From: Eledone cirrhosa
Taxonomy: Eukaryota
Assembly (NCBI GenBank): GCA_964016885.1
Contig: OZ024743.1
Coordinates: forward strand, 247,318,001-247,382,000
Direction of reading: 5' to 3'
DNA: 64,000 bases
This document shows, in pieces, positions 1 through 64,000 of this stretch. Numbering within the stretch: position 1 is the stretch's first letter; the number at the start of each line of letters is the position of its first letter. Position numbers and translations under genes: made by a program. Under the pieces are notes generated by a model. It was given only the letters and a program-made list of their open reading frames with translations, was not told the DNA's origin and did not search any database.

Positions 1-36
1 GGCCTTGTGCCAAATGTAGAAACAAGTATTTATTAC
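1..36 (+). mobile_element. 3' tail of a tRNA-derived SINE (same family as 5664-5844), cut by the window edge
   Basis: GGCCTTGTGCCAAATGTAGAAACAA matches the 3' end of the minus-strand SINE at 5664-5844 (GGCCTTGTGCCTAACGTAGAAACAA). Confidence 0.55.
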
Positions 37-2299
37 ATTAGCTACATTGTCAGCTCATATCAAATCTTGATCTTACTTTTATACAAATAGCTAAAATGAT
101 ATGTACTATACATGCACCTTTGACGAGTTGTAGTGCACCTGAGCACTTTACACAATAATTTCATATTATATTATATATTTCAAGTATAATAAACCATGTA
201 TGGAATAGTGGGCAAAATCCCTATATATTGAAGTGACAGTAAAATCCGATAAAAATGACGGCCGTATCCAACATGTAATATTTAACCACATTTGCAAATA
301 ACTACATAGATATTTTCGCTTCTCTTTTTTGTATTTTTTGTTGTTGTTATTGTTTTCTTTATTCACTTCTTTAATTACAATCGTTTAATCAAAATATCCA
401 GTACAACGGATCGGGTAATTTTACTTTCACTTCAATGTAGAAAAATGCTTATATAATTTTGTCCTCAAGTAAAGTAGTTGACAAAAATAAGTATTTTCTT
501 GATTAGTATATAATATAAGAAAAACATAAAACAAAGTCTGTACAGAGAAAAGTTTTCGGAAACTGCTATAGAGTAAAAGAAATAAAGTGCATGAGACACA
601 GCAAGAAAGAATACGCATGCGTGATCTTGCTATTATTTACAGCAGGTTTTCTGTTGTTTTAAGGGATAGAGAGAGAGTGAGAGTTGCGTAAGTATGTATA
701 TAGAGAAAGGAGGGGGTACGTAAGAGTGTGTGTATGTGAATAAAGTGATGTACGTCCGTTGTATGTAAAGTGGTGCGAGTTAGTTGAGTATATATATATG
801 TGATGTTTTCCTCGTTCTGTGTATATGTATGGCACCGCAATTGGAATTGGCAAACAAAATAAGGATAGGATAAAATTGTATACTAATTTCATTTTCTTGT
901 ATGTCCCTAACATCATGTCTCAGAAGATGCAGTAACTTCTAGCAATTAAAAAAAAATGGCATTAAAATGCTGATAATTTCCATAGTTTAGTTCATATTTG
1001 CACAACATGTTACATAACCCGGTGATGTTGAAATAAATTCTAACCAGAGGATATCGCAATGGCATGAGATTTATACTATACAAAATTCTGTTGCCCGTAT
1101 ATCCACATTATGGATTACACATTGTTTCATACTGAATATTTTAGGTTTCTCCTTGAGCTGAGAGTAAATATTTTAATTCTATTTCTTAATGAGCTGATCG
1201 ATATATATTACATTAACAGTATTTATTTCATTATCCTAAAATATACAAAGCGCAATGCTTCGTTATCCAAAGATTTACCAGAAGTTTTAATGAGCACAAA
1301 TAAACATTGAAATTTGCAGACAAATAGCATTTGTGCTACAAAGCTTAATATAATCAAATCTAAATCTACAGATAAAAAACTGAAATTACAAAAACAAACA
1401 ATAACTAAATACATCTAAAATCTAATAAACATAACAGCTAACGTTCGACTATTACAATGTTTGGGAGAAATTAGTTAATAACTGATGAGAATATCATTTA
1501 TTTCAAAATAGCCCATAACTATTGGAAGATGATATATACTACACAACAAATAGATACAAGACTATATTTCACTTGAGTGAAGAGAGAAATCCTAAATGCC
1601 GGTATAAGAGTAGAAATGCACACAAAAAAGAGGAAGCGAAAAGAAAATTAGCATTGGACCAATATCAGATGACGCTGAGCTGATGATGGCCTGATGGGGG
1701 TCTGCACCCGACACAAACGATGACTTGATCACAATTATTAGATGATGTCACTTTAGAAAGCTCACGACTAATCACAACCCCTTTCTTTTCTTTTACTGAC
1801 AGTAATATGTAGTTTAATTACAGATTAACCACTTGACTGTGTGTTATGATGCAGCCTTAACATATATGATACAGAACACACTCAGTATAACAATGGCAAC
1901 GGATTACAAACTTTTTTTAATTAAAGTAAAATCCTAAAAAATACATATTAAACAGAAAGACTTGGGTTGTAAATAAACATATACGTACACAATTACAAAA
2001 TATAAATACATGTATATATGTGTGAATTTATAAACGGGAGAAACAAGTAATCAATATATGTAAGGATTATTCATTTATTCGACTCATAAGATTTGTTATG
2101 TACGAGAACGCGAAACTCAGAGTAGCGATGGCGGGATAATATATAAAGTCAAGGAATTTTAATAGCATTTACTCGAGAAACCTATATATATGAACACAAC
2201 TATACATGAACACAAATTATTCCTTAAAGCTTCTATTCATTTCAAATAGGGGGGGGGGGGTTCCATCCATGTATTAGCTACCTTACAAAATTTAAATAT

Positions 2300-2640
2300 T
2301 TTGAAGCAACTCTTCAGTCTCTTTTCTCAAATCTATACATCATCATACGCTTTTCCAATAAGATGAAGTTGTAGCGAATATACAATATGGTAATCAGGTG
2401 GTGCCATTTCTCGTGAAAAAGGTGGATAATTTCTCAACACAGGTACATGGTCTTTTGCTGCATCAAGCATATCACATGCGTTGTCTTGGTGATACAGGAC
2501 ATCTTTCTGATACTTCATGAAGATCTTGACCAGCCCGTTCCAATTGATTACCTCGCTATTCTGCAATATCACTTACACTGTCGATTGAGAAGTTCGAAAT
2601 TACTTTGTTGTCCCACTAAAAAGAAAACTAAATTTTCCTT
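2300..2640 (-). mobile_element. Tc1/mariner transposase remnant (C-terminal catalytic region)
   Basis: ORF 2333..2572 reads VLYHQDNA...YPPFSREMAPPDYHIVYSLQLHLIGKAYDDV, matching the mariner motifs HDNARPH and YSPDLAPxDYHLFxSLQxxL. Degenerate; no TIRs identified. Confidence 0.8.
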
Positions 2641-3299
2641 ACATTGATAAGTTTCTATGAAGGGAAGTTAATTTCATTTTCTTAACATGAAATAAAAGTT
2701 CCTTTTAGATTTTTGTGCACAATGATAATCAGAATTTAAAGCATATAAAAATTATCACTGCGGGGTTTTACACTGTCTAATGGAATATATGTAATTACTG
2801 TACCATGCCAGAAGTAAATTACCCTGGGTTACATTCTATGAGCACTCTCAAAGCACCAACACAAATTCCAACATGTCGGCATTTGCCGTTGCAATTGTTA
2901 AGTTTAAATTCTACGAAGGAAATTGAAAGAACCATTATTTACACTTTCACACATTTAAAAGACTCCAGCGAATTAATATTCCATATCATTGAAGCATTGC
3001 ATGTCGATTGGGTCTTGTCATGCACTGTTACTAAACTATGAATTTGATGTGGATTAACTTATTGCGGGTAAATTTTGTTTAGGAAAGATATGTTTAACCG
3101 GTTGATAGAAGACTGAAGCATCACATACTATATATAAATGTTCAGAGTTCTTAAGCAAAGCGTCCTTTAGTCAATTTCCTGACAATATGATATTACATGT
3201 TTTACAAACATGATAGAATTTTTATATGCAAATTAATAACAAAACAGCAGACGAAAATATAACATAAATGTAATGATAAATAATAATTCAACAACTAAC

Positions 3300-3365
3300 C
3301 TTTATTACGTCCACAGGTCCCAGATTGAGTCTGTGGACGAAAGGGTTTTTCATGGGTTCAACCAT
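3300..3365 (-). CDS. Probable first coding exon of a lysophosphatidylcholine acyltransferase (LPCAT1/LPCAT2 family)
   Basis: ATG at 3365 gives MVEPMKNPFVHRLNLGPVDVIK followed by a phase-0 donor AAG|GTTAGT (intron starts 3299). NPFVHxLxL is the N-terminal motif I recall for LPCAT1/2, whose exon 1 ends at the equivalent position. No downstream exon was recognised in 1-3299. The paralogue cannot be assigned. Confidence 0.62.
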
Positions 3366-3599
3366 AAGTTGTTTGGAAATCTTGTATTCCGTCTTTACAA
3401 GGGAGAAACCGATACCGCTATTAAAGGATCCAATGCAGGGGTATCCGTTAATACGTGGGTAAATGAGAGATAGTAAAAATAAGTGCCAGGGAAAAAGATA
3501 GCCACCACAGAATATTTTCGATACTAAGAAGTAATATTCTAACACTAAACGTTTCAGCCAGCTGCAAAATGAAAGACAAAGCAGTGCAAACAGTGATAT

Positions 3600-3710
3600 T
3601 GATAAAATGGTGTCAGCAGTTGACACCTTAAAAACCCCACTTGACGTCGGCGACAACTTATCAAAAAAAAGATTATCAACTTCCTGTAGACCTGCGCAGA
3701 AGCGACTTAT
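3600..3710 (-). promoter_or_regulatory. Possible promoter/5' region of the LPCAT-like gene
   Basis: Locally CpG-enriched patch ~250-350 bp upstream of the ATG with TGACGTC (3642-3648, CRE-like), ACTTCCTGT (3679-3687, ETS-like) and CTGCGCAG (3692-3699). Motif-level evidence only. Confidence 0.3.
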
Positions 3711-4131
3711 TCTCCTAAAGTCTTGCTTTTTCTCTAAGAGTTGTTATTTTTTCAATAAATGTTTAAACTTTTATGTTTAAATTATTCTCTGCACAACTTT
3801 TATGTCTGGTGTTATATTTTCAATAAATGTTTAAGCTTTCCCACTTTAATTGTTTTGTGGCTTAATCTTTATAAATGCATGTAGAAAGAGTTTTTTTTTA
3901 TATCAGTGATTTATCAAAAATTTTTTTTTTTGCTAGAAATAAAATTATGAATATTATTAGAAAATATACTGTATATATTATATGAGCGTAAATTTAAAAC
4001 ACTAGGAAACTGAATATAATTAATTAATTAGGAAAACATAAGAAATAAAAAATAACTATTTGTTTTCAAAGAGAAATCTTGTATATCTTTAAAAGTACAA
4101 ACCTTCCCCCACCCCACCTATTAACCATTGC

Positions 4132-4345
4132 TTAACACTTCCATTACCATATTTCTGATAAAATATACTACCTATAGTTTTCAAATAATCTCGAAAATAA
4201 TGAAAAAACTTGTTAGGATTTTGCAAAATAACTAAATAACTTGTGTTTAAAGCATAATTTGAAAGGGTTTTTTAAATAAATATAAACACTTCAAAATAAA
4301 GTTTTGTATCATAGAATAAGGGTGGTTTGGTTTTAAAAGGGTTAA
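4132..4345. mobile_element. piggyBac-type non-autonomous element (MITE), degenerate
   Basis: Starts TTAACACTT and ends AAGGGTTAA (TTAA at both ends). A related copy lies in the opposite orientation at 13265-13520. Confidence 0.55.
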
Positions 4346-4570
4346 AATGTGTAGGACATTAGTATATTCTTAAATATTTCAGTATACAAACTATAATATA
4401 ATGTATATTCAATAATTAATACCCTGGAAATTATTGCACAAAATATTATTATTATTATTATTATTATTAATAAATAGATGACCTTTCAGGGGAGCCCAGC
4501 CATTGATAGATATTAATGGATAATAGAATTAGAGCATCAAATTTAATGCCTGGCTATATTTAGTTACCAT

Positions 4571-4720
4571 GGCAGTGAATCTGCAGAGACCTTAGGGCAA
4601 CGCATAGAATATCATGCAGTATTTTGTTCCAGTTTCCTGTGCTTTGAGTTCAAATCCTGATGAGGTCAACTTTGTCTCTCAGGTTCATTATATATATTGC
4701 TGGTAATGAATGGGGGCAAT
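4571..4720 (+). mobile_element. Old degenerate tRNA-derived SINE
   Basis: B-box-like GAGTTCAAATCC followed by GAGGTCAACTTTG, as in the better-preserved copy at 5664-5844. Confidence 0.5.
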
Positions 4721-4899
4721 TTTTCTTGCTTTCTTTCTCTTTTTCATTCTCTCAGAAAGAAATCAGGCTTGGAGTGGGATGGGCCCTAACAAATTAAAAT
4801 GACAAGATAGAAATTACTTATGTCCATAATTTCCCCAAGATTCTTCCCCCTCCCTAGTTCCCATCCCACACCATATAGTGCCCCCCCCCCCCGTATCAA

Positions 4900-5236
4900 G
4901 ACAAAAGTGCCCAGCCCACACTGTAAAGTTGTCATGTCGGCAACACAACAAAAAGTGCCCAGTCCACACTGTAATGTGGTCGTGTAGGTGACACAAAAAG
5001 TGCCCAGTCCACACTGTAAAGTGATCATGTAAGTGACATGACAAAAAACACCCAGCACATACTGTAGATGTGGTTGGCATTAGGAAGGGCATCCAGCTGT
5101 AGAAACCAAGCCAAAATCAGCCCCAGGTTAGCAAAACCCAGTCCTCTGACCTGATTCTCTCCCAAAGGATCAACCCGTCGTACACATGCTAGCGTGGAAA
5201 ATGGACATTAAATGAGGATAATGATGATGATGATGA
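4900..5236 (+). mobile_element. Solo 3' UTR of the RTE family (5'-truncated), with four ~45-48 bp internal subrepeats and a (GAT)n tail
   Basis: AAAAGTGCCCAGxCCACACTGTAA x4, then GGTTGGCATTAGGAAGGGCATCCAGCTGTAGAAAC and CATGCTAGCGTGGAAAATGGAC...(GAT)n; same organisation as 9790-10090. Confidence 0.8.
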
Positions 5237-5428
5237 GTATCCTTACAACTGCATGAGGAATTCAGGGCTTAATTAATTGAATTAATTATTTTAATTATTT
5301 GTTTACTTTCTGTGTTCAGATCTCTCAGTAGACTTATTTGTATTGCATATTTTCACTACTCCACTGAGTACAGCTCTATGCACCTTAGTTATGTGCAACA
5401 TTTCATTTTGGCTTAATATTTTCTAGTG

Positions 5429-5648
5429 CATTGGTTCTCAACTTATCATGGCATAGAGATCTTATATGATTTTCCAAAAATTGCAGAAACAATATTTTAC
5501 AAACTATCTCCATCCCCCTCATTTTAGTAGGTTTTACAAACAGAATTTATTCATATAAAATAAATGTTTATTAAATTTTTTATTTAAAGACACTTTATCT
5601 TGTGGAACATCGGAATTTCTTTTGCAGAACCCACTTTAGGAACCACTG
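5429..5648. mobile_element. hAT (Charlie-like) MITE
   Basis: Imperfect TIRs CATTGGTTCTCAA / TTAGGAACCACTG. The 8-bp flanks TTCTAGTG and CTCTAATA fit a decayed NTCTARAN-type TSD. Confidence 0.6.
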
Positions 5649-5663
5649 CTCTAATACATTAAT

Positions 5664-5844
5664 TGTTTCTACGTTAGGCACAAGGCCAGAAATTACCCAG
5701 TACATTACTGGTACTTTATTTTATCGACCCCGTAAGGATGAAAGGCAAAGTTAACCTCGGCGGGATTTGAACTCAGATCGTAAAGGGACGTAACTATGCT
5801 AGAAAGCATGGCGTCCGACCCTCTACCGATACTGCCAAGCCACC
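5664..5844 (-). mobile_element. tRNA-derived SINE with a conserved central domain (Meta-domain-like) and a 9-bp TSD
   Basis: Minus strand: A-box-like TGGCAGTATCGG, B-box GAGTTCAAATCCC, core GCCTTTCATCCTTACGGGGTCGATAAAATAAAGTACCAG. Direct repeat TACATTAAT at 5655-5663 and 5845-5853. Confidence 0.8.
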
Positions 5845-6049
5845 TACATTAATGATACTCTGTCATATGTGCAGTGTAAGTATTACATATTTTTAAGTCC
5901 TAGGGCTTGGGTTATGTATTTGTTTATCACAAAACTGGAAACATTCTCAGTTGTGTGAGCCAAGGTGTTGCAGTATTTCTGAGAAAGAGGCAAATATCTG
6001 GCCCATGACTCTTCTAGATACAAAATTAAAGATTTTAGTCAAAGTACTA

Positions 6050-6190
6050 GGCAAATTTGCAGAGTCATTACAATGTCAAATAGAATACTTTGCAATATTC
6101 AGTTTGGCTCCCTGTACTCTGAGTTCAAATTTCAATAAGATCAATTTCTCGCGTCATCCTTTTAAGTTGAATAAATTGAGTACCCAGCCA
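6050..6190 (+). mobile_element. Old degenerate SINE of the same family
   Basis: CTGAGTTCAAAT...TCATCCTTTTAAGTTGAATAAATTGAGTACCCAG resembles the B-box plus core of 5664-5844. Confidence 0.45.
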
Positions 6191-6210
6191 CCACATAGCT
6201 GTCTACCACT

Positions 6211-6288
6211 TTCTTCTTCTTCTTCTTCTTCTTCTTCTTCTTCTTCTTCTTCTTCTTCTTCTTCTTCTTCTTCTTCTTCTTCTTCTTC
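6211..6288. repeat. (TTC)n microsatellite
   Basis: About 26 perfect TTC units. Confidence 0.95.
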
Positions 6289-7007
6289 TATCACCCTACC
6301 AATAACCATCATGTAGCTGTCTTTCAATTATGTATCTATTCAACCTCCTTATGCACTCTTATCACAGGACTAGCAGTGGTAATGGGATCAGTTAGTTAAC
6401 CACTAGTGGAAAGATCAATGCCATTGGAGGCAAACACAGCCAGGTTTCACTCTAGGTATCTACATGACAGTAGATAAACAATTGCCGTTTATCCAGTAAG
6501 ACATTATTTACATACACTAAGTTTGATTTGAAAATCTGTCAGAACATCTTAATGTAGTGGTCTATACAGTTGTCCTATATACAACAGATGTGGTTCATTA
6601 TTTAAGATTAAGTTTATCATTAAAAATATATAATCTTGTAATATTAAATTGTGCAGATCAGCATTTTCCCCACAATGCTTGGCTGCACTTCTATCAGACC
6701 TAATAAGTTTAGATTTTTGCTTCTAATAAAGGGTCAACTTCTTTCTCTGAGGAAAGACATCTGTAAAACTCTTTTAAAACTATATAGCTTTCCTTCTGAC
6801 CAACCATGTAGTTATGCTCGAGCTAACAAATTTTTGGTACCATCTATTTCCATCATTTGCAATCATTTCAACAAAGGGTGCTTAGACTAAATCTATTCAC
6901 ACTTTTTTAAAGTAGGAAAACTGAATTAGAAGGCAGGCAAGCAGGCGTTAATTAGAAACCTAAATCTAAATTGGGGCATACATTTTATGAGATTATATTT
7001 CTAAATA

Positions 7008-7049
7008 GAAGAAGAAGAAGAAGAAGAAGAAGAAGAAAAAGAAGAAGAA
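7008..7049. repeat. (GAA)n microsatellite abutting the RTE 5' truncation point
   Basis: About 14 GAA units directly before the RTE frame begins. Confidence 0.9.
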
Positions 7050-10000
7050 ATAATATCAGCTTACGCACCCCAATCAGGGCTGCCAGACGAACTTAAGGAT
7101 AGGTTTTACGAGTCCCTAATGCACACTACTGCTCTAACAGACGACAATGACTTCCTAATCATCGCAGGAGATTTTAACGGACACATAGGTAAACACTGCA
7201 ATGGCTTCAATAGAGTACATGGAGGCCATGGGGTTGGCACAAGAAATGAGGAAGGATTCAGACTTCTAGAATTCTGCGACGCCAATGACATGTCGATATG
7301 TAACACAAACTTTAAAAGACCCGACAACCACCTGATCACCTATAGATCAGGGGAGCACTCTAGTCAGATAGATTTTATCCTCATCAGAGGACGTGACAGA
7401 TGGACGGTCGTAAACACAAAAGCCTTCCCTAGTGAGGAATGTACATCCCAACATAGCTTAGTTGTCAGCGACCTCACAGTCAGAACTAGACGAACCTGGA
7501 AACAGAGGCCAACCTGGAGAAGAAAGATCTGGAAGCTGAAAGACCCCTCAACCAGTAACAGATTTAAAGATATTTTACTCAACGCCTACGACAATAAAGA
7601 AGAACAGATAGAGACATTCAATGTAGAAGAGAACTGGGAGTTCCTAAAAAATAACTTACTCGAGGCGACGGATGAGGTTTGTGGCTGGAGTAAGACCTCA
7701 AGCAGGAGGAGAGTGAATTGGTGGTGGAACAATAAGGTAGATGAGGAAGTTAAGGCCAAGAGACAGGCATGGAAAGAATGGAAGAACGGGGGGAGCAGGG
7801 TACATTACATAGAGACCAAGAGGGAAGCTAGGTGACAAGTATACTTAGCTAGGAGGGAAGCAGAGGATAGAAAATTCAAGCATGTTTTGCAATGTGAGGA
7901 CCAGAAACAGGAGGTGTTCAAGATTTCGAGGCAGTGTGTCAGAGAGAATTGTGATGTCATTGGAGAGAAGTGTATCCGGAATGATAAAGGTGAGCTTGCC
8001 CTCACAAGTGCTGAGAAGAAAGATGCATGGAAGAGTCATTATGATTGATTACTAAATGACGAGAATGCATGGGAAGAAGAGACCCTACCCCAAGTAGACC
8101 CTATAGAGGGGCCAGCAGTACAAGTCAGCAGCAACGTAGTAAGTAAGGCAATCAAAGATATGAAGATGGGGAAGGCAACCGGTCCATCGGGTATAGCTGC
8201 CGAGATGCTGAAGGCATCTGGGTCTGTAGGTCACACTATAACCACACGTATTGTTAACCAAGTAATACTAGAAGGTGTCATACCAAAAGATTGGTGCAGT
8301 AGCATCATTGTCAACTGCTGCAAAGGTAAAGGTGATGCACTAGATAGAGGAAACTATAGAGGTATAAAGCTGATGGACTAGGTCATGAAAGTAACAGAAA
8401 GAGTTATAGCACAGTTGATTAGGGACCGGGTGAAACTAGACGAGATGCAATTTGGGTTTGTACCGGGAAGAGGCACCACTGATGCCCTCTTCCTTGTGAG
8501 GCAGTTACAGGAAAAGTACCTAGCTAAAAGTAAGCCACTCTACCTGGCATTTGTCGACCTTGAGAAAGCCTTTGACAGAGTTCCACGTGCTGTAATCTGG
8601 TGGGCTCTTAGAAAACTAGGAGTAGATGAATGGCTCGTGAAAGCAGTACAAGCCATGTATAGGGGAGCAGTCAGCAAAGTTAGGATTAGCAATGAGTATA
8701 GCGAGGAATTTAGCGTACAGGTTGGGGTCCACCAGGGCTCTGTTCTTAGCCTCCTCCTGTTCATCATAGTCCTGCAGGCAATAATGGAGGAGTTTAAGAC
8801 CGGATGCCCATGGGAACTCCTGTATGCTGATGACCTCGCACTTATAGCTGAATCTATGGTAGAACTAGAGAAGAAATTCCAAACTTGGAAGCAGGGACTA
8901 GAAAGAAAGGGTCTCAAAGTCAACATGACAAAGACTAAGGTCCTTGTAAGTAGACGAGAAAACAGATCCCAGATCCCCTCAGGGAAATGGCCTTGCTCAG
9001 TATGTAGGAAAGGTGAAGGTAGGAACTCCATTCTCTGCCCCAAATGCAAACAATGGGTACACAAGAGATGTAGCGGGATCTCAGGAAGCTTAATTAAGAA
9101 TGTAGGCTTCACATGTAGCAGCTGTGCTGGGACAGCAAGCAGCAAACTGTCACAGGAAACAAGTACCACCAATCTCTGGGAGGGCTCTGTAGAAACAGTA
9201 GACAGCTTCTGCTACCTAGGTGACCGAATTAGCAGCGGAGGTGGGTGTTCAGAAAGTACAATAACTAGGGTAAGAACGTGATGGAAGAAGTTTAGGGAAC
9301 TACTACCACTGCTAGCTGCAAAAGGCTTCTCCCTCAAAATGAAAGGCAGACTGTATGATGCATGTATCCGAACAGTGATGTTGCATGGTAGTGAGACCTG
9401 GGCGCTGAAGGTGGAAGACTTACGTAGATTAGAGAGAAACGAAGCCTGCATGCTCCGATGGATGTGTAACAGTAATATACGTGAACGACAAAGCATAAAT
9501 GAATTGAGAGAGAGACTGAGCATAAGAGGAATCAAATGCTGTGTGCAGGAGAGGCGGTTGCGCTGGTATGAACATGTGATGCGTATGAAGGACGACAGCT
9601 GCATAAAAAGGTGCAGAGCACTAGAAGTCGATGGAAACCGCGGAGTGGGGAGACCCAAGATGACCTGGGATGAGGTGATAAAAGCCGACCTTACCCAACT
9701 ACACCTCTCAAAGACAATGACACACGACCGTGACTTCTGGCGTCACACAGTAATACAGGGTACCCGACCTCCCATGGGTACAAGCTGAAGCATATAGACA
9801 ATATGCCTCCACACACCCCACCGCAAGGTGGTCGTGGAGGTGCCACAGCAAAAAAGCACCCAGCCCACACTGTAAAGTGGACGTGTAGGCGCCACGAAAA
9901 AGCACCCAGCACTCACTGTAAATGAGGTTGGTGTTAGGAAGGGCATCCAGCTGTAGAAATCAAGCCAAATCAGTTCCTGTATGAGCAAGGCATGGTCAGC

Positions 10001-10090
10001 CGACCAGACACTGCCACAACAGGACAACCCGTCTAACCCATGCTAGCGTGGAAGAACGGACATAAAACGGTGATGATGATGATGATGATG
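7050..10090 (+). mobile_element. RTE-clade non-LTR retrotransposon, 5'-truncated within the APE domain (EN-RT-PHD-C-term, 3' UTR, (GAT)n tail)
   Basis: One frame from 7050 to 9788: IISAYAPQ, IIAGDFNGHIG, QIDFIL (APE); NYRGIKL, QFGFVPGRGTTDA, FVDLEKAFDRV, GVHQGSVLS, LLYADDL (RT); RLRWYEHVMRM...GRPKMTW (RTE C-terminus). Only 4 in-frame stops (7833, 8046, 8379, 9279) and no frameshift. 3' UTR 9789-10070, then (GAT)n. Confidence 0.95.
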
Positions 10091-10119
10091 AATCTCAAAA
10101 ACGCTGAATTATGTTCCAT

Positions 10120-10470
10120 TATTCTTTTTCTTCACCCACTTATTCATGGGAGGTTCGGAGGGGTGGCAGAATCCTCAAACACTCCTTCCAGCAGGTCCTG
10201 TCAGAAGCAACCATCTCCAACTGATCCAGGTGGATTCCCTAGTGAGACCAGCCGAGCTCAGGGATGTTACCTAACTATCTTACTCAGGGTCTACCCCTGG
10301 GTCTCCTGCCAGTTGGTTTTGCCTGTAAAATCTGCCCAGCAATTCTTTCCTGAGACATTCTAACCACATGCCCATAGTATCGGAGTTGTGATCTCTCAAT
10401 TCAGAGAAGTAGTGGCTCTACCTGAAGTGACTCTCTGATCCCTGAGCTACATACTCTATCGAGTAATATT
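10120..10470 (-). mobile_element. 3' coding end of a second RTE family (Expander/Rex3-like)
   Basis: Minus-strand translation LLDRVCSSGIRESLQVEPLLL*IERSQLRYYGHVVRMSQERIAGQILQAKPTGRRPRGRP. Confidence 0.75.
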
Positions 10471-10599
10471 CTCTACTAACATTATTTGTTCCATCTGTTC
10501 AAAATCCATCATCATCATGTTCATATATTCTATGTTTGACATGGTTTCTAAGGTTAGATGTTCTTCTTAATACCAATCACTTTACATAGTGCACTGGGA

Positions 10600-10830
10600 G
10601 CATTTTATCATGGTGTCATTCATTGTTATGTGTATGTGATGCTTAGGGATGATGATTGTCAGGGAAAAAAGTGTCAAGCACTCCCAGTGGAAGGAAACTG
10701 TGGAAGAGAATGACTGAAGAAAACCTGGGCTAATCCTAGACGATATGCAAAAAGTGGAGGGAAGCTGTGCTGGAGAAAAACCATCCAACGCATACAAGCA
10801 TGGAAAAGTGGTTGTAAAAGGATGATGTTT
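10600..10830 (+). mobile_element. Degenerate RTE 3' end fragment
   Basis: CQALPVEGNCGR..KKTW..WREAVLEK-like coding remnant, then CATACAAGCATGGAAAAGTGG and a GATGATG tail. Confidence 0.55.
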
Positions 10831-10919
10831 AGAAAATGATCAATTTTCCAATTATTAGTATGTGAATTATCCTTGTGAAAATACCCCTGTATATCATCCT
10901 TCTCCACCGTCACCCCCAT

Positions 10920-11280
10920 ACAGTAGAAAGGGCTCTTCAGTTGACTCGAAGATTCACAACCTCTTTAGTGTCAGTGCCACAAAAAAATGCATCCACTACA
11001 CTTTGTATGGTGGTTGATAATAGGAAGAGCATTCTGCTGTTAAAAACCATGTAATAATGGATTGAGAGGACTCAACAAGACTGCATGGGGTTGATGAGGA
11101 GTTCATTAGTCATGGTGAAGGCAGCTTGTATAGGAAAGAAGTCATTCTGAATAAAAGCTTTTACAGTGTAGAGAGGACCCTTAGGTCCTGTTAGATAACC
11201 TCTCTACAGCTGGTGGCATGATAAAATGCTGTAAAGTGGTTGGTGGTAGGAAGGGCATCCTGCCAAAACAACGCAGCCAA
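10920..11280 (+). mobile_element. Two degenerate copies of the RTE UTR motif upstream of the old RTE copy
   Basis: GTGGTTGATAATAGGAAGAGCATTCTGCTGT and GTAAAGTGGTTGGTGGTAGGAAGGGCATCC resemble 9920-9960. Confidence 0.5.
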
Positions 11281-11494
11281 GGATCATTGAAAGCACAACT
11301 TACAACTTATACACTAATTGTGAATGCAGGACTAATACTAATCATGTTAGTGCTATGCATAGTAGTGGATTGGCTGATCTAGTCATGTATGAGAAACCCC
11401 TGACTATCATTGAGCAATTACACTACCATTCTCCCTTTTAGCTACAGAAAGCTGCAACCAGTAGATGAATAAGTCACTATTGTCAGTTAACACA

Positions 11495-13000
11495 GCTCAG
11501 GGCTACCACTCTTAATGTTGTCACATTTAAAGGTAGATCCAGTGAAATTGTGGTGGTTCTGACATGAATGAATGGGTGTCTTATTCAAGAGTTGAGATGG
11601 AGGAGAGCATCAACTAGACTCCTCACTTACAGACAGCATAAATATTAGCTCTTCTGAGTAGGAAGTAATGATGGGATAAATGGAATCGGCATTTTATGAG
11701 CTGAGATGTGGATAGGTAATGTAATAGAGCAAATGTAAAAATTATCAAGCTCAGAATGGTCACGCACAACAGAATGACAATAGTTATCTCTACTTATGCA
11801 CCATAATCAGGATTAAATAAAGAACAAAAAGAAAGTTTTTATGAGGAACTCTTCCAGATGACCCTTAGCAACAGATGACAGAAACTATCATTTTGGTTGG
11901 TGACTTCAATGGACATGTTGATCAACACCAGGATGGTTACTTTCAAGTACATCGCAGCTGTGGATATGATTCAAGAAATGAAGAGAGATCAAGTATTCTA
12001 AATCTCAATGATACAAATGATCTATCTATTTGCAACACTAACAACGGGATACCAGCTAGACACTAGATCACCTACTAATCAGGAGAACACGCAAGCCAGA
12101 TTGACTTCTTGTTTGTTAGAAAATAGAATAGACAAGTGGTTATGAATGCTAAGGCCTTTCCCAGAGATTATTGTGCCCCAATACCCGCAACATAAGTCAA
12201 CAATGCTGTTAGGATAAAAATTTGACAAAATCAGAAATGCAGGAAAATTTGAAGAGGGAGGGTATGGAAGCTTAAAGAACTCTGTTAAATATAGGTTCAG
12301 AAAGGTTCTGTGATGTGTACAATAAGAAGAAAGAGGAGATAGATACATTTCGCAGAAGACAATTGGAAGTTTCCAGAGGACAACCAACTACAGGGTACTG
12401 ATGAGAACTGCAACAGGAGCCTTGTACCAGCTAGATGAAGGGTGACTCTGTGGCAGAAAAGCACTGTAGACAGCAATATTAAAGCCAGGAAACAGGCATG
12501 GAAAGACTGGAAAATGGGGGCAGAAAAGAACAATACCAAATAGCTAATAGAAAAGGTAGATGTCAGGATTACATAGCATGTAAAGAAACTGAAAGTAGAT
12601 TTGCTAACATTATGTGACATGAGAACCAGAGGCATTGGGTATTTTGTATATCAAAGCATTGAACCAGTGTGAACCAGGATGTTGTTGGGGAAAAATGTGT
12701 TTGGAATGACACCAGTGCACTTAGCCTCACTTATGTTCAGAAAGGGACTTGGAGATGCTATTATGAGAGGTTGATGAATTTGGAGAATCAGTGGAAGGAA
12801 GATGGACTACCTCCAGTTGACTTGACTGATAGGCTAACTATCAAAGTTGACAGGTACAGGGTCAAAGAAACAATAAGGGAAATGAATAATGGAAAAGTAG
12901 CTGGACCATCAAAGTCGTTGAGAAGCTGAAATATATCTTGTGAAGTAAGAATCTAGATAGTTACCTGCATAGTCAAGCAGTTAATACATGCTGGTGTCAT
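11495..13000 (+). mobile_element. Old, heavily mutated RTE copy (APE endonuclease to start of RT)
   Basis: Fragments LRATTLNV, VISTYAP, IILVGDFNGHVD, SQIDFLFV, DVVGEKCV, YERLMN and GKVAGPS are collinear with 7050-8300, with many stops and frameshifts. Confidence 0.85.
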
Positions 13001-13264
13001 GTACTGAATATTTTCTTTTATAGTGGTACAGCACTAGAAAAGTAGTCATGTCCTCAACAGGTCTAAAGGCTTCTTTCAACTCTACAGTGTGGTTTAGATA
13101 TACTTATATGTATTAGTCTCAAACAATTATACAAATTCCATGTGGTTTGGGAGAAATATATCTATTTGAATCCACCTCAGAAGCTGCTTAATACATACTT
13201 TATCATCCCTGGTGGTTTAAAAGAGAAATTACCTAACAATATAGAAATACAAATCTAAATACTT

Positions 13265-13520
13265 TTAACCCTTTTTATGCCAAACCACATGAAACTATCC
13301 CAGATATGGAACCGTTTGTTTTGAAGAGTTTATATTTATCTAAAAAAAACTTCCATCATAATTTTATCTAAGAACATTTAAGAACCTTTGTTAAATTACG
13401 TTCCAAACACTAACTTAATGAGAAAGTTATATTACTAAATTCCTCCAAATTCTTGATTATTTTCAAAATTATATGAAAATCAGAGGCAGTGTCTTTCAAC
13501 AGAAATATGGTTATGAAATA
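13265..13520. mobile_element. piggyBac-type MITE, degenerate (inverse orientation to 4132-4345)
   Basis: TTAACCCTTTT start. The end CAACAGAAATATGGTTATGAAA is similar to the reverse complement of 4140-4160. Confidence 0.5.
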
Positions 13521-13859
13521 TGCCACTTCTGCCACTCAAATATTGTATTCATATGTATTGATTGAGTAACAACAACCTGTTTAGTCAATATCATATCCTT
13601 TTATTGAATTATTCAATTGTGATAAACAATATAAAATTCAGTTCCTTCATAAACTATCAGAATATCTATAGATAACAATATGCAAACTAATTTATATTGA
13701 AATTACTCAATGCATTCATGTGTAACTATTGAAATATACTTGAATCTCACATGTTGTGTTGTCATCTTGGTACCAGCCACTTCCCATGGTATTCTGCTGC
13801 TCTTACCAATATCATGAAATAGTGTTTGGCTACAGCCTGTTTTCTATTGTAAATGGGGC

Positions 13860-14205
13860 TGGCAGCCAAAAGAAAAAATGAAATCACATTCTTTCCATTC
13901 TAGGGTGGTCTCTATGTAATCTAGGATGTAATCTGCAGTGATACTTTCTCCAGTAGCAACCTGGTGAAATTAGCATCATCGTATACTTTATGTCTTCTAT
14001 TTTAATATGATCACCTGGCCCTAGGATGCATTTAGCAGACACAGCTCTGATGAACGTATTTTCATTAGGTTTCCATTTTTAGGATATATTTTTGTACAAT
14101 GCATTTTTATCAGCTGAGTGGACATAGCAATATAAAATAAAATGTCTTACTCAAGGACACAATGTGCCACCAGGAGTCGAACACACTAAGCTACACACCT
14201 TCACA
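13860..14205 (-). mobile_element. Degenerate tRNA/CORE-type SINE
   Basis: Minus strand GTTCGACTCC B-box followed by GTGTCCTTGAGTAAGACATTTTAT (CORE-like) and CCACTCAGCTG. The 3' boundary is uncertain. Confidence 0.5.
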
Positions 14206-14461
14206 AATTGTTATCAGACTTCACCAAACACTTTAAAAACAAATTTCTCCCCACCTCAGTTGGTAAAAGAAATTTGTCATATTATTTTAATATGATGAAA
14301 ATTTTCGGCACGGTTATAACTAAATTTTTGATTTGTGGATATATTTTTATATGTACAATTACAAAGTTTTATTCTAAAGATAGAATATAAAATATTTTTA
14401 AATTCTCAATTTAAAATGCAATCCCACTAAACTTTCACGCAACGTCACTGAATTTGTAACC

Positions 14462-14492
<31 letters not shown>

Positions 14493-14511
14493 ACTTTGGG
14501 TAGGGCTGATA

Positions 14512-14658
14512 TCTATCTCTCTCTATATAAAATTCTTTGTCTTGTCTGTTCCTATGCATTCTCAAACAGCTGGAACAAATCAAATCAAATTAGACCCCGG
14601 GGGGAGGAGGGGGTTGTCAACATGTAATTTTTATTTTTATTTGGATTAAAAAAATATA
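14512..14658 (+). mobile_element. Non-autonomous Helitron 5' fragment
   Basis: A|TCTATCTCTCTCTATATAAAA start followed by TGTC-rich sequence, like the neighbouring Helitron 5' ends. No 3' end of its own was seen. Confidence 0.45.
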
Positions 14659-15580
14659 TCTACTTATATATATAACCAGCAATTTCTCTGTCTGTCTGTC
14701 CGACAGTGGAAACACGTGCGTAGAGAGAGAGTGAGAGTGAAAGAAAGAAACAGACTACGAGAGGGGGATAGCGGGAGGGAGAGAGAGAGAGTGAATAGAC
14801 GCTAAAACACGTGCTACAGAAATATTACCTTCCCCTTCCTTTCTCCACTTTGGTACTACCAGGAGAAACACTGTCGCTATAGAAACATTACCTTCCCCTC
14901 TCCACTGACTTTGGTCACTGAGGCCGAGGGAATTGCTGGTTGCTATAGAGACACCTTGCACAACCAGTTCGAGGCGGTTCTGACTTGACACCATGCGAAG
15001 AAGGTTGACATTGAATTTGTGGTTGTTGCTGCTGATAATAAGGACCATTTGAAGAAGGTTGCTGCTGATGAGGTTGCGCAGTTCCATAACCTACGTTTGA
15101 TTTGTTCAATTTTTTTCTTCAATTTTTTTTTTTTTTTTTTTTTTTAATTTCTTATTGAAAAAATATAAATAATAAAATAAGGTTAGACATTTAAATACAA
15201 TTAAATACGATTTAATTTCCATTTCCAGCAGCCAATGTCCAGTGTTCAATTTCATGAAAAAATTGGAAATAATTCAAAAAATTGAAGTTTAACTTTTGAA
15301 CATTTGTTTTGACAATAAAAAAATATTTCCTTATTCACACCTAAATGATTAAAATTTCATAGGAATATTTTTTTCTAACCACCAGTTATTTATTTTCTCC
15401 TTTTTCGTTTTAACATATATTTATTTCAAAGATTTCACCGTATAGATAACATATATATTTATACATGCATAAAAGACACACTGAGAGACGATGAACATGT
15501 GGTGCCGAAAACATTTCTCATCCAAATCTCAACAATATCAGTATATACACTAGATTTGCTAGCAGGTGGTTTTCTGCTAG
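14659..15580 (+). mobile_element. Non-autonomous Helitron H1
   Basis: 5' A|TCTACTTATATATATAA plus (TGTC)n. 3' short hairpin ATTTGCTAGCAGGT then TTCTGCTAG (CTAG 15577-15580). Confidence 0.65.
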
Positions 15581-15964
15581 TCTATATATCTAAAACAGAG
15601 AATGTCTGTCTGTCTGTCTCCCTAAAACTCGAGAACCTCCGAACCGATTGTTTTCAAACTCTACACATGTAATACTTATGGTCGTGTGAGCGTTTTGAGC
15701 AAAATAATTTCAAATTTTCAATGCCCTAGGGACTGCATTAGGCGATTTAGCGATCTCTCTCTATAATTCTTAGTCTTTCTTTTTAGATAGATACATAGCT
15801 ACGACGTCACGCCCTTATAATATCTGTCTGTATGTCTGGCTGTCTGCATTACGACATTATGACGCTATCTATGTGTGTGTGTGTGTGTATATATATATAT
15901 GTGTTATGTTGATTTAAAACTTCACTATTCACAAGTGTTTTTTAAGCTTCATATCATGTATCTC

Positions 15965-16035
15965 TATTTTATCTGATGAGAACGCAGATATAATCCCATG
16001 TTGATATTTGTTTTTGAAATGCGCATAATAAAATA
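15965..16035 (+). ncRNA. Minimal type I hammerhead ribozyme motif
   Basis: Stem I TATTTTAT/ATAAAATA, core CTGATGA (15973-15979), stem II GAACGCAGATA...TATTTGTTTTT, GAAA (16016-16019), stem III T-GCGC-A with palindromic loop, cleavage triplet AUA. Confidence 0.75.
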
Positions 16036-16069
16036 CTTGGAACTCTTTTAACCATCTTTTGATCTTATA

Positions 16070-16080
16070 TTATATATATA

Positions 16081-16158
<78 letters not shown>
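16070..16158. repeat. (TA)n microsatellite
   Basis: About 44 TA units with one interruption. Confidence 0.95.
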
Positions 16159-16161
<3 letters not shown>

Positions 16162-16244
16162 GGAGGTGAGTTTTATAGTAGTACAATAAAGCAATGCAGA
16201 TATCGATTAAGTAGCACTCTACAGTTTGTAGGACTGGAGTATAA

Positions 16245-16474
16245 ATAATAATATATAAGATCAAAAGATGGTTAAAAGAGTTCCATGTCTTTTATTATGC
16301 GCATTTCAAAAACAAATATCATCATGCAATAACATTTGCGTTTTCGTCAGTTAAAATAGGAATTTTATCTGACGAAAACGCAAATGTTATTGCATGATGA
16401 TATTTGTTTTTGAAATGCGCATAATAAAAGACATGGAACTCTTTTAACCATCTTTTGATCTTATATATTATTAT
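16245..16474. repeat. Near-perfect 113-bp-arm fold-back palindrome with a hammerhead motif on each strand
   Basis: Arms 16245-16357 and 16362-16474, loop AGGA, one mismatch seen near the axis. Confidence 0.92.
16363..16429 (+). ncRNA. Minimal type I hammerhead ribozyme motif (mirror copy on minus strand 16290-16356)
   Basis: TTTTAT-CTGACGA-AAACGCAAAT...ATTTGTTTTT-GAAA-T-GCGC-A-TA-ATAAAA; complete conserved core with all three stems. Confidence 0.78.
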
Positions 16475-16773
16475 ATATATATATATATATATTGGTAAAC
16501 GGAATAGAAAATGCTGACAAATTGTTCACAGTTGAAAAATGGTTTAATTAGGAATAAAAGAGTATTAGTGATTGTATGGGTTAGTATTCAGTTGTGGTTT
16601 TAAGTTTTTACCGGTTGCGCATTTCTAAATGTTTTTCAAAAATAATTTTGAGATAGAGTGTCCGTGTTGTTTGCTCTGATATATATAGTAATAATAATAA
16701 ATTTGAAGACTAAAATCCAAAGAGGGCTCGATAAGGATAAATATATATCAAATATATAAGAACCGTAGAGCAA

Positions 16774-16904
16774 ATATTTATTAAAATAACAGATTAAAGT
16801 TTAAGCAAAGAATCGCTGCTTTCACCCTTAACGGGATAAGATCTCGTTAAGGGTGAAAGCAGCGATTCTTTGCTTAAATTTTAATCTGTTATTTTAATAA
16901 ATAT
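16774..16904. repeat. 64-bp-arm fold-back palindrome centred on a truncated hammerhead
   Basis: Arms 16774-16837 and 16841-16904, loop AAG. The right arm matches 17985-18043, which folds as a hammerhead. Confidence 0.9.
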
Positions 16905-17006
16905 ATATATATATATATATATGCTTTCACCGTATTTTAGACTAAAGGAATTTCTAGCCTGATAGTGGGGTTTATAACCCTCGGAGAAATGGAAAAAGAT
17001 GAGTGT

Positions 17007-17077
17007 TGCCGTACATGGGAGTCGAACCCACATCTTTGGTTATCCAGACCACTGTGCTACCATTACACCAATACACA
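17007..17077 (-). pseudogene. tRNA-like Pol III head (copy 1)
   Basis: Reverse complement of 17394-17464. Confidence 0.6.
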
Positions 17078-17393
17078 TCCCGTCTCCTTCCATTCGAATT
17101 AGAAGCTATAAACTTAGCAAATGAATGATAAACAAGCAAATTATAAATGTAAACATGTAAGTATGTTTTTTGAAACGGTGCGCGAGTTTGAAATTATAAA
17201 TTATAAATTATAAGCTTTCACCGTATTTTAGACTAAAGAAATGTCTAGCCTAATAGTGGGGTTTATAACTCTCGGAGAAATGGAAAAAGATGAGTGTTGC
17301 CGTACATGGGAGTCGAACCCACATTTATAATTTGCTTGTTTATCATTCACTTGCTAAGTTCATAGCTTCTAATTCGAATGGAAGGAGACGGGA

Positions 17394-17464
17394 TGTGTAT
17401 TGGTGTAATGGTAGCACAGTGGTCTGGATAACCAAAGATGTGGGTTCGACTCCCATGTACGGCA
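17394..17464 (+). pseudogene. tRNA-like Pol III head (copy 2); probably not a functional tRNA
   Basis: A-box TGGTGTAATGG, D stem GTGT/GCAC, anticodon arm GTGGT-CTGGATA-ACCAA, T arm GTGGG-TTCGACT-CCCAT, TTTTT terminator ~10 nt downstream. The acceptor stem has 2 terminal mismatches, and the GGA anticodon lacks the long Ser variable arm. Confidence 0.6.
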
Positions 17465-17676
17465 ACACTCATCTTTTTCCATTTCTCCGAGAGTTATAAA
17501 CCCCACTATCAGGCTAGAAATTTCTTTAGTCTAAAATACGGTGAAAGCTTATAATTTCTAATTTCTAATTTCAAACTCGCGCACCGTTTCAAAAAACATG
17601 TTTACATTTATAATTTGCTTGTTTATCATTCACTTGCTAAGTTCATAGCTTCTAATTCGAATGGAAGGAGACGGGG

Positions 17677-17747
17677 TGTGTATTGGTGTAATGGTAGCAC
17701 AGTGGTCTGGATAACCAAAGATGTGGGTTCGACTCCCATGTACGGCA
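17677..17747 (+). pseudogene. tRNA-like Pol III head (copy 3)
   Basis: Same sequence as 17394-17464, 283 bp downstream. Confidence 0.6.
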
Positions 17748-17973
17748 ACACTCATCTTTTTCCATTTCTCCGAGGGTTATAAACCCCACTATCAGGCTAG
17801 AAATTTCTTTAGTCTAAAATACGGTGAAAGCTTATAATTTCTAATTTCTAATTTCAAACTCGCGCACTATTTCAAAAAACATGTTTACATTTATAATTTG
17901 CTTGTTTATATATATATATATATACATATATAGTGTGTAATATTTACTTCTGCGTTCACAGATTGATTTTTTT

Positions 17974-18024
17974 AGTTTCAGAAGATCCCGTTATGGGTGA
18001 AAGCAACGATTCTTTGCTTAAACT
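17974..18024 (+). ncRNA. Type I hammerhead-like motif with one core substitution
   Basis: AGTTT-CAGAAGA (U4A relative to CUGAnGA)-TCCC-GTTAT-GGGT-GAAA-GCAA...TTGC-TT-AAACT; stems I, II and III all pair. Confidence 0.55.
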
Positions 18025-18207
18025 TTAATCTGTTATTTTAATATATATATATATATAATTATATATTCGTGTACAGATATTTTTGCATACACAATAACAA
18101 AATATAAACAAACGTATTTATTTCACGAGGCTCGATAAAGATAAATATATATCAAATATATCAGAACCCTAGAGCAAATTCCGAGCAACGCCGGGCCATT
18201 CTGCTAG

Positions 18208-18732
18208 TTTTATCTAAAATGACTTTTTTATAGTAAACTGTAGTAAACAACCATGACGACGACAACCACGATGACGTCATATTGTATATGAGTGTGTATG
18301 TGTCTGTGTGTTTGCAAGTTTGTTACATACGTTTGGCCTCAGAGAATTAAACACACACACACACACATTTACACATACATATAGACAATTAAACACACAC
18401 ACACATCTACACATACATATGTGATAACAGACAGGTGTGCGTAAATGTGTCTGTCTTAGTATATGTATGTGAGTGTGTGTGAGCAACAATTTATTCATTT
18501 GGGCAACAACAAAAAATGACTCAATGCATATTGTTTACCCTAAGGTGCTTCAAGATTGACAGATTTTCATTTCTAAATTCTATTATCATAACAATTTTTA
18601 TATTTTTTTTTTCTAAGATATAGATATTTTGAAATAATTATGAGAAGAAAAAAAAACATATCTTCATATTTATTGTTTACTAATCTGAATAAGAACAGCA
18701 GTAACCCGGGCAACGCTGGGTAATTCAGCTAG
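18208..18732 (+). mobile_element. Non-autonomous Helitron H3
   Basis: Starts right after the H2 CTAG with a degenerate TTTTATCTAAAA. Ends with hairpin CCCGGGCAACGCTGGG and TTCAGCTAG (CTAG 18729-18732). Confidence 0.65.
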
Positions 18733-19060
18733 TCTATCTATATAATACTAAAAGTCTGTGATTGCTTGCTTGCTTGCTTGCTTGTCTGTAATGTAATACA
18801 GCCAAAAAGGGTGCATAGTGGGAAAATACTTTGAAAGGAAGTTGTGCCTGAAATGGGAATACAAATGGACAAAACAAGTTTCGCGTAAATCGGACAACGG
18901 AGTCCCGAGATATGGGGTTTTTCTGGGTACCTTCATAAACAAAGAGAGAGAAAGATAGAGAGGAAGAGATAGTGGTTTCGACAGAGTATATTGAAAGAGA
19001 GACATACAGAGAGGGAGAGGAAGAAGAGTAGAATGGAAGAGAGCTGATGGTGGTGTTGTG
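18733..19060 (+). mobile_element. Non-autonomous Helitron H4 (5' part; 3' end not found)
   Basis: TCTATCTATATAATACTAAAA plus (TTGC)n directly after the H3 CTAG. Confidence 0.55.
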
Positions 19061-19067
19061 TGTATAT

Positions 19068-19238
19068 ATATCACAGAAAAAAGAGAATCAGTCTTGCGAC
19101 GAAGGGAATTTGTTGGACATATTACAAATGTCTCTCGGGCGACCAGATCGTGATTGAGCTGGTCACCCCGAGAAACATTTGTAATATGTCCAATAAATTC
19201 CCTTCGTCGCAACACTGATTCTCTTTTTTCTGTGATAT
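19068..19238. repeat. ~80-bp-arm fold-back palindrome centred on hammerhead stem II
   Basis: Arms 19068-19146 and 19159-19238 with a few mismatches. The right arm has GAAA-CAT-TTGTAAT-ATG-TC (19172-19190), the 3' half of a hammerhead with a GUC site. Confidence 0.88.
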
Positions 19239-19346
19239 CATACTCTGCTCCACGAGGGCATCAAGTGCTCATACGGCCTACCGCATACGGACGCTTTAAG
19301 CATCCAACACCAATTATATATATATATATAATTGTGGTATAATTGT

Positions 19347-19516
19347 GCAAAGTGGTCGTGGAGGTGCCACGGCAAAAAAGCACCCAGCACTCACTGTAAA
19401 TGAGGTTGGTGTTAGGAAGGGCATCCAGCTGTAGAAATCAAGCCAGAATCAGTTCCCGTCCCACCCTTGCAAGCAGGGAAAAGTGGACGTAAAATGAAAT
19501 GATGAATGATGATGAT
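19347..19516 (+). mobile_element. Solo RTE 3' UTR (5'-truncated) with (GAT)n tail
   Basis: Closely similar to parts of 9823-9980, followed by the terminal motif and GATGAT. Confidence 0.85.
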
Positions 19517-19910
19517 ATATATATATATGAGTGTGTGTGTATATATATATATGTGTATGTGTCTATGACCAGTGTATATAGATCACAGACACCCGGTTAC
19601 TTACATATATGTGCCATTGTCCTGTGTTCCCCCTTCTATCGGTATGTTTACTTCGTTTTTTCCCTTTTTCCTTTTTTTCTTCTTCCATTTTTCTTTCTTC
19701 CTCTCTCTCTCCACTATCACTTCCTTCCCTCATGGCCTTTTGATAGATAAAAGGCCATGGGCGCGCTACGGATCGATGTTCTGTTTTAAGCGTCGAAATA
19801 TCCGTAGTAAACAGCTGACGAAGGGAAACTTTTCTTCTCATGTTTGTGTCCCGATTACCTTCTAATACTTCGTTTTCAGTAACCACACAGCCAGCCTCGC
19901 CTTCTAACCC

Positions 19911-19911
<1 letters not shown>

Positions 19912-19997
<86 letters not shown>
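19912..19997. repeat. (TA)n microsatellite
   Basis: About 43 TA units with one interruption. Confidence 0.95.
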
Positions 19998-20001
<4 letters not shown>

Positions 20002-20398
20002 AAGGTTAAACAAGGTTCAATGAATAAATCAAAGAATGAGTTTTACAATAGATTGGAAGCACTCCACAATATGGTTTTCCGGAGTTATTAATATTAATTC
20101 AAAATATTGATGAGGACGTACTGTTGAAGATAGCTCAGTACCTCTGAAATATGTATAATAAAATATACTTGATCACACGAATGTCTATTTTTGTTAATAT
20201 TTTCACATTATATACATGTCTGTGTATATTTTAATTATTTAAAAATTATTTTTAAGTGAACATGATTTTTTTTAAATATTTTGAAGTGAACGTGACCCAA
20301 TGGGTGGTTTAGTACGTACTTAAAATTAAAAATAAAATCAATGCCGGCATGGTAAATCGACAGAAACTACTGAAAAGGTATCTCGGATATTTCAAGAA

Positions 20399-20710
20399 AT
20401 CTCGCCATCAATTTACGTGCGTTCGGCTGCCAGTCCAGGCTCTGCTGCCCGCCAGACGGAAGGGGGCAAACTGTCCAAGTATCGGTCACTCTCTGACAGG
20501 TTTGAAGTAGAGCTTGTTGCAATGGAAACTTAAGGCGGCCTTGGCCCCCGTAGAACAATCCTGCTCACTGCTATCGGAGTGAAGTTGGCTGCCGGCAGAT
20601 GCGGGGCCCACGAGGTGAAGTGGCTGTTCCAGCACGTCTCTCTCGCCGTCTTCCCGAATAATGTATTCAACATCCTGTCAGCCGGGACCAAGAGACGAAG
20701 AGTAAATTAG
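20399..20710 (+). mobile_element. CRE-clade non-LTR retrotransposon 3' remnant (restriction-like endonuclease C-terminus)
   Basis: Translation SAARQTEGGKLSKYRSLSDRFEVELVAMET*GGLGP...IGVKLA...EVKWLFQHVSLAVFPNNVFNIL matches the CRE pattern AAxxAExxKxxKY...ETxGxxG...LxQRxSxAxQRGNA. GC-rich island in AT-rich context. Confidence 0.75.
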
Positions 20711-21971
20711 TTAAAGGTGGAGGATACTCAACCACTTACACAGTCCAACGAGTTGATTAACTTAGTACTGTATTATACGCAGTAAGAATTGTCAACATAA
20801 TTAAATAAATTATCAAACAAACTGATAACCTGTTTGAATAAAATTTAAAATATACACCCATTTCTGGAGACTTGTGCGTCATAAAAATATATATTCTTTT
20901 ATCTACAACAATAATTTGTTGAATGTTATGGTCAAAGTGATTAGTAAGGATAATCAGTAGAGTGGGTAGGCTATTAATAACCTGTATACACAGGAATAAG
21001 TTAGGAAATGTTAAGAAAGGAGTGGGCGCCACCCAAAATATTAATCATTATTTCTCACGGTACGCTCTCATATTACACTTTTGTTTATAGTTAGTGCATA
21101 AGAGTAAGGGAAGTAACTCTAAACAATAGCTTTTCAAGTTACTTCTATCTTTCATAATAGCTATGAAATATTTAATTTTGCAGAAATAATATTTTAAGTT
21201 ATAAAAAAAAGCAACCTGTGTTCTCGAATAGTCATGCCTAACAAAATACATTTTGTGTAATCAGTAACTGAGTAGATTTGAACACAGAAAGGCTTGATTA
21301 TAAGATAAATAAAAGAGTGAACAATATAAGGTTTCATAACTATGTCGGCAATCGATGTTTATTTTATATTCAAGTAGACATGAGTTACAAGGATTTGTTA
21401 TGAACTTCGGAAATATTATGTTTCTTTTTAATGTAGAAAACATTATGTTTCCTTTTATTATAGAGAGAACAGCTTTACCATTCGTAATTTTTTAATCAAT
21501 AAAATCTCATAAAATAAAATAAGTTTGTTTGTCTTAAGGCGAGGTGATTTCTGATGACTCAGACAATGATTTCCTTTGAAAGACAAGCACATATTTTATC
21601 AGATTCAAGATTGTTTCTTCACTCAGTACAAGAGAAAAAAGACAGTACTGTTACTAGCACATAACAAGTGATGGATTATATCATAAATACACCCTAAATT
21701 CTTTTTAAATGTGACATAAAGGTTAAGGGTAGAGCAGTACTATAGTGTAAATCATTTAGTACAGGGTCCATTGAAAATGTTACTTTTGCTTCTAGGTTAA
21801 TCTGGCTCTGCACGTAATGTATATAGGGGATGATTTTTGGGAGTATGCTGCAAAAGAGCAAGACCAAGAAAGATTTGGGCAAAAGTAGCGAAAGCTAATT
21901 TCAGGATGTTGACTATCACAAAGGAGATGACAAAGGAAAGTGAAAAAAGTAGAGAAACTCTGTTCTGGACA

Positions 21972-22022
21972 GAATTTGTCTAACCCATGCAAGCATGGAA
22001 AATCTGACAAATGATGATGATA
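21972..22022 (+). mobile_element. Extremely truncated RTE 3' terminus
   Basis: GTCTAACCCATGCAAGCATGGAAAATCTGAC plus ATGATGATGA. Confidence 0.6.
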
Positions 22023-22185
22023 ATTAGAATTCCAAAAAATATTATATTTTCAGGTAAAGAGGGAGAAAATTATAGACATATATCAAGTAGAAAAGATAAT
22101 TATTTAATAATTATCTTTAAACAGTCTCTTTGGTAAAAATAAAAAAATACTTGATCATTCTCTTTCTATAAGAACAATTTTGTAA

Positions 22186-22340
22186 CTAGTTTCAGTCATC
22201 TGACTATGGACATGCAGTGACACTGCCTTAGTATTGATCATATCAATCCCAGTATTGGTACTTATTTTTATCAATCTGGTACTTATTTTTATCAATCTCC
22301 TTTTGTCAAAGTACTAATTCATTGGACATAAACATAAACA
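22186..22340 (-). mobile_element. Degenerate SINE-like interspersed repeat (related to 25985-26140)
   Basis: GTTTCAGTCAT...GACT..G..CATGC and CCCAGTA..GGTACTTATTTT are shared with 25985-26140 and with the core of 5664-5844. Confidence 0.5.
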
Positions 22341-22482
22341 GACACAAACACACATATGGTTACATGCACACACACACACACACACAGATATTTAAAAAAA
22401 TTAAAACTAACGTAAGGTCAACAGCTTCAACACAGGTATTTAACTATGAAAAATAGTTTTAAGTTATGCATATAAGTCTCAA

Positions 22483-22518
<36 letters not shown>

Positions 22519-22524
22519 GAAAGA

Positions 22525-23562
22525 GTAATGCATTCTTCTTAGTGAGGCAATTGCAAGAGAATTTCTTAGTAAAAAATAAGCCACAGTATATAGCTTTTGT
22601 TAATCTTGAAAAGAGACCTTTGACAGAGAGCAGTGCAAGCTATATATAGAGGAGCAGTCAACAGATTGAGAGTAGGAAGTGAGTTTAGTGAGGAATTCAA
22701 GGTGCAGGTAGGAATTCCTAAGGATTTGGTTCTCAGCCCACTGCTGTTCATTATAGTTCTCCAGGCCATAACATACAAGTTTAAGACTGGCTGTCCATGG
22801 GAACTTCTTTACGTGGGTGACCTGGTCTTTATAGCTGAATCCATAAAAGAATTAGAGAATAAGCTCTGATAATGAAAACAGAATTAGGATACAAAAGGCA
22901 TGAGAGTAAACTTAGCCAAAACTAAAGTGCTAGAAAGGAGGAAAGAAGACAGGACCTTGATTCCTTCAGGGAAGTGGCTCTGCTCGATCTGTAGAAAAGG
23001 AGTAGACAAAAATTCTATATGATGTACACAATGTAAAGCTTACCTGTAGAAGAGATGTAGTTGGGTAACAGGCAAACTAACAGGATGGGAATACTTTATA
23101 TGTAGAAGATACACAGGGGTAATCAATGTGAAGAGCGTCAATGATATACATTTTTTCCAATCACATAGAGGATCCATAGAAGTGTTAATAGCTTCTGCAA
23201 TCTAGGTGACCTAATCAGCAGCAAATGAGGGTGCTCTGAGAGCATAATAGTTAGAATAAGGCTAGGATGGAAGAAGTTTAAAGAGCTACTCCAATTGTTG
23301 ACAACAAAAGGTTTCTTTCTAGGTGCAAAAAGACGGCTGTATGATGCCTGTGTGTAAAGTGAAAAGCTGCATAGTAGTGAAATGTGCAGTGACTGCGGAG
23401 GACATGTTTAGACTGGAGAGAAATGAAGCAACCATATTTTGTTGTATGTGCAATGTAAATGTGAGAGAAAGGCAGAGCTTAGATGAACTGGGGGAGAAAT
23501 TGGGTTAGTATGCTGTCCAACCCATGCGAGCATGAAAAAATGGATGTAAAAACGATGATGAG
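22525..23562 (+). mobile_element. Older RTE copy (RT, PHD, C-term fragments, 3' tail)
   Basis: QAIYRGAVNRLRVGSEFSEEFKVQVG...SPLLFIIVL...GCPWELLYVGDL, then a GKWLCSICRKG PHD remnant and RLERNEA; collinear with 8480-9530, with stops and frameshifts. Confidence 0.9.
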
Positions 23563-24699
23563 GATATATATATATATATATATATTTAAGTCGTTTGGAA
23601 GCCTCGACAATGCAAATGGGTAAATCTCCGGGTAACAAGGTCCGGTGGTGGAGAGAGAGATGTAAGTGGGTGTACGTTGAGATGCGTGGTGTGTATATTA
23701 TATGAAACAGAAAAAGAAAGAATTATAATAAACTGGACATCTCAATGAAAAGACAGCCAAAGGCATATAAACATAGTTTAACTTATGCCAAAGTCTCTGT
23801 AAAGGGAAATACATGCCAAACTAATGCAAGAAAATTTCACTTACATCTAATCCCTAACTGTAGTTTCTAGAATCAAGAAACAATATTCATTATCTTAATA
23901 AATTAGACAACCAGCCCAGACTTTATCATTATTGAACCAGCGTGGTGTATATAGTTACACACATGCATGGTTTAACCAGTGAGATGAATGAGGCCAATTC
24001 AACTTAAGACAAATACTATGTATTGAAGCCAGGTTGATACTAATGGTAATATGCGTGTGCTTCGTATGTGTATACATTCATTGTATATGTAAAATGCTGA
24101 CTGTTTGATACTGTGTCTTAAAAAAATTTCCACTCTTGCAAATCTAACAACAAATTCTATTGTAACTATACAATGAAAATGAATAATAACATTGTAAATA
24201 AATAATAGATAAGTAATGCTTTTTATCTAAACCTACTTACTGTTGCCCACTAGATAATTTCTACTCCTGCAAGTCGAACAACAAATATTACTCTAAGAAA
24301 ATAATAACATTGTAAATAATCATGACATAAGAATTGTACCTCAACCTATAATATTACATGGTCAAACAACTCCACATACAAAATGTTTTTTTTTAAATTT
24401 AATTGCTTGCTCTACACTAATTTTTTTTTCTATATGAAGTCTATTCTTGAAAACATTTGAAATTGGTAAACTTTGTTCTTTCTCACATTTTCCTGAAGAT
24501 AATAATAATAATTGATAATAAATTATTTCTAGTTGTTTACATATGTATGTACTATTGTAACCGTATTGAAATGAACGTAGACATTTTAAAAATGAATGTA
24601 AGTTGTTAACTTTGGTCTTTTGGCATATTGTATATATATCAGCCTGTTGAGTCATGCTTATAAGCTTTTCATGAGTATCATTGCAGCATAAATGAAGTC

Positions 24700-25745
24700 A
24701 GACCTTTATGCCTTGTTTCCTAAGACACAAGCTGGAAGAGTCACCATTGAGCAAATCCTAGTTATTGAACAAATCATTGAGAAATCAATAGAATTCAACA
24801 ACCCTGAGTACATCACCTTCATTGACTTCACAAAAGCTTTTGACGTGAAACTACCCAAGTTGTGGCAACTCTTAAACAAAACCTCAATTAATAAGAAATA
24901 CATCAATCTACTGAAAGAAACATACACCAACTCAACAGCATATATCAAAACTTATCTACTAAATTGAAGAACATCTTCAAATCTTAGTTATACAGATGAT
25001 CTGGCTATCAGGAGTTACTCTGGAACTGATCTGCAAAACTTTCTAAGTGTACTGACCAACATGCACTAGAGGTTGGCTAACACAATAACATCCAAAATGA
25101 AGTGTATGACAACTGATAAAAACAATGCCAATTTCCAACTCACAAGGAGTTTGTATATCTCAATCACAAACTATCATCTAACAACAATGGAATGGTTGCT
25201 GTGCAGTATCGCATTGCTCTGGGTTGGACAGCTTTCAAGGAACAAAGAAGTGCTAACATCAAAACGAGTTTCTTATCATTTGAAGATTAAGATCTTTGAC
25301 ACTTACACCCTACCAGCTGTGTTATATGGTCTTCATTGTGTTAACTGGACAGCAAGGTCACTTCAGAAGCTGTCTACATTCCAGAACCACATCATGAGAC
25401 TTATGACTAACAAACGACTCAGTGATCATATCTCTATCAATGCGCTACTCAACATTACCAAGCTTAAACCAATCACAATAGTTATCAATTCAAGAGTACT
25501 TAAACTCTATGGTCATATCAAAATATCAACGCGTGGTGTAAGTTATGCCTAGAAAGAAAGTTAGCCGGTAAGAGAAGCAGTGGTCAACAGCCAAAACAGT
25601 GGCTTGTTAATGTCATCCTATGGACTGGACTTGACCATTACTCTTTAAACTCTGCTGGTTGTGATCAAACTTTGTGGAGAAGAATATCTCATGCTATGCA
25701 CAGTCTGCAACAGGTGGAGTGAGTGTCAAGGAAGAAGTAGGAAGA
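24700..25745 (+). mobile_element. Degenerate non-LTR retrotransposon of a third RTE-like family (RT to 3' end)
   Basis: TQAGR..IEQILVIEQIIEKSIEFN..ITFIDFTKAFD, YTDDLA, LKIKIFDTYTLPAVLYG, LKLYGHI; ends in a GAAGAAG-type tail. Confidence 0.8.
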
Positions 25746-25984
25746 TATATATATATATATATATATATATGTAGCAATCACACAGCCTTTTTGCCTTTTC
25801 CAGGTACAAAAATCTGCTCCTCAAGGATCTAATCACTGTCAAGTTATGCATTTTATCATTGCTTTAAATGTCACATGACTAAGGGGTACTCACTTGAGAT
25901 TCATTTAATAAAATTACAAATAAAGCTGAATTAACAGAAGCTGATTGATTGATAAAGTTTTTGAAACATGTTCTTAGCTATCTC

Positions 25985-26140
25985 TTTTATTTGTTTCAGT
26001 CATTAGACTGTGACCATGCTGGTGCACGGCTTTAAAGGAATTTAGTCAATTATATCAACCTCAGTACCTATTTTTTCGAGTGCAGAACTTTTTTTCAACC
26101 TATTTTATTGACCTGCTAAGTTATGGTAAATAAACACTGA
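25985..26140 (-). mobile_element. Degenerate SINE-like interspersed repeat
   Basis: Similar to 22186-22340. Confidence 0.5.
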
Positions 26141-26199
26141 CATACACACACACATATGAATATATATTTATCATCCTTCTTACCACCTCCCATCCAATT

Positions 26200-26452
26200 C
26201 CCACACCCTTATGATTGAGAAGGCTCTTTACTTGAGTCAATGACCAACAATATCCCTAGTGCCATTATAAAATACATCCAGTATACTTTGTAAAGTGGTT
26301 GGTGTTAGAAAGGGCTTCTAGCCATTGAAACTATGCCAAAGGTAGTTGAGAAAACCTTTCAGTCACGTCACAACAACCACATTAGTGCTGGTACCACAAA
26401 AAAATGCACACAGTATATCCTGTAAAGTGGTGTGAGGAAAGGCATCCATCTG
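26200..26452 (+). mobile_element. Two degenerate RTE UTR-motif copies
   Basis: TGTAAAGTGGTTGGTGTTAGAAAGGGC and TGTAAAGTGGTGTGAGGAAAGGCATCCA; same layout as 10920-11280. Confidence 0.5.
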
Positions 26453-26679
26453 TTGAGAGGGAAACATCAACATTCCTTACTGTAGTGAGTAATTGAGTGT
26501 GCATGTCTTCTCTAATTTTTTATTTATTTTTTTTATTGATTTGTTTTTCATCAATCATATTTATTATATAAATTCCAGTTTCACATTGTTGCTAACAAGT
26601 CAGTGAATAGCTTATCAGATTTTGTACAATTGACCCATAAAGCATTTTCTGTAGGTTTAATTGTACTCTATCTAGCATT

Positions 26680-26925
26680 TCTCTCCTGTCCATCGCTGGG
26701 AAGGTCCTGGCTTGGGTCATGCTCAACCGCCTCATCGCCAACATCTCAGAGGACAACCTGCCTGAGGCCCAGTGTGGGTTCCGCCCAAACTGCAGCATGA
26801 TCGACATGATCTTCTCTGTACGCCAGATGCAGGAGAAGTGTCGAGCAGAACATGGACCTTTTTGCCGTCTTCATAGTCTTGACGAAGGCCTTCGACACTG
26901 TCAACAGGGAGGCCCTCACATACTC
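26680..26925 (+). mobile_element. BovB-like RTE reverse transcriptase fragment
   Basis: LSIAGKVLA..MLNRL...LPEAQCGFRPNCSMIDMIFSVRQMQEKC, then KAFDTVNRE after a frameshift. Confidence 0.85.
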
Positions 26926-26977
26926 TAATCACCTATGACAAATATCACAGCCTTTACAAGAAAATTGACCATAGGCT

Positions 26978-27440
26978 AGATCTTGGTTGTCTATCGTAAA
27001 CAATGATGACATCTTTATTTTAGTTTCCGTCTGCCGTGACCGCGAAGGTGGCTGTGGAGGCCGATCCTTAACTTTCAGATCCGGGGACAGTGGGGGCAGG
27101 GGAAGAGACAGGAGTTGCTTGGGGCAGCTGTTGATGCCTTTCTCCTCCTTTCACGAGCCTCAGTGACCTCTGCCCGTCTCTTCTCTTCAAAAGAGTCTTT
27201 GGCGTGTCTGGTAAGGGCTTGCAACTCAGTCCTGTCCTGAACATGGGACTTGAGTTGTTTTGGGGCGATTCCAGTGTTGTTGATACTGGACTTCATGAAG
27301 TCTTTGAACCTCTTGAGAGGCCTGCCCCGCTTTCATTTCCCCGAACAGAGTTCCCCATACATCAGTTGCTTCGGAAGCCTGTGATCGTCCATCCAGATGA
27401 CATGTCCCACCCATCGAAGTCGGCTCTTCAGTATCATAGC
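26978..27440 (-). mobile_element. BovB-like RTE 3' end with C-terminal zinc-finger remnant
   Basis: RWVGHVIWMDDHRLPKQLMYGEL...RGRPLKRFKD...FPCPHCPR...IGLHSHLRGH, followed by a short 3' UTR. Confidence 0.85.
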
Positions 27441-28050
27441 TTCAACAAGCTGCCTTGCCTGTCTTCATATCTTTGGTTGCCTTACTTATTATACTACCTT
27501 CAACTTGCACTGCTGGTCCCTCTATTGGATCGGTTTGGGGCAGACTATCTTTTTCCCATTTATTCTCCTCATTTAGTAGCCTTTCGTAGTGACACTTCCA
27601 AGCTACCTTCTTATCACCATCAGTGATGGCAAGTACACCATCATTATTATGGACACACTTCTCCCCAACAATATCACGGTTTTCCTTGACCCTTGACACA
27701 TTGTCTTGCAATCCTGAACACCTCACGTTTTTGGTCCTCATGTTGAAGGACATGCTTGAATTTTCCTCTGCTTCCCTTTTTGCAAAGTACACTTGTCTTC
27801 TAGCTTCTCTCCTGGCCACTTGATAGTGTTTTCTACATTCCCCATACTTTCCAAGCCTGCTTTTTGGCCTTGATTGACTCCTCCACCTTACTGTTCCACC
27901 ACCAAATTACTCTCCTCCTGCCTATAGGTCTGCTCCAGCCACAGATTTCATCTGTTGCCTTCAGCAAGTTAACTTTCAGGAATTCCCACTGTTCCTCTAT
28001 ATTGTACGTCTCTAATTGCTTTTCCTTACTGTCAAAAGCATCAAGTAATA
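27441..28050 (-). mobile_element. RTE fragment (EN-RT linker) of the 7050-10090 family
   Basis: REARRQVYFAKREAE...DIVGEKCVHNNDG...HYERLLNEENKWEKDSLPQTDPIEGPAVQV...DMKTGKA is collinear with 7570-8180. Confidence 0.9.
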
Positions 28051-28059
28051 TATGTGTGT

Positions 28060-28545
28060 GTGTGTATTGTTATATTTGTGTCTAGGTCATGTTGCCCATA
28101 CTGCCAATAAAAAAAGATTTGCACTATTTGAATTTTACTTCACCTTTATTTGTTAGTTTGTCACACATTATGTGACCTCCTCAATGACTTTTTTGTGTTC
28201 CTCTTCTTTCTGGACTTATTTTGTTTACTCCATTTAGTCTTTCTGTGGTACATTTCCCTGCCTGCGCCTGTGTATGTATCTTTGGTATGAGTATGTGTAT
28301 TCGTGTGTGTGCATGTGGGTTTGTATATTTTTCTGGGTTTTTTTTTCTCTTTATTATTCTGTCCTCAGTTGTTAGGTTATGGGTAGGTGTTACACCTCTT
28401 GGGGTAGCTTTGACAAATATGACACTCTGCTACTTTTGGTTGTCATACCATGAACTGGCCTTCCCTATCTTCCTCTTTGTCCTTTCTATACTATTCATGA
28501 TTTGATCTTGTATAGTGAACACATCCCATCCCATTTGTGTCATTC
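28060..28545 (-). mobile_element. Penelope-like element remnant, inverted partial copy
   Basis: 28405-28530 is the reverse complement of ~29390-29510, and 28065-28270 of ~30070-30295 (diverged, with an internal deletion). Confidence 0.7.
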
Positions 28546-28759
28546 TCTAAGACCATGTAGAAAGATTGAGCAGGTCGACCAGAGCCATACAGACCCTCAA
28601 AAACCCTGATCAGATGAGAAAAATGAGCATACATACAGTAGGATCAGGTATTAAAACTTCTCTAAAGAGCCACATGTGGCCAACTTGTTCATGGTATGGT
28701 GGGGCAATACTTAGTAGAGAGCTCCATAGACCTAACCATGTACCCTTGTTATGTAGACA

Positions 28760-28975
28760 ATAACCCTTTAGCATTTACACTACTCTATATATACTATTGT
28801 ATTTTTGTGGTAATGGTTTTATCTTACATAATTATTTCACATAATAGCAAATCTATGAGATTTTGATTTTATTTATTTTGAGAACAATACCTTAACATCA
28901 GTATGAGTGACCAGTTACGGCCAGTTTGAGCAGAAAGAGGTGTGAGAATTCTGGCCGGATACACTAAAGGGTTAA
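28760..28975. mobile_element. piggyBac-type MITE
   Basis: TIRs TAACCCTTTAG / CTAAAGGGTTAA, with TTAA on the right and ATAA on the left. Confidence 0.65.
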
Positions 28976-28984
28976 TATAGTGGT

Positions 28985-30295
28985 AAATGCACTCCCACAA
29001 GAGAATAATCATGAACCTGAACTAAAACCTAACACCATGGAGAGCATCCAGCAAATAGTTAACTCTATTCACCTGAGTATTAAGGTAACAACAGACTCTG
29101 GAAACTAAAAATGACAAAGCCCAAATCCTCTACTCGTATTATGTCAAATCCATGACCTCCAAGTACCCGATACACCGGAGCTCAGCTATCTCAGATCATA
29201 CTATTCAATATCTAGATAGTGGCTCTAGTAATGGTGATGAAAAACATGTTCCATGTGCGCAATCCAACAGAGTTAGAAAGACACATACAACACTTCATCT
29301 ACAACATGCAGTTCTCTGGATACAACCAAAGTTACAGGATCAGTGAGTACAAAAGAGCAAAGGTAAAATTCAAAACCATTATAAAGAATGGGATGTGCAC
29401 ATTATACAAGAAAAAATCATGGAATAGTATAGAAATGAATAAAAGGAAGATAGGGAAGGCCAACTCATGGTATGACAACCAAAAATACCAGAATGTCATG
29501 TTCGTCAATACTATCCCCATGCAACATTCCATATCAATTTAGGAGGGACTTAAATAAACTGAACTTAAAAATTAAAGTGGTAGAAAAGCCAGGAACTCAC
29601 ACAAAATGTCATTTTAAGAAAACTCCCTGTACTGATAGAAACTATAGTGCAAGTAAACTGCAAAACTAGGAATACAGGCTATAGGATAAGGTCTACAGTG
29701 GATAGTACAGAAACATGACAACATATATAGGAGTTAGAATTAAAGAACACTGGCAAGAACTCAGAGGAGAAAAAAATTGTCAGTGCTATACCATCATGTC
29801 AAACTAGAAGAGGGAGGCTCAATAGATAACATAGAAGTAAAGACCCTATCCACACAGAACTGACACAACACATAGATAAATTAAAGAGGCTACACCTATA
29901 ATAGAGGGTTGATCAAGCCTCAACAGAAAACACAAATGGAGTAACATCCCCACACAACAACCTAATGACTGCGGACAGAATAATACACATAAGAAAGAAG
30001 AAAAAAACGTAGGAAAACACAGAGAGAAACACACAAGAACACACACATACTCATGACACACACAAAGGTGCAGACAGGAAAATGCACCACAGAAAGATGA
30101 AATGAAATAAACAAAATAAGACCAGAAAGAAGAGGAGGAACAGAGGAAAATAAAAAGTAATTGAAGAGGTCACAGAGGGTGTGACGAAAGCACTTTGATG
30201 AACTGACTAATAACTAATAATAAAGCTGAAGGGAAAAATCAAACAGTGCGAGTTTTTTTATTGGCAATATGACCAGACTCAAATATAACAATATC
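28985..30295 (+). mobile_element. Penelope-like retroelement remnant (RT C-terminus, linker, decayed GIY-YIG region, 3' pLTR-like tail)
   Basis: YSYYVKSMTSKYPIHRSSAIS, MQFSGYNQSYR, SWYDNQKYQNVMFVNTIP, KIKVVEKPG and RIKEHW resemble PLE motifs. The tail carries a decayed hammerhead-like TTGAAGA-GGTCAC...GTGAC-GAAA at 30161-30189. Confidence 0.7.
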
Positions 30296-30453
30296 TGTTT
30301 TATCCCACGACTGCAAGAATTATGCAAAAACAAATATATACATATGTGTTTATATATATACTCTCAAAAGCGTGAACCTAATAAACTACCATTTGTACTG
30401 CCTCTCTGTTTTTTGTTCCTGTCTAATATTTAACTATATATATATATATATAT

Positions 30454-30648
30454 ATAGGAACAAGTAAGACCCCGACGGCTGAGCTCAAGCCGTTTTGACG
30501 GCTAATTCTGAGTCCAGAATTAGCCTTCGAAACGGCTTGAGCTCAGCCGTCGGGGTCTTACTTGTTCCTATTACCCACTCTACTACCCTAAGTATTGAGT
30601 ATTTTGGTGCGTTATGGTCCACCTGGTTCCTTACCACATTTCCTTCGT
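30454..30648. repeat. 57-bp-arm fold-back palindrome (30454-30571) centred on hammerhead stem II, plus a unique tail, inside (TA)n
   Basis: Arms 30454-30510 and 30515-30571, loop AGTC. The right arm has GAAA-CGGCT-TGAGCTC-AGCCG-TC (30529-30551), i.e. stem III with a GUC site. Confidence 0.9.
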
Positions 30649-30680
<32 letters not shown>

Positions 30681-30796
30681 GTGTAATGAATTCCTTTACA
30701 ATGAAATTAGCTCAAAGAAAGAAATATTTCTGAGCCGTGTAAAACATTTAAATATAAATTAATATATATATATATATATAAACACAATAAATAAAA

Positions 30797-30865
30797 TTCA
30801 TTCTGATGATTGAAGACAGACGTATGTGCCAAGCTCGTCTGTCTTCGTGAAACTTGGTAAATGAA
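30797..30865 (+). ncRNA. Type I hammerhead ribozyme motif
   Basis: Stem I TTCATT/AATGAA, CTGATGA (30803-30809), 11-bp stem II GAAGACAGACG/CGTCTGTCTTC, GAAA (30849-30852), C-TTG-G, GUA site. The closing pair 10.1-11.1 is a U-U mismatch. Confidence 0.72.
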
Positions 30866-30889
30866 ATAATTATCTTGTTGTTTATTACA

Positions 30890-31545
30890 TAAAGCATAAA
30901 CGAACTAAGGAAAAAATTGGAAATAAGAGGGATCAGATGTTGTTTACTCGAGAGAAGGCTGCGTTGGTATGGTCACGTGATGCGCATGAAAGATGACAGC
31001 TGTATAACAAAGTGCAGGGCAATAAAGATAGACGGTAGCCACGGAGTAGGCAGACCCAGAAAAACCTGGGACGAGCTGATAAATTCCGACTTCACACACT
31101 TACACCTCTCCAAGACAATGTCACTGGACCAAGACCTTTGGCGGTACTCAGTAATAGAGAAGACCCGCCTTACCTAAATACAAAGTAAAACCTACTACAG
31201 TCAGTAGGCATCTCTAACAAAATACACCCCCGTCCCACCACCCCTTTCAATGTAAAGTTATGTTGGTGCCACAACATCCAGGCCGAAACAAATGAGATTG
31301 TGTAGGTGTCACGACAAAAAAACACACAGTCCACGCTGTAATGTGGCCGTGTAGGCAACATGGTAAAAACCTCCCAGCCCCACACTGTAAATGTGGTTGG
31401 TGTTAGGAAGGGCATCCAGCTGTAGAAAACCCGCCAGACAGTCCTATGCGAGCAATGACAACCACTCTTGCCTCAAGTGGGAAAACTCCCGTCCAAACCC
31501 ATGCAAGCGTGGAACATGGACGTTAAACGATGATGATGATGATGT
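30890..31545 (+). mobile_element. RTE 3' end (C-terminal coding region, 3' UTR with subrepeats, (GAT)n)
   Basis: ORF 30917..31177 IRGIRCC..RRLRWYGHVMRMKDDSC..GRPRKTWDE is closely similar to 9520-9788; same UTR and tail. Confidence 0.92.
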
Positions 31546-31571
31546 GTGTGTGTAATAATAATAATAAAACG

Positions 31572-31771
31572 NNNNNNNNNNNNNNNNNNNNNNNNNNNNN
31601 NNNNNNNNNNNNNNNNNNNNNNNNNNNNNNNNNNNNNNNNNNNNNNNNNNNNNNNNNNNNNNNNNNNNNNNNNNNNNNNNNNNNNNNNNNNNNNNNNNNN
31701 NNNNNNNNNNNNNNNNNNNNNNNNNNNNNNNNNNNNNNNNNNNNNNNNNNNNNNNNNNNNNNNNNNNNNNN
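31572..31771. other. Assembly gap (200 N)
   Basis: Run of exactly 200 N, probably a fixed-size scaffolding spacer. Confidence 0.99.
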
Positions 31772-34700
31772 CAGCCGTCCAAGGGAAGATAATTTCCAGC
31801 CCTCCAAGGGGCTATAATTTCCAGCGTCCAAGGGGAGATAATTTCCAGCCAGCGAAAGGGAGATAATTTTTTTAAAAAATCACTGTGAGATTTGTAAAAA
31901 AAATCAGGGGGAGATAATTTGTAAAAAAAATCAAGGGGAGATAATTTCCAGCCGTCCAAAGAGAGATAATTTCTAACCGTCCAAGGGGAGATAATTTCCA
32001 GCCGTCCAAGGGGAGATAATTTCCAGCCGTGCAAGGGGAGATAATTTCCAGCCGTCCAAGGGGAGATAATTTCCATCCTTCCAAGGGGAGATAATTTCCA
32101 GCCGTCCAAGGGGAGATTATTTCCCGCCAGCCAAGGGAAGATAATATTTAAAAAAATCAGGCGGAGATAATTTGTAAAATAAATTAGGGGGAGATAATTT
32201 GTAAAAAAATCAGGGGGAGATAATTTGTAAAAAAGATCAGGTGGAGATAATTTGTAAAAAAAAATCAGGGGTAGATAATATGTAAAATAAAATCAGGGGG
32301 AGATAATTTGTAAAAAAAAAATCAGGGGGAGATAATTTGTAAAAAAAATCAAGGGGAGATAATTTTCAGCCGTCCAAGGAGAGGTAATTTCTAGCCGTCC
32401 AAGGGGAGATAATTTCAAGCCGTCCAAGGGGAGATAATTTCCAGCCGTCCAAGGGGAGATAATTTTTAAAAAAAAATCAGGCGGAGATAATTTGTAAAAA
32501 AAAAATCAGGGGGAGATAATTTGTAAAAAAAAATCAGGGGGAGATAATTTGTAAAAAAATCAAGGGGAGATAATTTCCAGCCGTCCAAGGGAAGATAATT
32601 TCCAGCCTCCAAGGGGCTATAATTTCCAGCGTCCAAGGGGAGATAATTTCCAGCCAGCGAAGGGGAGATAATTTTTTTTAAAAAAATCACTGGGAGATTT
32701 GTAAAAAAAATCAGGGGGAGATAATTTGTAAAAAGAATCAAGGGGAGATAATTTCCAGCCAAGGGGAGATAATTTCCAGCCGTCCAAGGGGAGATAATTT
32801 TTTAAAATATCAGGTGGAGATAATTTGTAAAAAAAATCAGGGGGAGATAATTTGTAAAAACAAAATCAAGGGCAGATAATTTCCAGCCGTCCAAGGGGAG
32901 ATAATTTCCAGCCGTGCAAGGGGAGATAATTTGTAAAAAAAATCAGGGGGAGATAATTTCCAGCCGTCCAAGGGGAGATAATTTTCAGCCGTCCAAGGAG
33001 AGGTAATTTCTAGCCGTCCAAGGGAAGATAATTTCCAGCCGTGCAAGGGGAGATAATTTCCAGCCGTCCAAGGGGAGATAATTTCCATCCAGCCAAGGGG
33101 AGATAATTTTAAAAAAATCAGGCGGAGATAATTGATGAAAAAAAAAAATCAGGGGGAGATAATTTGTAAAAAAAAATCAGGGGGAGATAATTTGTAAAAA
33201 AATCAGGGATAGATAATTTGTAAAAAAAATCAAGGGGAGATAATTTCCAGCCGTCCAAGGGGAGATAATTTCCAGCCAGCGAAGGAGAGATAATTTATAG
33301 CCGTCCAAGGGGAGATAATTTCCAGCAAGCCAAGGGAGATAATTTATAAAAAAAATCAGGCGGAGATGATTTGTAAAAAAAAATCAGGGGGCGATAATTT
33401 CCAGCCGTCCAAGGGGAGATAATTTCCAGCCGTCCAAGGGGAGATAATTTTTTTTTTATAGCCGTCCAAGGGGAGATAATTTCCAGCAAGCCAAGGGAGA
33501 TAATTTTTTAAAAAAATCAGGCGGAGATAATTTGTTAAAAAAAATCAGGGGGCGATAATTTCCAGCCGTCCAAGGGGAGATAATTTCCAGCCGTCCAAGG
33601 GGAGATAATTTTTTTTTAAAATCAGGGGAGATAATTTGTAAAAAAAATCAGGGGGAGATAATTTGTGAAAAAATCAGGGGGAGATAATTTGTAAAAAAAA
33701 ATCAGGGGGAGCTAATTTGTAAAAAATATCAGTGGGAGATAATTTCCAGCCAGCCAAGGGGAGATAATTTGTAAAAAAAATCAATGGGAGATAATTTCCA
33801 GCCGTCCAAGGGGAGATAATTTCCAGCCAGCCAAGGGGAGATAATTTCCAGCCAGCCAAGGGGAGATATTTGTAAAAAAAAATCAGGGAGAGATAATTTG
33901 TAAAAAAAAAATCAGGGGGAGATAATTTGTAAAAAAAAATCAGGGGGAGATAATTTGTAAAAAAATCAAGGGGAGATAATTTCCAGCCGTCCAAGGGAAG
34001 ATAATTTCCAGCCTCCAAGGGGCTATAATTTCCAGCGTCCAAGGGGAGTTAATTTCCAGCCAGCGAAGGGGAGATAATTTCCAGCCAGCGAAGGGGAGAT
34101 AATTTTTTTTAAAAAATCAGGCGGAGATAATTTGTAAAAAAAAATCAGGGTGAGATAATTAGTGAAAAAAATCAAGGGGAGATAATTTCCAGCCGTCCAA
34201 GGGGAGATAATTTCCAGCCCTACAAGCGGCTATAATTTCCAGCCGTCCAAAGGAAGATAATTTCCAGCCAGCGAAGGGGAGATAATTTTTTTTAAATTAG
34301 GGGGAGATTTGTAAAAAAAAATCAGGGGGTTGATAATTTGTAAAAAAAATCAAGGGGAATTAATTTCCAGCCGTCCAAGGGGAGATAATTTCCAGCCGTC
34401 CAAGGAGACATAATTTCCAGCTGTCCAAGGAGAGGTAATTTCTAGCCGTCCAAGGGGAGATAAATTCCAGCCTCCAAGGGGAGATAATTTCCAGCCAGCC
34501 AAGGGGAGATAATTTGTAAAAAAAATCAGGAGATAATTTGTAAAAAAAAATCAGGGGGAGATAATTTGTAAAAAAAAATCAGGGGGAGATAATTTGTAAA
34601 AAAAATCAAGGGGAGATAATTTCCAGCCGTCCAAGGGGAGATAATTTTCAGCCGTCCAAGGAGAGGTAATTTCTAGCCGTCCAAGGGGAGATAATTTCCA

Positions 34701-37700
34701 GCCGTCCAAGGGGAGATAATTTCCAGCCGTCCAAGGGGAGATAATTTAAAAAAAAAATCAGGCGGAGATAATTTGTAAAAAAAAAATCAGGGGGAGATAA
34801 TTTGTAGAAAAAAATCAGGGGGAGATAATTTGTAAAAAAAATCAAGGGGAGATAATTTCCAGCCGTCCAAGGTGAGATAATTTTCAGCCGTCCAAGGAGA
34901 GGTAATTTCTAGCCGTCCAAGGGAAGATAATTTCCAGCCCTCCAAGGGAAGATAAATTCCAGCCCTCCAAGGGGCTATAATTTCCAGCGTCCAAGGGGAG
35001 ATAATTTCCAGCCAGCGAAGGGGAGATAATTTTTAAAAAAAAATCACTGGGATATTTGTAAAAAAAATCAGGGGGAGATAATTTGTAAAAAAAATCAAGG
35101 GGAGATAAGTTCCAGCCGTCCAAAGAGAGATAATTTCTAGCCGTCGAAGGGGAGATAATTTCCAGCCGTCCAAGGGGAGATAATTTCCAGCAGTGCAAGG
35201 GGAGATAATTTCCAGCCGTCCAAGGGGAGATAATTTCCATCCTTCCAAGGGGAGATAATTTCCAGCCGTCCAAGGGGAGATAATTTCCCGCCAGCCAAGG
35301 GAAGATAATATTTAAAAAAATCAGGCGGAGATAATTTAAAAAAAAAATCAGGGGGAGATAATTTGTAAAAAAATCAGGGGGAGATAATTTGTAAAAAAAA
35401 TCAGGGGGAGATAATTTGTAAAAAAAATCAGGGGGAGATAATTTGTAAAAACAAAATCAAGGGCAGATAATTTCCAGCCGTCCAAGGGGAGATAATTTTC
35501 AGCCGTCCAAGGAGAGGTAATTTCTAGCCGTCCAAGGGGAGATAATTTCCAGCCGTCCAATGGGAGATAATTTCCAGCCGTCCAAGGGGAGATAATTTCC
35601 AGCCAGCGAAGGGGAGATAATTTTTTTAAAAAATCACTGGGAGATTTGTAAAAAAAATCAGGGGGAGATAATTTGTAAAAAAAATCAAGGGGAGATAATT
35701 TCCAGCCGTCCAAAGAGAGATAATTTCTAGCCGTCCAAGGAGGGATAACTTCCAGCCAACGGGAGATAATTTCCAGCCGTCCAAGGGGAGATAATCTTTT
35801 CAAAAATCAGGAGATAATTTGTAAAAAAAATCAGGGGGAGATAATTTGTAAAAACAAAATCAAGGGCAGATAATTTCCAGCCGTCTAAGCGGAGATAATT
35901 TCCAGCCGTGTAAGGGGAGATAATTTGTAAAAAAAATCAGGGGGAGATAATTTCCAGCCGTCCAAGGGGAGATAATTTCCAGCCGTCCAAGGAGAGATAA
36001 TTTCCAGCCGTGCAAGGGGAGATAATTTCCAGCCGTCCAAGGGGAGATAATTTCCATCCTTCCAAGGGGAGATAATTTCCAGCCGTCCAAGGGGAGATAA
36101 TTTCCATCCAGCCAAGGGGAGATAATTTTAAAAAAATCAGGCGGAGATAATTTGTAAAAACAAAAATCAGGGGGAGATAATTTGTAAAAAAAAATCAGGG
36201 GGAGATAATTTGTAAAAAAATCAGGGGTAGATAATTTGTAAAAAAAATCAAGGGGAGATAATTTCCAGCCAGCGAAGGGGAGATAATTTTTTTTTTTAAA
36301 TCAGGGGTAGATTGGTAAAAAAAAATCACGGGGAGATAATTTGTAAAAAAATCAAGGGGAGATAATTTCCAGCCGTCGAAGGAGAGATAATTTATAGCCG
36401 TCCAAGGGGAGATAATTTCCAACAAGCCAAGGGAGATAATTTTAAAAAAAAATCAGGCGGAGATGATTTTTTAAAAAAAATCAGGTGGAGATAATTTGTA
36501 AAAAAAAATCAGGGGTGATAATTTGTAAAAAAAATCAAGGGGAGATAATTTCCAGCCGTCCAAGGGAAGATAATTTCCAGCCCTCCAAGGGAAGATAACT
36601 TCCAGCCCTCCAAGGGGCTATAATTTCCAGCGTCCAAGGGGAGATAATTTCCAGCCAGCGAAGGGGAGATAATTTTTTAAAAAAATCACTGGGAGATTTG
36701 TAAAAAAAATCAGGGGGAGATAATTTGTAAAAAAAATCAAGGGGAGATAATTTCCAGCCGTCCAAAGAGAGATAATTTCTAGCCGTCCAAGGGGAGATAA
36801 TTTCCAGCCAAGGGGAAATAATTTCCAGCCGTCCAAGGGGAGATAATTTCCAGCCGTGCAAGGGGAGATAATTTCCAGCCGTCCAAGGGGAGATAATTTC
36901 CATCCTTCCAAGGGGAGATAATTTCCAGGCGTCCAAGGGGAGATAATTTCCAGCCAGCGAAGGGGAGCACTGGGAGATTTGTAAAAAAATCAGGGGTAGA
37001 TAATTTGTAAAAAAAATCAGGGGGAGATAATTTGTAAAAAATCAAGGGGAGATAATTTCCAGCCGTCCAAGGGAAGATAATTTTCAGCCGTCCAAGGAGA
37101 GGTAATTTCTAGCCGTTCAAGGGGAGATAATTTCCAGCCGTCCAAGGGGAGATAATTTCCAGCCGTCCAAGGGGAGATAATTTTAAAAAAAAATCAGGCG
37201 GAGCTAATTTGTAAAAAAATAATCAGGCTCAGATAATTTGTAAAAAAAAATCAGGGGGAGATAATTTGTATACAAAATCAAGGGGAGATAATTTCCAGCC
37301 GTCCAAGGCGAGATAATTTCCAGCCGTCCAAGGGGAGATAATTTACAGCTGTCCAAGTAGAGGTAATTTCTAGGCGTCCAAGGGGAGATAATTTCCAGCC
37401 GTCCAAGGGGAGATAATTTCCAGCCAGCCAAGGGGAGATAATTTCCAGCCAGCCAAGGGGAGATATTTGTAAAAAAAAATCAGGGAGAGATAATTTGTAA
37501 AAAAAAAATCAGGGGTAGATAATTTGTAGAAGACATAAAGGGGAGATAATTTCCAGCCGTCCAAGGGGAGAAAATTTCCATTCAGCCAAGGGGAGATAAT
37601 TTAAAAAAAAAAATCAGGCGGAGATAATTTGTAAAAAAAAATCAGGGGGAGATAATTAGTAAAAAAAATCAAGGGGAGATAATTTCCAGCCGTCCAAGGG

Positions 37701-40700
37701 GAGATAATTTCCAGCCCTACAAGCAGCTATAATTTCCAGCCGTCCAAAGGGAGATAATTTCCAGCCAGCGAAGGGGAGATAATTTTTTTTTAAATTAGGG
37801 GGAGATTTGTAAAAAAAATCAGGGGGAGATAATTTGTAAAAAAAATCAAGGGGAAATAATTTCCAGCCGTCCAAGGGGAGATAATTTCCAGCCGTCCAAG
37901 GGGAGATAATTTCCAGCCGTCCAAGGAGAGGTAATTTCTAGCCGTCCAAGGGGAGATAATTTCCAGCCGTCCAAGGGGAGATAATTTCCAGCCGTCCAAG
38001 GGGAGATAATTTCCAGCCGTTCAAGGGGAGATAATTTCCAGCCGTCCAAGAGGAGATAATTTTTTTAAAAAAATCAGGCGGAGATAATTTGTAAAAAAAA
38101 TTCAGGGGGAGATAATTTGTAAAAAAAAATCGGGGAGATAATTCGTAAAAATAAATCAGGGGGAGATAACATGTAAAAAAATCAAGGGGAGATAATTTCC
38201 AGACGTCCAAGGGAAGATAATTTCCAGCCCTCCAAGGGGCTATAATTTCCAGCGTCCAAGGGGAGATAATTTCCAGCCAGCGAAAGGGAGATCATTTTTT
38301 AAAAAAAGCAGGCGGAGATGATTTGTAAAAAAAATCAGGTGGAGATAATTTGTTAAAAAAAATCAGGGGGCGATAATTTCCAGCCGTCCAAGGGGAGATA
38401 ATTTCAGCCGTCCAAGGAGAGGTAATTTCTAGCCGTTCAAGGGGAGATAATTTCCAGCCGTCCAAGGGGAGATAATTTCCAGCCGTCCAAGGGGAGATAA
38501 TTTTAAAAAAAAATCAGGCGGAGCTAATTTGTAAAAAAATAATCAGGGGCAGATAATTTGTAAAAAAAAATCAGGGGGAGATAATTTGTATACAAAATCA
38601 AGGGGAGATAATTTCCAGCCGTCCAAGGCGAGATAATTTCCAGCCGTCCAAGGGGGGATAATTTACAGCTGTCCAAGGAGAGGTAATTTCTAGGCGTCCT
38701 AGGGGAGATAATTTCCAGCCGTCCAAGGGGAGATCATTTCCAGCCTGCCAAGGGGAGATAATTTCCAGGCAGCCAAGGGGAGATATTTGTAAAAAAAAAT
38801 CAGGGGGAGATAATTAGTAAAAAAAATCAAGGGGAGATAATTTCCAGCCGTCCAAGGGGAGATAATTTCCAGCCCTACAAGCAGCTATAATTTCCAGCCG
38901 TCCAAAGGGAGATAATTTCCAGCCAGCGAAGGGGAGATAATTTTTTTTTAAATTAGGGGGAGATTTGTAAAAAAATCAGGGGGAGATAATTTCCAGCCGT
39001 CCAAGGGAAGATAATTTCCAGCCGTCCAAGGGGAGATAATTTCCAGCCGTCCAAGGAGAGGCAATTTCTAGCCGTCCAAGGGGAGATAAATTCCAGCCTC
39101 CAAGGGGAGATAATTTCCAGCCAGCCAAGGGGAGATAATTTGTAAAAAAATCAGGGGGAGATAATTTGTAAAAAAAATCAGGGGGAGATAATTTGTAAAA
39201 AAAAATCAGGGGGAGATAATTTGTAAAAAAAAATCAGGGGGAGATAATTTGTAAAAAAAATCAAGGGGAGATAATTTCCAGCCGTCCAAGGGGAGATAAT
39301 TTCCAGCCGTCCAAGGGGAGATAATTTTAAAAAAAAAATCAGGCGGAGATAATTTATAAAAAAAAAATCAGGGGGAGATAATTTGTAAAAAAAAATCGGG
39401 GAGATAATTTGTAAAAAAAAATCAGGGGGAGATAATATGTAAAAAAAATCAAGGGGAGATAATTTCCAGCCGTCCAAGGGAAGATAATTTCCAGCCCTCC
39501 AAGGGGCTATAATTTCCAGCGTCCAAGGGGAGATAATTTCCAGCCAGCGAAAGGGAGATAATTTTTTTTAAAAAATCACTGTGAGATTTGTAAAAAAAAT
39601 CAGGGGGAGATAATTTGTAAAAAAAATCAAGGGGAGATAATTTCCAGCCGTCCAAAGAGAGATAATTTCTAACCGTCCAAGGGGAGATAATTTCCAGCCG
39701 TCCAAGGGGAGATAATTTCCAGCCGTGCAAGGGGAGATAATTTCCAGCCGTCCAAGGGGAGATAATTTCCATCCTTCCAAGGGGAGATAATTTCCAGCCG
39801 TCCAAGGGGAGATTATTTCCCGCCAGCCAAGGGAAGATAATATTTAAAAAAATCAGGCGGAGATAATTTGTAAAATAAATTAGGGGGAGATAATTTGTAA
39901 AAAAATCAGGGGGAGATAATTTGTAAAAAAGATCAGGTGGAGATAATTTGTAAAAAAAAATCAGGGGTAGATAATATGTAAAATAAAATCAGGGGGAGAT
40001 AATTTGTAAAAAAAAAATCAGGGGGAGATAATTTGTAAAAAAAATCAAGGGGAGATAATTTTCAGCCGTCCAAGGAGAGGTAATTTCTAGCCGTCCAAGG
40101 GGATATAATTTCAAGCCGTCCAAGGGGAGATAATTTCCAGCCGTCCAAGGGGAGATAATTTTTAAAAAAAAATCAGGCGGAGATAATTTGTAAAAAAAAA
40201 ATCAGGGGGAGATAATTTGTAAAAAAAAATCAGGGGGAGATAATTTGTAAAAAAATCAAGGGGAGATAATTTCCAGCCGTCCAAGGGAAGATAATTTCCA
40301 GCCTCCAAGGGGCTATAACTTCCAGCGTCCAAGGGGAGATAATTTCCAGCCAGCGAAGGGGAGATAATTTTTTTTAAAAAAATCACTGGGAGATTTGTAA
40401 AAAAAATCAGGGGGAGATAATTTGTAAAAAGAATCAAGGGGAGATAATTTCCAGCCAAGGGGAGATAATTTCCAGCCGTCCAAGGGGAGATAATTTTTTA
40501 AAATATCAGGTGGAGATAATTTGTAAAAAAAATCAGGGGGAGATAATTTGTAAAAACAAAATCAAGGGCAGATAATTTCCAGCCGTCCAAGGGGAGATAA
40601 TTTCCAGCCGTGCAAGGGGAGATAATTTGTAAAAAAAATCAGGGGGAGATAATTTCCAGCCGTCCAAGGGGAGATAATTTTCAGCCGTCCAAGGAGAGGT

Positions 40701-43700
40701 AATTTCTAGCCGTCCAAGGGAAGATAATTTCCAGCCGTGCAAGGGGAGATAATTTCCAGCCGTCCAAGGGGAGATAATTTCCATCCAGCCAAGGGGAGAT
40801 AATTTTAAAAAAATCAGGCGGAGATAATTGATGAAAAAAAAAAATCAGGGGGAGATAATTTGTAAAAAAAAATCAGGGGGAGATAATTTGTAAAAAAATC
40901 AGGGATAGATAATTTGTAAAAAAAATCAAGGGGAGATAATTTCCAGCCGTCCAAGGGGAGATAATTTCCAGCCAGCGAAGGAGAGATAATTTATAGCCGT
41001 CCAAGGGGAGATAATTTCCAGCAAGCCAAGGGAGATAATTTATAAAAAAAATCAGGCGGAGATGATTTGTAAAAAAAAATCAGGGGGCGATAATTTCCAG
41101 CCGTCCAAGGGGAGATAATTTCCAGCCGTCCAAGGGGAGATAATTTTTTTTTTATAGCCGTCCAAGGGGAGATAATTTCCAGCAAGCCAAGGGAGATAAT
41201 TTTTTAAAAAAATCAGGCGGAGATAATTTGTTAAAAAAAATCAGGGGGCGATAATTTCCAGCCGTCCAAGGGGAGATAATTTCCAGCCGTCCAAGGGGAG
41301 ATAATTTTTTTTTAAAATCAGGGGAGATAATTTGTAAAAAAAATCAGGGGGAGATAATTTGTGAAAAAATCAGGGGGAGATAATTTGTAAAAAAAAATCA
41401 GGGGGAGCTAATTTGTAAAAAATATCAGTGGGAGATAATTTCCAGCCAGCCAAGGGGAGATAATTTGTAAAAAAAATCAATGGGAGATAATTTCCAGCCG
41501 TCCAAGGGGAGATAATTTCCAGCCAGCCAAGGGGAGATAATTTCCAGCCAGCCAAGGGGAGATATTTGTAAAAAAAAATCAGGGAGAGATAATTTGTAAA
41601 AAAAAAATCAGGGGGAGATAATTTGTAAAAAAAAATCAGGGGGAGATAATTTGTAAAAAAATCAAGGGGAGATAATTTCCAGCCGTCCAAGGGAAGATAA
41701 TTTCCAGCCTCCAAGGGGCTATAATTTCCAGCGTCCAAGGGGAGTTAATTTCCAGCCAGCGAAGGGGAGATAATTTCCAGCCAGCGAAGGGGAGATAATT
41801 TTTTTTAAAAAATCAGGCGGAGATAATTTGTAAAAAAAAATCAGGGTGAGATAATTAGTGAAAAAAATCAAGGGGAGATAATTTCCAGCCGTCCAAGGGG
41901 AGATAATTTCCAGCCCTACAAGCGGCTATAATTTCCAGCCGTCCAAAGGAAGATAATTTCCAGCCAGCGAAGGGGAGATAATTTTTTTTAAATTAGGGGG
42001 AGATTTGTAAAAAAAAATCAGGGGGTTGATAATTTGTAAAAAAAATCAAGGGGAATTAATTTCCAGCCGTCCAAGGGGAGATAATTTCCAGCCGTCCAAG
42101 GAGACATAATTTCCAGCTGTCCAAGGAGAGGTAATTTCTAGCCGTCCAAGGGGAGATAAATTCCAGCCTCCAAGGGGAGATAATTTCCAGCCAGCCAAGG
42201 GGAGATAATTTGTAAAAAAAATCAGGAGATAATTTGTAAAAAAAAATCAGGGGGAGATAATTTGTAAAAAAAAATCAGGGGGAGATAATTTGTAAAAAAA
42301 ATCAAGGGGAGATAATTTCCAGCCGTCCAAGGGGAGATAATTTTCAGCCGTCCAAGGAGAGGTAATTTCTAGCCGTCCAAGGGGAGATAATTTCCAGCCG
42401 TCCAAGGGGAGATAATTTCCAGCCGTCCAAGGGGAGATAATTTAAAAAAAAAATCAGGCGGAGATAATTTGTAAAAAAAAAATCAGGGGGAGATAATTTG
42501 TAGAAAAAAATCAGGGGGAGATAATTTGTAAAAAAAATCAAGGGGAGATAATTTCCAGCCGTCCAAGGGGAGATAATTTTCAGCCGTCCAAGGAGAGGTA
42601 ATTTCTAGCCGTCCAAGGGAAGATAATTTCCAGCCCTCCAAGGGAAGATAAATTCCAGCCCTCCAAGGGGCTATAATTTCCAGCGTCCAAGGGGAGATAA
42701 TTTCCAGCCAGCGAAGGGGAGATAATTTTAAAAAAAAAATCACTGGGATATTTGTAAAAAAAATCAGGGGGAGATAATTTGTAAAAAAAATCAAGGGGAG
42801 ATAAGTTCCAGCCGTCCAAAGAGAGATAATTTCTAGCCGTCGAAGGGGAGATAATTTCCAGCCGTCCAAGGGGAGATAATTTCCAGCAGTGCAAGGGGAG
42901 ATAATTTCCAGCCGTCCAAGGGGAGATAATTTCCATCCTTCCAAGGGGAGATAATTTCCAGCCGTCCAAGGGGAGATAATTTCCCGCCAGCCAAGGGAAG
43001 ATAATATTTAAAAAAATCAGGCGGAGATAATTTAAAAAAAAAATCAGGGGGAGATAATTTGTAAAAAAATCAGGGGGAGATAATTTGTAAAAAAAATCAG
43101 GGGGAGATAATTTGTAAAAAAAATCAGGGGGAGATAATTTGTAAAAACAAAATCAAGGGCAGATAATTTCCAGCCGTCCAAGGGGAGATAATTTTCAGCC
43201 GTCCAAGGAGAGGTAATTTCTAGCCGTCCAAGGGGAGATAATTTCCAGCCGTCCAATGGGAGATAATTTCCAGCCGTCCAAGGGGAGATAATTTCCAGCC
43301 AGCGAAGGGGAGATAATTTTTTTAAAAAATCACTGGGAGATTTGTAAAAAAAATCAGGGGGAGATAATTTGTAAAAAAAATCAAGGGGAGATAATTTCCA
43401 GCCGTCCAAAGAGAGATAATTTCTAGCCGTCCAAGGAGGGATAACTTCCAGCCAACGGGAGATAATTTCCAGCCGTCCAAGGGGAGATAATTTTTTCAAA
43501 AATCAGGAGATAATTTGTAAAAAAAATCAGGGGGAGATAATTTGTAAAAACAAAATCAAGGGCAGATAATTTCCAGCCGTCTAAGCGGAGATAATTTCCA
43601 GCCGTGTAAGGGGAGATAATTTGTAAAAAAAATCAGGGGGAGATAATTTCCAGCCGTCCAAGGGGAGATAATTTCCAGCCGTCCAAGGAGAGATAATTTC

Positions 43701-46700
43701 CAGCCGTGCAAGGGGAGATAATTTCCAGCCGTCCAAGGGGAGATAATTTCCATCCTTCCAAGGGGAGATAATTTCCAGCCGTCCAAGGGGAGATAATTTC
43801 CATCCAGCCAAGGGGAGATAATTTTAAAAAAATCAGGCGGAGATAATTTGTAAAAACAAAAATCAGGGGGAGATAATTTGTAAAAAAAAATCAGGGGGAG
43901 ATAATTTGTAAAAAAATCAGGGGTAGATAATTTGTAAAAAAAATCAAGGGGAGATAATTTCCAGCCAGCGAAGGGGAGATAATTTTTTTTTTTAAATCAG
44001 GGGTAGATTGGTAAAAAAAAATCACGGGGAGATAATTTGTAAAAAAATCAAGGGGAGATAATTTCCAGCCGTCGAAGGAGAGATAATTTATAGCCGTCCA
44101 AGGGGAGATAATTTCCAACAAGCCAAGGGAGATAATTTTAAAAAAAAATCAGGCGGAGATGATTTTTTAAAAAAAATCAGGTGGAGATAATTTGTTACAA
44201 AAAATCAGGGGTCGATAATTTCCAGCCGTCCAAGGGGAGATAATTTTTTTTTTAAATCAGGGGAGATAATTTGTAAAAAAAATCAGGGGGAGATAATTTG
44301 TGAAAAAAATCAGGGGGAGATAATTTGTAAAAAAAAACAGGGGGAGCTAATTTGTAAAAAAATATCAGGGGGAGATAATTTCCAGCCAGCCAAGGGGAGA
44401 TAATTTCCAGCCAGCCAAGGGGAGATAATTTGTAAAAAAAAATCAATGGGAGATAATTTCCAGCCGTCCAAGGGGAGATAATTTCCAGCCGTCCAAGGGG
44501 AGATAATTTCCAGCCGTCCAAGGGGAGATAATTTTTAAAAAATAATCAGGCGGAGATAAGTTGCAAAAAAAAATCAGGTGGAGATAATTTGTAAAAAAAA
44601 ATCAGGGGGAGATAATTTCCAGTCGTCCAAAGAGAGATAATTTCTAGCCGTCCAAGGGGAGATAATTTCCAGCCAAGGGGAGATAATTTTCAGCCGTCCA
44701 AGGGCAGATAATTTTTAAAAAAATCAGGTGGAGATAATTTGTAAAAAAATCAGGGGGAGATAATTTGTAAAAAAAAAATCAGGGGGTGATAATTTGTAAA
44801 AAAAATCAGGGGTAGATAATTTGTAAAAAAAAATCAGGGGTAGATAATTTGTAAAAAAAAATCAGGGGGAGATAATTTGTAAAAAAAATCAAGGGGAAAT
44901 AATTTCTAGCCGTCCAAGGGGAGATAATTTCCAGCCGTCCAAGGGTAGATAATTTCCAGCCGTCCAAGGAGAGGTAATTTCTAGCCGTCCAAGGGGAGAT
45001 AATTTCCAGCCGTCCAAGGGGAGATAATTTCCAGCCGTCCAAGGGGAGATAATTTCCAGCCGTTCAAGGGGAGATAATTTCCAGCCGTCCAAGGAGAGGT
45101 AATTTCTAGCCGTCCAAGGGGAGATAATTTCCAGCCGTCCAAGGGGAGATAAATTCCAGCCTCCAAGGGGAGATAATTTCCAGCCAGCCAAGGGGAGATA
45201 ATTTGTAAAAAAAAATCAGGGGGAGATAATTTGTAAAAAAAAATCAGAGGGAGATAATTTGTAAAAAAAATCAAGGGGAGATAATTTCCAGCCGTCCAAG
45301 GAGAGGTAATTTCTAGCCGTCCAAGGGGAGTTAATTTCCAGCCGTCCAAGGGGAGATAATTTCCAGCCGTCCAAGGGGAGATAATTTTTTTTAAAAAATC
45401 AGGCGGAGATAATTTGTAAAAAAAAAATCAGGGGGAGATAATTTGTAGAAAAAAATCGGGGAGATAATTTGTAAAAAAAAATCAGGGGGAGATAATATGT
45501 AACAAAAATCAAGGGGAGATAATTTCCAGCCGTCCAAGGGAAGATAATTTCCAGCCCTCCAAGGGGCTATAATTTCCAGCGTCCAAGGGGAGATAATTTC
45601 CAGCAAACGGGAGATAATTTCCAGCCGTCCAAGGGGAGATAATTTTTTCAAAAATCAGGAGATAATTTGTAAAAAAAATCAGGGGGAGATAATTTGTAAA
45701 AACAAAATCAAGGGCAGATAATTTCGAGCCGTCCAAGGGAAGATAATTTCCAGCCCTCCAAGGGAAGATAACTTCCAGCCCTCCAAGGGGCTATAATTTC
45801 CAGCGTCCAAGGGGAGATAATTTCCAGCCAGCGAAGGGGAGATAATTTTTTTAAAAAAATCACTGGGAGATTTGTAAAAAAAATCAGGGGGAGATAATTT
45901 GTAAAAAAAATCAAGGGGAGATAATTTCCAGCCGTCCAAAGAGAGATAATTTCTAGCCGTCCAAGGGGAGATAATTTCCAGCCAAGGGGAGATAATTTCC
46001 AGCCGTCCAAGGGGAGATAATTTTTAAAAAAATCAGGTGGAGATAATTTGTAAAAAAAATCGGGAAGATAATTTGTAAAAACAAAATCAAGGGCAGATAA
46101 TTTCCAGCCGTCCAAGGGGAGATAATTTCCAGCAGTGCAAGGGGAGATAATTTCCAGCCGTCCAAGGGGAGATAATTTCCATCCTTCCAAGGGGAGATAA
46201 TTTCCAGGCGTCCAAGGGGAGATAATTTCCAGCCGTCCAAGGGGAGATAATTTCCATCCTTCCAAGGGGAGATAATTTCCAGCCGTCCAAGGGGAGATAA
46301 TTTCCAGCAGTGCAAGGGGAGATAATTTCCAGCCGTCCAAGGGGAGATAATTTCCATCCTTCCAAGGGGAGATAATTTCCAGCCGTCCAAGGGGAGATAA
46401 TTTCCATCCTTCCAAGGGGAGATAATGTCCAGCCGTCCAAGGGGAGATAATTTCCAGCAGTGCAAGGGGAGATAATTTCCAGCCGTCCAAGGGGAGATAA
46501 TTTCCATCCTTCCAAGGGGAGGTAATTTCCAGCCGTCCAAGGGGAGATAATTTCCAGCAGTGCAAGGGGAGATAATTTCCAGCCGTCCAAGGGGAGATAA
46601 TTTCCATCCTTCCAAGGGGAGATAATTTCCAGCCGTCCAAGGGGAGATAATTTCCAGCCAGCCAAGGGGAGATAATTTCCAGCCAGCCAAGGGGAGATAT

Positions 46701-49700
46701 TTGTAAAAAAAATCAGGGGCAGATAATTTGTAAAAAAAAAATCAGGGGTAGATAATTTGTAGAAGACATCAAGGGGAGATAATTTCCAGCCGTCCAAGGG
46801 GAGAAAATTTCCATCCAGCCAAGGGGAGATAATTTTTAAAAAAAAATCAGGCGTAGATAATTTGTAAAAAAAAATCAGGGGGAGATAATTAGTAAAAAAA
46901 ATCAAGGGGAGATAATTTCCAGCCGTCCAAGGGGAGATAATTTCCAGCCCTACAAGCAGCTATAATTTCCAGCCGTCCAAAGGGAGATAATTTCCAGCCG
47001 TCCAAGGGGAGATAATTTCCAGCCGTTCAAGTGGAGATAATTTCCAGCAGTCCAAGGAGAGGTAATTTCTAGCCGTCCAAGGGGAGATAATTTCCAGCCG
47101 TCCAAGGGGAGATAAATTCCAGCCAGCCAAGGGGAGATAATTTGTAAAAAAATCAGGGGGAGATAATTTGTAAAAAAAAATCAGGGGGAGATAATTTGTA
47201 AAAAAAAATCAGGGGGAGATAATTAGTAAAAAAAATCAAGGGGAGATAATTTCCAGCCGTCCAAGGGGAGATAATTTCCAGCCCTACAAGCAGCTATAAT
47301 TTCCAGCCGTCCAAAGGGAGATAATTTCCAGCCAGCGAAGGGGAGATAATTTTTTTTTAAATTAGGGGGAGATTTGTAAAAAAAATCAGGGGGAGATAAT
47401 TTGTAAAAAAAATCAAGGGGAAATAATTTCCAGCCGTCCAAGGGGAGATAATTTCCAGCCGTCCAAGGGGAGATAATTTCCAGCCGTCCAAGGAGAGGTA
47501 ATTTCTAGCCGTCCAAGGGGAGATAATTTCCAGCCGTCCAAGGGGAGATAATTTCCAGCCGTCCAAGGGGAGATAATTTCCAGCCGTTCAAGGGGAGATA
47601 ATTTCCAGCCGTCCAAGAGGAGATAATTTTTTTAAAAAAATCAGGCGGAGATAATTTGTAAAAAAAAATCAGGGGGAGATAATTTTAAAAAAAAAATCGG
47701 GGAGATAATTCGTAAAAATAAATCAGGGGGAGATAACATGTAAAAAAAATCAAGGGGAGATAATTTCCAGCCGTCCAAGGGAAGATAATTTCCAGCCCTC
47801 CAAGGGGCTATAATTTCCAGCGTCCAAGGGGAGATAATTTCCAGCCAGCGAAAGGGAGATCATTTTTTAAAAAAAGCAGGCGGAGATGATTTGTAAAAAA
47901 AATCAGGTGGAGATAATTTGTTAAAAAAAATCAGGGGGCGATAATTTCCAGCCGTCCAAGGGGAGATAATTTTCAGCCGTCCAAGGAGAGGTAATTTCTA
48001 GCCGTTCAAGGGGAGATAATTTCCAGCCGTCCAAGGGGAGATAATTTCCAGCCGTCCAAGGGGAGATAATTTAAAAAAAAAACCAGGCGGAGCTAATTTG
48101 TAAAAAAATAATCAGGGGCAGATAATTTGTAAAAAAAAATCAGGGGGAGATAATTTGTATACAAAATCAAGGGGAGATAATTTCCAGCCGTCCAAGGCGA
48201 GATAATTACCAGCCGTCCAAGGGGAGATAATTTACAGCTGTCCAAGGAGAGGTAATTTCTAGGCGTCCAAGGGGAGATAATTTCCAGCCGTCCAAGGGGA
48301 GATCATTTCCAGCCTGCCAAGGGGAGATAATTTCCAGGCAGCCAAGGGGAGATATTTGTAAAAAAAAATCAGGGGGAGATAATTAGTAAAAAAAATCAAG
48401 GGGAGATAATTTCCAGCCGTCCAAGGGGAGATAATTTCCAGCCCTACAAGCAGCTATAATTTCCAGCCGTCCAAAGGGAGATAATTTCCAGCCAGCGAAG
48501 GGGAGATAATTTCCATCCTTCCAAGGGGAGATAATTTCCAGCCGTCCAAGGGGAGATAATTTCCAGCAGTGCAAGGGGAGATAATTTCCAGCCGTCCAAG
48601 GGGAGATAATTTCCATCCTTCCAAGGGGAGATAATTTCCAGCCGTCCAAGGGGAGATAATTTTCAGCCGTCCAAGGAGAGGTAATTTCTAGCCGTCCAAG
48701 GGGAGATAATTTCTAGCCGTCCAAGGGGAGATAATTTCCAGCCGTCCAAGGGGAGATAATTTAAAAAAAAAATCAGGCGGAGCTAATTTGTAAAAAAAAA
48801 ATCAGGGGCAGATAATTTGTAAGAAGAAATCAGGGGGAGATAATTTGTATACAAAATCAAGGGGAGATAATTTCCAGCCGTCCAAGGGGAGATAATTTCC
48901 AGCCGTCCAAGGGGAGATAATTTCCAGCCAGCCAAGGGGAGATAATTTCCAGCCAGCCAAGGGGAGATATTTGTAAAAAAAATCAGGGGCAGATAATTTG
49001 TAAAAAAAAAATCAGGGGTAGATAATTTGTAGAAGACATCAAGGGGAGATAATTTCCAGCCGTCCAAGGGGAGAAAATTTCCATCCAGCCAAGGGGAGAT
49101 AATTTTTAAAAAAAAATCAGGCGTAGATAATTTGTAAAAAAAAATCAGGGGGAGATAATTAGTAAAAAAAATCAAGGGGAGATAATTTCCAGCCGTCCAA
49201 GGGGAGGTAATTTCCAGCCCTACAAGCAGCTATAATTTCCAGCCGTCCAAAGGGAGATAATTTCCAGCCGTCCAAGGGGAGATAATTTCCAGCCGTTCAA
49301 GTGGAGATAATTTCCAGCCGTCCAAGAAGAGGTAATTTCTAGCCGTCCAAGGGGAGATAATTTCCAGCCGTCCATGGGGAGATAAATTCCAGCCTCCAAG
49401 GGGAGATAATTTCCAGCCAGCCAAGGGGAGATAATTTGTAAAAAAATCAGGGGGAGATAATTTGTAAAAAAAAATCAGGGGGAGATAATTTGTAAAAAAA
49501 AATCAGTTGGAGATAATTTGTAAAAAAAAATCAGGGGGAGATAATTTGTAAAAAAAATCAAGGGGAGATAATTTTCAGCCGTCCAAGGGGAGATAATTTT
49601 CAGCCGTCCAAGGAGAGGTAATTTCTAGCCGTCCAAGGGGATATAATTTCCAGCCGTCCAAGGGGAGATAATTTCCAGCCGTCCAAGGGGAGATAATTTT

Positions 49701-52700
49701 TAAAAAAAATCAGGCGAAGATAATTTGTAAAAAAAAAATCAGGGGGAGATAATTTGTAAAAAAAAATCAGGGGTGATAATTTGCAAAAAAAATCAAGGGG
49801 AGATAATTTCCAGCCGTCCAAGGGAAGATAATTTCCAGCCCTCCAAGGGAAGATAACTTCCAGCCCTCCAAGGGGCTATAATTTCCAGCGTCCAAGGGGA
49901 GATAATTTCCAGCCAGCGAAGGGGAGATAATTTTTTAAAAAAATCACTGGGAGATTTGTAAAAAAATCAGGGGGAGATAATTTGTAAAAAAAATCAAGGG
50001 GAGATAATTTCCAGCCGTCCAAAGAGAGATAATTTCTAGCCGTCCAAGGGGAGATAATTTCCAGCCAAGGGGAAATAATTTCCAGCCGTCCAAGGGGAGA
50101 TAATTTCCAGCCGTGCAAGGGGAGATAATTTCCAGCCGTCCAAGGGGAGATAATTTCCATCCTTCAAAGGGGAGATAATTTCCAGGCGTCCAAGGGGAGA
50201 TAATTTCCAGCCAGCGAAGGGGAGCACTGGGAGATTTGTAAAAAAAATCAGGGGTAGATAATTTGTAAAAAAAATCAGGGGGAGATAATTTGTAAAAAAT
50301 CAAGGGGAGATAATTTCCAGCCGTCCAAGGGAAGATAATTTTCAGCCGTCCAAGGAGAGGTAATTTCTAGCCGTTCAAGGGGAGATAATTTCCAGCCGTC
50401 CAAGGGGAGATAATTTCCAGCCGTCCAAGGGGAGATAATTTTTTAAAAAAATCAGGCGGAGCTAATTTGTAAAAAAATAATCAGGGGCAGATAATTTGTA
50501 AAAAAAAATCAGGGGGAGATAATTTGTATACAAAATCAAGGGGAGATAATTTCCAGCCGTCCAAGGCGAGATAATTTCCAGCCGTCCAAGGGGAGATAAT
50601 TTACAGCTGTCCAAGTAGAGGTAATTTCTAGGCGTCCAAGGGGAGATAATTTCCAGCCGTCCAAGGGGAGATAATTTCCAGCCAGCCAAGGGGAGATAAT
50701 TTCCAGCCAGCCAAGGGGAGATATTTTTAAAAAAAAATCAGGGAGAGATAATTTGTAAAAAAAAAATCAGGGGTAGATAATTTGTAGAAGACATAAAGGG
50801 GAGATAATTTCCAGCCGTCCAAGGGGAGAAAATTTCCATCCAGCCAAGGGGAGATAATTTAAAAAAAAAAATCAGGCGGAGATAATTTGTAAAAAAAAAT
50901 CAGGGGGAGATAATTAGTAAAAAAAATCAAGGGGAGATAATTTCCAGCCGTCCAAGGGGAGATAATTTCCAGCCCTACAAGCAGCTATAATTTCCAGCCG
51001 TCCAAAGGGAGATAATTTCCAGCCAGCGAAGGGGAGATAATTTTTTTTTAAATTAGGGGGAGATTTGTAAAAAAAAATCAGGGGGAGATAATTTGTAAAA
51101 AAAATCAAGGGGAAATAATTTCCAGCCGTCCAAGGGGAGATAATTTCCAGCCGTCCAAGGGGAGATAATTTCCAGCCGTCCAAGGAGAGGTAATTTCTAG
51201 CCGTCCAAGGGGAGATAATTTCCAGCCGTCCAAGGGGAGATAATTTCCAGCCGTCCAAGGGGAGATAATTTCCAGCCGTTCAAGGGGAGATAATTTCCAG
51301 CCGTCCAAGAGGAGATAATTTTTTTAAAAAAATCAGGCGGAGATAATTTGTAAAAAAAAATCAGGGGGAGATAATTTGTAAAAAAAATCGGGGAGATAAT
51401 TCGTAAAAATAAATCAGGGGGAGATAACATGTAAAAAAAATCAAGGGGAGATAATTTCCAGCCGTCCAAGGGAAGATAATTTCCAGCCCTCCAAGGGGCT
51501 ATAATTTCCAGCGTCCAAGGGGAGATAATTTCCAGCCAGCGAAAGGGAGATCATTTTTTAAAAAAAGCAGGCGGAGATGATTTGTAAAAAAAATCAGGTG
51601 GAGATAATTTGTTAAAAAAAATCAGGGGGCGATAATTTCCAGCCGTCCAAGGGGAGATAATTTTCAGCCGTCCAAGGAGAGGTAATTTCTAGCCGTTCAA
51701 GGGGAGATAATTTCCAGCCGTCCAAGGGGAGATAATTTCCAGCCGTCCAAGGGGAGATAATTTTAAAAAAAAATCAGGCGGAGCTAATTTGTAAAAAAAT
51801 AATCAGGGGCAGATAATTTGTAAAAAAAAATCAGGGGGAGATAATTTGTATACAAAATCAAGGGGAGATAATTTCCAGCCGTCCAAGGCGAGATAATTTC
51901 CAGCCGTCCAAGGGGAGATAATTTACAGCTGTCCAAGGAGAGGTAATTTCTAGGCGTCCAAGGGGAGATAATTTCCAGCCGTCCAAGGGGAGATCATTTC
52001 CAGCCTGCCAAGGGGAGATAATTTCCAGGCAGCCAAGGGGAGATATTTGTAAAAAAAAATCAGGGGGAGATAATTAGTAAAAAAAATCAAGGGGAGATAA
52101 TTTCCAGCCGTCCAAGGGGAGATAATTTCCAGCCCTACAAGCAGCTATAATTTCCAGCCGTCCAAAGGGAGATAATTTCCAGCCAGCGAAGGGGAGATAA
52201 TTTTTTTTAAAATTAGGGGGAGATTTGTAAAAAAATCAGGGGGAGATAATTTCCAGCCGTCCAAGGGAAGATAATTTCCAGCCGTCCAAGGGGAGATAAT
52301 TTCCAGCCGTCCAAGGAGAGGTAATTTCTAGCCGTCCAAGGGGAGATAAATTCCAGCCTCCAAGGGGAGATAATTTCCAGCCAGCCAAGGGGAGATAATT
52401 TGTAAAAAAATCAGGGGGAGATAATTTGTAAAAAAAATCAGGGGGAGATAATTTGTAAAAAAAAATCAGGGGGAGATAATTCGTAAAAAAAAATCAGGGG
52501 GAGATAATTTGTAAAAAAAATCAAGGGGAGATAATTTCCAGCCGTCCAAGGGGAGATAATTTCCAGCCGTCCAAGGGGAGATAATTTTTAAAAAAAAATC
52601 AGGCGGAGATAATTTATAAAAAAAAAATCAGGGGGAGATAATTTGTAAAAAAAAATCGGGGAGATAATTTGTAAAAAAAAATCAGGGGGAGATAATATGT

Positions 52701-55700
52701 AAAAAAAATCAAGGGGAGATAATTTCCAGCCGTCCAAGGGAAGATAATTTCCAGCCCTCCAAGGGGCTATAATTTCCAGCGTCCAAGGGGAGATAATTTC
52801 CAGCCAGCGAAAGGGAGATAATTTTTTTAAAAAAATCACTGTGAGATTTGTAAAAAAAATCAGGGGGAGATAATTTGTAAAAAAAATCAAGGGGAGATAA
52901 TTTCCAGCCGTCCAAAGAGAGATAATTTCTAACCGTCCAAGGGGAGATAATTTCCAGCCAAGGGGAGATAATTTCCAGCCGTCCAAGGGGAGATAATTTC
53001 CAGCCGTGCAAGGGGAGATAATTTCCAGCCGTCCAAATGGAGATAATTTCCATCCTTCCAAGGGGAGATAATTTCCAGCCGTCCAAGGGGAGATTATTTC
53101 CCGCCAGCCAAGGGAAGATAATATTTAAAAAAATCAGGCGGAGATAATTTGTAAAATAAATTAGGGGGAGATAATTTGTAAAAAAATCAGGGGGAGATAA
53201 TTTGTAAAAAAGATCAGGTGGAGATAATTTGTAAAAAAAAATCAGGGGTAGATAATATGTAAAATAAAATCAGGGGGAGATAATTTGTAAAAAAAAAATC
53301 AGGGGGAGATAATTTGTAAAAAAAATCAAGGGGAGATAATTTCCAGCCAAGGGGAGATAATTTCCAGCCGTCCAAGGGGAGATAATTTTTTAAAATATCA
53401 GGTGGAGATAATTTGTAAAAAAAATCAGGGGGAGATAATTTGTAAAAACAAAATCAAGGGCAGATAATTTCCAGCCGTCCAAGGGGAGATAATTTCCAGC
53501 CGTGCAAGGGGAGATAATTTGTAAAAAAAATCAGGGGGAGATAATTTCCAGCCGTCCAAGGGGAGATAATTTTCAGCCGTCCAAGGAGAGGTAATTTCTA
53601 GCCGTCCAAGGGAAGATAATTTCCAGCCGTGCAAGGGGAGATAATTTCCAGCCGTCCAAGGGGAGATAATTTCCATCCAGCCAAGGGGAGATAATTTTAA
53701 AAAAATCAGGCGGAGATAATTTATAAAAAAAAAAATCAGGGGGAGATAATTTGTAAAAAAAAATCAGGGGGAGATAATTTGTAAAAAAATCAGGGATAGA
53801 TAATTTGTAAAAAAAATCAAGGGGAGATAATTTCCAGCCGTCCAAGGGGAGATAATTTCCAGCCAGCGAAGGAGAGATAATTTATAGCCGTCCAAGGGGA
53901 GATAATTTCCAGCAAGCCAAGGGAGATAATTTTAAAAAAAAATCAGGCGGAGATGATTTGTAAAAAAAAATCAGGGGGCGATAATTTCCAGCCGTCCAAG
54001 GGGAGATAATTTCCAGCCGTCCAAGGGGAGATAATTTTTTTTTTATAGCCGTCCAAGGGGAGATAATTTCCAGCAAGCCAAGGGAGATAATTTTTTAAAA
54101 AAATCAGGCGGAGATAATTTGTTAAAAAAAATCAGGGGGCGATAATTTCCAGCCGTCCAAGGGGAGATAATTTCCAGCCGTCCAAGGGGAGATAATTTTT
54201 TTTTTAAATCAGGGGAGATAATTTGTAAAAAAAATCAGGGGGAGATAATTTGTGAAAAAATCAGGGGGAGATAATTTGTAAAAAAAAATCAGGGGGAGCT
54301 AATTTGTAAAAAATATCAGTGGGAGATAATTTCCAGCCAGCCAAGGGGAGATAATTTGTAAAAAAAATCAATGGGAGATAATTTCCAGCCGTCCAAGGGG
54401 AGATAATTTCCAGCCAGCCAAGGGGAGATAATTTCCAGCCAGCCAAGGGGAGATATTTGTAAAAAAAAATCAGGGAGAGATAATTTGTAAAAAAAAAATC
54501 AGGGGGAGATAATTTGTAAAAAAAAATCAGGGGGAGATAATTTGTAAAAAAATCAAGGGGAGATAATTTCCAGCCGTCCAAGGGAAGATAATTTCCAGCC
54601 TCCAAGGGGCTATAATTTCCAGCGTCCAAGGGGAGATAATTTCCAGCCAGCGAAGGGGAGATAATTTCCAGCCAGCGAAGGGGAGATAATTTTTTTTAAA
54701 AAATCAGGCGGAGATAATTTGTAAAAAAAAATCAGGGTGAGATAATTAGTGAAAAAAATCAAGGGGAGATAATTTCCAGCCGTCCAAGGGGAGATAATTT
54801 CCAGCCCTACAAGCGGCTATAATTTCCAGCCGTCCAAAGGAAGATAATTTCCAGCCAGCGAAGGGGAGATAATTTTTTTTAAATTAGGGGGAGATTTGTA
54901 AAAAAAAATCAGGGGGTTGATAATTTGTAAAAAAAATCAAGGGGAATTAATTTCCAGCCGTCCAAGGGGAGATAATTTCCAGCCGTCCAAGGGCAGATAA
55001 TTTCCAGCCGTCCAAGGAGAGGTAATATCTAGCCGTCCAAGGGGAGATAATTTCCAGCCGTCCAAGGGGAGATAATTTCCAGCCGTCCAAGGGGAGATAA
55101 TTTCCAGCCGTCCAAGGAGACATAATTTCCAGCCGTCCAAGGAGAGGTAATTTCTAGCCGTCCAAGGGGAGATAAATTCCAGCCTCCAAGGGGAGATAAT
55201 TTCCAGCCAGCCAAGGGGAGATAATTTGTAAAAAAAATCAGGAGATAATTTGTAAAAAAAAATCAGGGGGAGATAATTTGTAAAAAAAAATCAGGGGGAG
55301 ATAATTTGTAAAAAAAATCAAGGGGAGATAATTTCCAGCCGTCCAAGGGGAGATAATTTTCAGCCGTCCAAGGAGAGGTAATTTCTAGCCGTCCAAGGGG
55401 AGATAATTTCCAGCCGTCCAAGGGGAGATAATTTCCAGCCGTCCAAGGGGAGATAATTTAAAAAAAAAATCAGGCGGAGATAATTTGTAAAAAAAAAATC
55501 AGGGGGAGATAATTTGTAGAAAAAAATCAGGGGGAGATAATTTGTAAAAAAAATCAAGGGGAGATAATTTCCAGCCGTCCAAGGGGAGATAATTTTCAGC
55601 CGTCCAAGGAGAGGTAATTTCTAGCCGTCCAAGGGAAGATAATTTCCAGCCCTCCAAGGGAAGATAAATTCCAGCCCTCCAAGGGGCTATAATTTCCAGC

Positions 55701-58700
55701 GTCCAAGGGGAGATAATTTCCAGCCAGCGAAGGGGAGATAATTTTTAAAAAAAAATCACTGGGAGATTTGTAAAAAAAATCAGGGGGAGATAATTTGTAA
55801 AAAAAATCAAGGGGAGATAAGTTCCAGCCGTCCAAAGAGAGATAATTTCTAGCCGTCGAAGGGGAGATAATTTCCAGCAGTGCAAGGGGAGATAATTTCC
55901 AGCCGTCCAAGGGGAGATAATTTCCATCCTTCCAAGGGGAGATAATTTCCAGCCGTCCAAGGGGAGATAATTTCCCGCCAGCCAAGGGAAGATAATATTT
56001 AAAAAAATCAGGCGGAGATAATTTGAAAAAAAAATCAGGGGAAGATAATTTGTAAAAAAATCAGGGGGAGATAATTTGTAAAAAAAATCAGGGGGAGATA
56101 ATTTGTAAAAAAAATCAGGGGGAGATAATTTGTAAAAACAAAATCAAGGGCAGATAATTTCCAGCCGTCCAAGGGGAGATAATTTTCAGCCGTCCAAGGA
56201 GAGGTAATTTCTAGCCGTCCAAGGGGAGATAATTTCCAGCCGTCCAATGGGAGATAATTTCCAGACGTCCAAGGGGAGATAATTTCCAGCCAGCGAAGGG
56301 GAGATAATTTTTTTAAAAAATCACTGGGAGATTTGTAAAAAAAATCAGGGGGAGATAATTTGTAAAAAAAATCAAGGGGAGATAATTTCCAGCCAGCGAA
56401 GGGGAGATAATTTTTTTTTTTAAATCAGGGGTAGATTGGTAAAAAAAAATCACGGGGAGATAATTTGTAAAAAAATCAAGGGGAGATAATTTCCAGCCGT
56501 CGAAGGAGAGATAATTTATAGCCGTCCAAGGGGAGATAATTTCCAACAAGCCAAGGGAGATAATTTAAAAAAAAAATCAGGCGGAGATGATTTTTTAAAA
56601 AAAATCAGGTGGAGATAATTTGTTAAAAAAAATCAGGGGTCGATAATTTCCAGCCGTCCAAGGGGAGATAATTTTTTTTTTAAATCAGGGGAGATAATTT
56701 GTAAAAAAAATCAGGGGGAGATAATTTGTGAAAAAAATCAGGGGGAGATAATTTGTAAAAAAAAACAGGGGGAGCTAATTTGTAAAAAAATATCAGGGGG
56801 AGATAATTTCCAGCCAGCCAAGGGGAGATAATTTCCAGCCAGCCAAGGGGAGATTATTTGTAAAAAAAAATCAATGGGAGATAATTTCCAGCCGTCCAAG
56901 GGGAGATAATTTCCAGCCGTCCAAGGGGAGATAATTTCCAGCCGTCCAAGGGGAGATAATTTTTAAAAAATAATCAGGCGGAGATAAGTTGCAAAAAAAA
57001 ATCAGGTGGAGATAATTTGTAAAAAAAAATCAGGGGGAGATAATTTGTAAAAAAAATCAAGGGGAAATAATTTCTAGCCGTCCAAGGGGAGATAATTTCC
57101 AGCCGTCCAAGGGGAGATAATTTCCAGCCGTCCAAGGAGAGGTAATTTCTAGCCGTCCAAGGGGAGATAATTTCCAGCCGTCCAAGGGGAGATAATTTCC
57201 AGCCGTCCAAGGGGAGATAATTTCCAGCCGTTCAAAGGGAGATAATTTCCAGCCGTCCAAGGAGAGGTAATTTCTAGCCGTCCAAGGGGAGATAATTTCC
57301 AGCCGTCCAAGGGGAGATAAATTCCAGCCTCCAAGGGGAGATAATTTCCAGCCAGCCAAGGGGAGTTAATTTGTAAAAAAAAATCAGGGGGAGATAATTT
57401 GTAAAAAAAAATCAGAGGGAGATAATTTGTAAAAAAAATCAAGGGGAGATAATTTCCAGCCGTCCAAGGGGAGGTAATTTCTAGCCGTCCAAGGGGAGTT
57501 AATTTCCAGCCGTCCAAGGGGAGATAATTTCCAGCCGTCCAAGGGGAGATAATTTTTTTTAAAAAATCAGGCGGAGACAATTTGTAAAAAAAAAATCAGG
57601 GGGAGATAATTTGTAGAAAAAAATCGGGGAGATAATTTGTAAAAAAAAATCAGGGGGAGATAATATGTAACAAAAATCAAGGGGAGATAATTTCCAGCCG
57701 TCCAAGGGAAGATAATTTCCAGCCCTCCAAGGGGCTATAATTTCCAGCGTCCAAGGGGAGATAATTTCCAGCAAACGGGAGATAATTTCCAGCCGTCCAA
57801 GGGGAGATAATTTTTTCAAAAATCAGGAGATAATTTGTAAAAAAAATCAGGGGGAGATAATTTGTAAAAACAAAATCAAGGGCAGCTAATTTCGAGCCGT
57901 CCAAGGGAAGATAATTTCCAGCCCTCCAAGGGAAGATAACTTCCAGCCCTCCAAGGGGCTATAATTTCCAGCGTCCAAGGGGAGATAATTTCCAGCCAGC
58001 GAAGGGGAGATAATTTTTTTTAAAAATCACTGGGAGATTTGTAAAAAAAATCAGGGGGAGATAATTTGTAAAAAAAATCAAGGGGAGATAATTTCCAGCC
58101 GTCCAAAGAGAGATAATTTCTAGCCGTCCAAGGGGAGATAATTTCCAGCCAAGGGGAGATAATTTCCAGCCGTCCAAGGGGAGATAATTTTTAAAAAAAT
58201 CAGGTGGAGATAATTTGTAAAAAAAATCGGGAAGATAATTTGTAAAAACAAAATCAAGGGCAGATAATTTCCAGCCGTCCAAGGGGAGATAATTTCCAGC
58301 AGTGCAAGGGGAGATAATTTCCAGCCGTCCAAGGGGAGATAATTTCCATCCTTCCAAGGGGAGATAATTTCCAGGCGTCCAAGGGGAGATAATTTCCAGC
58401 CGTCCAAGGGGAGATAATTTCCATCCTTCCAAGGGGAGATAATTTCCAGCCGTCCAAGGGGAGATAATTTCCAGCAGTGCAAGGGGAGATAATTTCCAGC
58501 CGTCCAAGGGGAGATAATTTCCATCCTTCCAAGGGGAGATAATTTCCAGCCGTCCAAGGGGAGATAATTTCCATCCTTCCAAGGGGAGATAATGTCCAGC
58601 CGTCCAAGGGGAGATAATTTCCAGCAGTGCAAGGGGAGATAATTTCCAGCCGTCCAAGGGGAGATAATTTCCATCCTTCCAAGGGGAGATAATTTCCAGC

Positions 58701-61700
58701 CGTCCAAGGGGAGATAATTTTCAGCCGTCCAAGGAGAGGTAATTTCTAGCCGTCCAAGGGGAGATAATTTCTAGCCGTCCAAGGGGAGATAATTTCCAGC
58801 CGTCCAAGGGGAGATAATTTTAAAAAAAAATCAGGCGGAGCTAATTTGTAAAAAAAAAATCAGGGGCAGATAATTTGTTAGAAGAAATCAGGGGGAGATA
58901 ATTTGTATACAAAATCAAGGGGAGATAATTTCCAGCCGTCCAAGGGGAGATAATTTCCAGCCGTCCAAGGGGAGATAATTTCCAGCCAGCCAAGGGGAGA
59001 TAATTTCCAGCCAGCCAAGGGTAGATATTTGTAAAAAAAATCAGGGGCAGATAATTTGTAAAAAAAAATCAGGGGTAGATAATTTGTAGAAGACATCAAG
59101 GGGAGATAATTTCCAGCCGTCCAAGGGGAGAAAATTTCCATCCAGCCAAGGGGAGATAATTTTTTAAAAAAAATCAGGCGTAGATAATTTGTAAAAAAAA
59201 ATCAGGGGGAGATAATTAGTAAAAAAAATCAAGGGGAGATAATTTCCAGCCGTCCAAGGGGAGATAATTTCCAGCCCTACAAGCAGCTATAATTTCCAGC
59301 CGTCCAAAGGGAGATAATTTCCAGCCGTCCAAGGGGAGATAATTTCCAGCCGTTCAAGTGGAGATAATTTCCAGCCGTCCAAGGAGAGGTAATTTCTAGC
59401 CGTCCAAGGGGAGATAATTTCCAGCCGTCCAAGGGGAGATAAATTCCAGCCTCCAAGGGGAGATAATTTCCAGCCAGCCAAGGGGAGATAATTTGTAAAA
59501 AAATCAGGGGGAGATAATTTGTAAAAAAAAATCAGGGGGAGATAATTTGTAAAAAAAAATCAGTTGGAGATAATTTGTAAAAAAAAATCAAGGGGAGATA
59601 ATTTTCAGCCGTCCAAGGGGAGATAATTTTCAGCCGTCCAAGGAGAGGTAATTTCTAGCCGTCCAAGGGGATATAATTTCCAGCCGTCCAAGGGGAGATA
59701 ATTTCCAGCCGTCCAAGGGGAGATAATTTTAAAAAAAAATCAGGCGAAGATAATTTGTAAAAAAAAAATCAGGGGGAGATAATTTGTAAAAAAAAATCAG
59801 GGGTGATAATTTGTAAAAAAAATCAAGGGGAGATAATTTCCAGCCGTCCAAGGGAAGATAATTTCCAGCCCTCCAAGGGAAGATAACTTCCAGCCCTCCA
59901 AGGGGCTATAATTTCCAGCGTCCAAGGGGAGATAATTTCCAGCCAGCGAAGGGGAGATAATTTTTTTAAAAAATCACTGGGAGATTTGTAAAAAAAATCA
60001 GGGGGAGATAATTTGTAAAAAAAATCAAGGGGAGATAATTTCCAGCCGTCCAAAGAGAGATAATTTCTAGCCGTCCAAGGGGAGATAATTTCCAGCCAAG
60101 GGGAAATAATTTCCAGCCGTCCAAGGGGAGATAATTTCCAGCCGTGCAAGGGGAGATAATTTCCAGCCGTCCAAGGGGAGATAATTTCCATCCTTCCAAG
60201 GGGAGATAATTTCCAGGCGTCCAAGGGGAGATAATTTCCAGCCAGCGAAGGGGAGCACTGGGAGATTTGTAAAAAAAATCAGGGGTAGATAATTTGTAAA
60301 AAAAATCAGGGGGAGATAATTTGTAAAAAAAAAAGGGGAGATAATTTCCAGCCGTCCAAGGGAAGATAATTTTCAGCCGTCCAAGGAGAGGTAATTTCTA
60401 GCCGTTCAAGGGGAGATAATTTCCAGCCGTCCAAGGGGAGATAATTTCCAGCCGTCCAAGGGGAGATAATTTTTAAAAAAAATCAGGCGGAGCTAATTTG
60501 TAAAAAAATAATCAGGGGCAGATAATTTGTAAAAAAAAATCAGGGGGAGATAATTTGTATACAAAATCAAGGGGAGATAATTTCCAGCCGTCCAAGGCGA
60601 GATAATTTCCAGCCGTCCAAGGGGAGATAATTTACAGCTGTCCAAGTAGAGGTAATTTCTAGGCGTCCAAGGGGAGATAATTTCTAGCCGTCCAAGGGGA
60701 GATAATTTCCAGCCAGCCAAGGGGAGATAATTTCCAGCCAGCCAAGGGGAGATATTTGTAAAAAAAATCAGGGAGAGATAATTTGTAAAAAAAAAATCAG
60801 GGGTAGATAATTTGTAGAAGACATAAAGGGGAGATAATTTCCAGCCGTCCAAGGGGAGAAAATTTCCATCCAGCCAAGGGGAGATAATTTTAAAAAAAAA
60901 ATCAGGCGGAGATAATTTGTAAAAAAAATCAAGGGGAGATAATTTCCAGCCGTCCAAGGGGAGATAATTTCCAGCCCTACAAGCAGCTATAATTTCCAGC
61001 CGTCCAAAGGGAGATAATTTCCAGCCAGCGAAGGGGAGATAATTTATTTTTAAATTAGGGGGAAATTTGTAAAAAAAATCAGGGGGAGATAATTTGTAAA
61101 AAAAATCAAGGGGAAATAATTTCCAGCCGTCCAAGGGGAGATAATTTCCAGCCGTCCAAGGGGAGATAATTTCCAGCCGTCCAAGGAGAGGTAATTTCTA
61201 GCCGTCCAAGGGGAGATAATTTCCAGCCGTCCAAGGGGAGATAATTTCCAGCCGTCCAAGGGGAGATAATTTCCAGCCGTTCAAGGGGAGATAATTTCCA
61301 GCCGTCCAAGAGGAGATAATTTTTAAAAAAAAATCAGGCGGAGATAATTTGTAAAAAAAAATCAGGGGGAGATAATTTGTAAAAAAAAATCGGGGAGATA
61401 ATTCGTAAAAATAAATCAGGGGGAGATAACATGTAAAAAAAATCAAGGGGAGATAATTTCCAGCCGTCCAAGGGAAGATAATTTCCAGCCCTCCAAGGGG
61501 CTATAATTTCCAGCGTCCAAGGGGAGATAATTTCCAGCCAGCGAAAGGGAGATCATTTTTTAAAAAAAGCAGGCGGAGATGATTTGTAAAAAAAATCAGG
61601 TGGAGATAATTTGTTAAAAAAAATCAGGGGGCGATAATTTCCAGCCGTCCAAGGGGAGATAATTTTCAGCCGTCCAAGGAGAGGTAATTTCTAGCCGTCC

Positions 61701-64000
61701 AAGGGGAGATAATTTCCAGCCGTCCAAGGGGAGATAAATTCCAGCCTCCAAGGGGAGATAATTTCCAGCCAGCCAAGGGGAGATAATTTGTAAAAAAATC
61801 AGGGGGAGATAATTTGTAAAAAAAAATCAGGGGGAGATAATTTGTAAAAAAAAATCAGTTGGAGATAATTTGTAAAAAAAAATCAAGGGGAGATAATTTT
61901 CAGCCGTCCAAGGGGAGATAATTTTCAGCCGTCCAAGGAGAGGTAATTTCTAGCCGTCCAAGGGGATATAATTTCCAGCCGTCCAAGGGGAGATAATTTC
62001 CAGCCGTCCAAGGGGAGATAATTTTTAAAAAAAATCAGGCGAAGATAATTTGTAAAAAAAAAATCAGGGGGAGATAATTTGTAAAAAAAAATCAGGGGTG
62101 ATAATTTGTAAAAAAAATCAAGGGGAGATAATTTCCAGCCGTCCAAGGGAAGATAATTTCCAGCCCTCCAAGGGAAGATAACTTCCAGCCCTCCAAGGGG
62201 CTATAATTTCCAGCGTCCAAGGGGAGATAATTTCCAGCCAGCGAAGGGGAGATAATTTTTTAAAAAAATCACTGGGAGATTTGTAAAAAAAATCAGGGGG
62301 AGATAATTTGTAAAAAAAATCAAGGGGAGATAATTTCCAGCCGTCCAAAGAGAGATAATTTCTAGCCGTCCAAGGGGAGATAATTTCCAGCCAAGGGGAA
62401 ATAATTTCCAGCCGTCCAAGGGGAGATAATTTCCAGCCGTGCAAGGGGAGATAATTTCCAGCCGTCCAAGGGGAGATAATTTCCATCCTTCCAAGGGGAG
62501 ATAATTTCCAGGCGTCCAAGGGGAGATAATTTCCAGCCAGCGAAGGGGAGCACTGGGAGATTTGTAAAAAAAATCAGGGGTAGATAATTTGTAAAAAAAA
62601 TCAGGGGGAGATAATTTGTAAAAAATCAAGGGGAGATAATTTCCAGCCGTCCAAGGGAAGATAATTTTCAGCCGTCCAAGGAGAGGTAATTTCTAGCCGT
62701 TCAAGGGGAGATAATTTCCAGCCGTCCAAGGGGAGATAATTTCCAGCCGTCCAAGGGGAGATAATTTTTAAAAAAAATCAGGCGGAGCTAATTTGTAAAA
62801 AAATAATCAGGGGCAGATAATTTGTAAAAAAAAATCAGGGGGAGATAATTTGTATACAAAATCAAGGGGAGATAATTTCCAGCCGTCCAAGGCGAGATAA
62901 TTTCCAGCCGTCCAAGGGGAGATAATTTACAGCTGTCCAAGTAGAGGTAATTTCTAGGCGTCCAAGGGGAGATAATTTCCAGCCGTCCAAGGGGAGATAA
63001 TTTCCAGCCAGCCAAGGGGAGATAATTTCCAGCCAGCCAAGGGGAGATATTTGTAAAAAAAATCAGGGAGAGATAATTTGTAAAAAAAAAATCAGGGGTA
63101 GATAATTTGTAGAAGACATAAAGGGGAGATAATTTCCAGCCGTCCAAGGGGAGAAAATTTCCATCCAGCCAAGGGGAGATAATTTTAAAAAAAAAATCAG
63201 GCGGAGATAATTTGTAAAAAAAAATCAGGGGGAGATAATTAGTAAAAAAAATCAAGGGGAGATAATTTCCAGCCGTCCAAGGGGAGATAATTTCCAGCCC
63301 TACAAGCAGCTATAATTTCCAGCCGTCCAAAGGGAGATAATTTCCAGCCAGCGAAGGGGAGATAATTTATTTTTAAATTAGGGGGAAATTTGTAAAAAAA
63401 ATCAGGGGGAGATAATTTGTAAAAAAAATCAAGGGGAAATAATTTCCAGCCGTCCAAGGGGAGATAATTTCCAGCCGTCCAAGGGGAGATAATTTCCAGC
63501 CGTCCAAGGAGAGGTAATTTCTAGCCGTCCAAGGGGAGATAATTTCCAGCCGTCCAAGGGGAGATAATTTCCAGCCGTCCAAGGGGAGATAATTTCCAGC
63601 CGTTCAAGGGGAGATAATTTCCAGCCGTCCAAGAGGAGATAATTTTTTAAAAAAAATCAGGCGGAGATAATTTGTAAAAAAAAATCAGGGGGAGATAATT
63701 TGTAAAAAAAAATCGGGGAGATAATTCGTAAAAATAAATCAGGGGGAGATAACATGTAAAAAAAATCAAGGGGAGATAATTTCCAGCCGTCCAAGGGAAG
63801 ATAATTTCCAGCCCTCCAAGGGGCTATAATTTCCAGCGTCCAAGGGGAGATAATTTCCAGCCCTCCAAGGGGCTATAATTTCCAGCGTCCAAGGGGAGAT
63901 AATTTCCAGCCAGCGAAAGGGAGATCATTTTTTAAAAAAAGCAGGCGGAGATGATTTGTAAAAAAAATCAGGTGGAGATAATTTGTTAAAAAAAATCAGG
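31772..64000. repeat. Composite satellite array: monomer A CAAGGGGAGATAATTTCCAGCCGTC (25 bp) interleaved with monomer B CAGGGGGAGATAATTTGT(A)7-10T (~27-29 bp)
   Basis: Continuous, single orientation, no interrupting insertions seen over 32.2 kb (roughly 1,200 monomers by length). Multi-kb duplicated blocks are evident from constant offsets between identical pseudo-ORFs. Confidence 0.98.

What the first reader, a model, noticed from the sequence alone, without database searches (positions are those of the whole stretch)
16245..30648. Four unrelated fold-back palindromes all have their symmetry axis on a hammerhead ribozyme
Seen: long inverted repeats at 16245-16474, 16774-16904, 19068-19238 and 30454-30571 share no obvious primary sequence, yet each lies beside a TA tract and is centred on a hammerhead. 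In 19068 and 30454 the axis is the predicted stem II loop, so each arm keeps the GAAA/stem III/GUC half (with a substitution on the left arms) while CUGAnGA/stem I is replaced by the mirror image. In 16774 the axis falls in the core. In 16245 it lies just 5' of stem I. Known: Penelope-like elements (PLEs) and non-LTR retrozymes carry type I hammerheads, and PLE insertions often show inverted terminal repeats. Inference: cDNA stalls in the ribozyme fold, snaps back on its own hairpin and self-primes second-strand synthesis. That would make the ribozyme a structural determinant of integration for a multi-family system of tiny non-autonomous, (TA)n-targeting retroelements. I do not know of this axis rule being described.
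Basis: partly seen in the sequence, partly recalled or inferred. Interest (0 to 1): 0.85.

Follow-up and report, generated by a model that had tools for sequence, protein, structure and literature searches.

The report
Head-to-head Penelope retrotransposon insertions
The four palindromes are short, head-to-head insertions of four Hydra-type Penelope-like retrotransposon families in TA repeats, likely made when both cut DNA ends each prime their own reverse transcript; the fold-back point falls in a predicted hammerhead ribozyme as a hotspot in two families but not as a general rule.

Summary
They are not stand-alone tiny elements: each is the 5'-truncated 3' end of a Hydra-clade Penelope-like element (C-terminal GIY-YIG 0.9-2.2 kb upstream; RT seen for A and B). 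The 'axis rule' is partial. Family D has a sharp stop inside stem II (about 10x hazard), B a weaker one, but A and C stop mainly 26-60 nt upstream of the ribozyme; both arm ends lie in the ribozyme in 4/20, 7/19 and 5/22 junctions. A stronger rule emerged: 97 of 101 classifiable junctions join one tail-bearing arm to one tail-less arm, and the tail arm is shorter in 33 versus longer in 7. One cDNA copying itself cannot give that without extra trimming. Best reading: twin priming at the element's two RT start sites, with short snap-back only as a joining step. Inverted copies, one-sided tails and self-priming are in print; this pairing asymmetry was not found in my searches.

The parts
16159..16359 (-). 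Family A tail-bearing arm (tail about 16159-16245; full type I hammerhead, core at 16350-16344)
16362..16470 (+). Family A tail-less arm; hammerhead core CTGACGA 16369-16375, GAAA 16412, palindromic stem III, predicted cut after 16423
15907..16071 (+). Separate tail-less family A copy starting at the family's upstream 5'-end hotspot; full hammerhead, core at 15973
16066..16158 (.). (TA)n target tract left of insertion A
16688..16837 (-). Family B tail-bearing arm, 5' end at -14 from G12
16838..16904 (+). Family B tail-less arm, 5' end at -17 inside the variant core; GAAA at 16855
19068..19150 (-). Family C tail-less arm, 5' end at -16
19156..19316 (+). Family C tail-bearing arm; GAAA 19172, stem III 19176-19181, predicted cut after 19183, stem I 3' strand 19184-19190, tail to about 19316
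30454..30510 (-). Family D tail-less arm, 5' end at -14
30511..30648 (+). Family D tail-bearing arm, 5' end at the -18 hotspot in stem II; GAAA 30529, predicted cut after 30551, tail 30572-30648

Best explanation
These are 5'-truncated insertions of four Hydra-clade Penelope-like retrotransposons in (TA)n, each made of one tail-bearing and one tail-less arm joined head to head, likely by twin priming: the endonuclease would nick both strands, one end would prime reverse transcription at the tail start site and the other at the internal start site of the same uncleaved RNA, and the two cDNA 3' ends would be joined by end joining. The internally primed cDNA would lead and run to a family-specific stop; the tail-primed one would trail and often stop earlier. 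A palindrome results when both stop near the same place. The hammerhead is often at the axis because it lies right next to the priming sites and, in D and B, contains the stop; a few nucleotides of snap-back at that stop can bridge the join. Shown: anatomy, parents, counts. Inferred: all steps of synthesis and joining, and ribozyme folding or activity.
For: 97 of 101 classifiable junctions are tail + tail-less (23 of 124 unclassifiable); 17 of 18 in the systematic sample; 20 of 23 in independently fetched long D copies. Tail arm shorter by 10 nt or more in 33, longer in 7, of 97; 13 share 12 nt or less; no TA tract inside any junction; both outer flanks TA in 74 of 97. Upstream hotspots in A and C are reached by 18 of 32 tail-less versus 4 of 32 tail arms (p = 5e-4). 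B arm ends pile at the internal site (5 of 51, hazard 3.3 vs 0.8 per 100 nt, post hoc). Both arms are of one subfamily (35 of 45 identical at diagnostic columns vs 38% between insertions). Junctions are heterogeneous: 51 blunt, 18 microhomology, 55 with insertions. 3 of 248 ends lie at the predicted cleavage sites. In vitro, a Penelope-like protein nicks and extends both strands from two RT start sites that define the tail and uses uncleaved RNA (PMC11167929).
Against: 57 of 97 junctions are near-symmetric and fit snap-back equally well. Overlapping arms from one RNA need strand displacement, untested. The exact -18/-14 junction recurs in D and short snap-back stubs exist (5 of 103 sites). A, C and most D loci were top search hits, not a random sample; arm ends come from BLAST boundaries (a few nt error, ends near +36 in D may be divergence artefacts). 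The in vitro enzyme is from another clade and showed no start-site difference between strands, so the coupling of sites is my inference.
Confidence: 0.58

Rival explanations
1. One cDNA (or an antisense RNA) self-primes into a hairpin intermediate, and the endonuclease then trims one arm at the internal site, leaving the tail on either arm.
For: Gives exactly one tail per insertion and same-subfamily arms. Self-priming and endonuclease resolution of the tail are proposed in PMC3846280 and PMC8557442. Some junctions use the two strands of an RNA stem as microhomology (L029, L043, L082).
Against: Needs trimming of the first strand in at least 33 of 97 cases and long-range priming into the tail for the 13 nearly non-overlapping pairs; in vitro the tail matches two RT start sites on target-primed products.
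Confidence: 0.24
2. One reading: a target-primed cDNA stalls in the ribozyme, snaps back and copies itself, so the ribozyme fixes the axis in all families.
For: D stop in stem II: 22 of 42 arms, hazard 4.65 vs 0.44 per 100 nt; B core/stem I 2.9 vs 0.74; 21 of 53 TA-adjacent palindromes in or at a hammerhead; snap-back stubs.
Against: Cannot place a tail on the copied arm (33 of 97). Main stops of A and C are outside the ribozyme; B whole-ribozyme hazard 1.05 vs 0.75 outside. 1 of 17 long palindromes at a ribozyme.
Confidence: 0.08
3. Symmetric two-tailed or one-tailed palindromes were made first and later reshaped by deletion or gene conversion.
For: Palindromes are unstable (general knowledge); some arms show internal deletions (L083, L047).
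Against: Requires one-sided deletions that spare the tail-less arm up to its hotspot in a third of copies whose arms match the reference copies at mostly 85-100%.
Confidence: 0.06
4. The palindromes are MITE-like DNA elements or master palindromes amplified as units.
For: 39 of 40 top D hits had an inverted mate at nearly the same axis.
Against: That query contained the loop. The tail lies on either side of the asymmetric loop, axes vary, and parents code for RT and GIY-YIG.
Confidence: 0.03

Closest known systems
Hydra clade of C-terminal-endonuclease Penelope-like elements (PMC8557442)
   Same: C-terminal GIY-YIG with CxCx5C linker, no CCHH, CxxC and CxH around E and N, DKT in RT, (TA)n targets, hammerhead near the 3' end, inverted 5'-truncated copy with one-sided tail.
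   Different: Tails here are about 65-90 nt rather than 30-40; 3' non-coding regions are 0.9-2.2 kb; B and D cores are variant; abundance is high (about 30 endonuclease remnants per 1.28 Mb) where the paper reports few families.
Inverted pseudo-LTRs of Adineta vaga Penelope and the self-priming proposal (PMC3846280)
   Same: Head-to-head inverted repeat, palindrome at the junction, optional tail on one arm.
   Different: That paper infers self-priming on an antisense template; the tail/arm-length asymmetry here favours two priming events.
PAc Poseidon element in vitro (PMC11167929)
   Same: AT-rich target, two RT start sites defining the tail, both strands extended, uncleaved RNA used.
   Different: Different clade; inverted insertions are not discussed in the passages read.
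L1 twin priming and dual priming (PMC2837659)
   Same: Two target ends each prime a cDNA; inverted pieces joined at their 5' ends with little microhomology.
   Different: L1's internal site is variable and arms usually do not overlap; here both sites are fixed and overlap is common, giving palindromes.
Non-LTR retrozymes and PLE minimal hammerheads (PMC4209133; bioRxiv 10.64898/2026.07.22.740005)
   Same: Type I hammerheads, palindromic stem III (A, C), U3-A8 core variant (D sister subfamily), opposite-strand ribozyme pairs 100-700 bp apart.
   Different: Retrozymes are tandem direct repeats with a ribozyme in each unit; these four are inverted truncations of coding parents.

Membership tests
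Hydra-clade PLE | C-terminal GIY-YIG downstream of RT, upstream of the 3' repeat | tested here: met
   EN on the same strand 0.9-2.2 kb upstream for A, B, C, D; RT then EN in L156 (A) and L241 (B); RT not seen for C, D
Hydra-clade PLE | CxCx5C linker, no CCHH between GIY and YIG | tested here: met
   A, B, C parents; D parent is truncated before the linker
Hydra-clade PLE | CxxC and CxH either side of conserved E and N | tested here: met
   A, B, D parents; C with one Cys changed in L227 but intact in L047
Hydra-clade PLE | DKT motif in RT | tested here: met
   B parent L241 only
Hydra-clade PLE | RWK motif near the N terminus | tested here: inconclusive
   RWK/RWR seen in other loci (L142, L152, L157) but parents of A-D are truncated before it
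Hydra-clade PLE | (TA)n insertion preference | tested here: met
   both flanks TA in 74, one in 21, none in 2 of 97
Hydra-clade PLE | RT phylogeny within the clade | not tested
   no tree built
Type I hammerhead | Three-helix topology around core and NUH | tested here: met
   relaxed descriptor matches one or both parents of all four (7 of 8 references; 23 real vs 2 shuffled hits per 400 kb); D folds so unconstrained, z -2.2; A, B, C do not
Type I hammerhead | Canonical CUGAnGA core | tested here: not met
   met in A and part of C; B has CAGAAGA with H17 = U; D has CTGAGAA (25 of 25) or TTGAAAA (39 of 48), both sets chosen by similarity to a query
Type I hammerhead | Self-cleavage | not testable with these tools
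   needs in vitro transcription
Non-LTR retrozyme | Tandem direct repeats with a full ribozyme per unit, no coding parent needed | tested here: not met
   no such tandem at these loci; copies are inverted truncations

The most novel reading that the evidence does not exclude
Twin priming is the normal, coupled integration route of Hydra-clade Penelope-like elements (one protein dimer, one RNA, two fixed start sites, two target ends), and in some families the hammerhead, with a decayed core, has become a programmed reverse-transcription stop whose short cDNA snap-back bridges the two cDNAs, filling the genome with on the order of 100,000 palindromes.
Probability: 0.3. Interest if true: 0.72.

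Novelty: new member of a known kind. Interest (0 to 1): 0.45.

Why it matters
How Penelope-like elements make their inverted repeats and one-sided tail is an open question that the papers read leave to self-priming or endonuclease resolution. This genome holds very many short insertions (69 palindromes in 1.28 Mb sampled), and the one-tail pairing plus arm asymmetry turns the question into a direct test with the existing in vitro system. It also warns that such palindromes score as microRNA hairpins or look like MITEs.

Tried and rejected
Rfam scan: no hammerhead family, only sub-threshold miRNA hairpin matches. Own-genome DNA search for B returned nothing although B is abundant. Pattern search for CUGAnGA upstream of D gave 14 hits with no shared parent, mostly junction or decay artefacts. 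I first judged C to lack a ribozyme, then found the register through a relative. The idea that C's arm is antisense GIY coding sequence was dropped: L047 is a junction into the parent. Ribozyme cleavage as the source of arm ends: 3 of 248. Spliced-exon origin of the D hotspot: no shared upstream sequence among copies. Pfam does not recognise these endonucleases. Earlier-findings look-ups were empty. only re-confirmed upstream C copies. One C junction (L189) may belong to another repeat inside the reference and was left in the count of 22.
Full report
Observation. The window lies in a 3.0 Gb AT-rich genome. Each has a one-sided extension to the next (TA)n tract, so the insertions are A 16159-16470, B about 16688-16904, C 19068-19316 and D 30454-30648. 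Rfam reports no hammerhead.

Parents. Own-genome searches and 128 systematically placed 10-kb stretches (1.28 Mb; ten of them adjoin the window) gave longer copies. Each family continues upstream into a GIY-YIG endonuclease on the same strand: A 1008 and 1343 nt (L081, L156), B 1055 (L241), C 2172 (L227), D 924 (L195). L156 and L241 carry RT before it; the linker is CxCx5C, CCHH is absent, CxxC and CxH flank E and N, and L241 has DKT. These are the Hydra-clade marks in PMC8557442 (passages), which also gives (TA)n targeting, inverted 5'-truncated copies and a tail often at one end; its supplement notes an inverted copy on one Hydra family. No tree was built. So the four are truncated insertions of coding elements, not a separate class of tiny elements.

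Ribozymes. A relaxed type I descriptor (23 real versus 2 shuffled hits in 400 kb) matches 7 of 8 natural references, covering all four families. A and C have canonical cores and palindromic stem III (C also has a U4C variant). D has a three-helix fold unconstrained (z -2.2) with core TTGAAAA in a sister subfamily (39 of 48), the U3-A8 variant known from PMC4209133 (passages), but CTGAGAA in the window's own subfamily (25 of 25); both sets were picked by similarity to a query. B has CAGAAGA and H17 = U. A, B and C do not fold as hammerheads without constraint. Activity is untested.

The axis rule. I mapped 124 head-to-head junctions (A 20, B 19, C 22, D 63). Both arm ends lie inside the ribozyme in 4 of 20, 7 of 19, 5 of 22 and 61 of 63; the D figure is inflated because about 40 loci were chosen with queries that held the loop and long D copies fall outside the junction filter. 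In the systematic sample D still shows a sharp stop: 22 of 42 arms end in the 3' strand of stem II, 4.65 versus 0.44 per 100 nt at risk; B shows 2.9 versus 0.74 at core and proximal stem I but 1.05 versus 0.75 over the whole ribozyme (segments chosen after seeing the data, arms not independent). The main hotspots of A (-112) and C (-103) are about 60 and 26 nt upstream of stem I. Independent of family, the sample holds 69 palindromes, 53 TA-adjacent: 14 have the axis inside a hammerhead, 7 within 10 nt of stem I, 5 further upstream, and 27 have none detected (the descriptor misses some). By arm length that is 20 of 36 at 120 nt or less and 1 of 17 above, so much of the coincidence is geometric: the ribozyme sits next to the 3' ends.

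A stronger rule. Each family has two fixed 3' ends, with and without a 65-90 nt tail. Of 101 classifiable junctions 97 join one of each, 3 are tail-less pairs and 1 has two tails; 23 were unclassifiable. The same holds in the systematic sample (17 of 18), without the query-selected D loci (63 of 66) and in long D copies (20 of 23 paired; 28 of 52 loci had no partner in view, 1 unscored). The tail arm is shorter by 10 nt or more in 33, longer in 7, within 10 nt in 57; 13 pairs share 12 nt or less. No junction contains a TA tract. Tail-less arms reach the A and C hotspots more often (18 of 32 versus 4 of 32, p = 5e-4). Arms match in subfamily (35 of 45 identical versus 38% between insertions). 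Junctions are blunt (51), microhomologous (18) or carry insertions (55; 15 of the 37 longer ones templated nearby). Only 3 of 248 arm ends fall at predicted cleavage sites.

Mechanism. A target-primed cDNA that copies itself cannot put a tail on the copy if the first strand lacks it. The simplest reading is twin priming as in L1 (PMC2837659, passages), here at two fixed sites on one uncleaved RNA, followed by end joining. This fits PMC11167929 (passages and second half of the main text): both strands are nicked and extended, two RT start sites define the tail, and ribozyme cleavage is not needed. That paper saw no start-site difference between strands, which suits a symmetric (TA)n target but does not show coupling. 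Against me: most junctions are near-symmetric and uninformative; overlap needs strand displacement; and a hairpin intermediate trimmed by the endonuclease can also yield one tail on either arm, so I give it 0.24. Whether the stops are stalls or RNA 5' ends is unresolved; no RNA run was listed.

What is in print. Self-priming from junction palindromes: PMC3846280 (passages). Opposite-strand ribozyme pairs: PMC4209133. Retrozymes as PLE derivatives: bioRxiv 10.64898/2026.07.22.740005 (abstract, introduction, part of methods). bioRxiv 10.1101/2024.12.14.628481 (passages) added nothing specific. Searches found no paper stating an axis-on-ribozyme rule, the tail pairing asymmetry, or twin priming for these elements; the library lacks most subscription papers, figures are not held, and text supplements of PMC11167929 had no matching terms, so older models may cover it.

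Verdict. Real feature, new members of a known clade with a known architecture. The headline rule is a family-specific hotspot; the pairing asymmetry is the part worth following. Interest 0.45.

Noticed in passing
window 16918-17909: A tRNA-containing 283-nt repeat forms a head-to-head plus tandem array inside TA tracts; relatives form TA-adjacent palindromes in L193 and L204. It may be a SINE carried by the same machinery.
   Followed up: partly
window 16480-16680 (minus strand): Fragment resembling a fifth family with a minimal hammerhead of U3-A8 type; seven sampled palindromes of that family mostly have axes 14-48 nt upstream of the core.
   Followed up: partly
window 17930-18180; L090, L110, L202, L237: Family B derivative with a recurrent 5' end near -72 next to TA/GT repeats and, in most, a TA tract inside; 6 of 51 sampled B arms end at -72. 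Could be a true short non-autonomous form.
   Followed up: partly
window 30789-30870: Complete canonical type I hammerhead of another family with a 12-bp stem II, z -3.6.
   Followed up: partly
systematic sample L105-L224, L237-L244: About 30 Hydra-type endonuclease remnants in 1.28 Mb (counted by eye), suggesting tens of thousands genome-wide.
   Followed up: no
L195:4028 (D) and L237 (B) 5'-end hotspots: Both hotspots start at the A of TTAGT, which resembles an initiator and also a splice acceptor (both motifs recalled); PMC4209133 maps a Penelope intron end to the 5' end of helix I.
   Followed up: partly
window 8382-9278: LINE-type reverse transcriptase fragment with a PHD finger directly after the RT core (Pfam RVT_1 and PHD).
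   Followed up: no
window 32150-64000: 25-28 bp satellite with strong strand skew and an apparent higher-order period of about 7.7 kb.
   Followed up: no
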